64,000 nt of DNA from Camelus ferus (lineage: Eukaryota). Location: contig NC_045696.1 in NCBI RefSeq assembly GCF_009834535.1, forward strand, positions 49,726,001 to 49,790,000, written 5' to 3'. The position numbers and the translations under genes were made by a program. The notes below the pieces were generated by a model that saw nothing but the letters and a program-made list of their open reading frames with translations, searched no databases and was not told where the DNA came from. This document shows positions 1 through 64,000 of the stretch, piece by piece (within the stretch, counting starts at the first letter, position 1; each line of letters opens with the position of its first letter).

Positions 1-3000
1 GATCATCAACCCATCTACATGTATCTAATGGATAATAATTATTTTGTTCAAACATGTAGATCTTTAAATGACAAAGAACATGATACAATGAGCAAAGGAT
101 GGCAATCTATTTGCCACTATGTTTATTTGCAAAAAAGAAAAAGAAAACAGTAAGGGTACTGTGTCTACTAACAGAATTTTGGTTTTATTTGTTTTTTCTT
201 CTCTGCGCTGATATAAAATCTTGAATGTGGAGGAAGAGTTTAAAGGAGCAGAGTTTAGGAAGCCAGGTTGCATGAGTGGGAGACGAGAAAGTTCTATGGG
301 AATGGACATTGAGACAGTGGGAAGGTCCAGGCGTACGGGTGCTTGCAGAAACTGCATGGGAGGTGACATTTGAAGAAGAGAGGATCTGGGAATATTTGCT
401 GGGAGGAGGTGTTTACCAGTGGGCATGAGGTTGTGTGGAGAGGTGTGGCTTCTTTGCAGAGATTCAGGAGGCTGAAGAGGGTTTAGTGATGAAAGGAAGT
501 ATTTCTGGAAAAGGAGGGTGTGTTTGCAAAGGCAGATTGACAGGATGGGGGGTTTAACTAAGGATGGTGTTTGGATAACGGAGGGTGGGGAGAACAGGCT
601 GCTTTTGGATTTCTGAAATCAGAATATTGCTGGAGAAGGGAGTGGTTGTTCCTGAAGCTTCTCATTAGCGCCCTTCCCACCTCGTCATGTTTTCATGTTG
701 GGATTAGTGGAAAAAGAGGGAGGTTCTTCTGTCCGTTTGGACATCTGAAACAGATTTCTTATTCAGTCCTCTAAAAGCTTCTTCTCTCAGACCCCAGTGG
801 TCACCACAGTAGGTGCCTTCCCCATCCCGCAAATGGCACTGCTCCTGACACACTGCTCTAAGCTGGTGTCTGAATTCAATTACATGTCATCAGTACATGC
901 TTGAAAACATTGCCATATCATAAACATCAGTGCTGAGAGAGACCAGCCTGTGGACCACCAGTGTGCTGCGAGAGCTTGAAACCCCAGGCATCGAACACTG
1001 TCCGTGACAAGTTGTGCTCCCAGAGCCAGCACCTCCACTCTGAGTCACCCTTGTGGGGCATGGTAGAGACTCAAACTTTTTTATAAAGGGGAAATTTTAA
1101 CCTAAACCCTCCTGACTTCATTTTGAGATTATTTTTCCTGAATTTGCTCCTTTAATCTACATTCATCTCCTTTTCCTAGCAGTATGAAAAGATTTCCACT
1201 TTTCTTTCACTTGCTTTGGCAGTCTCCCTTTGATCAATTCCTGCTATATTGGATTATCCTAAGAACCATTTGTGCATGGCTGCATGGCAAGGAAAAGTGA
1301 CAAGTAATGTGTTAAGTAATTGGCATAAATTACGTGGAAAACTGGATTTATATAAACAGGCTAGACTGTAAGTCCCTTTCCTCTAACAAAACACACGCAG
1401 CACAGCACAGCAAATAGTTCTTTAATTTCTTTGTTTTTTAAAACCTTTGCTCCCTGGGTGTGTTTTCATTATCTGGAAACCAAGATCAGTACAGCTCTGG
1501 CCATCACAGTGCCCTGAATTCACTGTTGGTGGCTTACAGTGTGGATGGGGTTAGTGTCACTGTGGTGTTATTTGGTACAAACGGAGCCAGAGAATTATAT
1601 TTTAAAACAGATGCCAGCATTGTGCCAAAGAGAAAAGAATCTGCCAAGAAACTTTTCAGCGTGATCCTTGAGATAGTTTTTCAAGTAATTTTTTTCTCAA
1701 GGGGAAACATGCTGCCTGTCCATGGTACCTCCCAGAGAGCTCTGAATGACGCCTGGTGTTTTCTAATTGACAGTGAGATGATGTACATTTCAGGTGATAA
1801 AACAACCAGCGCTCTGGAGGGATTAAATTTATGGATTGGAAAGTCAGCCCAAACGTTTCAACACACATTAGCTTCTTTCCTGTTTAGACTTCCCGGCGTG
1901 TCCCTTCTCTCAGATGGGCACCAGACGCCTCCTGCCGGCTCCACGCCCGGTTCTGTTTCTGTGCAGATGCTCCGCAGGGTATGGGGCCACGAAGGCCCTT
2001 GGGGCTGTTTTCCTTCCACAATAACAAAGTGCAGTGATTTTATAATTTCCCGGAGACTTCTTTTTGTTTACATGAAATGTACAGGAAACCAAAAGTAAAC
2101 ACACCAGTGGAGATCAAGAGGCCGGGCTGGAAACGCTGGAGTCTTCCTCACCTCCTCTCTTACACGTGTTAACACAGACCCCTCTCCCTGCCGCCCTCCC
2201 TCATGTCTGTCACTTTGACCTCCCACCATCACCTTCCTCTTCTTTCTTTTCCTGAACTCCACTGCAGTGTCTGCTGCATTCTGTCTGCAGTGCTCCATCA
2301 CCGCCCCTCTCCCTCACTGCTGGGGAGTGGAACCCAGTCTCCCCCGTCGCCTTCTCTCCCCTCCTGCCTCTGCTATCCTTGCCTTTCCGCTCATCCTCAT
2401 TCCGAGCGTGTCCCTGGTTACTGCTCTACATTTCCCTATGCTTGTCCCGTCTCTCCGCCTCCCCTCACATGATCTCACCAGCAGTGAAAAGAACACCCAG
2501 GAAGTCGGGAAGGAGAAGAGGTATCACCAGCCATTATCGTCACTCCTAGGGTCAGAAAGGCCACCTGTGTGATTCTCCACCTTTTGAGTTGAATTGATTT
2601 GTGGGATTAAGAGATCTCAAATTGAGACAAGTGTACATACATATGCACTCAACTATGGCTGGTAAACTAAGCTTCTGGAAAGTGAGTGAATTCCATATTT
2701 GTACTTGATGATACACCTTTAAATGTGCAACCTTTTACACGTCCTTAACAAACTCCACAAGGTTGAACTGAAAAACTGGGGTATCAGACATGACTGTCTT
2801 GTAAACCATTCTCTGGAATGTACTTCCATTCCGAATCATCTGTAGCTTTCTTTTGCATCTCTGTAGTAGAGAAACGTTGCATGGCTGTTTCTTAGATGTG
2901 GCTTATTATTTACAAATGTCCTGCCCGTCTCTTCCCTGGAGATTGTAGAACTGCTCTTCTTTCAGCCAGTGCTCTGGTGGAATATTTTTGTGTTGTATTT

Positions 3001-4134
3001 TGTTTGGCCAACAAAACTGCATTAGCAGTTATACTTTTTGATTAAAAAAAGTGTGAGGAAGAGGGGGGAACCAAGTGTTGCCACCCTGTAGGGTTGTAGT
3101 TTGACCCTCTGTAGTTTTATTGGCCCAAATGAAGAGGGAACAGAGTTTGGTAATGTTTCATTTGGGTGCTTAAGTAGCATTTGCAACTGCAAACAGATTG
3201 AAATATATTAATCCACTTTATCATCTAAATTGACATTGGTGTCTCATATTGCTGGGTCAAAAATTGAACTTTTAAGTATCCATTTCAACATGAGGTACCA
3301 TTAGAGTAAATTCTGTACCATTTGAGTAAATCTTGAAAATCCAGAGTTGGGCTCAGTGCTCAGCTTTTGACTTTTGTTTGGCAACATCTGCTCTGGCTTC
3401 CTTCCTGGATTGCTGTCTCTGCACCTGGTGGGAAAACCTCTTCTGTCTAACTTCGTTCTGTTTCCCATTTTGTACGCATTAGCTTATAACTGAAATCTTC
3501 CACACTACTTGACTTTAATTCTTTTCTTGTCTATTCTGACATCTTACTTGTGGATTTCCCTTTGTATCCTTGTCTGAAATGTCCCAAATGGTTGGAAGAT
3601 TGCTGTCCAATTTAAATTGCACTTAAGATAGGCATAGGCTTGGACCCCAGAGAGCATGTTTACATGGTTATTAAACATAGAAAATAACTGTTCCCTTTTC
3701 CTACACAATTTTTGTTATTAATTCTGTCAGAGACAGGGTGCTTGCCGAATAGACCACAGTCTGACCTCAGATGGGCTTGGGATTTTGTTTATGTCCTTAA
3801 CACCACAAAATTTTAGGTATGAAGATAGCTTTATGCTATCATTGGATAATACCCATCAGATTCTTTTTCCTTCAGTGGGACTTAACATCATTGTCATTTC
3901 TTTCTATCATAACTTCCCCAGGCTACCACTCTCACCGGATTAGCCCCGCTCTGTGCTCCTTTACCAATCTGTCAATAAATCCTGTTACAGCAGGTGTCAC
4001 ACTGTACAGCATTGATTCACATGTGTGTTTTCCCTTTGGACTGTAAGCTGTGTAAAGGCAGGAAATGATGTCTTTGACCACAAACTTTCCAGGGCCTAGC
4101 TCAAAGCCTGGTTTATAGTAGGCACTTAGTGAAG

Positions 4135-4480
4135 ATTAGCACCTTCATAGTAACAAACAACCCCCAAATCTCGGTGGCTTAAGACAATCTTGGGTTGGCA
4201 AAGGCCCCGTTCCACGCTGTCCTCGCTGCGGGAGGTAGGAAAAGGAAGGCCCTAAAGACTCGGATGCAGGCTAGTCATTGCAGCAGGGGATGAGATGGTG
4301 ACTCATGCTCCAGCCCGTGCTGTTTCAGCTTGCAACCGACATGCCACTTTCTCTCCTGTTTCCTTGATCAAAGCAAGGGACATAGCCACACCTAATGTCA
4401 TGGGGACGAGGAAGGACAGCACTGCTAACGTTTCTGAAAGGAGAGAACAGGAATGACAGTGAGCAGCGCTAACGTCTGGT
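4135..4480 (-). mobile_element. MLT1-type (ERVL-MaLR) LTR relic, next to an L2 3' tail at about 4040-4135
   Basis: Diagnostic blocks gtaacaaacaacccccaaatctcggtggcttaa and agcaagggacatagccacacctaa; boundaries approximate. Confidence 0.6.
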
Positions 4481-5635
4481 AAACCAGTGTCTGACACACG
4501 GCAGGCACTTAGTACCCAGCTAGTGAATGAAGTGCCTCCAACTACCTGTTAGGGTTTTAATTTTTTTTTTCTATACAATAAACAATCACCTCAAATAATG
4601 AACTAATCTAATAACTACATTTAAAAATGAACATACTAATATTACCTGACTATATTCAGCTGTCATCTGGAGACTTTGGGTAACCATTGTTCACCTTGCT
4701 CATATTAGGGAAGGTGTTATGTTTGATTGGTGTTATGTTTGATTGTGTAGTTTTTCAGAGGCAAAAAGTATGGAATGGCAAACTCACATAATTATAATTC
4801 TTGCCTCAGTCATTTAGAAGATCTGGAAAAACTGTTAAAGTCTTCAGATATTTACATATTAAGCTGGTCTGATCAAGAAGTTCTTTAAAGTAACCTTTTT
4901 TGGAAGAGTTCATATCTGGCTCAAAAACTGGACAAGAGTTAGGGAAAATGAGAGTGTAATCCACCTAAAAATAAAGTATCAGTACAGATTGTCTGCTAGT
5001 ATTTTACACTAATCTTTTTTTCTTAATTGTCAAGGTAAAAACAATTTTTTAAAAATGATCCCTTTTTTTGTAAGTAATGCATGACACTGGCCTGGCTTTG
5101 CACTGCAAGCTGTTGGTCAAGATATAGTCACATATCTGTGGCTGCAGGTTCTTCTGCAAGATCCACAGTTCAGACACAGACCCAGAGCCGCGGAGGGCGG
5201 GAGGGGCAGGAGGGCGGTGGAGTGTGGACTGTCCCCAACCTTGGCCTCTCCGTGTTGGGGTGGCGAAGGCCGACATCCCCCACGGAATGACAAGCAGTTG
5301 GTGACATGGCCCTCCCCACAGCCAGCCTGGGGCTGCTAGGAGACGGCCCTTCAGAGCCTTTGGGCCAGGCCAGCCTACCTAGGCCCACACCTTTTCATCT
5401 GGATTTTTTAATAAAAAAACAATGAATTAAAAGTAAGCAACAGCTTGGTCCTGAGGCTGCTGAGCCAGCACATCCACAGTTTTTGGCACAAATACACTGT
5501 ATAAAATGTGGAAAATACAAACTAGTTTGAGAAAGGTGAATTAAAAATCACTGGCAATACTACCACCTGGTAAAACCACTGCCAACTTTGTGGTGTGATC
5601 TCTTTCATCCCGTTGTTGCTGTTCTTGGAGAACAG

Positions 5636-5850
5636 GCAGATGGACAAGGGAGGAGAGGATATTGGCTTGAATGGGGGCTAACAGTGGAAATGGCAAGAAA
5701 TGATCAGATTGAGAATATATTTTAAGGACAATGTTAATAGGATTTGTTGATGGATAAAATGGAGGAGGAGGTAATAGAGGAGTGAAGGAGATGGTGGAGG
5801 GAGAGGAGATCAGTGATGACTCGCAGGACTTTGGCTTGAACATCTGTGTA
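5636..5850 (-). mobile_element. L2 LINE fragment
   Basis: Purine-rich gagaatatattttaagg...aggatttgttgatggata...gatgactcgcaggactttggcttga matches the reverse strand of the L2 3' region. Confidence 0.6.
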
Positions 5851-8011
5851 AACCACGTGTATAGGTGGGCGTGTGTATGAGAAGGCTGCACTCACTGCAT
5901 ATATGGTTTTTTAAATTTACTAAACATTATATGAATGTACTTTTTAATGCTATAAAATATACCTCAAAATAAGATTTCAAAGGGTTTACTATTCACTCAT
6001 ATAATGTACTGTAGCTTAACTTTCTCCCTATTGTTGGACAATTAGGGTGTTCCCCCCCATAATAAATAACAGAGTAATGTTCTCAGGATCCACGAATATC
6101 CTTGTTTCCTCAATTCAAAAATATTTAACTTGAGGGAATTGGTCAAGATTTGCTGGAATTTCATCACGGCAAACCAACGTGTGATAAAGTTAGCTGGGAA
6201 TAGAAGGAACCAAGACTGAAGGTCATCTTGGTTTCAGTCCTCCAAGAGGGCATGGTGAGATAAATCTCAAGTCAGGCTGGTGCTGCTCTCAAGGTCAGAC
6301 TTGGTAGTGCTCAGAGGGACACTTGTCTCGGTGGCAGAGATGGTCCTATCTCTAAATAATGAAAGACCTCGCAAGAGCCAGAGGGCAGGGCCAGATCCCA
6401 GCAGGGAGGCAATTCTAAAGGAGAATCTCAGTTTTTTTGAGGTTCACTTCAAAAGATAACCACGCTTTTATCCATCAGGGCAGGGCTTTGGGTGGATGGG
6501 GAGGACCCCGAGGCAGAGCTTGTCGGGGAAAGCTGCAGCCTTGTGGGGTGTGAGGACTCGGCCCATCTCTAGAATTAAGCAGCCAAACTGTTTTTTGGTC
6601 CCATTCTGTGGATAAGAAGCAGTTCTTTCTTAGGCTGTTTTCATTTGCCCAGGAACCTGTGAGACTGAACAAGCAAGGTGAAGGTCCTCTCTCTGTGTCT
6701 GGGAGGGAGTGGGGAAGGTGTGGCTGACATTGAAGACTCCATGTTCATTGAGTGTCTCACCTGTGGGACGGTGGGAGTCAGGAGGCGTTGGAGATAAGAG
6801 GAGAAGCACTAGACGTAACCCTCCTCTTTAAACGTGTGTCTTAGTTACAGAAACAAGCTCATTCTGATGCTGATTACTAACCATAAGTGCTACAGTTTAT
6901 ATATGGTCCAGAGATGTGGTAACTAGTGTCTCAGGTGCCTAAGGAGATGGAGGATGTTCTTAGCGGTACCTGAGTTCAATGAGAATGTGTAAATTGTGTT
7001 TGCACTTTGATGATAATCTAAAGAAGATATTTTTATCAGTTTGAAATATAAGCATTCACATTTGCAGTGATAATTTATAATTAAAGGACATTTTCATAGA
7101 CTAAAACTTTAGTTCTTAAGTTAAATTGTTCAAACTAGGGTCTAAAGCATATTCTTATGGGTGCGTCCATTTAAAAAATTTTTTTTCATCATGGATTATA
7201 TAATCCTAATCTCAACCTCAAAGAATGGGTGGGTTCAGATGGGTGCAAAAGAGGGAGAAAGTTGTTTCTGTGAGAGGACTTAAGTCAAGGATGAGCATGG
7301 TGCCTTTGGGGTGCCTGGGAACTTGAAGGGGACATCAGTTTCAGGTTTTTAAATATTCCACCCTAACCCTGATCTGGCAGTAACCTGGGGAACACTCTTT
7401 CCTCTACTAATACCTGCCTTTCTCTAATGGGTGCAGGAGCTTTAAGTCTTTGTTGAGAAGGGAAGGTACTCTCATAGCCCTTTCTAAAGAACCATCTTCT
7501 AACCCTCATGTTATTGATTAGTGACTAACATGAAATTTTTTTATCTGCTAGAATGTGAATTTAGTTTCCTCAGGACTTTACTTCTAAGCAGTTAATGACT
7601 CTAACAGAGACATCTAAGGAAGGGCCACTGCATCATCCCTTTGGGTATTTGCTAGGTTCTCAGGAAGCAGGGGGTCCTCCAAGGACTAGAACAGAGGGAC
7701 ATGGTCTGTTTTAGGTACCAGACTCATCTTGCACCGGTAACTGGTTGGGGATTTGTTCCTCTCAAATATCATTAATGTCCCCTTGAGTTATTTTTCTTTT
7801 GTATAAAAAAAATCCCAGATTAGTGATCTTTATTTGTCTTCATTTTGCAGTACAGCTTTACTAGGTTTCTTACTAAAACAGCATTTGTGTTTTTTAATCA
7901 CATCAGGTCAGACTGCAAGGCTATTTGTCCTGATGAACAAATAGATCTTCATTGTTAAGTGAAGTTCTCTCTCTCTCTCTTTTCTTTTTCTTTACAGATT
8001 CCAACAAGATT

Positions 8012-9346
8012 ATGGCAGAGCAGAGCCACATGCAAAAGCAGCTGGATTTACAGAATGGTAGCTTAGAGGCAGACTTTGCAGCGAATTTCCTAGAGAACGA
8101 TTCGCAAAACATGATGGAGAGCCTGAGCCCAAAGAAATATTCTTCCAGTCTGAGATTTAAAGCCAATGGAGACTATTCTGGTTCCTATTTAACCCTCTCA
8201 CAACCTGTGCCCACTAAAAGAAGTCCTTCTCCTTTGGGAACCAGTGTCAGAAGTAGCCCCTCTGTGGCCAAAATCCAGGGAGCCAAGCAGTTCTCTTGCG
8301 ATGGAACTGACAAAAGTATTTCTATGAAACCTCCCACTCCTTTACTTAGCACTTCGCCCTCTCTCAGTGGATATCCACTTGGGAGAGCGGACTTCGATCA
8401 TTTTACTGGCCGGGACCCTGAAAGGTCCTTGAGGCTCACAGAGAAGCCTCCCTATTCCAAATATAGCTCAAGGAATAAATCCCACGACAATGTCTACTTT
8501 CTGGGAGGGCTGGAAGGCCGAAAAACGTCTGGCTCGCTCCTGACCATGTGGAACGGAAGTTCCCTGAGTGATGCTGGCTCCTCGCCCATCAGCAGGTCAG
8601 GGGCGGCAAGCATGCCTTCGAGCCCAAAGCAAGCCAGGAAAATAAGCATCCAGGACAACCTGACACTTCAGCCCAAGTTGACCAGACACAAGGAGCCGGC
8701 TTCTGAAAACATCAGTTTAAGAACCAGGAAGTATTCGAGCAGCAGCCTGAGTCACATGGGTGCCTACAGCCGATCTCTCCCCAGGTTGCACAGGGCCACA
8801 GAGAACCAACTGACGCCTCTCAGTTTGCCTCCAAGAAGCTCTCTGGGCAACTCCAAACGAACAAAACTGGGGGAAAAGGATCTACCTCATAGCATCATAG
8901 ACAATGACAATTACCTGAATTTTTCTTCTTTGAGCTCAGGAGCTTTACCCTATAAAACCCCCGCACCTGAGGGCAGTCCTTATGTGAGTTCCACCCTCAG
9001 CATCCCTGCCAGTCCTCGAGTGGCTCGGAAGATGCTTCTGGCCTCCACCTCCTCCTGTACCTCTGATGACCTTGACAGGGCTTCCTACTCAGGGACCAGC
9101 CCGGGTCAATCATTTCCTCCCGGAGAGCTGGACAGAGTGTGTGCGGCCAGGAGGAATTTCTCGTGTGGATCTGTTGAGTTTGATGATGCAGACCTGGACA
9201 GCCTCAGACAGGCCTCAGGAACCCCCCAGCCAGTCCTTCGGGAACGGAAAAGCAGCATTAGCTCCATTTCGGGACGAGACGACCTGATGGATTATCACCG
9301 GCGGCAGAGGGAGGAGAGACTCAGGGAGCAGGAGATGGAGCGATTG
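8012..9346 (+). CDS. PHLDB2: PHLDB2 exon 2 (first coding exon, 445 codons; exon starts at 7998)
   Basis: Polypyrimidine tract and tttacag| acceptor (AG 7996-7997), ATG at 8012 (attATGg), Ser/Pro-rich protein MAEQSHMQKQLDLQNGSLE...RQREERLREQEMERL recognisable as the LL5-beta N-terminus; donor TTG|gtaatc at 9347, phase 0. Confidence 0.96.
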
Positions 9347-12204
9347 GTAATCTTCTTCATCTCACTTAACCTCACTGTTTCATTGAACAGCTTCTTGGAG
9401 ACAAACTCCAAGGATATATATGGGCGTGTAGAATTTCCATATGCACTAGCCAGGTGTCCCTTCCCAGATTTCCTCCTGCTAACCTTCCTCTTCCCAGATC
9501 ACTATTATTGGTCACGTGGATATTTTGAAGGCCTGCATGTACCTCATGTTACATTAATCGCTATAAAGATGTCTCACAAGTACAAATTCTTGATAAATCT
9601 AACTAAGGCAGTTGTGAATTTTACTGAATTTCTTTGAAAGTCTTATGAACTTTTCTTTTAAAACTATGAGAAAACACTGATTTGTATTATTTATATCATC
9701 AAATTGGCATGTATACGATAAAATACAATCAGTAAAATCACAACTCACTAGAAATTAGGCAGTAAATTTTTCTGTGTAGCAAGTTATTTGGAAAGTTGAA
9801 AGGTTGCCCCAATGGTGCATAAGCTTTCTTCTGCACAGCACATACACGCACCATATTCCTTTCAGACATGTCTTAATAGGTACAGTGACTCCAAACCACA
9901 CAGATGCAAAAAAAAAAATTATTGAGTTGCCTGTGGATTTATGCTTACTGTAAAAAAATTTTTGAAAATAGTAAGAAAAGAGGAAACAGAAGAGTCCTAC
10001 TAACAAATGAGAACAAACTGCTGCATTTTTCTGTGCCCTTTGCTTTTAAGCATATGTTTTTTAGGAAGAATACCTGTTAGATTATTTTGACTCATTAGTG
10101 ATTAATGATTTCCTTAATGAGGGAAGTGGCAGAATGGTAAACCTGATTTACAGAAGTATAGGGGTGTCAAAGGTATTTTAGAAGGTATGCTGGAATAAGA
10201 TTTCTGAATCACATGCAAAACTAGTTAATGCCCTACAGGACAATAAAATTGTAGCCTTTGGCTTATAATGAACGGAAGTTTTTTCCATCTATACAAGACA
10301 GTATTTGCTTGAATTTTTAGAAAAAGATTTATTTGCATCACTCACATTTTGATAGGTTAATGTCCATCCTTACAAAGTTTCCAAATATCCTAATCGATAA
10401 TAGTGAATGAAAACAGATGTGTGTACCGCTAGAGGATTGGGTGGGTATGTTAGATGGTGTTCCAGTATGAGAATTCCTTTGTTATCATAAATAGTCTCCA
10501 AAGATTTTCATGGTCACAAAAAGGCATTATATTTGGGCTTGATTCATTGGCGTAGGTTAGAAATAGTTTTAATTAGTATATAAAAGCCTTCTTTTAGATG
10601 GATAGCAGATCTAGTGCTATACTGTGCTGAACAGTTACCATTAATAAAGCCAGAGAACTGACTTCTAGATGATGATTGATTAAGGAATCTAGGAGGGCAT
10701 TTGAGTGACTTTCATCACTCCAGAGGTCTTCCTTAAATGCTTTTATTTACTTTTCAAAGGATAGGAAACCATACTTTAAGTTCATATCCATTGGGTTTCA
10801 TCTTTAACACTTAAAAGTATTGGTGAATTTTTCTTTCCTCTAGTTTTCTCAAATCTTCTAAGGTTCCTGGTAATCCAGGAAGTGACCTTCCTTACTGCCT
10901 GTAAGGTTGGTGCCCTGTTAGCTACAAACAGATCCTAGTTCAACCTCTTGAGAGAGCTTTGTGGGTATTAGCTCCAGATATGAGGTTATAGCTCTTTTTC
11001 CTTAATAAGGGGCTTGTCATATTTGATGAAATGGGGCTTATTTTTAAATAAGGCGCTCTAGCTTTGGCTTCTGTTGTGTAGTCTGTTTGTCTGATTACAT
11101 CCCAGTAAAAGGGAGGACAGATTCTTACTGAGCCCATGCAAATAATGTTCTTGCCATGAAAAAGTAAAGTGACTCAGAAAAAATATTTCTTCCTGAATTG
11201 TGAGGGACCAAGGAGAACAAGCTACCATTAGAAGAATGTTTCATTTAGTTTTGCGAAATTGGAGTCAACTAAGTTTAGGGTTAGAGATAGATCAAGATGA
11301 ACGCTGAAAGGGTATTTCCCCACCAGAAAATACAACATTAAAAATGATGCCAATAATTTTCCAAAACACATATTCACATAGAGAAATTAGATTTCTGGTA
11401 TCAGTTCAAACATCTCTATGTAATTAATTGTTCTTCTAATCTTGGGTCATTAATTTGATTTCATGAAGTCATCTATTTCTGGACTGAAAGAAGTCCTGAA
11501 AATTTGATTTAGCTTAAGCGTAGGACTGTCTCATACTTGTCTATGTAATGTCAGCTCTTCTTTCAGCCTCTCTCCATGAGTCTGTTCTCCAAAATAGCGA
11601 GTGAAGAGGGCCTGGTAAAGTTCTATCCACAGGCTCTGAGACTGTCTTTCTGTGTTAAAGACATTCTGCTCTGTAACGTAAGCAGGGTCTTTAGGCAAGC
11701 ATGAGAGGAAAGCTGAGACTACTTGGTGAGGATAAGAGTAAGTGGCTCTGCTTAATCTGTGGTTAATTGAACCAACAGTATAAGCCAGAAGGAGAATTAA
11801 ACAGAGTCTGCTGTGAGTATTGCTACCCCAGCTTTCTTATCCTTTCCATTTCCATGAAATATCTTTTTCCATCCTCTCACTTTCAGTCTGTGTGTGACTT
11901 CAGCTCTGAAGTGAGTCTCTTGTAGGCAGCATAATGCTGAGTGAAGCGTTTAGTCCACTGACATTTAAAGTGACTCTGGATAGGTATGTACTCATTGCCA
12001 TTTTGTTACTTGTTTTCTGGTTGTTTTGTAGTTATTTTCTGTTCTTTTCTTCTTTTAGTTTCTTCCTTTGTAGTTTGATAATTTTCTTTAATGGTATGGT
12101 TGTGTTCCTTTCTTTTCAGTTTTGTGTATCTACTGTAGGTTTTTGATTTGTGGTTACCATGGGGTTCATATATGTTTGACCTATAGCTTTATCTACTTGT
12201 CTTA

Positions 12205-12390
12205 TTTTATTTATTTGCTTTTTGTGGGGGTGGGGAGGTGATTAGATTCATTCATTCATTTATTTATGTATGTATGTATGTATGTATGTATGTATGTATG
12301 TATGTATGTTTAATAGAGGTACTGGGGATTGAACCTGAGACCTTGTGCATGCTAGGCATGCACTCTACTGCTGAGCTACGCCCTCCCCCC
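12205..12390 (-). mobile_element. tRNA-derived SINE of camelid type (Vic-1-like) inserted in the L1
   Basis: Sense strand ggggagggcgTAGCTCAGcagtagagtgcatgcctagcatgcacaaggtctcaGGTTCAATCCccagtacctc (A and B boxes); target-site duplication atctacttgt(c/t)tta at 12191-12204 and 12391-12404. Confidence 0.88.
12265..12308. repeat. (TATG)11 microsatellite inside the SINE
   Basis: Read directly. Confidence 0.97.
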
Positions 12391-15300
12391 ATCTACTTGT
12401 TTTAAATTGGTAGTCACCTCACCCACATTTTGTGTTTTTGATGTCATGTTTTGCATCTTCATTTCTATCCTTTACCTTTTTGTTGTAGTTATAGTTGATT
12501 TTACATTTTTGTCTTTTAACTTCCATGTTCACTTACTTAAGTGGTTGAGCCACAATCTTTACTATGTATTTTCTTTCCTATAAATTCTCACTTCTTGTTG
12601 TAGCTGTTTCATTTCCACTTAGAGAAGATCCTTTAACACTTCTTGGAGGGTTGCTTTAGTATTAATGAACTCTTAGTTTTTACTTGTCTTAGAAGTTCTT
12701 TATCTCTTCTTCACTTCTGAATGATAACTTTGCGGGTAGAGTATTCTGAGTTGTAGGTTTTTTTCAGCACTGTGTATAAATCATGCCACTCTTTTCTCAC
12801 CTGCAAATTCTCTGCAGAAAAATCAGATGATAACCTCATGGGGATTCCCTTGCATGTAACTTCTTGTCTTTCTCTTGCTGCCTTTAAAATTCCATCTTTA
12901 TCTTCAACTTTTGCCATTTTAATTGCAGTAATTTCTTGACGTGAGTCTCTTCGGATTTATCTTGTTTGGAACTGTCTGTGCTTCCTGTACTTGGAAATCT
13001 GTTTCCTTCTTCAGCTTCGGGAAGTTTCCAGACATAATTTTATCAAATACATTTTCTTCCCCTCTCTCTCTCTCTTCTCCTTCTGAGATCCCTATAGTGC
13101 GAATGTTATAACACATGATGTTGTCTCAGAGGTCTCTTCAACTTCTCATTTTAAACATTTTGTTTTTCTTTTTGCTGTTCTGATTGGGGGATTTCCCTTA
13201 TTCTGTCTTCCAGATGGCTTATGTATTGTTCTGTATCACAACCTAGTCTGTTGTTAATTCCTTCTAGTATATTTTTCATTTCAGTTATTGTATCCTTCAG
13301 CTTTGACTGGTTCTCTTTTATATTTTCTAACTTGTTAAAACTGTCACTGTGTTCATCTATTCTTCTCCCAAATTCAGTTGGCATTTTTATAACTAATGCT
13401 TATAACATCTTTATCTGGTAAATTATTTGTTTCATTGGGGTTTTTTTTTTTTTCAGGACTTTTTTCACTTTCTCCCACTTGAAACAAATTCCTCTGTCTT
13501 GTCACTTTGTTTAAATGTCTCTGTTTCTGTGGAATTAGGTGAAAAGTTACTATTTGCAGTCATCTTGAAGGAGTGTCTTTGTGGGGGAGCATCCCTATGC
13601 ATTCTGCATGTGTCCACTGGCCTTGTTGAGAGAGAGAGATCTGAAGTGAGCATGAATCACATCTTCCTCTAGGGTGTGCTGTCAGCTGCCACCTTGGTGG
13701 GAAGTAGGGCTGGAGATGGAGGGGCTAGAGCCAGAGCCAGTTGTGAACAGGGACTTCTCCTTTGCTCAGTGGCTGACACCACCCAGTCAGGTCCCAAGGT
13801 ACTGCAGCAGAAACCCTTTGGGTTGGTCCAGACTGGTTCCATTCCCTCTGATTGTGTACTTTTCCCAGCAGTGGCACCTCCGCCCTAGTGAAAAGCAGGT
13901 CTGAGCAAGAAGGACTGAAGTGGAGCTTGGTTGAGGCTGGGTTGCATGCTGGGACAGTCCCAGCAAGCCTGTCAGAGCCCCGGGCTGTCTCCTATTTGTT
14001 GCTTCCGTGAGCACTCACGGGCAAGCCTGCCCTCACCCTGTTCAGCGACAGGGCCTGGTAGATCTGGCTCCGCTTCCACCACGTGTGCACCACTCCCCCC
14101 ACAAGGGCGCCTTTGCCCCAGTGTCGAGCAGCAACAGAGCAAGAGGGGCTGGAGCAGGCACCTGGTGCAGACTAGGGGACAGGGTGGGGTGGTTGCAGGA
14201 AACAGATTCCTGGGCAGTTTTCAGTCTGCTTCCTCCCCCTTGTTCCTGAAGGTAAGGGAGCGTGTGTACCCATTCTTCATGAGTGGAGCCTCAGTTTCTT
14301 ACAGCACCCCCATAAGTCCTACCGGTTTTCAAACCAGCTAAGGGGACTCATCTTCTCTGTGTTGGACCCCAGGGTTGGGGTGCCCAATGTTTGGCTCAAA
14401 CACCTCACTCTCAAGAGAGGATCCCTGATCCCATGGTATCCCCCTTCGCTTCTGTGTTCCCAGATGCAGGCCCTGACCTAATTCTTTCTGGCTCCCTACC
14501 TGACTCCACGTGGATCTTTCTTCACAGCCTTGGTTATAGATAAGCCTTTCTTCCAGCCTCCAATGTGTGTGCAGTGAGAGTCACTCCACTTGTGGATACA
14601 GTTGTGCTGTGTTCACTTGGGCGGTCACTCAGCATCCTCCTTCTCTGACTTCTTGATCTCTCTGACATCCAAATCTACAATTTTTTAATTTCCTTCAACT
14701 TTTGTTCTTCACAGTCTTCTTTCACTTTCTGGAACAACCAGATACTTAAGACAAAAGCACTTAAAGATATTGGAAATTTAGTTTAAGCTGACACATCACA
14801 GAACAGCATTACTATTGCTATGAAAATATTTGTCACAATTACAATTCAGTTTAGTTGAGCACAGATTTTACATTTTTTAAAATCTTGAACTGTATATGGA
14901 AGTAATCTTAGCTTATCTTTTCAGTAAGCTAATATAAAACATTTAAGAAGTTCAGATAAACTAATTTCTTTATGATAAAACAAATCCAAACTTATTTTAA
15001 AAATGAAATTACACTTGTATTATACTGTACACCGATAAAATAAGGCAAAGATATATAGCTGTTTTTTAAGCCAAATACAGTCAAGTTTGATTTTAAACCA
15101 AAATCAGGTCAGTCTTTGATAATTTGTGCAAGGATTCACTTTAATCATGTGCACTTGTATTCCAAAGGAGAAAAAAACTGCATCTGAAGTCGGCAGTTTT
15201 GATGAGGAAAGTCTTTCTTGAAAGGAGAACACATTTAAATTATTAGAATTTTGTTTTTTTTTTTTTCCCTTGGAATCTTGGGAATGTTAGATTTATTTAA

Positions 15301-17705
15301 ATGCTTACTAGTCTCTATAAACCGATCATAATAGAGCTCCATTATATTAGTTTATTATTATCCTCAGGAGGTAGGAAAATATTTCACTCACACAGTGATT
15401 TTTTTCTCAGGTATAGAGACTGGGTGAAAAATATTGTCCTGATTTGAGTTAACAGAAAGAAAAACAACAAACAAATGAGAAACGATGACAGACAAATGCT
15501 CAGCCTTCTCTCACCTGAGCAAGGCTAGATTCCAGTTCTGCCTGACAGATCGCCAAGTGGTCAGACTGCAAAACCAGATTCCCAGTCACTGCACCACTGA
15601 TGGGGTTAATTGTTGGCTGTGTGCAGACTGAAACTTCAATCAGACGTGGCCAAGAATCAGAAGTGCAGAGCAGGAAAACAAAAACTTCAGAGAGTAGTGA
15701 GTCAGTGAAGGTAGAGTTCTCCTGCCTTTTTGGATTTACTCCAAGAGCCAAGAAAAGACGTGCCTGGGCTTCCAGCCTATGAGGTATTCTTGGTGAGCAG
15801 TGCAGTTTAACTGACCCTATAGGTGTCCACTGGCACAATTCACTGGGACCTCCAAATTGTCAAAGCGTAATTTTCAAAAAAATAAGTCCAACTCTTAGAC
15901 AAATGTTGAATTAATAGATGCCAAAGATGTAATGAATGTATTGACGTGGAAATTAAGCAGGATAAAGTTAGTTCACTAAACATAATTTCTGCAGTATTTT
16001 TTTAGGTTAGTTGTGATTATACTATTGTTTCATTTGAGGTTTTTTTTTTTAACTTGTGTAATCTTTATTTGAAAACTCAAGGTTGAGTATGAAAGATTGC
16101 ACTCTAATCATGAACCTCCAGGACCTACTAATGAGAAATAACTATCCAGTGAGTCAACTTTAAATAGCTTCCAACTGCTGGGCTATTTGAGATGTTTAGT
16201 TTTTTATAATTTTTCTTCCTTCTTTTTTGCTCTCAACTTTCAATTTTTCTTTTGTCATTATGCCAGCCCTTTTTTAAGTTATGATTTTTAGAAACCGGCT
16301 ATCAAGATTTGTTTAAAAATATTCTAAACTGAGAGTAACGAGGTGCAAGCGAGGCATTGAAAGGGTCTGTGTGCATGAAGTGTGTGCCCTTTAGCTCGCA
16401 GACCTTGGGACGTCCTTTTGCGGTGGTCAGTGGTTGTTTACACTTCCTAGCTCTGAGCTGGTTTCCAAGCAGGGGTAATGGGTAAGGCACGTCTAGTGGG
16501 CTGGGGTGCTGATCTTTTAACAAAGTAGATGTTCAAAAGGTGAAATAAATCACTATAAAGTAGATAGGAGTGGGATGTTCTTTTCTTTATCTCATTTGAT
16601 ACCTGCATCCCTTCCAGTAACGCAGAGGTAGTGACGGCCTTCTAGTTCATTTAGAGCAGTTAAAGTCATTTTAAAAAGAGAAAGGGAAAATAAAAAACTT
16701 AAAGCAAACCCTACTGCTATTAAGAGTATTCATCTGGCTACATTACCAAAAGCATCTGTGTGCTATTGTGGAGAGCCAGTGGATTCCCACAAATTGCTTT
16801 GTAGCAACCTAATATTTTCTTTCTGGCTGATGATGGTCATCAGCGGTGCCTTGATAAACAGCATTGTCGCCATTTAGAACTATGTGGGGCCACACTTGGC
16901 ATTTATTTCTCAAACATATTGTAATATGATGCCAGTTCTCATGAGGCACCATGGAGTAAGGCTTTCTGGCTTTTTACGTACTCTACAAACCCTGAAGATA
17001 AGGTTGACTTTCTTTCAAGACACGTATTAACACTTTCATGGCATTTATTATTTGAGTAGGTGAAATGTCTAGGTCAGTGATTCTCTACAACTTGGAAGGT
17101 GTTTTGTTCTAATGGTGTCTCCAAAAGCACTTTACAACCGAAGAATTTTAAGTTGCAAAGGGCTGGGACCATCCATGCCTGTCTTGCTGACTGCTGTGCA
17201 TTCACTTAGTAGCCAGATGACTAGAGTATGGGAAGCATTCTACACATGTCTTTGGAAAGAGTAAATGACATTCGTCCTGGCTTTCCTTATTCTGTGGTTG
17301 TAGACTGCACCCCTAGTTCCCAGACATCTTACGTTTATACACTTAGTTCTAGGTAACAATGAAGCCCTATACAGAAGAATGCAAATATCTCAGCACAAAT
17401 GCATCCTTCTCTTCCAGAAATGGCAAAATTCCCTTCCACTTTTCAATTAAAAATAAAAAGGTGAGGATGAGATATTTTTCTTTCTGTTGAAACTTTTGTG
17501 ACATTCTTTGTAAGAATTGGTGCTGTTCAGGATCATACAAAGCCAAGGCTTGTGTACTTTTGAGAAGACAATAGATCTAATGATTCTAGAATTAAATAGA
17601 AGTATAATTGAGCATATTTAAGGAGTTGTATAAAATGTAAAATGAAATTTTATCAAAATGTGTATTTCTTTAATCTCCCTAAGGTGGTAAGACAGATACT
17701 ATTTT

Positions 17706-18240
17706 TAAAAAAATTTTATCTATGTTGTTGCAAATGACATTATTTTATTCTTTTTTATGGCTGAATCGTATTCCATTGTGTATATACAAACCACGTCTTC
17801 TTTATCTAGTCATCTGTTGATGGACATTTGGGTTTTTCCATGTCTTGGCTATTGTAAATAGTGCTGCTATGAACATTGGGGTGCAAGTGTCTTTTTGAAT
17901 TACACTTTTCTCTGGGTATATGCCCAGGAGTGGGATTGCTGGATCATATGGTAAGCCTGTTTTTAGTTTTTTAAGGAACCTTCATGCTGTCCTCCATAGT
18001 GGCTGCACCAATTTACATTCCCCCAAGAGTGTAGGAGGGTTCCTTTTAATCCACACCTTCTCCAGCATTTATCGTTTGTAGACTTTTTAGTGATGGCCAT
18101 TCTGGCTGGTGTGAGATATCTCATTGTAGTTTTGATATGCATTTCTCTAACAATTAGTGATGTTTAGCATCTTTTCATGTGTTTTTGGACATCTGTCTGT
18201 CTTCTTCAGAGAGATGTCTATTTAGGTCTTCTGCTCCAAT
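17706..18240 (-). mobile_element. Short L1 insertion (ORF2 C-terminal region) with 16-bp TSD
   Basis: Typical L1 text (tatgcccaggagtgggattgctggatcatatggtaag); TSD agaca(g/c)atactatttt at 17690-17705 and 18241-18256. Confidence 0.92.
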
Positions 18241-20270
18241 AGACACATACTATTTTAAAGATCAGAGAGTAAACAGATTTTAAAATTCAGTTTTCTGATT
18301 AGGGAAAATTGTTTGAGAACCCAAGATGAGTGAGCACTGTTAGGTGAAAGTTACTCTCCCTGTAGGTGTGTTTTACTTCTGTACCTGCTTCTTGCTGCCT
18401 CCACTTCCTAGTGACTCCTGACCCTGAAAGACAGTTTGGGCATTCAGACCTTTCTGTACTATACACTGGACAGCATTACTTAGTTGGAGGCAGAATGGAC
18501 AGTGTTATTAGAATGTCTGTTGCTGCCTAGCCATCTTTTTTTTATTTTCCCCTAAGAAGAATGTGTTTGAAATGTGAAGGCAAGCTTAAGTACTGAACAC
18601 TGTTTTGTACCCCAATCTGACTTGAAAGGCATCTCCTTCCTGATGTGGCCCTTCCTCTTGCTACATCCTGACTACAGTTTTAGTTTAAAAAAAAAAAAAA
18701 AAGGTTACCCTAGTGGGAAGTGACCCACTTAAACTGCAAATGGGGTGAGAGGCTGGTTTACAAACCAAATAAACTTGGTGACTCAGACTTTTTAAAGGGA
18801 TATTTAGATATTATGACTTACTTCCTGTATTCTGAATTGGAATGCCCATTATTACATTAATTGATTTGATCTTCAGAATTAACATAAGCCTCAGACTGAT
18901 TTGTTTCTGTGGAGCCTTGCTTTTCTTAGCTCTTACGTTTAAAACAGCCAGTCAACTCTCTGCCATTATCTGCCTTGTTTGGATGGTTTATGGAGTCTAG
19001 CTCAGAGATACAGTGTGAGCTGTAAATGAGAACCATGTAACTTCAGATTTTCTTACACTGAAAAAAAACTTTAAAAAAAAGTGAAATCAATTGTAACATA
19101 TTGGACAGCACAGGATTAGATTAGTGATACTGTCTACACCTAAATAAACTATCCATTCTCTAAGCCCAACTTCTATCATTTCTAATAAAATAAGAGTAAA
19201 TCTATAACCAGTGGACAATATAAAGTAGACTTATCTATGGTCAGATCGCCTTGGGTCATTAGAGAAAAACATCTTTATCTTTTAAATAGCAAATTGTTGG
19301 CATAAATGTAGATGTTCAGTAAATATTGAATTAATCATTAGCAAATTGAGATTGTCAACTGTCCTCAGTTAACTGAGAATAAAAACAGCTGCCAGTCTGT
19401 TTTCTTCTTCAGTTGGAGGGCTAAATGGGTAGAAGAGGAATGGGAAGGGAAAAAAATACCATTTAGCAATAATCTAGTGACTCCACATTGGGGAAACACA
19501 GAGCCAAAGTCTCAGTGTAATTCTGTGTTACAGTAGCCTGTGACAGTTGCTGTTAAAAGCAGGCTCCTGACTACTTGAGAGCAAAACCCTGGGTTCTTGT
19601 TATAGTGGCAGTACAAGCTCTTGCCTCTTGATGGTGCCACACATTTAAAAATCCCTGCTTAGAACCGAGGGATGTGTACAGCGCCTCTTATGTAGCATAA
19701 TTTAGCATTCTTGGGCTAAATGCTGAAATACAGAATGTAACTTAAACTAAAAGGAGGCCCTGTATGCCACTATGTCACTTATAGGAAAAGTCACATTCTT
19801 TTTCTAAAATGGTAAATCAACATAGAAAAACATATAAACTAGATGAAAATGGAAAACGCAGCATATCAATACCAACAGGTACATGGGAGAGGGCTGATGA
19901 GGGAGGACTATTGATTCTTCCCAGGAAAAACAACCTGCATATTTGTTGTCAAATTATTTAGTATTTCTAAATTAAAAGCCATTTATTGACCTGCCTTTTA
20001 AAAATCTCTCATCAAATAATAGATTTAGTGACTATGCTGGCTAATTCTTGTAATGAGAGATTTTCTTCCTTAATTCTAGAAAAGTTTATGGGAATAATTT
20101 GCTATGAAGAATATTTTTAAATTTTAAGATTGACTCTTCGAAAAAAAAAAAAGTCCAAAACAAGTATTAGAAGTCAGACACATTCATTGCTTTTTAATGG
20201 AAGAATTTTGATTCAGCCTTCTCAGTGCATAAGGTAAGACCTATTAGAAGGCATTTTTAAAAGTTAAACT

Positions 20271-21372
20271 CTTTATTTTGAGGTAGTTGTAGATTCCCGT
20301 GTATTTAATTATAAGAAATAATTCAGGGAGATCCTATGTACCCGTTACCAGTTTCCTCCAGAGGTAGCATCTTGTATGGTGCACACTCTAGTGTAATGTC
20401 ACAACCAATGTTAATGAGTCCAAGCTTGTACTGCTTGCCCCGTGACAGGCCAATAAATTGAGAGACAAACTGTTGGGGCAAGGAATAGCGACTTTATTCA
20501 GAAAGCCAGCAGACTGAGTAGATGGTGGACTAGTGTCCCAAAGAACCATCTTACCAGAGTTAGAATTTAGGCTTCTTCTATACTAAAAGGGGAGGAGATG
20601 GGGTTGGTTTTTGCGAACTTCTTGGTGGACTTTGTTCTTGCAGCTGTCTGCATGGGTCAGATCAGGATGCTTCTGTAAACCTCCAGTGAGAGAAATGTTA
20701 TTCTCTGTTCTGCAACTTTTTGTGTCTACGTGAATGGAAAAGCGTTATATCTTTAAAGGTCAGAGCCTTGAGAACTGGTTATCTTGTATATTTCAGGCTA
20801 TAGGCTGCATTCTTAACTTATAGCAAAAGCAATAAAATACAAAGGTTAAAGTAAAAGAAACAAATCTATTATGGAGTCAGGGTATCGACAGTGATCCAGT
20901 TAAAGTACAGAACAGCTCTAACACCACAAGACTTTCTCCTGTTTTCCCTTTTTAGCCACTCCTGCTTTCCTCCTACCCTCATCTCCTCCTCAATCCCTGG
21001 CAACCACTGGTCTGGTCTCTATTTCTATAATCTTGTCATTTCCAGAATGTTACATAAGCATAATCATATACTATGCAGCCTTTTGAGTTTGGGTTTTTTT
21101 CATTTCTGCACCTCTGTCTAGAGATTGAGCCAGGTTGCTGCATGTTGTTGCCTCTTCTCCAGCTTCAAGTTTGGGATTTATGAGGCCAAAGAAAATCAAG
21201 GGTACCCATCTCTGCTTTTCCTTGAGTCCCTAGATTCCTAGCTGACCTACTGCCTTCTCTCCATCATTCAGGGTCTTATACTTGTCTTATATACAAAATG
21301 TCTAGGGTTCTTAGTTGTGCTTAGAAGAATAGGGAAAAGGACCTCTACGCCAACTTCCCAGAAGGAGAAATC
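20271..21372 (-). mobile_element. Old L1MC-type element: 3' end (split by an LTR) joined to an L1M4-type 5' end
   Basis: 20271-20408 and 20881-21147 match an L1MC1/2-like 3' end; about 21148-21372 matches an L1M4-like 5' tip (sense gatttctccttctgggaagttggcgtagag...ttttccctattc). Confidence 0.7.
20409..20880 (-). mobile_element. ERV1 solo LTR, cetartiodactyl MER41-like
   Basis: TG terminus tgttaatgagtccaagctt, reverse polyA signal tttatt near 20494, and the aaagtaaaagaaacaaatctattatggagtcag block; the right end appears clipped. Confidence 0.75.
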
Positions 21373-22926
21373 AGTAAGATTGGTTTTTTAAAATTCAAAA
21401 TAGCCAAAAACTTTGCTCTGGTGAAGTCTAATTGACTATGAGGGGGAAATATTTCTGTGGGAGCATGTTCTATTGAGGAATTTTGGCTTGGAAAAATGGA
21501 TATTTTTTCTCATTTAAAATTGCTAAGACCCTACCCTAGCTTTGGGATTGCAGTTTAGATTAGATTAGATGTAGGTTAGATTGCAGTTTAGAGAAAAGAC
21601 AATTTTAAGAAAATGCTAAGTAAAATTAAAAAGAACAAGTTTCTCCTTTATTATTCTTTCACTTTGATTATAGAATAACAGGGACTTTGTTATTATAGAA
21701 TAATAGCTGTTATAGAATAACAATAACTTTGAAAGTCTGCCTTTTCCATCAGATCACGAAGAACAAGGCCTAAGTCATGTTAGGCGGAGATTAGAATTTT
21801 TGAAAGTTATCCCAGCAACTCCAGTATAGAAAGAAGACATGTCATTGTTTATTTTGACTTTCTATATATGAAACTCTATAGCATGCTTTTAAAATTTAAC
21901 ACACAGCATTTTCCATGAGCTGTATCTCCCATAAATAGTTGCATGGCAATGCTTTCAGTTGATATGTGATAGCTCACCCCCCTTTTTTCACACCTTAGAC
22001 TTCCTACTTTTTTACTTCACCGACTTCTTTATGCGTTAAAAAAAAAAGAGTTCTTTTATTTTTTTTAGGATAGATTTTCAAATGTGAAGATTGAGTTGTG
22101 GTACCTCTCATGCACTGGTTTTGATTGAACAAAATAAAACACTACATAAAATTCTAAAAGCATGTCAATGGGTTGTATTTTGTAAACTGTGGTCTTTCAG
22201 GGAAAACAAAAAACAAAAAGATCCTCTGAAACTTAGTTAAGCCAAGGTGAAAATGTAAACAAATGACAGCCCTATCGGACTTTATTTTGTCATGTTTTCT
22301 TTAATGGTGTGGGTAATAGCATAATCTCTTTAACAGAAGGGGCTCAGGCACCATGTAGATTTTCTTCCAAAACACTGTCCATGTAAGAGATATTATGTTC
22401 ATGTAGTATCTGGCGTATTTTTCTTAGACATTGTGGAAATTATGGTCATTTTAATCACATGAATTTCCTTTCTTTACAGCCAGTGTTTTTTAGTGTACAG
22501 GGAGAAGTGTATTATTTTCCACCTTAAAATGCCTGAGTAGAAGCAATAATGTTGTGGGGTAATTCATAATGGGCCTTTTCTTTCAAATGATGACTTGTAA
22601 ATTTTAAGTAGTTCACCTCAACCCCGATATTTTATAAAAGTAAAATTTTTCATAGCTCTCATGTCTGTCAGTTGAGTTTAAACGGCAACGTGATGCAAAA
22701 AGGCATCAGAAAAGGACTAAAATGCAGAAGATCCTAGTTAGATAGTCATTGTGGTCAGAGATTAACTTAAGTCTACCTAACAGATGCAAGGAATAACTAG
22801 AGGCAGAAAAAGCAAGTTGAGAAAACATTCTCGAGGGTGAAAAAGTAACAGCATTAGTTTACTCAAGTGATAACATTTTAGGACAAGTCTGATGTAAATG
22901 AAAATCAAAATAAATGTTACCTCAGC

Positions 22927-23025
22927 ATATATATGTATTATATATTATCTATATAATTGTATAACATTATATATTATTAAATTATTAAATATATTAATTG
23001 AATATATTTAGTAAATTTATTAATA
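22927..23025. repeat. AT-rich low-complexity tract
   Basis: atatatatgtattatatattat... almost pure A/T. Confidence 0.85.
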
Positions 23026-23829
23026 GATAGATAAGTAGGTAGACAGATTTTTTTTTTCAAGTATAAGCTCCTTCCAGAATAGGAGGACAGCTAGAAAGTA
23101 TAGGCAAGTGGGTTTAAGGGAGCTATTTACACACCAGTGAGTAATAGTAATTAAAAATAACAATCAGGAGTGTGAGGATTTGATTTATGAAGTGAGATTA
23201 AAAACTGAATTTCTTTGGGTATGAGGAAAGGCAGGATGTGATAAGTCCCTCAGGTATTTGAGCGAGGCATGCACTCATAGGGCAGGGACACTGATTATCT
23301 CTGGTGTTTGAGCTGGAGCCAAGGGAGCTGGAGCCAAGTGTCTAGTTCACACTAGACACTTGAGTTTTATGTCAAGGGTGAAGTGTATGTGCTGGATAGA
23401 AGAATGGATTTCATGGAAGGTAGTTCTGTCTAGAAGTTACTCCACTGGACTTGCTCTGCTGTAGGGAATACATGATGCTCTGTCTTGTTGGGGATAGAGG
23501 GACCAAACGGCAGTGAGAGACAGAAAAGACTCCTTCCCCAGGTTATTATGGCGACTGGGATCAGGCACATGATCCACCCCAGGGAGAAATTTTGGGGCAG
23601 TGAGGGAATTCTCTCTCTTTCCAGACTGGCAAAGAATCCCACAGATGTGTGAATTTTCAGAGAGACATTTGGCTGCATAACATATTTTTCCTGTATTTCC
23701 TTTGCATGAAAACAATCGGGTTCGGTTTTTAGGTTTGCTTGTTAAACCAGTATTAGAGATGGTTCCCCAGGACAGACAGGGCAATTATCTACTTCACATC
23801 AAATTTTTGATGGAAACCATCCCTAATCA

Positions 23830-24090
23830 TGGTTAACAAACACTGAGCACTTGCTATATAGCACCAATTTTAAACTTTATGGTATAAAGTGTATAAAGTG
23901 TTCTCATACACACTCCCTTATTGATTTCTCCAAGAACCTAAAGTGGGCGCTAATTTTACCATCTCTGCTTTATAGGCCAGGTAGTAGACTTGAAAGGTTG
24001 AACTTGATAAAAAAACTTCTGTGTTATGGATCTGGTAAGTGCCAGAGCTTCAAATCCAAATAAATGTTCTTTCCACTTAATCAAACTTAA
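23830..24090 (-). mobile_element. Degenerate MIR SINE
   Basis: actgagcacttgctatat...gtaagtgccagagcttcaaatccaa resembles reverse MIR; heavily diverged. Confidence 0.45.
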
Positions 24091-24669
24091 CACAGATTCC
24101 GCTCTAAAAGTCCAGCTGTTCTGTGGGAAAGAGAAGCCAATTTGCCCCACAAATCATAAAATATAAGATGACAGAGTTACTGAGCTCCCCTCCTATCTTT
24201 ATTTCAAAGTGGTTCTCCTGTTTCTGGTCACTCTGCCCCTAATTTTCCTGGAGAAGTGAGAGGTGTGTCTTCACTTACAGGACGTACAGTCTGCACAAAG
24301 GCAGGGCACACTGCCCCAGACTGCAAAGGGCTGGGAATGATGGAAGTGAAGTGTTGCGCATTGGCAGCTTCTTTGAGATGGGGGTGTAGGGTGTTGGGGC
24401 GTGAAGGAAAGAGGGGATGTAGGAGGAGAGAGCTACTGCGTGACCTGATAAGAATAATTTATTGTTTAGACTTTGAGTGGGGAGATAAGGAATTTGAGTA
24501 CATTTTCAGACAGGGGAAGAAGTCAGTAGAAAGGAAATAAAGAGTTTAGGAGACGGGATAATTGATTGATCAAAGCCACAAGGATGGTGGGAGGGAATAC
24601 GGGTACAGTAGTGCAGACAGAAGGCTTTGCCTTGGAAAGACTGAGAGACTGTCCTTAGAAAACTGAGCT

Positions 24670-24910
24670 AATTCTTTTATTGTGTTTACTGTGTCTTGGA
24701 CACCATTCTAAATGCCAGCCATATTTTTTTTTTTTTAATTTTCACAACCACGCTGTAAGATAGATACTCCAGTAATCCCCTGTTTTATACTAAGACTCAG
24801 AGAAGCTAAATGACTCGAGTCATTTAGGGCCACACCAGTAGCTATGGAGTCAGCATTCAAGTCCAAGCAGTCTGGCCCCAGAGTTCCTGCTTTCAGCCAC
24901 TATGGTACAG
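24670..24910 (-). mobile_element. MIR SINE
   Basis: taattttcacaaccacgctgtaagatag...aagactcagagaagctaaatgact...attcaagtccaagcagtctggccccagag reverse MIR core. Confidence 0.8.
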
Positions 24911-25559
24911 TGAGGAAAGGAGGACCAGCTCGATAAAGATGACAGAGGAGGGATATTTACGGAGTTTAAGCAAGATGGCCTGGATCTCCTTCGGCAGTGT
25001 CTGTGCATTGGAGTGTATTGAGTATATTTGAGAAGCAGGTACTGAAAACTCACTGAGTGGTAAGTGGTCCTAGTTATTTGCACATGTCTTACTCTCCCTT
25101 GGTCCTTGGTTATCCATTACTGTGGGGGAGGGTAGGTGTATGTGATACAACGTCCTACTAGTTATAGGTGTATAACAAATGTTTGTTTATCAATTAGTAG
25201 CTGTCACATTATTAGTAACTCTTCGAATATCTTGCAGTTGCCTCCGGAACAGACACAGTCCCACAAAATCATCTTTTATTTGTCGGATGTGCGTCTTTCC
25301 AGCTCAGCCCTTCTGGTGGGGCACACACACACACCTGCTTAAACTCCGGCTGGCAGAGTAAAGCACATTCCTCACCACAAGCCTGAATGCAGACTTCCCA
25401 GCCAGCTTATAAAATAAAATATTTTTAGCTAGATATTGAACTAACTTCCATGAAGATAATTTGTAAAACCAAACAATAAGAGCTCCTTACTTATATGTAC
25501 TGTTTCTTAATCAGGTCGTTTTTCTCAACTGATAAAAACGATACTGAGGCCATGTTTGG

Positions 25560-26110
25560 GTCATTATAAGGCCAATGACAAGGTTAAAGGGCACTGTCTC
25601 CAAGATACTAACTGCAAGTTCAGGGTGTTCCCCAGACCACCCTCAGGTTCAGTAATTGCACAGAAAGACTTACAGATCCCGCTGAAACTATTATAGTCAC
25701 AATATTGTTTATTGCAGGGAAAGGCTATGGATAAGTATCAACCAAAGGAAGAGACACAGAAGGCAGAGTCAGAAGTTTCCAAGCATGAAGCTTCCACTGT
25801 CCCCTCCCTTTGGAGTCAGAATTTGTTACTGTACTCCCACTGGTGTGTGACAACACACATGGAGTGTGCCACCAGGGAATGTTACCTGAGTGTGTCCAGA
25901 GTTTTTATAGGACTTCATCACATAGGCATGATTGATTGATTGCCCACATTGTTAATCTCTGTCTCCAGGTTGATTGATACCCCGTGACCTAAAGCTTCCA
26001 CACTAAATCACTTGGTTGGTCTTTCTAGAGTGGCCAGTCCCCACCCTTAGGTTATCTGGTGTGGCCAACCTTGCCCTAATGAACAAAAACACTCCTATCG
26101 GGTAGGACAG
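25560..26110 (-). mobile_element. MER21-family LTR
   Basis: ccagaccaccctcaggttcagtaatt...caaccaaaggaagagacac...gtgtccagagtttttataggacttcatcacataggcatgattgatt; boundaries approximate. Confidence 0.75.
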
Positions 26111-26339
26111 AGATGACCTTCCTACCTAATTGAGATGTCAGGACTAGATCGTGGAATCTTGGAAGTTCTGGTTACTTGCTGTCAACTCCAGCTCTTTTCA
26201 GTCTGCTGTCCACTTTCAGACCAAGGTCTGTGACTCTTGCTGGTGAACTCTATGAATTTATTCCCAGAGTTAATTTAGAATATTGGGATCATTGAGTCCT
26301 GATATAAAGAGGAAGAAATCTGGCCCATGTCTTGCAGGT

Positions 26340-26732
26340 ACCTCATCCCTCTTCTTCCAAAGAACCCCATCTCTCTTGTCACATAGTAGTTGCTGATCTC
26401 TGAGCATGCTATGATAATCCACAACTCTATGCCCTTTGTTTATATGGTTCCTTTACAGAAATGCCTGTCCACTTGCCCAGCAGACCAGGCAGACTTATTT
26501 ATCCTGAGGACTCAACTCAAATTTCTTTTTCTGTAATTTTTGTGCATTGCTTTCCCATAAAAGAATCCATAGGGTTTTTTTTTTGTAAACCTCTGTTATC
26601 GCTGTGTCTTTGATTGACTATTTGTGCCTCTTGTTAAAGATCTGAGGGTAGAAATGCTGTCTTTTTTCCTCTTTGTATCCTTAGCACATTACTGGGCAGA
26701 GAGTAACTCAATAGATTATCACTGAACTGAAG
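26340..26732 (+). mobile_element. L2 3' fragment
   Basis: gactcaactcaaat...tgagggtagaaatgctgtc...ctttgtatccttagcac...actcaatagattatcactgaactgaa L2 tail. Confidence 0.6.
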
Positions 26733-27511
26733 ATATGGAGACATTGAATCCTTAGAGTTAACAGAAGAGAGAGGTCACATTTATCAGTTGTAATAGGTCA
26801 TCTTAAATAGAGAAAAAAAACTCTTTTCAACTAAAGTATTTAAATCATTAAAAGTTGACCCTTCGTTTTAGGTAATAAATGACCCAACACATTTAATTAT
26901 AAAAGAGGGATTTTGACAAAAACTTTACCTATGCTTAAGTATCAGCACCTGACTTTCTGCATAATTTATTTCTGTGTTATGTTTGTGGTCCCACGGCCTG
27001 GGCTGGCTGCTGTTGGTTACGAGAGGACTGGATGGGTAGAGGAGATGGATGAGGTCCCCGACTGAGGGTTGTGAACTCCAGTGGGACAACACCAGACGCT
27101 TTCCTCTGAAAAAGAAAGCAAGCTCTGAGGTCAAAAAGACAGCTTTTTTATTTTTGACCACTCAGGGAAAGAACTGTGCACCCTGTTCTTCAGGTATATT
27201 TGTTAAGCTCTTGTGTCCCCTTCACAGCTTTCTTTGATGCATGTGGTATATGGAGATGGAGGAAAGGGAAAATAGAGAGGGAGAAAAAAATTAAAATGTG
27301 TTTTAAATAATGTGATTCAAAGTGACCTACATTCTACACCCTGAAAACCAGTGTTTTGGGCCATTTAGGCTCTCTGCTGGTGCCTTTTCAGGACAGTGTG
27401 CAGTGGATTGCTGGTTTGGAAAGATGGGTGGGAACTGGAGATCTTAAAGAGGGTGGCCGCCTAACTCAGCAGATTGTCAGGTGAAGCGTCAAAGAAAACT
27501 GAATTTTAGGA

Positions 27512-27626
27512 AGAGAGCCGTACGTCTCAGGTTGCCAGTCCCAGTTTGTGCTTGCTGTCCCAGCATAATTATTAATAGTGCCCCCATTTGATTCTCAAAA
27601 GTGTCCTGGGTGGAATGGCCACCCTC
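27512..27626 (+). mobile_element. MER94 (hAT-Blackjack MITE)
   Basis: gtcccagcataattattaatagtgcccccatttgattctcaaaagtgtcc...tggccaccct follows the recalled MER94 consensus. Confidence 0.75.
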
Positions 27627-28510
27627 GTTTTAGGTCATGCAGAGTGGAGAATATTGGTGTGATGAATGGGCAGGACAAAGTGGGCTAGAGGGAGGATTAT
27701 GAGGGCAAATTCTGTTCAGGCTTTTCCTTAAAAGGCTTCTCATGCTTTCTGAAGTGCCTTGCAGACTTGTGACGCAGGTCTCATCAGCAGCTTATTTTTC
27801 TTCAGTGCAGCTTTTACGGGGCCAGTGTGTCTCGGCGCAGCCTGGATTTCTGTTAGACCCGTGGGCAGCGGTGCTGCGTGCGTGTGTGCTCCAAGCCTGA
27901 ACAGATTGGCTGGGAGTGGGGTGATAAGAATAGAGAGGAGCACATACCAGTAGACCAAACTTCCTGTGCACCAGCCTTTGAATACTGTTTCACTGTCTGA
28001 AATAGCATCCATCTTAAGTCTGGGATCGTTTATTCCCTCTGGAATTAAGCAATAGCACTGGCAGCAGAAGAAACTATTTTGGGAAGGAGATGTGGGAGGA
28101 ATTTTGCTATGTATTATAGAAATACTTGTCATGCTTTTGAAGACCACACTTGTTCATTAGTGCCCTGGTGAATAGAAACTGCTAACTTTCCAATAATCCC
28201 AAATGTCATGAACGTCAAGGCTGATGCATGAAGATTAGCAAAGACTGAGTTTAGATGCTTCAACTTAAATCACCTTACATGGCAGAAAGAGAACTTTTCT
28301 TTGGAGATTAGCCTCTAATGCAGATACTCTTGAGAAGGGGTAAATTGCAACATCTTGTTCCTGTCCCTTCCTCATATGTGCCCTTGCACTTGTTTCTGCA
28401 TATGCCCATGCAGACCTTTCTAGATTGTTGGAGAAGTTTAAATAACGCGATGAATGCTGTGTCTCCCCTACCCCCAGCTCCCTCCCCACAACGTTGAGGT
28501 GGGTAGGGCT

Positions 28511-28545
28511 TGGCAGCTGGTGGCAGCTGCGGAGATAAATAAGCA
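28511..28545 (+). promoter_or_regulatory. Candidate internal promoter: paired CAGCTG E-boxes plus TATA-like ATAAATAA
   Basis: tggCAGCTGg tggCAGCTGc (E-boxes at 28514-28519 and 28524-28529, 10 bp apart), then ATAAATAA at 28535-28542, about 33 bp before the ATG at 28575. Confidence 0.5.
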
Positions 28546-28574
28546 CCAGGGCTCCTGGATGGACCTGTGCAGAC

Positions 28575-28676
28575 ATGCCTGGGATGAGGTGGAACAGCTC
28601 TGAGTGCCTTCCCTGCGGCGAGGCCATGAGGACGGAGCTGCAGCTGGAGTCCAGAAGTTCAGGCAGTGAATGGGAG
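28575..28676 (+). CDS. PHLDB2: Candidate alternative first coding exon of a short PHLDB2 isoform (MPGMRWNSSECLPCGEAMRTELQLESRSSGSEWE)
   Basis: Three in-frame ATGs (28575, 28584, 28626) end at a phase-0 donor GAG|gtgggg (28677) that is frame-compatible with exon 3; TATA-like box and E-boxes immediately upstream. Confidence 0.6.
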
Positions 28677-30073
28677 GTGGGGGCTTCGAAGAACCAGCTT
28701 AATAGTCCGTTTGATCGAGCTATTGTATTTTTTGGTTGGGGAGAGAACTTTAGAGGACGGATAAAAGTCATTTTATTCTGTTTTGTCATTATAACGAATG
28801 TATTTAATGGAAACCAGGGAATTGTGGTAGTCTGTTTCTATTTGACATTTCTATTTGATCCCCTTCAACTAATAAAGAGTGAACTGCCTTCAGAATTTTC
28901 TCTTTACAAATTTGCTGCGATTAGACATGAAAAACAGCAGCCCAGTCTGCTTAGCATTTTTCTGTTTTGTAACTGATAACTAGTTTGGAAAAATGTTTTT
29001 CTGTGGAAGGCTTTTGAATTCTCTTTTCAGTGTGGTAGATGTAATCACAACAGTTTTTTTTTTTTTTTTGGCTATTTTTTTTTCTTTTCATTTTGGCATT
29101 GGAATTAATGTGAGAGGCAAAAGTGCTGATGATGAGTATTTGTAAATTATATCCCCTTGTTCACAAATGTATAGTTAATGTACTTAAAGTCCAAAATCAT
29201 AAATAACTACCTGTTTTGCATGGGACCTTGGTGAAATGTCAGTTAGTGGTACCATTATCTACATCAATGGCATATGTATTGATTTTTTAAAAAATAAATA
29301 AACTATCATTCTATTTTCCAGCTAAATGAATAAAAAATTTAATGATCTCACAATCTGAAATATGTTGATGTCCTTTATCTGGACATGATGTTAAATGTTC
29401 TTTTTTTTCTTACAACACTTTAAAAATTAATTTAATTATTCATATGAGAAATTGGTGGAAAAGACCTTTACATGGTGATAAGACAAAAAAAATTGAAAAA
29501 TGTGAAGTATTTCAAGAAAAAAGTTGAAGATCCCATATGCCTTTTAAACTAAAACTTTTTTTTAAATTAAAACATCTTTAAAGTAGTGTTTTCCTTTTGT
29601 GTGTCTAACAGTAGAATATCTCTTTAGGAAACAGACAATTAATTGTAAGCACAAACATTAAGTCTACAGTGATGAAAGAGCTAGGTATTGTTGAAGCTAG
29701 GTAATAAAGGGAAGGAAGAGGGCGAAGATTTTTAAAGGGAAATCTTAAAAAACTTTTGAAATATTTGGAGCATTGATAAATCAAAAAAAGGCTCAGTGGG
29801 TGCTTGTATGTGCTAGGACCAGCACTGGGGTATACAGATATAAGGGGCAACCAGAATTGAGTTTGGAAGGAAAGTCAGGCATTGTAAACCCAGGCTTCAT
29901 CTGCAGCTATAAATGGGTATATCAAAGATGATGGAAAATCATCACCAGCTGAGTATCTGTGTGGTTGTCTGTGTGGGTTGAAATCACCCGTAATCCCAGC
30001 CTCTCTTTAGTCTTCTTGTTTGGAGCTGTCTCCTTCTCAAACACTCACTGACCTTCCCTCCTCTGTGTTCTAG

Positions 30074-30457
30074 GAGAGACAGCGTCTGGAGACCATCCTC
30101 AGTCTCTGTGCTGAATACACAAAGCCTGACAGTCGCTTGTCCACTGGCACCACCGTGGCAGATGTGCAGAAGATCAATAAGGAGCTGGAGAAGCTGCAGC
30201 TCTCTGACGAGGAGTCTGTGTTTGAAGAAGCCCTGGTGAGCCCTGACACCAGATACAGGTGCCACCAGAAAAGCTCTCTCCACGATGCGGACCTGGCTGT
30301 CTTTGGGAGCCTCAGTCAGAGCAGTGCCAGCTTCCTTTCCCCCAGGAGCACCAGGAATGATGAACTGCTCAGGGACCTCACCAGGACTCCCCCACCACCC
30401 TCCTCTGCCTTTCTGAAAACTTCCAGCGAGTCCACGTACCTAAGTATCCTACCAAAG
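30074..30457 (+). CDS. PHLDB2: PHLDB2 exon 3 (128 codons, ERQRLETILSLCAEY...YLSILPK)
   Basis: gtgttctag| acceptor, AAG|gtaaag donor; continues the EMERL-ERQRLETILSLCAEY motif typical of PHLDB proteins; phase 0/0. Confidence 0.96.
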
Positions 30458-30779
30458 GTAAAGCTGGCAGGGCCCAGAGACTGGGACTTAGGACCTAGGG
30501 CCGTGCATCTGCGCTGGCCTAGACATCACAGGTTTATCACGCTTGTTTTCCAAAATGTTTTCAGTGAACCTTCAATCTAAGAGGTAATTAGCTAAACATG
30601 GCACAGCAAATGAGAATGTTTACTATAAAGTAACAAATTTGCATTCCAGAAAATGTAGCAGTGCAGAAAAGTAGAAAGAGAAAAAATTTTCTTCTCCCTG
30701 CCCCCTTCCAGTTGTACACCTGCGAGAGAAGCACAAAGTGTCTGACATGCCTTCCCAATATTTCTGTGCACAGCCATAT

Positions 30780-33100
30780 ATTACAGACATAGACACACAT
30801 ATACATATGCACAGTGTTCTGCATGACTTTTTCCCTCCCTGAATGTCTTGAGCATCTTTGCATATCACTATACACAGCTCTGCCTCATTCTTGTTAATGG
30901 TTGACTAGTATTCTGTTGTTTGGAAATACTATTTAAACTGTTTCTAGCTTTTTACTAATAAAATCTATAGGCAGCAAACATTCTAGAATATATATATTAT
31001 ATTAGTACAATTGTGCAAGTGTGTCTGTAGGATCACTTACTAAAAGTGAAATTGGTAGGTCAGAGAGTTTGCATGCTATTTGTTTTAATCAAATCTCCAA
31101 ATTATACTCTCAAAAAATTGTATTTCCTGGTGACACTTTGAGTAACAGTTTATACGTGCAGCTTGTTCTTCATACACTTGGCAAGGTTGTATATTATCAA
31201 AAATTTTCAATTTGCTAAGTTAATGGTTTTTTAATTTGCTTGCTTTTATTTGTGCATAAAGTTGGACATCTTTTCATATTTTTAGTTGTTAATTTTTATT
31301 TTGACACACATATTCTTCACTCATTTTGGGGGACACCTTTTTTTACTTATTATTTATTTAACTTTTTAAAGTATTGTTGATTTACAATATTAAATTAGTT
31401 TTAGATGTGCAATATGATGATTTAACATTTTTATAGATTATTCTACATTTAAAGTTATAAAATATTGGCTATATTCCCTGTGTTGTACAATATATCCTTA
31501 TATCTTACTTATTTTATACATAGTTTTTGTAACTCTATTAATCCCCTACCCATATCTTGCCCCTCTTCCATGCCTCCCCCTACTGGTAACCACTAGTTTG
31601 TCCTCTATATCTGTCAGTCGGTTTCTGTTTTGTTATGTTTGTTTTTTTTTTTTTAAGATTCCACATATAAGTACCAACATATAGTATTTGTCTTTTTCTA
31701 GCTGACTTATTTCACTAAGCATATCCTCCAGGTTCATCTATGTTGTTGCAAATGGGAAATTTTTGTTCTTTTGTATGGCTAAGTAATATTCCATTATGTA
31801 TATATACCACATCCTCTTTATTATTTCATCTGTTGATGGATACTTAGGTTGCTTCCATATCTTGGCTATTGTAAATAATGCTGCTATGAACACTGAGGTG
31901 CATATATTTTCCCAAATTACTTTTCTTTTGCTTTGGGTCTATTCCCAGGAGTGGAATTACTGGATCATATGGTAATTCTCTTTTCGTTTTTTTGAGGACC
32001 ACTATGCTGTTTTCCACAGTGGTTGCACCAGCTTAAATTCCCACAAACAGTGTAGTAGGGTCCCTTTTTCTTCATATCCTTGCCAACATTTGTTATTTGT
32101 GGTCTTTTTGGAGATAGCTATTCTGACAGGTGTGAGGTGATATCTCAGTGTGGTTTTGATTTATGTTTCTCTGTTGATCATTAATGTTGAACATCTTTTC
32201 ATGTGCCTGTTGGCCATCTGTATGTCTTTGGGAAAATGTCTGTTCAGATCTTCTGCACGTGTTTTAATCGAGTTGGTTGTTTTTCTGATATTGGGTTGTA
32301 TGAGCTGTTTATATAGTTTGAATATTAACTCCTTATTGGTCATGTCATTTACAAATATTTTCTTCCATTCAATAGGTTGTCTTTTCATTTTGTCGGTGGT
32401 TTCCTTTGATATGCAAAAGCTTTTAAGTTTAATTAGTTCCCATTTTTTGGGAGGGACCTAATTAAATTTTGGTGGAAACTTTAGAGTTTTGTATATGTGG
32501 TCATGTCATCTGCAAACAGTGACAGTTTTTCTTCTCTCCTTCCAATTTGGATGCCTTTTATTTCTTGTCTGCTTGCCATGGCTACAGCTTCCAATACTAT
32601 GTTAAATAGGAGTAGTGAGAGTGGGCATATTTGTCTTCTTCCTGATTCTAGAGGAAAAGCTTTCAGCTTTTTACCATCGAGTATGTTGTTAGCTGTGGGT
32701 ATGTTGAGATATAACTTTATAGGAGTTCTGTTGTCTTTGTCTTGTAGGTGTACTCTTGTTGTCTTGTAGATGTATTCTTGATGTGTTTGTGGGGGAGGTG
32801 AGCTCAGCATCCTCCTGTTCCACCATCTTGATATCCCTTGTCTTCCTCTTCACCCATTTAAAAAAAAATGTTTTGTCTTGTTTTTACTCAGTAGTTGGAA
32901 CTATTGATGGTAAGGAAATCAAGGAAATTAGTCCTTTATCATGAGTGGTCTTCCTTTTGACTTTATTATTGATTTTTTGGGGGTGTCTAGGAGTTTAACA
33001 TTTATATGTAGTCATAATCATTACTTAGTTTTCTGGTTGTTGTTTGCTGATCTAAACATGTCTTCCAAATTTGACAATCTCTTAAAAAAGTTCAAGGAAA
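30780..33100 (-). mobile_element. Ancient L1ME-like fragment, interrupted by a younger L1
   Basis: ctgcctcattcttgttaatggttg...gtgtctgtaggatcacttactaaaagtgaaattggtaggtcagag before the insertion; aaggaaattagtcctttatc after it. Confidence 0.55.
31338..32840 (-). mobile_element. Internally deleted L1 (3'UTR, two ORF2 segments, 5' tip)
   Basis: ORF track ORF2 pieces [12 protein letters not shown] and [26 protein letters not shown]...LSLFADDM; 5' tip gatatcaagatggtggaacaggaggatgctgagctcacctcccc; candidate TSD tcttcac(t/c)cattt at 31314-31326 and 32847-32859. Confidence 0.88.
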
Positions 33101-34624
33101 CTCTTTTGGTATTACTTTTTTCAACAAGTTAAGAATATTTTTTTCTATGAAATTAAAAAAAATCTATTTCCCTACCCATTTTCTAGAAAGTATTTGAGAC
33201 TGTATAATAAAAGATATAAAATTTATTAGAATAAAATTAGAACACCAAAAATATTATATAAGAGAGAAGTTACCATAATCATAAATATCTATTTATTCAA
33301 GGATAAATGGGATTGGTTAATTTATTTAAGTAACTCTGACCATTAAGTTCAACTCTGAGATTCTTGGCAATCATGCCCAAAGAACAAATAATTTTTTAAA
33401 AGTACATTAATTAGATTTTTATTATAAGAGAAGAATACATACTGACTCTTTTAAGAGAAAGATGCTATCATTGTACTAAATTCTCCAGGTAGTTTATCAC
33501 ATGGAGTATTATTTAGGGGAGTTTGTGTCTTTGTTTTTACTTTTGTTTGTTTGGCTGTAGCAAGACTTGTGCACTGAATGTTCCTAGTCGGAAGTCCTTA
33601 CCTACCTCTTGAGTTCTCCCATCATATGTATCAGGACTCTGGACCGTTCAATCCTGCTTTCTTTTAATGACCATGTTTGCCTTCCTGATTCTCAGTGGAG
33701 AGTAATTATGAATAGGACATCTGTCCCTATTGCCAGAAAGTTGCAACTGTTAGATGCTAGGATCTGGGGTAAAAATCTAAAGTTACTGGTGTTGGGCAAA
33801 GTAAATGACCCCTCATTTAAACATTTGATCTGTTGTCATCAGCCATTGGGCTTCCTTCACTGTCTTTTCATTGTAAATCCTTTCATATTTCTTCCTTCAT
33901 GGAGATCTGGAGACTTTTGTTAAAATGGTGACCCACATGCTCTAAGGACTGACTTTTGGGAGACAAGTTCCCTCCTGAAGAGGGCTGTGACAAGAGAGCT
34001 GTCGAAGTGTCAATGAGCAGATCATGACAGATGCTCTCCATCGCTCAAATCTGCCTTTGTGGAATAGGAGGCCTCTGCAGCTTGGAGGAGCCTCCCTGCA
34101 GCTAGTGATAGAAGACTGTGCCTCTGTTAGAGACAGGAGATGTCAAGGGCACTGCTGGGTACCGCACAGCAGCTTAGACAGCACGCAGCTGAGAGTGCGA
34201 TAGGTTCCAGGGAATAGGTTTTTCATGTATTGCATTTTGAAGACCTTAAGACAGGAGACAGAGGAGTTCATTTGTAAAGTCCTGATTATTTGTTTTAGAT
34301 GCTCTTCCTCTGAGTAATCTGCTCACTGGATTATTTAGAGTATAGTGTTTGTTGTTAACTGATCTGAGGATTAATGGAGAAGAGAGGAATGTGAAAAACA
34401 CTCTAAACTGATTTAATGAAACAAAAATTTTAATGATATTTAGGAAACTTAAGATATACCATTCTAGACTTTGCTTTACCTGACACAAAGATGCAGGTGA
34501 CCAAAAAAATGCAGATGACCTTGGAAATATGTTCATTTTAATTGCCTTTTGTGAACCTGTCTACCACCATCTGAGGTGAAAGGCAGATATAGCTCACTCT
34601 TCTCTTTTTTGTTTTCATGCAATT

Positions 34625-34860
34625 TAAAAAAAAATTTATTGAAGTATAGTTCAGTTTATAGCATTGTGTCAATTTCTTGTGTACGGTCCATGCAGATTTG
34701 GGATATAACTGACACACAGCACTGTATAAATGTAAGGAGTACAGTGTAATGACTTGACTTACATAGTTTGCAGAATGATTACCACAATAAATTGTTAATG
34801 TCCATCACCTCATGTTTTTGCCAAAAAATGTTTTTTCCCTTGTGATAAAAACTGTTTCAC
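34625..34860 (-). mobile_element. Two adjacent short L1 3'-end fragments
   Basis: tttattgaagtatagttcagtttatagcattgtgtcaatttc and gatataactgacacacagcactgtataaatgtaagg are both L1 3' termini. Confidence 0.65.
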
Positions 34861-37254
34861 TCTTTTCTTCTTGAGTAATCATTCTAGCTGCAGTGGAAAG
34901 TCCTCACACCTGCAACCTTCTCTGGTCATAGGAAGTTTCTAAGAAGAAATATGCCCCCCCCCCAAAAAAAAAGGTGGCTGCAGAGTGTGTTGTCCCAGCC
35001 CTCTCCTATTTCTGTGTGTGTTTGTGTCAAGTTACCCTGAATACAGCATATTTGGGGATGCACATACATGTGCTTTTATCCAAACACGTCACTCTCAGTG
35101 AAATCCTATCCATTGCTATAAAAAAAAGTCCCAGATAGATTAAAATTTCACCTTTTTCTGTCACCATAAAACTAAAGCTACCACACCCTTGGCTCTCTAT
35201 TGGTTTTTTTTTTTTTTTTAATTTGTATATAAATGAAATTACAGTATCCTCATCCCATTCTATTACAAACCAAAATTTTAGAGTGCCTTTTGAAGATTTT
35301 TGCTTTTTATAAGTAACTTAACAGTAAAAAAAAAAACACAGTCATTTCCTAGATAGCATTTATTGCTACAAACTCTCAAGTTGTCTATTATTAAATATAC
35401 CTATCATGATAAATTTTCTAGAAACTGAGTTATACAGATATTAATAATTGCCACTTTTACCTATCTTTATAGTTTTGCAGATTGTTCAGTTTTTGTTTTC
35501 TCTTAATGTTCTGCTTCCACCAATGAGAGAGATATTTTTAAACCATGTTGGAAGCTGAAACCTAATATGAACTGTTGACCCGACAGGATACTGGCCTTCT
35601 TGAGGCTTTCCTGCTAGGATTACTCATCAGTGATTTAGGAATGCCATTCACTGTTGCAGGCACCCCTCATGCCCTAAAACAGGCAGCCAAGTATTAGGTC
35701 GATGAGATTCATTGTCTGTGAAAAAAGGTCAGCTATTGTTTCATTAGTTGATAAGATTTAAGAGGACAATTAAAAAGTGGAATGTCAAAGATTGGAAGGC
35801 CTGCATACCTTTGCTCTAAATCAACCTGACATATGTGACTTCTCAATGGTTTCATCTCCTTGAGCAGCAAAGTAGGGTAAAAAGAATAAAGAATATGAAT
35901 AAAGAATCTGACAAGATGCCTATCTTCTTAAAGTAATTTTTAGGATTGTTAAGCATAGTAAATGAACTTAATGAGGTACACAGAATTTAAATGGTTTCTT
36001 TGGTTAATTTGAATATTCTTTTCAGTGGTTAGTGAGTATTCTTCAATAATTTACTTAACGGGGCTGCTGTTTTCAACTTCCAATTGTGGAATGATATAAT
36101 TATTGACTTACTGATGCAAAGAAATTACCTCTTTTTCAAAGAGAGATAAAGTTAAATAAATAATATCCCACTCCTGGTACTTTTTGATTTCTAGAAAGAC
36201 TGGTCTCCACCAAGTGATACCCAAGGTAACTAACCTGAAATTCTTGAAAGAAGAAGCTGTTTTCAATTCACTTTATTCTCATCTTAAAATAATCGGCAGT
36301 CACATTTTGACCGTGTGTATGATCTAAATACTCTTTTCTTTGCTGGGCATTTGTTACAACTCTGTTCAAGGGTGTAAGTATGCCTTCTCTCACTTAATTT
36401 CTTTCATGACGTTCTCATTTCTTGTTAAAGAACTCAGTTTTTCCGTGAAATAGTTTTATGAACAATGGCCAGTATTCTATTTTATTTTACAAAAGCCCAT
36501 TGGCCCAGTTAGTCTTAATCACTACATAGGAAGAAGGCCCTTAGTATAAAGACTAGGAAACAGTGTGCTGGTGCAAAAAGTGAAACATGAATTAACATAA
36601 TATTAATGATGTAGTTTTAAATCATTTTGGAGGTCACCAAAGTAATAAAGCCTGTATTGTCCTGGTTACTAACTTTGGGGAACATTTCAGTAAGATGGGG
36701 ACAAGTGCCATGTGTCCTTCTTTTCCACCTTGTGTTGGAAAGGAAATAAATATGATTGCTCATTTGCAGATAATCCTAGCAGTGGGAACCAATGGAGATT
36801 CTAGAGTCTGTGTAGGAGATGTACTTACCTGGAGATGGGAGAGAAAATGGAGCTTGTGATGAAGGTAGCAGCGTGCCCAAGAGTCATCCCTAAGGAAAAT
36901 GCCAAAAATCTCATCTAGATTCTAGTTCTCTGTTCTGCCAAACATTGTCCTTAACCTAAGGGAAGGTGCTACAATCTCTGTGGGCCACAGCTTCCTCTGA
37001 GTCATTTGGCTTTTAGTTATTTTGCCTTTAGAAGGATATGACTTTGTACACTGAAGCTGGTTTGTAGGAGCTAACCTAAGAGCCTACCTGCTGAGGCTCC
37101 ATGGGAAAATGCAGAGTTCTGAATAAACAATCATGTGGATGCTTTTGAATCCAAACAGACACAGACTGTGAAGCGCTAGACTTATGACTGTTTTTTTAAC
37201 TAGGAAATTCTGGAATTGAAGTGTGAATTTTCTGTGTTTGTTCATTAATCACAG

Positions 37255-37398
37255 ACACCAGAGGGTCTAAGTGAAGAACAGAGGATTCAGGAGTTGACTG
37301 CGATGGAAGAGTCCCGGATAGCAATTCTGAACAACCTAGAGGAGCTTGAACAAAAGATCAAAGATATAAATGACCAGATGGAGGAATCTTCCAGAGAG
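37255..37398 (+). CDS. PHLDB2: PHLDB2 exon 4 (48 codons, TPEGLSEEQRIQEL...DQMEESSRE)
   Basis: aatcacag| acceptor, GAG|gtataa donor, open coiled-coil reading frame; not reported in the ORF track. Confidence 0.93.
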
Positions 37399-37571
37399 GT
37401 ATAAACCATGAGTTCACGTGTTCCCTCTCCCTTTTTTCTTTCTTTCCTTTAGCTTAAATATATCAATGCCTATTAGGGCACAGGCCTTGGGAGGCAGAAT
37501 GCATAGAAGTCAGCATGAGCAAATATATGTTCAGTGGGTACATGTATGGGTAAAATTGCCTTGTTTTAAAC

Positions 37572-38250
37572 TTTTTTTTGAAGTATAGTAGATTTACAAT
37601 GCTAGGTTAGTTTCAGGTGTGCAGCCAAGTGATTCAGTAATACATATAAATATATATTCTTTTTCACATTCTTTTCCATTATAGGTTATTACAAGATATT
37701 ATGTATAGTTCCCTATGCTATACAGTAGGTCCTTGTTGTTTATCTGTTTTATGAACAGTAATGTGTATATGTTAATCCCAGACTCCCAATTTATCCCTCC
37801 CCTCCTTTCTCCTTTGGTAACCATAAGTTTGTTTTCTATATTTGTGAGTCTATTTCTGGTTTGTAAATAAGTTCATTTGTATCTTTTGGTTTTTTTTAGA
37901 TTTCACATATAAGTGATATCATATGATATTTATCTTTGTCTGGGTTAATTCACTTAGTGTGATAATTTCTAGGTCTATCCATGTTGCTGGAAATGGTATT
38001 ATTTCATTCTTTTTTATGACTGATATTCTATTACATGTGTGTGTGTATATATATATATCACATCTTCTTTATCCAGTCCTCTGTTGATGGACATTTAAGT
38101 TGCTTCCATGTCCCGGCTATTCTGAATAGTGCTGCTATGAACATTGGGGTGCAGGTGTCTTTTCGAATTAGAGTTTTCTCTGGGTATATGCCCAGGAGTG
38201 GGATTGTACGATCATATGGTAACTCTGGTTTTTTAAAGAACCTCCATACT
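37572..38250 (-). mobile_element. 5'-truncated cetartiodactyl L1 (3'UTR and ORF2 end)
   Basis: T-tail then gaagtatagtagatttacaatg; ORF2 peptide [34 protein letters not shown] in the ORF track. Confidence 0.92.
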
Positions 38251-39167
38251 GGAAAGTGCCCTTTTTTTACGTTTCCCTCTTCCTTCTGTTTCTTTTTTTT
38301 AAATCCAATTAGATGCACATATGAAGCCATTTTTAATGTACGTGTTGGATAACCAACTTTGTCTTAACTAGTATATACTTTCTGACCTGCTTCAAGATCT
38401 GTCAGGTGATGTGCCATATATTTAGATGTTTAAGTTCAAATCCAAGAGACATTTTCTGAGCATGTTAAATATGAGTTGGGTATCATCTTGACACTGTGGG
38501 GAAATTTACATGTGAACCAAACATAGACCTCACTTTCTAGAGGTTTACAAACCAGGGAGGAGACAGACATATTCTATAATTGTAATTAAAGAAAGAGGCA
38601 ATTTTTTTAACACCTCCATGAACTGAGGCGGAGCGGCTGACTCTGCCTAAGAAGGATCTGTGTGTGTCTGTACTCACAGTTGATGCAGGTAGCCCATGAG
38701 TGGGAGGGGACTGCTCAGCTGTCATCTTCTGCACAGACCCTGGAAGCCCCTCCTGCTGGCGTCGCTAGGAATGCAATGCTCGCATGCTGGGCTGAGTGTA
38801 ATTTTCGCTTCCCGTGCTCTGGGGACAAACAAAGACGTGGCCGCTCCCAAGATGGTTCACACTTGAGCCTGAATCTAAGCGAATAGGCAAAGTACCCTTG
38901 AGAAGTAAGCAGAAAAGGGGTTAGCACAGAAAAATTAAATTAGAAGATAAGCAGTGTTCTTAGCAAGTATATTCTGGCCTCTCCTTTCCGATACAGGAAT
39001 CCTGAGTCTCACATGGGCTCTGTGGAGTGTTCCCTAAGTTCCACAGTCTGGCTAATAACGGTAGTACTTCCTGAAACTTATCGCTGTTAAAAATACACCT
39101 CTAAAGTGGGCAGCTGAGGAATTTCCCTGAAGATGAAACACCTCTGAGTTTTGTTTTGTGTCCTCAG

Positions 39168-39305
39168 TTGGATATGGAATGTGCTCTCTTGGATGGAGAA
39201 CAGAAATCGGAAACAACCGAACTCATGAAAGAGAAGGAGATTTTGGATCATCTAAACCGGAAAATAGCAGAACTGGAAAAGAACATTGTTGGTGAAAAGA
39301 CCAAG
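39168..39305 (+). CDS. PHLDB2: PHLDB2 exon 5 (46 codons, LDMECALLDGEQ...IVGEKTK)
   Basis: gtgtcctcag| acceptor, AAG|gtaaaa donor, coiled-coil sequence. Confidence 0.94.
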
Positions 39306-41269
39306 GTAAAAGAAAACTATATTTGAATGCTAATTTTATGGGCAAGATGGTGGTCCCCTTTGATTGAATTTAAATGTTGTATGAGTTACCATGGTTTGGG
39401 ATTTGTGTGTCACATTCCTGGAGACAGTGGCACCAGAAACAAGGCCTAAGATGAGGTAAGTTGTTGCAGACTAAGAGCCATCAGGTACAGAGCAGCTGAG
39501 GCTGAGAGAGTGGTGCCTGATCCTTGAGCTGATAGTCATGGTGGCTTATCTGCTGGAGATGAGTGAGTAGCTTTTTTCCATCAGCCTTTCTGCTCCTCTG
39601 CTTCCACTTTGTTTTTAAAGAATCATTTTAGTACTTTGGAACTTATTTACCATTGATGTCCTGTAGGGATGGCTTAAGCATATTCAGATATGGTTGCCTC
39701 ATCTCTTTTCATTTTTCTGTTTATTAAAAAGATGAATGAGAACCATGCATCTCATCTGTCTCGCCTTGCCATTGGCTTCAATGCAAGTGCACTGCTCTTG
39801 GGAAGATGCGTTGCAGTCTTCAGGGGATCCTCACACACTGCCAAGTGAAAACTGTCTGTGACACAGTTGACACTTATTTTAGAAAAAACCTTACACATTT
39901 CAGGCCACAACCTGAATGTTGGCCAATACCTCCTAGAGAAAGTATAAAAAACCTCTTGCAGTTTTTAGAATTCAGGATGGCAGTTGAATTTTTTATTGTT
40001 GTTGTTTTGTTTTTCTGTTTGTTTATTTTCTCTGGGAAATATTTCACTTACTCTCCTCTCATATTCTGAGTTAGTTACAGCTAAACTAAGCCTAAATTAA
40101 AAATTAAAATTCTAATTTGGGAAAGAAAAAAGCAAGTGAGCTGTAACACATTCTTTCTTGCTCATCATGTTCTCCATTAAGCTAAGAAAAAGAAAAAAAA
40201 TTCAGTTTGAATAAATTTGAGTGATAATATGTGGAAAAGATTTCTGCTGAATGTGGCTTCCTTTGGGGGCTTCTCTTTGTTTGAGGCCTATAAATAAGGG
40301 CATTTGATCTTGGTGCCAGAGAGTGAGCTCAAAAATGTACTGTTAGAAATTGAAATCAACTTAAAAGCTCTGTATCAATTTCTTGGTTGCCTGCTTGTCA
40401 AGATTAAACCGCACATCTTTTTCATATTAAATTTTATGTATGTTCCTTCTGGCTCCAGACTTTAAAGTAGTAAAGAATCCATTTGGGTAGTGGGTATATT
40501 TTCCTGTAAAAGCTCAAAAGCTGTACCAAAGGATTGATTGTCTAGTTCTGCCGCCCAGGAGGATTATGGCTTTCAAAGATTCTGCACTGATACAGCATGA
40601 AACTTTCACTGGAAGAATCAAATGTCTTTGTTTTGGTGCTTATTAGTATTTTACTATTTATGTCATACTGGGAAACTTGTGGGACAGAGGAATCGGTTGT
40701 CAGTTTCCCTCTGAACCTGTCTGCCTTCTCCATCCAGGTAGCTGTTCATCTTTGTGTAACCCACATATGACGTGGCCTGTACATTCTGTTTGTCTGTCAT
40801 TAGCATCAGATTCTAACAAAAGTGAAGCAAATTGAGTCAATGCTAAATCTCACTTCCCAGGGACAGTTGTGTAGTATTTTCCAGACCTAAAGTAAAGGCG
40901 GACCTCCAGGAACATGGGTGGAAACAAGCAAGGAGGCCACCCACATCTTTCCTATTACTGTGTCGGTGGTTTGGGAGAGGCTGTGCATGGGAGAGGGGAC
41001 GGTGGGGGCTTGAAGTATGGAACCAACTCATGCAGCTGTCAGGGGATTAGTTGGTCTCGGAAGATGGGATTATTATCTGTCATCACGTGGTGTGAAAAAT
41101 GGCAGAAACTGGCTTTGGGTGAGGGATTCCAGGGGAGAATGAGGGAAGTGGGAACAGACCGGGCTAGATGATATTACTGCAGATTCTTGACAACCAGACT
41201 CAAATAGAGACTCCATGCGGCTTGGCAGCATTACTGTTTCTCACATAAAGTTATTCCACCATTTCATGG

Positions 41270-43200
41270 CACGGCTATTTCATACCTTTGCTCTGTTCAA
41301 ACTTCTGGTCCACTTTCCCCCCCGGCTCTGAGATGATCTCACCACCTACTTCAGTGAGAGATTAGAGCATCCTCTCTTCCCAGCTAAGGAAGGCTCTCTC
41401 TTCCCTTCAAAGATCTGTCACTTAAGGTGTGCTCAGAGTGCCATCTCTCCGTCTTGAGGTCTTCAGTCCTTCTGTGCCCCACTCCCCCCAGCTTCTCCCT
41501 CTTTACTGATGTTTATTGTCAGTATGTCAACATTATTTCTTTAATTATTATTATTTTAAAATAAAATTCCTTCTAGCAACTACCTTAGCTAGTTTCTCTT
41601 CAGCATAGCCAAGCTTTTCAGTGCAAGTTTCTCAGTGCACCGTGTGTCCTCTTCCTCAGTTCCCAGTTAACCATTCCTTCCATCCTTGTTCTGCTGCTCC
41701 ATAGGATTTGCTCCTGTTAAGACCTCACTGCTGCCTAGTCCACCCACTGGGCACTTTTCAGTCCTCTTGTGATCTGACCCCTGAGCTGCAATCGAGACAG
41801 GGGGCAGCTCTTTTCCTTGGCACTTCCCCTCCCCTCCGCCTCCATGTACCACACTCTTCTGGTTTTTCTTCTCTTTCTCCTACTTACCTCTCTGACTTCT
41901 CCATCTGAGTTCCCTTCTCTTCTTCCTCTGCCCTAATCCAACCAGTCGTTAGAGTATTTGTCTCTAATCTGAACCCTTGTCTTCTTTTTTCTCTCTTTTT
42001 AAAGCAAGCTCAGTCTTTCCCAGAAGTCCACCGAAAAATTCTGCTCGCTCTCATTGGTCTGAACTAAGATACATGCCTTGAATCATTCACTCTTTTAAAA
42101 AAATTGACATATAATTGACATATAACATGATTTTAGTTTCAGGTACACAACATAATGATTTGATATTTGCATGCACTGTGAAATGATCACCACGGTATGT
42201 CTGGTTAACATCCGCCAGCTCTCGTTGAGAACTCTCTTCTCTTATACTCTCACATTCTTTTATAGTCATGGCTTTAAATAACCTGCACGTGCTGGTGACT
42301 GTGCGAATGTACGTCTTTAGCCCACAACCCTTTTCTGGACGTCTGACTCAGATCCTGTTGCCTACCTGACATCTCCACTGAGATATTTCACTGGTGTGTC
42401 CAACTCCACTCTCCGAAACTATGTCTTAGTCTCACCTTCCCCCTTGCCTTCCACACACCCACCTGCCTCCCGTCCTGTTCTTCCTCTGTTTTTCCACCAG
42501 GAAATGGCATCTCTATCCACCTCTATGTCCAAAGAGAAACCTGGAAGTAGATCTTGACACTTCTTTCTCCATCATTCCCACTTCTAATTGATTACAAAAA
42601 TATTTCTCAATAATTTCATCTTCTCTGTGTCCCCCCTCACAGCATTCTCTTCTAAATCATTAAAATCTCCCTTGAGTTCCATTTTCATTTGCTTCCCTTC
42701 AGTCTGTTCTTTTCACAGCAGCCAAAGTGATTTTTTTAAAATATAAATTAGGTCATATCACCCTGGTTTGTGTTCCCCTGTATTTTATATAAATCTAAAT
42801 TCCTTACCTGCCATGAGCCTTTCTGTCACCACTCTCCCCTCTCACTCCCCTGGTGGCCTTCTCTTTGCTTGTTTAAATGTTCATCGTACTGTCCTGAATG
42901 CCAAGACCGCTTGCAGACCAGCATCCCCTGCCTGGAATTCTATGCCTTGTTGGTTCTGTTTTTCAGGGCTTGCGTTCAGTGTTAGTTTTCAGAAATACCC
43001 TACCAGCCCCTTCCAGCTCAGATTATATTTTCCCTGTTGTTTTTTGAGTCCTTTTGAAAACCACATTTTACTCTTTATATTTGTTTTGGGCTTGTTCGGT
43101 ATCTGTTTCCCTCTCTATCTTGTGCAGTAGGGGCAGGAACTGTTGTCCACTGTATCCACTGTTTATCCAGCTCATGGTAGGTGCCAGAACACTGCCCAGT
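41270..43200 (+). mobile_element. Long L2 relic, with a short L1 3' end (about 42090-42220, minus) and an MLT1-like piece (about 42010-42085) nested in it
   Basis: Pyrimidine-rich L2 blocks (ctgttgcctacctgacatctccactgagatatttcac; tttcacagcagccaaagtgatttttttaaaatataaattaggtcatatcac). Confidence 0.75.
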
Positions 43201-45252
43201 ATTCAGTGGGAATATTGTCCTTGGATCTCTCGCTAACGGCGAGTCCAGTCTGGGCCCGAACAGAAACACTGAGCCAAACACCTGCCCAAGAGCTACGTGC
43301 AGCCAAAGTTCAGGACAGCTGGGATGGTCCACACAAGCAGTCATGCCCGGGCACTTGAATCACGCTGCCCAACGTGCAGAGTGTAAGACAGAGAAGGAAG
43401 TGGCCTTTGCCCTTTTGGATCTCTTTCCTCTTCCATGCACCTGTTGCTGCTGTCAGATATAAACTATGGAATGAGAAAACCAACACCTGAAAAGATATCC
43501 CTGTTGGGCAAGCTCCAGTTCAGACGTCGATAGCACATCCTGTAAGCTGGACCCTGGTTTTTGGGGGACAAGGCCTGGAGCCATAGGAAGAAAGTTTAGT
43601 AGCATCTCAGAGGTCAGATCCTGCTGTGAAACTATTGACCTCAATTTTTTGGCTCTTGAGACCAGTCTTCAACATTATTTCTTTCAGCTGATTTGGGAAC
43701 TATCATCCCATGTTACATATTTAGTGTAGATTAATGTATGTCGTAGATGACTACTATTTATTACATGTTATCATATAAAACAAAAACTATAGACATAGTT
43801 ATGTATACAACATATAGATGATGTATTCGACATAACGTATAGGTAATGTATTCAATTATAAATATTGAACAATTTTGCAGCGGTTCCCTGGGCTGACCTT
43901 CACTGCCCTTACGGGCACCACTGTTAAGAGCATCAGTGTACCTGTTTCCATGTGCCTCTGAGACACCTGCCTGCTGTGTTCTCAGACAGTGGCCACATCA
44001 CAAATAGAGTCTCTACGAACTTGGATGAACCCTGAACAAATACAAGTAACTGAATTAAACATAAACCCAGAGAGAGATGTTTATTTGATGAAGCAGTAAG
44101 CAAAAAGCCACAATGTTTTCTTAGGGCAAGGGAAGGGAGAGAGACTTGTTAATCTCTGCACTGGTAAACTGTTTTGGTTTGATGGGCTTGGTGACTGGGA
44201 GTGGGGAAGCCACCAGAAGCTCAGTTTGGACAAAAGTGGCTTCTCTTCCCCTTCACTTCCCCCTCAAGGCAAAGCCCGATTTGGGGCAACTGCTGAGAAG
44301 TATGGATATATTTCTATATTTGTTTATGCAAGTTTAACTTCTGTCTTTGTCTATTTCTGACTGTATTAAAAATTCAAAACTAAGGGTAGTTTTTCAGTTT
44401 CTCTTGTGTTTTTAGATTATCTGTCTCATCTCTGCTCCTTAACATCCAACAATCAAAAGTTAGTCGTACTGAAATTAAATAAAATGGCTAAGGAAAGTCT
44501 CTGCTTCTGGAGTCTTGTTGAAGAGTCTTTCCATTACCCAGATGGCAATCATACAGCTCAAACTATCCTTTTGTTTAAGAATCTGCCCTCATCCAGACAG
44601 ACTGTGATATTTTGTAGTTATCCTGGCCTGCACATTTTTATAGCTAAACACACTTAAATATGTGAACTGAAGCTTAAGTCACTCTGTGCCATGAAGCAAG
44701 TTCCTGAGTGAAATCTTGAATTATTTGACTTATTTTTCTATATAAGCGTATATACTTGTATCTTAAATGGTTCAATTGTATTCTCCATTATTATCTTGCC
44801 AAAATACCTGTTACTTCCTCCCCATCCTTCCTTCAGAGCCAGGGGAAGACAGAGAGTCTGCCCAGAATTCCTCAGCAAAGTGTTAATGCCTCTTGAGTGC
44901 AGAACGTTTGCCAAGTCACAGGCAGTGTTTAGAAGGGACCCATCCCTTCCCGTGCCTCTTTCTTACATTTCAAAGTTAGCTCCCTGGTTAGAGGAAGTGG
45001 AAATATATCCTGGGATTTAGGGATTAAATCAACAGAATTCCAGATTACGGTTATTTTTTCTGGTGGTTGGTTGTTTGATTGCATAAAGCCTTAGTGTTCT
45101 GATTTTCCAATGTTTTCTACACTAGATGTCCATCAATTATGTAGTTAAAATGTCAAAGCCAAAGGAAAAAATATCCCAGGAAAGAAATATAAGAATGTGC
45201 TTCTTTAGAGGCAGGCAGAGAATGAGTTCTCAACAATCTCCATCTGTGGACA

Positions 45253-45552
45253 CAGGTCCATAATCTTCCCTCTGCAATTCTGAAAAGTTTCATGGGGAAA
45301 AAATTTTTTTGTAAGAGTGGCACCAAAACTTAATTGTTTGCAAAACTTGACTTGGAGTGATATTCACACTTGGCGTGAATATTCATAAATAGCTGCAGAA
45401 ATAGAAGCATGTTTGGTCACAGGGAACTGCCCCAGACCTTGAAATGCCTTACAGTGTATGCAGCATGAACTGTGTTACCTCTATCAAATGCAGACTGTTC
45501 TGAAACAGGACATATCTGGTCTTAAGAATTTCAAGTAAGTGATTTTGGCTTT
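45253..45552. mobile_element. Non-autonomous TcMar-Tigger-type DNA transposon (exact family uncertain)
   Basis: Imperfect terminal inverted repeats (caggtccataatcttccctctgcaattc ... gaatttcaagtaagtgattttggct) and internal gtgaatattcata...ctgccccagacc. Confidence 0.55.
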
Positions 45553-45847
45553 AAAACAATTGCCCAATCTTGAACCTCTGAGGATGCCTGCCTCCCAAAC
45601 TATCCTACGGGGCTTAGGAACTGAAAGGAAAGGGATTCTCAGGTTGTATGGAGAGGACTGTGGATGGGCTGACCTTAAAAATGATGGCTTAGGTGCTATG
45701 AATTGTAGCACATGACTGCATCAATTCCAGTCTTGATCCAGTGTTTCATTAAACATGGCCTGAGCTGTGTGTTCTGGTTTCTGTGCTAAACAGTTTGGAA
45801 ATTACAATGATGGATCTTAATTTTTAAGAAACTCTTTGTCAAGCTAA

Positions 45848-46033
45848 TAGAGCTGCCAGATTTAGGGAAAAATACATAGGATGCTGATAGAAATTAAATT
45901 TCAAATAAAGAGAAAAATTTTTGGTGTAATTGTGCCCCATCTATTATTTGGGACATACTTACATTTAAAAAATCATTTGTTATTCATCTTAAATTCAAAT
46001 TTAACTGGGTGTTTAATTTATCTGGCAACTTTA
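45848..46033. mobile_element. MER53 palindromic hAT MITE
   Basis: tagagctgccagattt ... atctggcaacttta termini; tgggacatactta...aaattcaaatttaactgggtg internal arm. Confidence 0.85.
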
Positions 46034-46689
46034 CAAGTCACAAAGGCATCTTTTCAGGGCAACATTGAACCATCTGCTTATTAAGTATTAGTTAGATATG
46101 GTCAAAGTATTTTTATTGGTATTCAAAAATTTCCTGTCTAGTAGTGGAATTCAAATAGATCCAGCAAGTTAAATTTCAATTCCTTTATTCAAGAATACAA
46201 CTTAGAGAATATTTGTTATTGTCTTATAACCTTAGATCTAGCAAAGTAAGTTGTCCTATCTATGACAAGCCTTAGGTTATTAAATTCATTCAAGATTACT
46301 GGGAATTCTTGTGTACACATTCAGATCATTTAGGGTAAGTTTATAACCACCCTTGATGACTTATATGATTAGAAAAGAGTCATTTTACATCTGAACTTGA
46401 GATGCATCGTTCCTCTCTGAATGCATATTGGATATTGGAATCTCATAGTTCTTTTTTTGTTTGTTTACTTGAGGCATTTATTCTGAATGTAAAACTTTTA
46501 CAACTGCGGTGCTACTTCTAAGAGAGGACTTTTATACTACGAAGGAAAGGTGCTAAGGTCACATGTTTTCGGAACAAGGTTTGATAGATCCTAAGTTAAT
46601 GGTCCTGTGTCTTCATTAGCAAAGTCAAATTATAGTTAATTTTTCTTTGCCTTGCACATCATCCTAGGTGGCTAAATCACTGATTTTTT

Positions 46690-46846
46690 TTTTTAACCTG
46701 GTTACATATGAGAAAACCTGGAAGGATTTTTAAAGTGCTTGTTCCCTAGCCTTACACCCCTGGATTTCTAAGTGGAAGCCTGGGAAATGGTACATTTAAA
46801 AGCTCAGCCAGCTCATTCTAAGGTGCGGTCAGGGCTGAGCAGCAGA
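46690..46846. mobile_element. MER5-type hAT-Charlie fragment
   Basis: aacctggttacatatgagaaaacctggaagg...tcattctaaggtgcggtcagggctgagcagcag. Confidence 0.55.
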
Positions 46847-49800
46847 GAGCTAAACAGCCTGTACCCCATGAGGACAGGGATCAAGTTACCTCTTTTCTCT
46901 GTCTCTAGTCCTCTTTTAAAGATTGATTGACTGAGTGAATGAAAAGCATACTGCGGAAGCAGACGTAGGCCAGATTTTATATACTGCTTTCCACTTCCGT
47001 TTGCTAGTGAATAATTTAGCTTTGGTCCTTTACACACTTAGGAATATCAGTCTTATATATGCAAAATAGGCAGAATCTGGCAATGAATTTGGGAACCAGC
47101 TGGATCTTCCCAGTATGTCAAGAGAGGACAAATCAATTTGAGGAGGCTGGAGGCAGCCACGTCTGAGGGAAGTCAGGTTCTGGTCTTTTGTTTTATAAAC
47201 GCCCCCCTGTACATCTGGATCTTCCTGGAGTGGTCCAGTTCCTTATAATATTATTTTTTCCAACAAAATTCAATTTGTTATATATATTTAAAATGTCTTT
47301 TAATTCATTTGTTTCCTGAAAATAGATTTATGAATCCTAAGGAAAAAAATGTCCCAATCTGATGTTTGGAAAATATCACGTGCCTGTTGTAGTTAGAATA
47401 GGTGACTTTCCCAATTTAATTCTAGGGGAAGAGAATAACACCTGGCGTTAATATTTTACTTGTAAGGAACTAGAATCCCTGAACCCTGGAAAGCCATCTA
47501 ACTTGTCCAACTCTCTGTAGAAGGTGATACTTTCAGCTCTAATTAACTGCCTGCCTAAAGCTAATTTTCCTTTGAAAATTTCCTGGGCAGTAAATAGAAG
47601 AAAGGTATATTGATTTCATTCTGGCTCAGAGTTGGTCTGCTTTTGGCTCTTCTGGGAGTGATATCACCCCTGTGGTCCCCTGTGATTTATGGCCGGGCCC
47701 ATCTGCCACCAGTGTTTCTTTCATCCCTCCCTTTACTTCCTTTGCCCTAGCCTTGGCCCCACTAAGCTTTTGCCCTGAGACCCAGATAGTGGTCACAGCA
47801 TTACAGATAAACCACAGGGAAGCTGCAGAAGGTTCTGATGGTGCCTGCTTGCGTAATTCTTCTAACCGCCCCCTTGTCTGGAATTGTGAAACATCTTGAG
47901 CACCTCAGAAGGAAGGCAATATGTAAACATAAGGTATATTTTATCAGCTGTTTATTTGTGCTTGTTATTAGCGATTAAAAAATTGGCAACATCAGAGGAA
48001 TAGTTTGGTTATTTCTTCGGATTGGAGACCCGTGTTTTAGGCCAGTGCCTTTCTACCTTATTAAATACCGTTTCAGTATTTTCTGTCAAAGATAACTTTA
48101 CATTTTAGGGCTTTGCACATTTGCTGTGTAATTGGAATGAATAGTCTTCTTCTTTGTTTAAATTTCTGTTTGGAATGAGAATGGCTACAAAATCCGATGA
48201 TATAGAAATAGAACTCTTTGGGGATAAAATTCTTCTGCTCTGTAGTAGGGCAGTCTTTGATCTGCACACAACGGCACTAACATGCTTCTTAGCCAACAGA
48301 AAACAGGTATTCTGTACTGCTGGCTTTATTAAAGGGAAAAAAAAGTATTAATTCTGAAGCTAAAGGCAATCTAGCCGGCCCCAGTAGCTTCAGTCTTCCT
48401 GTGCGGTAACACAGAGAATCCTTCATTGTGTGAGTGACGCGTCACTTCTCTCCCTCCTACGCCGCAGCTGAGCACAGGGAGCACCCTGCCCACTGAAGAC
48501 TGAGGCGGCTTTCTCTGCGGCCTGCTAGCGTTTAGGTTGTAGAATCACTTTTCGATGGATAGGTGAAGTAGGATTCTCAGTTTCATGACTTTTGGGTTTA
48601 ATCATTTTGAGAGTAAAAAGGCATGTCTGCAGCAAAATAGACATTTCTAAAATGCCCTTGAAATTTTAAAATGTAAGCCACCAATGGAGACTCAAGTGAA
48701 CTGGTGTAGGTATTGATGTCATGTAGTTTCAAACTTAAACCGTAACATCATTTATAAAGACTCTAAAGATATGTTTACACAGGAAATCATGGCCATTTGG
48801 ATGAGGAAATAATAGTAAGTATAAATTTATGGGATTACTTCAAAGCTTCATCCTTTAAAAAAATCCTCTGTGATATGCTTAGAAGCCAGTTTTATTCCTA
48901 CCAAATCAATAGTGAACATAAGGAAAGTCATGAGGTGGTGTTTTGCTTGCTGAGGGTCAGACGATGGTGGTGCTTCACACAGTGCTTTGGTTTAGGCTGA
49001 GAATGTCACACAGGGAGACAGTTGGGTCTAAGATTGACTTCAGGGGTTCAGAGTATCATAGAGGGGACATAAGGTGGGAAAACTGGCACTAAACAGACTG
49101 AAGTTTGTTTCTCAGTGTACAAGGTGGCCTTGTAAGACCGTGTAATGCTGGATTACAGGATTTGGAGAACGTCCAGGGTCACTTTGGAGTGTGTGACTTG
49201 AGAGGAATTTAGTGTTATCATCTCCTTTCTCTTCTATCTCTGACTCCTGGGTGTTCACCTTTCCTTCTTCTAGACCCCATGTTTCAATCACTGTAGGGGG
49301 CGTCCTCGTCTCTACAGGAAACATCACGCTCTTGGTGTATCTGCGTCTCGCTCATCTTCCTCGTGCTGCTTTGTCAGTCTTTCATTTTTACTAGACCTCT
49401 GCCTCTGAATTAGATGCTCTCCTTACGCTCTGATTCTCCAATTGCTTAAGCTCTGAAGTTTGCCAGATAGCTAAAATTGTTCCAGATGACCTGTATATCA
49501 GTTGGGCACCTAATGTGCCTCTGACCTGAGAACAAAATTTCAATGATTTCCAAAGCTTGCATAACACTTGCCTTCAGCAAACTGGACTCTGACAGTCCTC
49601 AAGGTAAATGCCTGCTTCCCTTTGTCTGGTTCTCTGCCAAGTGACTCTTTGCAGGGCTATCTCAGGAATTCAGTTGGCATTTCTTTTGTTCTTTGTTGAC
49701 CATGGACCAACATTCCCATTGCTCCCCCTGCTATTGTAATGTGCTGGCAGGAAGGAAGGGAGGAAGGAAGGACGAGGGTCGTCACCAATACCTGATGAGT

Positions 49801-50019
49801 GGACCGGGTTTGGAGAACGCAAAACTGGGGCCCCTCGTCTTTACGGCCACTGATACCCCCTAATCCGAGTCACTAACAAGATATGTTTCTACAGTCATAG
49901 GATGTCTGGAGTTTGCTTGTGTTTGCTTATTTGTGTTATCCTTGGGAAATGTTCGCTAACGCCTGCTTGGGGTGTGAAGGTAATTTCTATTCTTCTATTT
50001 TCTGATTTCTGAAATTCAG

Positions 50020-50148
50020 GAGAAGGTAAAGCTTGATGCTGAAAGGGAAAAACTAGAGAGGCTTCAGGAGCTTTACTCCGAGCAGAAGACCCAGCTGGAC
50101 AATTGTCCTGAGTCCATGAGGGAACAGTTACAACAACAACTGAAGAGG
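50020..50148 (+). CDS. PHLDB2: PHLDB2 exon 6 (43 codons, EKVKLDAEREKL...QQQLKR), probable cassette exon
   Basis: gaaattcag| acceptor, AGG|gtcagt donor; contains the PHLDB-type QLDNCPESMREQLQ motif. Confidence 0.94.
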
Positions 50149-52621
50149 GTCAGTAGCAAACAGGAATGTGCTAGTTGTTCGTTATTTTTATTTTTTTCAA
50201 TTAAGTTCCGCTTACCTATGACTTTCTACTTCACATAGCATAAATTTGCATAAATTCGCATAAATTCTGGTCATTAGATGCGTTTTAAATAGAAATCTGC
50301 ATGCTGACAGTATATATTATTCTGTGCCAATCAGTTTAAAAATTCCTTGTTGGAATCCTTCTCCTCATTAACAATGAAAAACATTTCTGGGGTCCTTCTT
50401 TGTAACAAAAGAGAGCTATTATGGACATGTAACCGTCAAGATTGTAGCTGTTTTAAAAACAGCTGACATCTTTCCCTGCCTTCTCTGCTGCATCGTGAGT
50501 ACTGTTTGACCTCAAATGTATTTTTCTTAGCTTGATTTTATACTCCCATCCACAGATTTTTCTGTTCTCTGATTTGCTCCCCACCACTGCTCATCATTTT
50601 GTTTTTCTTTTTCTTTCTTAGTAACATTAAACTCATTAGCTTGATCACAGTAGTCAAACAAGACCCAAGATGCAGGGCATTTCAACATGTTCTCATACAA
50701 GCTTTGTAATTTTTTAAACTTTAGTGCCACATAGACCTTCTAGGTGAACTTCATCAGGTTATTCTTCAATCTTTTACGCTGGCCGTGTTGAACACAACCT
50801 CGCTACTTATCTTTGGAAACAAGACTTCCTAGGTGGAGAGTTTCGCAAACACCCGTAAGGCCACTTAATATTTCATAGCCTCTTGACAGCTGAGTTCTTT
50901 GCTCTAAACAGCGGCCCAAATAGACGTGACTCTGGGGAGACAGTCATTAACAGTCTGGGACCTCTAGAGGAGTCGCGTGATTAGTACTAAGTGACTAACA
51001 GTTTACGATTCCATGTGAGTAGCAAAGAAGACTAGTTCATTCATGTTACTACGTCTGTACCTTCTTGGAAATGGGCAGCTTGGACAAGATCAGTTAAAAG
51101 AGCACAGCCTTGAAAATGTGTATGATGTCCTTGCATACAAAAATGTTTGATACCTCTGAGTGTCACTAGGTTATGAAAAATTACAGGTGAAACTTTTCAG
51201 TGTATTGCACAGGTTGAAAGCACCTTCATAAAAAGTACCCAGTACAGACAGGTTAAACTACAGCATAACAGTTTGAATATCTGTAGTTTTTACAGTATTG
51301 AATCAAAGCTTCAAAAATGTTTCTTCCCCTTTACTCATTATATTGTGTACAACTTAATTTGCTGTAAGATCATCAAATTTCCTGACCCTCAGTGTCACAG
51401 TTCTCTGGAAATCTTGTGATAAAAATGATTGGGAAAAGAATAGTATTTGTAAAATTATTTTAGTTTGTAATTTTTTGTGCATTTATGCCAGTTCACAAAA
51501 GAGATTGGGAAACATTTTTATATTTGTTTACTCTATTCCAGCTTTCTTTATTACTGAAGATTTTACGCAGTCACCATAATACTTTATTTGGAGTCAGAAG
51601 CGTGATTATGTACTTTGTTCTGCCTTCCTTTAGTTACCCAGTTATTGCTACTATTCTTTACAAATATTGCTTCAAAAAAAATTTGGTAGATTCTATTAAT
51701 AACCTGAAGTCAGGCTGATATAAATAATTACTGTTTGCTTAATCTAGATTCTGTAGAAAAACTTATAAATTTGTATACATTCCAAGGACTTTGACTACAA
51801 ATGAGGAAAGGAAATGATGCAGACAGCCTATTCCACTAATTGAAGGCAAAGACTCTTTCCTCTTCCTTTCCAAGCAGAGTGCAAAATTCTTATCATAAAA
51901 CCCTTTTCTTAGAAGAGAAAAATGGCTTGTGGCAGCTTCTGTTCATCTTATATTAAGAGAGCTACTAATTCTTGTTTTCCAGAGATGGATGATGACCAAA
52001 ATAACTCTTCACCAGTCCCTTGTCTTAATCAGTAAAAAGTTCATTTATTTCATGAGAAGTCCATTCATACTCGGAACTTCCTGTGTTATTACAGCCCATT
52101 TCCCTTCGGACTTCAAACTCTCCAGAATAGCACTCCATTACAAAGCTTTTCCCAAGGCATGTAAGCTAGATTCAATAAAGTTGATTTTATTACAGCTAAC
52201 TTCATTAGGTGGCAAGTTAGACAAAATAGAAAATAAATGAATAGGAAGGAAATAATTTTCTTTCACTGTACGTTGTCCCAAATACTTAAGCAGAAATTGT
52301 AGAATGATTTTGTGCATATTACACTATGGATTTATGACTGGGCTTCTTACCCTTGAATCATTGTTCTGTAGGCAGAATACAGTTTTCATCTGATGTTGAT
52401 TTCATGGCCTGTGGCTTAATGTAGTTGATAGTGAGCTCACCAACCGAATCATTCTCTGGAATACAAGAAGTGTGGGGGACGAAAAAAAAAACAAAACTAG
52501 AGATAAATGAGCCTTTCATTTGCTAGGAGGCTCCTGGCTAGGATAGTTTTTTTGTGTTTTGATATTTATTCAGCTGAATGGTTGATTTTGGTTTCCTGAT
52601 TTTTTAAAAATTCTATTCAGT

Positions 52622-52890
52622 ATAAATAAAAGCAAAAATAAACAAATGGGATCTAATTAAACTTATAAGCTTTTGCACAGCAGAGGAAACCATAAGCAAA
52701 ACAAAAAGACAACCTACAGAATGGGAGAAATATTAGCAAAATATGAGAATGACAAGGGCTTAATTTCCAGAATATATAAACAGCTCATACAACTTAATAA
52801 GAAAAAAACAAATAACCCAATCCAAAAATGGGCAGAAGACCTAAACAAGCAATTCTCCAATGAAGACATACAAATGGCCAATAGGCACAG
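52622..52890 (+). mobile_element. Young-looking internal L1 ORF2 fragment
   Basis: aaatgggatctaattaaacttataagcttttgcacagc...aacccaatccaaaaatgggcagaagacc; peptide [36 protein letters not shown]. Confidence 0.92.
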
Positions 52891-52904
52891 GAGACCTTTT
52901 TTTT

Positions 52905-53040
52905 TCTTACTGGCTCTACAATTAGTTTGTTTTTAATCGACAAGTCATTCAACCTCTATGGCCCTCAGCATCCTCATGTATACAATGAGAAGGTTGTACT
53001 TGATGATTTCCATTGTATTTTTCCAAATTCCAAAAGTATG
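52905..53040 (+). mobile_element. MIR/MIR3 fragment
   Basis: gacaagtcattcaacctctatggccctcagcatcctcatgtatacaatgag MIR core. Confidence 0.7.
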
Positions 53041-55708
53041 CAAGTGAAGTGTTTGACGTAGTGCATCAGATGGAGAAACAGTAACAAGCCCTGAGCCCCG
53101 TTTAAATTTGCTTTCAAAGTTGGCCTTGAGCTGTCGTGAGATTATTACTGGTAATCAGGTTTCCTGGCCATACCACATCGCTTCTTCTATCCCTCTACCA
53201 GGCAAAGAAAACATAAAATTGGGCATTGAACTCCTGCCATATACATTATCAAAAAAGTTATTGGAAAAAGAAAAGGACTTCTGTTGAATTTCCTTTAGTG
53301 CAGCTGTTTTATTTCTTTTCACGCCTGGCCTTTGAACTTGCCAGCCACTAGAGATTTGTAATGTTCTTTTAGTGGAGAAGTTTAATTAAAATTTTTATTC
53401 AACTAGTCATATACTTGACTTTGAGCTTCCTGTATATATTATTCCATGCTCAATTAAACTACTCCTGTCCCCAAATTCCATCTCTTGAATTCTTGTTCTT
53501 ATCTAAAGTCTTGTAAAAGTCTTTTCCCTTCCTAAGTTGTTTTTCTTTCACAGTGTAAGTTTATATGCACATGTTTTAATGGTTTAGATAACTTGATCAG
53601 ATGATTACACCAGAAGAATCTGAGTGCTGAGTTTAGCTTTAATTTTCAACTTTCCTGCCTAGTGTGCTATTATTTTCATGCAGTGGTTTAAATATTTACT
53701 ACAAATAATTTAGTGACTCTTGTGACCTTCATGTGGTTAAAATAACACATGGTGCATATTACCCAGATGTAGAGTAAGTGACTGACTAGCGTGGTGTATC
53801 TATTGTGAGCCACATGCCCACTTTGGATGAAGATTCTTTATAAACTAAAAAAAAAAAAAAAAAAAAAAAAATGCTTATTAAAATTTCTATCTTAATAACA
53901 TTTAGCCACAAACCAAGCTAAATTGAAAGACCTGAAAAACTTGAGTACGGAGGCCATTGTGAATATATCTGCTGATGTTTTAAGACTACAGGTATTTTGT
54001 TTCAAGACATAACACTGGAGTTATAAGCATGAAATATCTGATAAACTTGAAATGTCACCCAGTGACTTCAAACCAAGACCACTTTCCGTTTGGCTAATTA
54101 AAATGTAAAGAAGTGTTAAGAAATGCTAAATATGTTTTTCAGATTTTCTTCAGCTTGAGAATCCACTGTGTTGACATAATAATCGTGTTGCTATAGTGTT
54201 GGTTGTAATTTCATGGTAGCCAATAGTCCTGTGAATCATCCCCAGAATAAAATTCATTCCAGAAGACAGAACTGTATTCCATTTGATTAAAAGACTTACT
54301 GTATCACTTACATGAAAAACTAGGGGAGGGAGTGATGTGTTTAAAGATAGAGCTCTAATTTATCATTTATTTCTTTACCCACTTATTTAGATCCAATTTA
54401 TCATATATTTCTTTATCCATTTATTTAATGTGTTGATTGAAAAAAAAATTCCCTGACACTTTTACCTTCGTAGAGCTGAGAGCCATATAGCCCAGCTGCC
54501 TTTTTCTTTTTGGTCATCAATTATTTACAAATTAGATTTTTTAAAAAATCTTCTATACATACCTCATTTATAGCTCTGAAAAAGGCTCCCAAAATAAGGA
54601 GGTGTTTTTTATTTTTTAAGTAGATTGGAGAATAATTTACACAACATGCACCACTCTGCACAGATACAGATTCATTCCTGCCTTCAGACATCTCATAGGC
54701 TGAAGAAGGCCTATTGTCGACCATCTGACTTTCATGATTTGTTTGTTCTTAAGTGTCCTGAAGATTGTTCCTCAAATAGCAGGGCTTAACCTTTTGAGTC
54801 ACTCTTTGTGCCTGATGAACGCTGTGGTTCTACTCTTTCTAGTAAATAGACGGGTCAACAATTTTAAGGGATTCATGGAAGCCCAGTTTAAGAATTCCAA
54901 TCTTCAAATGTTTTTGATGACTTTTCCCTTCAAAAGCATTATTTGAGCATGCATGCCTATATATATACACATAGGTCATATTATATTATAAATATATAAT
55001 ACATATTGCATACCTACTCAAAAAATATATATTCATTTTTAAGTAATGTACATATACTACTCTACTTGTATGTACACTCTACTTGTATGTACATTAGAGA
55101 ACATTTATTGAGAAATTGTAAAAGAAGAGAATAACTAAAAATAAATATAAAGAAGGTCTAATATTTCTCCCTCACATCCCAGTGGATTGTGTTGTATGCC
55201 ATTTGGGGCACATGTCTCCCTCTCAGAGACCTCTGAGCTGTTACGTATGCCACCTTTTGAACCTTTTTTTTTTAAATAGTCAACAACTTTGGAATCTTGA
55301 ATTTAATCTCTATACTAAAGTCTCATTTCATTTGAAAAATTGTGGAAAGTAGAAATTTATTCAAGAGACTATGTCACACCCTTGGTCTTATAATATTTTA
55401 TACTTCTTAATCCATTTTAAAGCCACCTGGTAGATTTAAAGCAGGAATTCCAACATCCAAAGAACAAACTAAAACCAACAGTGAAATGAACGTTGTTCCC
55501 CCCTGCCCCCACCACCCCAGTCCCTTATTTCATTCTAAGTCACTGTTTTGGGTTTAACTACAAAGGGAGGATTATCATGTTCTAACCCTGGTCAGTGTTG
55601 TAACTGGAAAGATACTTTGGGACTTTTTGCTTTTAATAATTTTTTCTTCACATTAAGAAGTCTGCAGCCATTCTGGAGTGTCTTGTTTTCATTCCCTTTT
55701 CTCCAAAG

Positions 55709-55864
55709 GATGCCGATCTGTTGGATGTCGAAAGCAAACACTTTGAAGACCTGGAATTCCAGCAGCTTGAGCGCGAGAGCCGTCTAGATGAGGAAAAGGA
55801 GAACCTGACCCAACAGCTCCTGCGTGAAGTGGCTGAGTATCAGCGGAACATTGTTACTAGAAAG
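55709..55864 (+). CDS. PHLDB2: PHLDB2 exon 7 (52 codons, DADLLDVESKHFEDLEFQQLE...IVTRK)
   Basis: ttttctccaaag| acceptor, AAG|gtactt donor; FEDLEFQQLE is a conserved PHLDB-family motif. Confidence 0.96.
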
Positions 55865-56820
55865 GTACTTTTGCCAGGTGTCTTTCAGCGACAAAGTCAA
55901 ACTACACCCCTCACTACGTGACAATACGATTGTTTATATAGCGATAGTGTGTGTCCTTCTGTCTGTTATCTGTTTTACCTGAATACCTTTGTGTGTTCAA
56001 TCACATGCCACATTTGGCAGCTTACGGAGCCTGCCATCTGTGAGTGGTGCTGCGAACTAGGTAAACTGAGACGTGTTACGGTCACTGTTACTTAATGCTG
56101 TAGATGCACTTATGAACTAATACCTAATTTTTTCTTTTATGTGAAAACCAAGGTAGAGAAAATTGGAAATCTAGATATATGTTTTAAATTACTTGCCTTT
56201 GCAGTCATGGTAACTAAACTTGGAATAATTCTATGCGCAGTCTTTTTGGAATGTCTCTGTTTCTGTTGCTCAGTAGTTCTCAAAGCCTGCCGATAGTTGG
56301 TTACTACTAGAAATAGCCTCGTGTAATGCCGTGCAGATTACTGCTTCCACCCAACCCTTAGCACCTAGATATCCAGCCCAAAATTCAGCTCTTGTTCCAG
56401 AATTTAGAATCACACCCCAGTGCTCTGTACTCAACTGATAAAACTAGGGAAACAAAGATGGAGAAAGTGACTTAAACTTTCGGTTTAAATAAGAAATTCC
56501 ATTGTTTTTTTTCCCATGAGGCATCTCCCAAGATGATGTCAAAAATTCATTTATATTCTAAAACTAGACTTCCTGTTGACTTCTGGGTTCTTGAAATAGA
56601 TTTTAAATCACTTAACCTTAGGTAGAGAAAAGCCTTGAACTTGGCAGTTCAAAGAAACTGCCTCACTGTCTCTGGGTAGTAATCACTGCCTAGCCACCAT
56701 CAGGGAAATGTGATCACTGCTCTTCTAGTTGTAAACACTTTTCCTCCCTTTTCTAGGGCAGTCTGACAAAACTTTTCATGTCTAATGTACATCTTTCTAT
56801 GGCCATCTTTTTTCCTCCAG

Positions 56821-56931
56821 GAAAAAATTTCTGCATTGAAAAAGCAAGCCAATCACATTGTCCAGCAGGCTCAGAGAGAACAAGATCATTTTGTGAAAGA
56901 AAAGAATAATCTGCTAATGATGCTGCAAAGG
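56821..56931 (+). CDS. PHLDB2: PHLDB2 exon 8 (37 codons, EKISALKKQANH...MMLQR)
   Basis: ttttcctccag| acceptor, AGG|gtaagt consensus donor. Confidence 0.95.
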
Positions 56932-58159
56932 GTAAGTATTCCCTTTTCGGTGCTGGTTGCAGTGACACATGGGCTCCAACTCAGGGAAAGTTGCCTCCAT
57001 CAAGGCAAGTGCCATTTAATAAAGAATAGTGAGCTCTAATTTAAGGAAGGATTGTCTATATACATTTTTATTTAATCCTCCAAATAATAATGAGTAAGAG
57101 CATTAATAAGCTGATGCTCTGTGAATGGTTAACTATAATTCAGAAAATAAGCAAAGATGTTTTCTTCATTTTTCTTCCATAATGTGAAAATCTAAACTAT
57201 GGAAAATCTGTTTGTCTTCTGATTTTCTTCTTTAAAAAAAGCTCATTTTTTTTTGTTGAATAGGCAAAATGCATTCTGCTCTTTTTACTGCTGTCAAACA
57301 TTTTGGCTCAGTTGCTCTGGAGTTTTGAACTCCAATTATCGGCATGTGGGTCTTCTCGGAGAATGCCACATTGGATTTAGCTTGGCTTAATTGGCAAAGT
57401 AGAAACCCCATGTGTGGCAAGATCATTCTCATTAAACAGACTATGCCCCCTTCTGTCCAGCACCTAAAGTGACTTTGCCTAACCTGCAGCCCAATTTTCT
57501 GATGTAGTCCCTGGTCTAATTTCAGGAGTAAGACAACAAAAATTAAAATTGATGGGGCTAGTCTCAGGACTGAGCCTTACCCGCAATCAATACCTGGAAT
57601 TTGACACTTGGGATCATGAAAATACGCGATCGGCCCAGAGTGGAGTGCAGGAGAAAGATCAAATCTAGAATGATGGATGAAGGATGAGGCTGTCCCATGG
57701 TCCCACCTAGAAGTGTAGTTGGAGCATTCCCAGTGTAGCTACTTAGCCATTTTTGGGTTGAGAACAGAGAAGAGATTGGTCCTTCATATAAAATGATGAG
57801 TTCACTTGGGGTGCCTCTGTAGCCCACATGGGACCCCTGACAGCTCCCCTCCTCCTGCTTCTTCAGCACCTAGAAATCTCCCATTGGAGCTGTATTTTCC
57901 AGCCCTGTGCTCAGCTCTGGGGGTGAACTCTGGTGCCATTAGCCTCCCCATCACCTTTTGCTCACAAGATTCAAAGGCACAACTCAAATTAGATAGTGTA
58001 ACACACAGTATTTCAGAAGGTTTTGAAATTTTAGTAAAAAGGGAAAAAGTCTCCAATGATGAATTTTTTTAAATAGGTGAACACAATAGGAATACTCTGT
58101 CCTCATTAAAATATATAAAATATGATTCTACTGTAAAAATTGTGGTTCGTAAGTCTTAA

Positions 58160-59506
58160 GATTTTTATTACCCCAAGTTGACCTATAGATGATCTCTATT
58201 CCAGTAAAAATCCTAATAGATGTTTTTGAAGAAATTGACAAGTTGACGCTGAAATTTACAGTCATTCTTCATTATTCGTGGAGTCCATATTTGTGAGTCC
58301 ACCTGTTCACTAAAGTTTATTTGTAACCTTAAAATAAGATTAATACTTGTCATGCAGTCACTGATGGACATGCACAGAGCAGTGAATGTTTTGAGTCACT
58401 TGATGGACATGCATGTTACCAGCTTAGGCTGAACAGGGCAATGCTCTGTGAACAAGTGTTCTGTTTGTGGATGGTTTAGTGCCATGTTTTCACATTTTTT
58501 GTGTTTTTTGTTAGTGATTTTGCTATTTAAAATGGCTCACAAGCCTTCTGCAAAAGTACTGTCTGGTGTTCCTAAGAGCAGGAGGGCTTGATGTGCCTTA
58601 TGGAGAAAATACAGGTGTTAGATAAGCTTCATTCAGGCTTGAATTATAGTGCTGTTGGCTATGAGTTGAATGTTAATGAGCCAACTTTATGTTAATAAGA
58701 TGTCTTTAAACAGAAACACACATAAAACAAAGTTATGTGTTGATCAATTGATGAAAATACTGTGACTATAAGCCCACAGGAACCCAGCCCTGTATTTCCC
58801 CTTGAAACAGTGGTTCAGGATTCACTAGTTCAGTGTTCGTGGCAACATGGCTACTGCAAATAATGAGAATAGACTGTACATGAAAATGTAAAAGGCATCA
58901 AACAGCCAAAACAAATTTGAGCAAGAAGAATAAAGTTGCAGGATTTATACTATTTGACTTCAAGTTTTACTCTAAAGCTGTAGTGTTTAAGATGGTGTGG
59001 TGCTGGTATACAAATAAACATATAGATAAGAGGAAACGAACAGAGTCCAGAAAGAGACGCCCACATGTACTGTTTATTGATTTTTGACAGGCTCCAAGAC
59101 AATCCACTAGGGAAAGGAAAGTGCTGGATCAAGTGGGTAAACATGGGAAAAAGTGAACCTCAACACCGTTCATCCTCACACCACACATATAAATTAATTC
59201 AAGACAGATTTTAGATCTAAACATAAAAATTAAAATGATAAATTTTCTAAAAGATATAGTGTGCAAGTGCTTCTTCTTGGCCTTGGGGTAAGCAAGGATT
59301 TCTTAAAGAGGAAATGACAAAGGACTTGTATCCAGAATATATGAGAAACGACTACAACTCAATAATAATAGATAAACAACCAATAAATAAATTTTTTAAA
59401 AATCAGACAAAAGACTTGAATACAAACACTTCACAAAAGAAGATATGAGAAGGGTCAATAAGTCACGTGGTAAAATATTCAGTCAGTAGTCGTCAGGGAA
59501 ATGCAA
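58160..59506 (+). mobile_element. Old L1M ORF2 3' region, interrupted by MER82
   Basis: ccccaagttgacctataga...gaaattgacaagttg, resuming aaacagccaaaacaa...aagaataaagttgcagg, ending cagggaaatgcaa. Confidence 0.8.
58259..58876 (-). mobile_element. MER82 (TcMar-Tigger) with TA target-site duplication
   Basis: TIRs cagtcattcttcattattcgtgg ... ctgcaaataatgagaatagactg flanked by TA at 58257-58258 and 58877-58878; interior follows the recalled MER82 consensus. Confidence 0.88.
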
Positions 59507-59542
59507 GGTTGAGTCAGCTTAATAGGTTTTGTGTTCCTTCAG

Positions 59543-59632
59543 GAAAAGGAAAATCTTTGTAATTTGGAAAAGAAGTACTCCAGCCTTTCAGGGGGGAAAG
59601 GGTTTCCTGTCAACCCCAGTACTCTGAAAGAG
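59543..59632 (+). CDS. PHLDB2: PHLDB2 exon 9 (30 codons, EKENLCNLEKKYSSLSGGKGFPVNPSTLKE)
   Basis: gttccttcag| acceptor, GAG|gtaagc donor; Y-x-x-L-[ST]-G-G-x-x-F-P motif of PHLDB proteins. Confidence 0.94.
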
Positions 59633-59830
59633 GTAAGCTATGATTTTATATGTCCACTGGTACCACCTTAGAAGTCAGGAGATGCACCTCAGTTCTATGT
59701 GATTCACTGACTAGGAAAAACACTAACAGAAATGACTTATGAAAGCACTCAATGCTTTGATGGTCTTCCTGCCTTTCATTATTTATGCTTTGAGGATTTC
59801 AGGGATTATCTTTGTGTCTAATGCAGATAC

Positions 59831-59832
<2 letters not shown>

Positions 59833-59890
<58 letters not shown>
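59833..59890. repeat. (TG)19 TT (TG)9 microsatellite
   Basis: Read directly. Confidence 0.98.
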
Positions 59891-59892
<2 letters not shown>

Positions 59893-60089
59893 TAGGTAAG
59901 TGAAGTAAATGCTCATCACATAATAGTTGTAACTAATGTGTGCCTCAGAAGTACTTCGTGAAATATTTCTGCAAAAGCTTTATTAGACTGTTCGGTTTCA
60001 TAGGTTTCATAGTTTCTCTCCATTATTTAGAACACAGATCCGGCAGATTCAGTAAATAAAGAGTGGTTGTGAATGGACTGTGGTGGAAT

Positions 60090-60430
60090 AAGGTTATGTT
60101 AGCGAGGTGGGCAGGGGCTGGGTCTTGCGAGTCATGTTAAAGAAATATGGTTTATTTTATGTAGATGGGAAGCTACTGAGTGGTTTTAAGCAGGAAGGTG
60201 ACATTATCTGAGGTCCATTTGTTAAATATCACTCTGGGCTGCTCTGTGGATTTTAAGAAGGAGATGCCGGGAAACCAGTATGGCGGTGATGGAGATAGTA
60301 TAGGCCAGAGATGCTGGTGGCCTGGATTCAAACAAATGAAGAGAGATGGAGAGAATTAGCTGGATGTAGAAATACTCACAAGAGGACAGTGGCCTTTTAA
60401 TTTTCATTTTGTTGAGATGCCTAAAAGCTA
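60090..60430 (-). mobile_element. L2 fragment
   Basis: gtagatgggaagctactgagtggttttaagcaggaaggtgacattatctga...atcactctgggctgctctgtgga reverse L2. Confidence 0.75.
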
Positions 60431-60959
60431 GATTCCATGGCAAATAAATTCATGCTTTATAAATATCTTAGTGCAAAACCCAAGAACCAGTAGTCTACAT
60501 TTCTTCACTGTCTGATTTGTCAGGGAGCAGTAGAGGGGAGAATCTAGGAATAAAGATTTGTGGAAAAGCCTCTTGAATTAGAGAGTGATTGCGTTGTCGA
60601 TTTTATATCTTGGATTTATTTTGCCTGCGATTGTTTTAAATGCTGTGTAGTAACAACCTTATTCAGTCAACGGAATGGATGCTGATACTGATGGATACTT
60701 TTAAATCAAAGCTATTTACAATAGAGTCATTTTGATTTCACCTGAAATTTTACTTTTAGTGTTTGAAATCTCATTTTCAAGATTAAGCACCATAAATCCA
60801 TTTTAATTGCTCATGATTGCCTTAATGAAACATTTGATAATACCACAGAGACCAGGCTGTGCCGCTCTGAGCTAACTCCATTGTACTGGGACCATTAATA
60901 CTCTTGCATGCCTCAGCTCTTGCTTTCCTTGTGTTTAACTTCTGAATTCCTCCTTTTAG

Positions 60960-61103
60960 GGCTATATCATTGTAAATGAAATTAATGAGCCATGTGGCAA
61001 TTCCACGAATCTCTCCCCTTCCACTCAGTTCCCTGCTGACGCTGACGCTGTTGCCACTGGGCCTACCACAGCTGTGCTGGTCAGCCAGCCACAAAATAAA
61101 GAG
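60960..61103 (+). CDS. PHLDB2: PHLDB2 exon 10 (48 codons, GYIIVNEINEPCGNSTNLSP...SQPQNKE)
   Basis: tccttttag| acceptor, GAG|gtgtgt donor; matches the recalled human sequence GYISVNEINEPCGNSTNLSPSTQFPADADAV. The ORF track shows a different frame here. Confidence 0.9.
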
Positions 61104-61726
61104 GTGTGTTGGCATGCCATTTCATTTGTTCACTGCTTTTCTCATGTCAGAAATTAACCCACGGTTACCTGAAAACGAGGGTATGGGAGACAAGGACATG
61201 TCTGGTTGACCAGAGGGCCAGGGTGATGCTGAGTTTGAGAAACAGACCGATTCGGGGGTAGTGCTCTACCAATGATCCTGGAAACCAGGAAACTTGGTAC
61301 AGAGTATGCAGCACCAGGAGAAGTAAGCTCAGAAAAGAAACTACATATCAGCACTCTAGCCCAACCTAGTTTTCTTAGAAACCACAAAGCCTTTCTAAAA
61401 TTGTTGGTTTGAATCATCTTTCCAGTTTGATTTTGTCTTCTGTTTTGTTTTGCAGTATGGATTTTTTGTTTGTTTGTTTAATGCTATGCTGCCTTAAAAC
61501 ATGTGGGCAGGGGCAGTTAATAGTAAATTAAAACACCTCGTACTGATTCAAGTTGCTCACAGTGTAGGATTTTAACAAGAGGCTAAATTGAAAAATACTG
61601 CCCATCATTTATGACTTCTTGGGTAACATTTAAGAAAACAGAACAATCATATTATCAATTTCATTTCTTTGTCTTAATCTTTCATTTCATATGGACACAT
61701 ATATACTTTTTCTTTCTCCTATAAAG

Positions 61727-61912
61727 CAAAGATCACCTGTCTGTTCTGGATTTATGTTTCCTTCCACCCTTTCTCCTCATCCTATCACTCAACCTCCATC
61801 AGCCTCTTGGCCTGAAGTCGTGGCTACATCTGTCGATCCTTCCCCTTTAAATGACACACCTCCTCCTCTACCAGCTAAGAAACACAGGAGGCAGCAGCAG
61901 CAGGAGCAGCAG
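61727..61912 (+). CDS. PHLDB2: Candidate alternative PHLDB2 exon '10b' (62 codons, QRSPVCSGFMFP...DTPPPLPAKKHRRQQQQEQQ)
   Basis: Pyrimidine tract ttttctttctcctataaag|, strong CAG|gtaatt donor at 61913, 186 nt, phase 0/0, no stop codon. Confidence 0.7.
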
Positions 61913-62299
61913 GTAATTAGGAGCTGGTGGTCAGAGTGTGGGAATGTTATCTCCACAAAAGAGTTACTTATGGGAAATCTCTTCTTCAACTTTTCCAAAG
62001 GTATTTTTTAAAAAAACAAGGTGCATACTCCTTTTTTTTAAAGGACATTTTTTATTATGTCCTAAGAGTGTGGGGATTGTTAGAAAGTTTGAGACTTTGA
62101 TTGTCCCCTCCTGGCGTTTGGCATGTTTGACCTAGCTTCACATCCTCATGCTTCAGATCCCATTCAACCAAAATACTGCAACTTGCCTCGGATATTCTTC
62201 AAAATAATAATTATTTCCATAATATCCACAGTGTAAAAAGTTGCTGTGTCAACACAAAATATTTTCCTTACACATTATTGAAGCCATAATAGACAGCAT

Positions 62300-62500
62300 T
62301 CCTCTGCTACGAGTCAAAATTTGCAAAACATTTTACCAGTGTCTCATTTCTTCCTTCCAACAATCCCGTGATGTATAAAATATCTCCATATTGATGTTTA
62401 GGGAACTGAGTGAGGCTCAGCGTTGGTAAGTAGCTTGTCCAGGGTCAGACCACAAGCAGGGCATGTGGTCCAGAGAACAATAAGTTTTTAACTGTTTTAA
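62300..62500 (-). mobile_element. MIR SINE
   Basis: tctcatttcttccttccaacaatcccgtg...gaggctcagcgttggtaagtagcttgtccagggtcagac. Confidence 0.65.
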
Positions 62501-63675
62501 CATTTTAAAGTAAATAATTTATTATTCCAAACGCTGCCCTCCTTTTAGTGCATTCAGTGCATACTCACGTGTGGGTATTCAAAAAAAAAAATCTGTTTTA
62601 AGACTCCTTTCAACTATCATCAAATCCATATATGAATTTGGCCCCAGGGGTCAGTCATTAGCCCCCCAAAGTAGGCGCCCCCTGGTTTACTATGCCCGGC
62701 CCTTACCTTTCCTGCAGGAACCCTCACTATCTGTTACCTTCTGTTAAAAGACTGTATCTCCTCACAACTTTTAGGTTCATAAATATCACGTATAAATAGA
62801 TAATTGTAAAGTTAAAATGCAGATATTCTTCATGATTGGCATGTTTGAAGATTGATAGTAAATTTGATAACTCAGATTTGAACTCATTGTGACATATTTC
62901 AAAAGCCTGAGTTTGGTATAAAAATGGTCAAACCGAAAGAATCTGTAGTTAAGAAGTAACTTTTCTATCAAAGACATTTTTGGGGGAGGCCAAGAAAACT
63001 TTGGAGAAGTTTCAAGTTGGCCAAAATTTTGCCTTAGGAATCTGAAGAAAAAAAAAATAATAAAATCATCAACAGGAGGATTTTTAAATGCGAGGGATTA
63101 CAATAGGGGCTTCTTGGCCAGGATCTTTTTTAAATCGAGAAGGATGCCTTACATGGAAACATTATGTGGATTGGAGTGTGTTTATGTGATTGAGATAATG
63201 ATTCCAACTTTAAAGCAACTTCCCTGTTTACTCTTTGTCTCCGTCTTCTTTCTTCTCCCTTTTCGTGTTCTCCTCAAACTGGGATCTGTGCCATCACACA
63301 GCACTGTCCAGACAGACAAGGGGAGAAACTGCTTACTTGCTTTGTCCACTGGCTGTTCCGCCATCCACATGGCAACCATCATAATAATTTGTAAGTTGTC
63401 CTGAGGCCCCAAGGCAGCAGGCACTACTGTGAAAGGGACAGGTGGATTTTTAAAAAAAATTTTTCTAGGTTCAGTAGTAGACTCCTCCAGTATCTATGTA
63501 TCTTACCAAATGCTAGCCCAAGTCTCTTAGTGAACACGAGTACAAGCTGAATAATTTTTTTTAATTCTGTGTTAAAATTCCAAAGCTTCCTTGTAAATGC
63601 ATACTTCCTAATTTCCTCAGTGACCTGTTTCAGTTAGTCAAGTTGTGCTATTCTGCTTTACATTTGCATTTAAAG

Positions 63676-63816
63676 CACTTTAGAAGTCTGGAAGAAAGGA
63701 AAAAACAGCATCAAGAAGGCCTCTATCTGAGTGACACTTTGCCTCGAAAGAAAAGCACCCCTTCCATATCCCCACATTTCAGCAGTGCTACTATGGGGAG
63801 GAGCACCGCCCCGAAG
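63676..63816 (+). CDS. PHLDB2: PHLDB2 exon 11 (47 codons, HFRSLEERKKQ...SDTLPRKK...STAPK); gene continues past the window
   Basis: tttaaag| acceptor, AAG|gtagga donor; matches the recalled PHLDB2 sequence HFRSLEERKKQHKEGLYLSDTLPRKK. Confidence 0.94.
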
Positions 63817-64000
63817 GTAGGACATGGGGAGAACCACGGGCTTCACCTTCACTGAGTCCATTTGTCCTCTTGTTGACTGATGTGCAAAGGCCCTTAAAGA
63901 AAATGCTCTATAATGAACCAGTAAGTTTGCTTGTTAGGCAGACATCGTAATTAAATTGCATTTCCTACCCATTCAGAGGACATTTGAAATTATACACTCT

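Follow-up and report, generated by a model that had tools for sequence, protein, structure and literature searches.

An alternative first exon in PHLDB2 intron 2 of Camelus ferus predicts a short LL5-beta isoform that probably cannot bind ELKS

Full-length LL5-beta is a member of the ELKS-LL5-beta-CLASP complex that stabilises cortical microtubules, parts of which are represented by the structures 8WHM and 8WHK. According to the accessible part of PMC10337942, LL5-beta binds filamin through residues 323-356, ERC1/ELKS within residues 381-510 (a fragment spanning 305-450 does not bind) and CLASP through residues 563-916. The portion of PMC11297316 available to us describes the ELKS-binding motif as a helical hairpin, with ELKS binding disrupted by the substitution E439K. 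The closest described system for the exon considered here is a human isoform of 744 aa (UniProt E9PGF6; cDNA FLJ43567), which carries an orthologous first exon, the identical in-frame joint and a 31-residue start. RefSeq short isoforms from whales, Weddell seal, Geoffroy's cat, macaques and elephant, together with the GenBank record EPY73239.1, share the same joint between this exon and exon 3. Both exon and isoform are therefore already publicly annotated, and what we infer anew is that the isoform splits the ELKS-binding motif. We found no paper on the function or tissue range of the short isoform in the open-access literature, nor in that literature any printed form of the prediction that a natural isoform separates the CLASP and PIP3 binding of LL5-beta from its ELKS and filamin binding. 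Such a separation would be relevant to cortical microtubule capture, directed secretion and cell migration.

The window, by which we mean the whole 64-kb stretch of DNA analysed, is on the strength of protein matches Camelus PHLDB2 (LL5-beta), because both exon 3 and exon 2 match Camelus PHLDB2 proteins. In a protein search exon 3 matched the PHLDB2 of Camelus and Vicugna at 100% identity, and exon 2 agrees at 445/445 residues with four Camelus RefSeq isoforms and at 440/445 with two alpaca isoforms. Between these two exons lies a sequence with homology to the human first exon and an open frame running from ATG to a phase-0 GT (Table 1). The exon is real and shows the structural features of the annotated short PHLDB2 isoform of the E9PGF6 type, already known as annotation. 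A preliminary description of this DNA had proposed that an internal first exon is spliced onto exon 3 without a break in frame, and proteins with this joint were indeed found in 36 placental species. It had also suspected a human annotation, which exists (E9PGF6, 744 aa, and FLJ43567, BAC86200.1). Its portrayal of the exon as hidden has to be abandoned, as does any view of it as unannotated, since public records carry it in human (E9PGF6) and in many other placental mammals.

Table 1. Positions of the main PHLDB2 features within the 64-kb window.
Feature	Position	Strand	Remarks
Canonical PHLDB2 exon 2	7998..9346	+	ATG 8012, residues 1-445, coding 8012-9346; missing from short isoform
Pair of CAGCTG E-boxes (10-bp spacing) within an exact 9-bp direct repeat	28511..28529	.	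5/100 shuffles
AT-rich element, TATA-like, overlap of GATA and FOX consensus	28533..28542	+	Putative role; each consensus expected ~0.5 per 415 bp per strand
Out-of-frame upstream ATG, 14 codons	28559..28603	+	Overlaps first two in-frame ATGs, stops before third
Alternative first exon, coding part	28575..28676	+	Residues 1-31 of the camel GenBank record = 28584-28676 exactly
Intron, 1397 bp, phase 0	28677..30073	+	Weak GT donor; exon 3 acceptor common to both forms
Exon 3 (residues 446-573)	30074..30457	+	Common to both forms; second half of ELKS-binding hairpin
Two exons, 55709-55864 and 56821-56931	55709..56931	+	CLASP2-binding coiled coil (718-770), retained in short isoform; PDB 8WHK

Three protein searches and two cluster look-ups yielded 215 proteins, counting the window's own peptide. 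The start of exon 3 is contained in 203 of them, preceded by exon 2 in 155, by the alternative exon in 46 and by other sequence in two; the searches were aimed at the alternative exon, so the ratio of 46 to 155 is not one of abundance. The 46 exon-bearing proteins represent 36 named species (primates, carnivores, whales, bats, bank vole, elephant and camel), from which we built a set of one row per species, leaving out extra isoforms and one unresolved Cercopithecinae row. The human cDNA FLJ43567, from clone PUAEN2007785 (BAC86200.1 / Q6ZUM0), encodes the joint of the alternative exon with exon 3 and shows directly that the splice occurs in human. For the camel itself, the GenBank Camelus ferus record EPY73239.1 ('hypothetical protein') maps exactly to 28584-28676 and then to 30074 onward. 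RefSeq short models occur in ten species, range from 743 to 938 aa and differ in their internal exons; four whale models of 888-895 aa include all the optional downstream exons that were scored. Given how RefSeq models are built, these varied sizes and internal exons suggest support beyond the copying of one human model. Many of the UniRef rows of 738-745 aa were probably projected from the human model and so do not count as independent. Two further proteins, Leopardus isoform X40 and one from Galemys, place other short N-termini of unrelated sequence (11 and 21 aa) on exon 3, which may represent additional internal first exons or artefacts of the models.

The three in-frame ATGs that had been reported for the exon lie at 28575, 28584 and 28626, and the phase-0 donor placed 1.4 kb before exon 3 is the GT at 28677, 1397 bp upstream of exon 3 (30074). 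At this donor the bases at +3 to +6 are further from consensus than in the five downstream donors compared. Exon 2 encodes 445 residues and is in phase 0 at its 9346 end, and the reading frame is therefore preserved when the first exons are swapped. The replacement in frame of the 445-aa exon 2 segment, as originally described, thus stands, both exon ends being in phase 0. The new N-terminus had been given as 17-34 aa. Initiation at 28584 gives 31 residues and at 28626 a core of 17, and both of these starts are conserved; the 34-aa version, from the ATG at 28575, is used in 0/36 species rows and is rejected. Compared with the human 744-aa isoform, with which it shares 25 of 31 residues, the camel sequence has this extra upstream in-frame ATG and a Trp in place of Arg at the second-last codon.

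Across the 36 rows a Met stands 17 residues before exon 3 in 30 and 31 residues before it in 22. The models from whales, seal, cat, dog, vole and Prolemur are without the Met at -31 and keep the third Met, and in four whales, Weddell seal and Geoffroy's cat the third ATG is the start (17 aa). New World monkeys and elephant, on the other hand, keep the second Met and are without the third. Horseshoe bat and elephant have a Met at neither of the two exact positions but carry indels that keep the frame, and their start corresponds to the second ATG. The preliminary description does not mention the out-of-frame ATG at 28559. When matched by eye, the ATG with which the dog and Prolemur models appear to start corresponds to this one, and in these models it is in frame. 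If present in the camel mRNA, ATG 28559 would favour initiation at the third in-frame ATG. The pattern of Met residues fits selection for translation in this frame, read from rows that are all protein models, among which lineages without the frame cannot appear (an ascertainment bias).

The consequences for the protein follow from the position of the joint. Chain B of PDB 8WHM, deposited with PMC11297316, is taken here, on the accessible part of that report, as the ELKS-binding motif of LL5-beta. It aligns without gaps to camel residues 412-490, and the exon 2/3 joint at 445/446 falls inside this motif. Camel residue 439 is Glu, where the designation E439 assumes that human and camel numbering agree; an offset of up to 4 residues would still leave the critical Glu within exon 2. 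The filamin segment (323-356) and the first half of the ELKS-binding motif, E439 included, are both encoded by exon 2; given the joint at 445/446 and Glu439, neither is therefore present in the short isoform. The claim that N-terminal binding sites are lost can accordingly be made specific: they are the filamin site and residues 412-445, with E439, of the ELKS motif. As 412-445 is encoded in exon 2, no intact ELKS motif is left in the short isoform, which keeps the CLASP-binding coiled coil, to which chain B of 8WHK aligns at camel residues 718-770, and the PH domain. Set against full-length LL5-beta, the two forms have the CLASP coiled coil and PH domain in common, whereas 323-356 and 412-445 with E439 are replaced in the short form by a short segment, mostly modelled at low confidence. 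An AlphaFold model of the camel record from an 18-row alignment has a mean pLDDT of 60.7, with residues 1-27 below 50, and places helices at 26-47 and 59-71. The new N-terminal end is not modelled as a substitute for the lost helix. Judged by its sequence, the short scaffold probably cannot bind ELKS, and reagents directed at exon 2 would miss it.

We favour, with moderate confidence, an explanation in which a conserved promoter in PHLDB2 intron 2 gives rise to a minor mRNA for a CLASP adaptor uncoupled from ELKS and filamin, and not restricted to muscle. The promoter would be conserved in placental mammals and presumably active in the camel as well, and the minor mRNA would join its short first exon to exon 3 in phase 0. 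With translation beginning at the second or third ATG, the product would be a protein of about 745-895 aa, which may accumulate at 87-103 kDa as against 141 kDa for the full-length form. This protein, lacking the filamin site and ELKS/ERC1 motif residues 412-445, would be expected not to bind ELKS, and it would retain the coiled coil that binds CLASP and the PH domain that binds PIP3. In the cell it would most likely serve as an adaptor able to recruit CLASP to PIP3 membrane away from ELKS patches, or as a competitor of full-length LL5-beta for CLASP. A bolder version holds that a cell-type-specific promoter has been kept in order to cut the ELKS hairpin at the exon 2/3 joint, and that its product captures microtubules outside ELKS condensates or dismantles the condensates by competition. 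We regard this version as possible, though doubtful; if true, the coupling of cortical microtubule capture to ELKS secretion sites and filamin would depend on which of the two promoters is in use, with endothelium, adult muscle and synaptic nuclei as candidate sites of the switch.

The level of use of the exon and the depth of its conservation bear on a different explanation, namely that the region is a conserved intronic enhancer with low spliced transcription and little or no stable protein, that the models across species largely echo one human cDNA, and that the peptide looks conserved through constraint on the DNA. Several observations are in keeping with it: the weak donor, the differing start codons among lineages, the overlapping out-of-frame ATG and the scarcity of the exon in sequence records. 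The alternative exon is carried by 0/38 other camelid isoforms in the protein search, and by none of 13 further named camelid isoforms among the 15 of 33 cluster members listed. Among the records found, EPY73239.1 is the only camel one with the exon, and no current camelid RefSeq model with it was seen. None of the ten PHLDB2 proteins from assembled sequencing runs contains it (0/10), and no mouse or rat record appeared among the 41 matches of one protein search. The short isoform is likely a minor form. Nor is coding constraint significant: camel and human agree at 16/17 residues in the core, 9/14 upstream of the core and 58/60 where exon 3 begins, and over four orders 12/17 columns of the core are invariant compared with 7/14 of the preceding codons (p = 0.29). 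However, the rows, from elephant to primates, preserve the frame into exon 3 even where they carry indels, albeit within the same ascertainment-biased set; every row (36/36) has at least one equivalent of an in-frame Met; and ten species have RefSeq models that differ in their internal exons. Overall, we think it unlikely that an enhancer accounts for the region in this way.

Sequencing runs were also searched for the exon region. The interval 28470-28700 was found, whole or in part, in 20 of the 24 listed runs. Five runs recorded as RNA, from three studies, contain 0.30-1.00 of 20 sampled words, a measure that cannot separate spliced RNA, pre-mRNA and DNA. Four of these five are labelled 'reproductive system metagenome', and they weigh neither for expression nor for a tissue. 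A metagenome scan with exon 3 confirmed one locus among at least 596 candidate stretches, 58% identical. It is a vertebrate PHLDB2 exon 3 at 3001-3384 on a 32-kb metagenome contig, presumably host DNA. The 3 kb upstream of that exon 3 hold one CAGCTG and gave no homologue of the alternative exon by tblastn or blastn; as this is one locus whose intron is possibly longer, it says little about the age of the exon.

The sequence upstream of the exon had been read as a myogenic promoter, and the corresponding explanation is that MyoD or myogenin drives a muscle or neuromuscular-junction isoform. The paired CAGCTG E-boxes one helical turn apart on which this was founded are present, at 28514 and 28524, 10 bp apart. 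The window contains 27 CAGCTG words, and these two form the sole pair within 30 bp. A CAGCTG pair with a gap of 2-8 bp arises in 5/100 dinucleotide shuffles of the window, so the pair is real and uncommon, at a frequency modestly above chance. The motif is nonetheless also bound by many non-muscle bHLH factors. The reported ATAAATAA is likewise present, at 28535, and is frequent, with nine + strand copies in the window; GATA (28533) and FOX (28535) consensus matches overlap it, and it could just as well be a site of either kind. The 415 bp of 28200-28615 hold one GATA, one FOX and two ETS matches, near the chance level of about 0.5, 0.5 and 0.7 per strand. A companion MEF2, CArG or TEAD site is a typical feature of a myogenic promoter, and 28200-28615 has no strict-consensus match for any of the three. 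The CpG observed/expected ratio is 0.79 (8 CpG) at 28601-28800 compared with 0-0.49 in the other 19 200-bp bins of 27001-31000.

LL5-beta does act at the postsynapse, as described in the accessible part of PMC2171857, which is in line with a muscle form. However, the human clone points elsewhere, as PUAEN2, the source of PUAEN2007785, is among the endothelial libraries listed in the portion of PMC2346479 available to us; this endothelial record is the only tissue-labelled one found for the isoform. Two myotube data sets give no sign of the isoform either. In the available text of PMC2171857, two monoclonals raised to LL5-beta residues 418-760, with epitopes unmapped, detect a single full-size band in C2 myotubes, and this antigen region is mostly retained in the short form. 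In PMC4482065, as far as it is accessible, 180 genes switch start site between myoblasts and myotubes during C2C12 differentiation and Phldb2 is absent from that table; in the data set as a whole just 635 genes have two or more start sites. The same source gives an RNA logFC of 0.14 for Phldb2 in C2C12 differentiation, and the gene occurs four times in its supplementary file 2, in tables S7, S8, S9 and S13. Among the papers listed in an open-access search, none links MyoD or myogenin with such an isoform. On these points, each of them weak and drawn from sequence motifs, one cDNA clone and C2 or C2C12 myotubes, a muscle role is unlikely; the myogenic promoter itself, with the E-box pair as its sole footing, we consider rather improbable. 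An endothelial reading rests in turn on one clone and on the GATA, FOX and ETS matches near chance level. As part of the favoured explanation as a whole, the short isoform is somewhat more probably a form not restricted to muscle, with endothelium as one source. A chance ORF followed by a GT is rejected, as the joint is conserved in 36 species rows and in the human cDNA.

Some other features of the gene deserve mention. In the intron at 9347-9637 the frame of exon 2 stays open for 96 further codons, and one protein record of 535 aa ends in this read-through; it is probably a gene-model artefact, or alternatively may be an intronic-polyadenylation form. The sequence at 61727-61912 is an optional exon with a proline-rich PPPLPAKK word, which we take to resemble a Crk-type SH3 ligand. 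Among the short isoforms scored, the five from whales and that of the vole include this exon, and the primate, carnivore and bat ones do not. Additionally, the PHLDB2 protein cluster has 306-aa ABHD10 proteins among its members, which hints at fused PHLDB2-ABHD10 gene models in some annotations.
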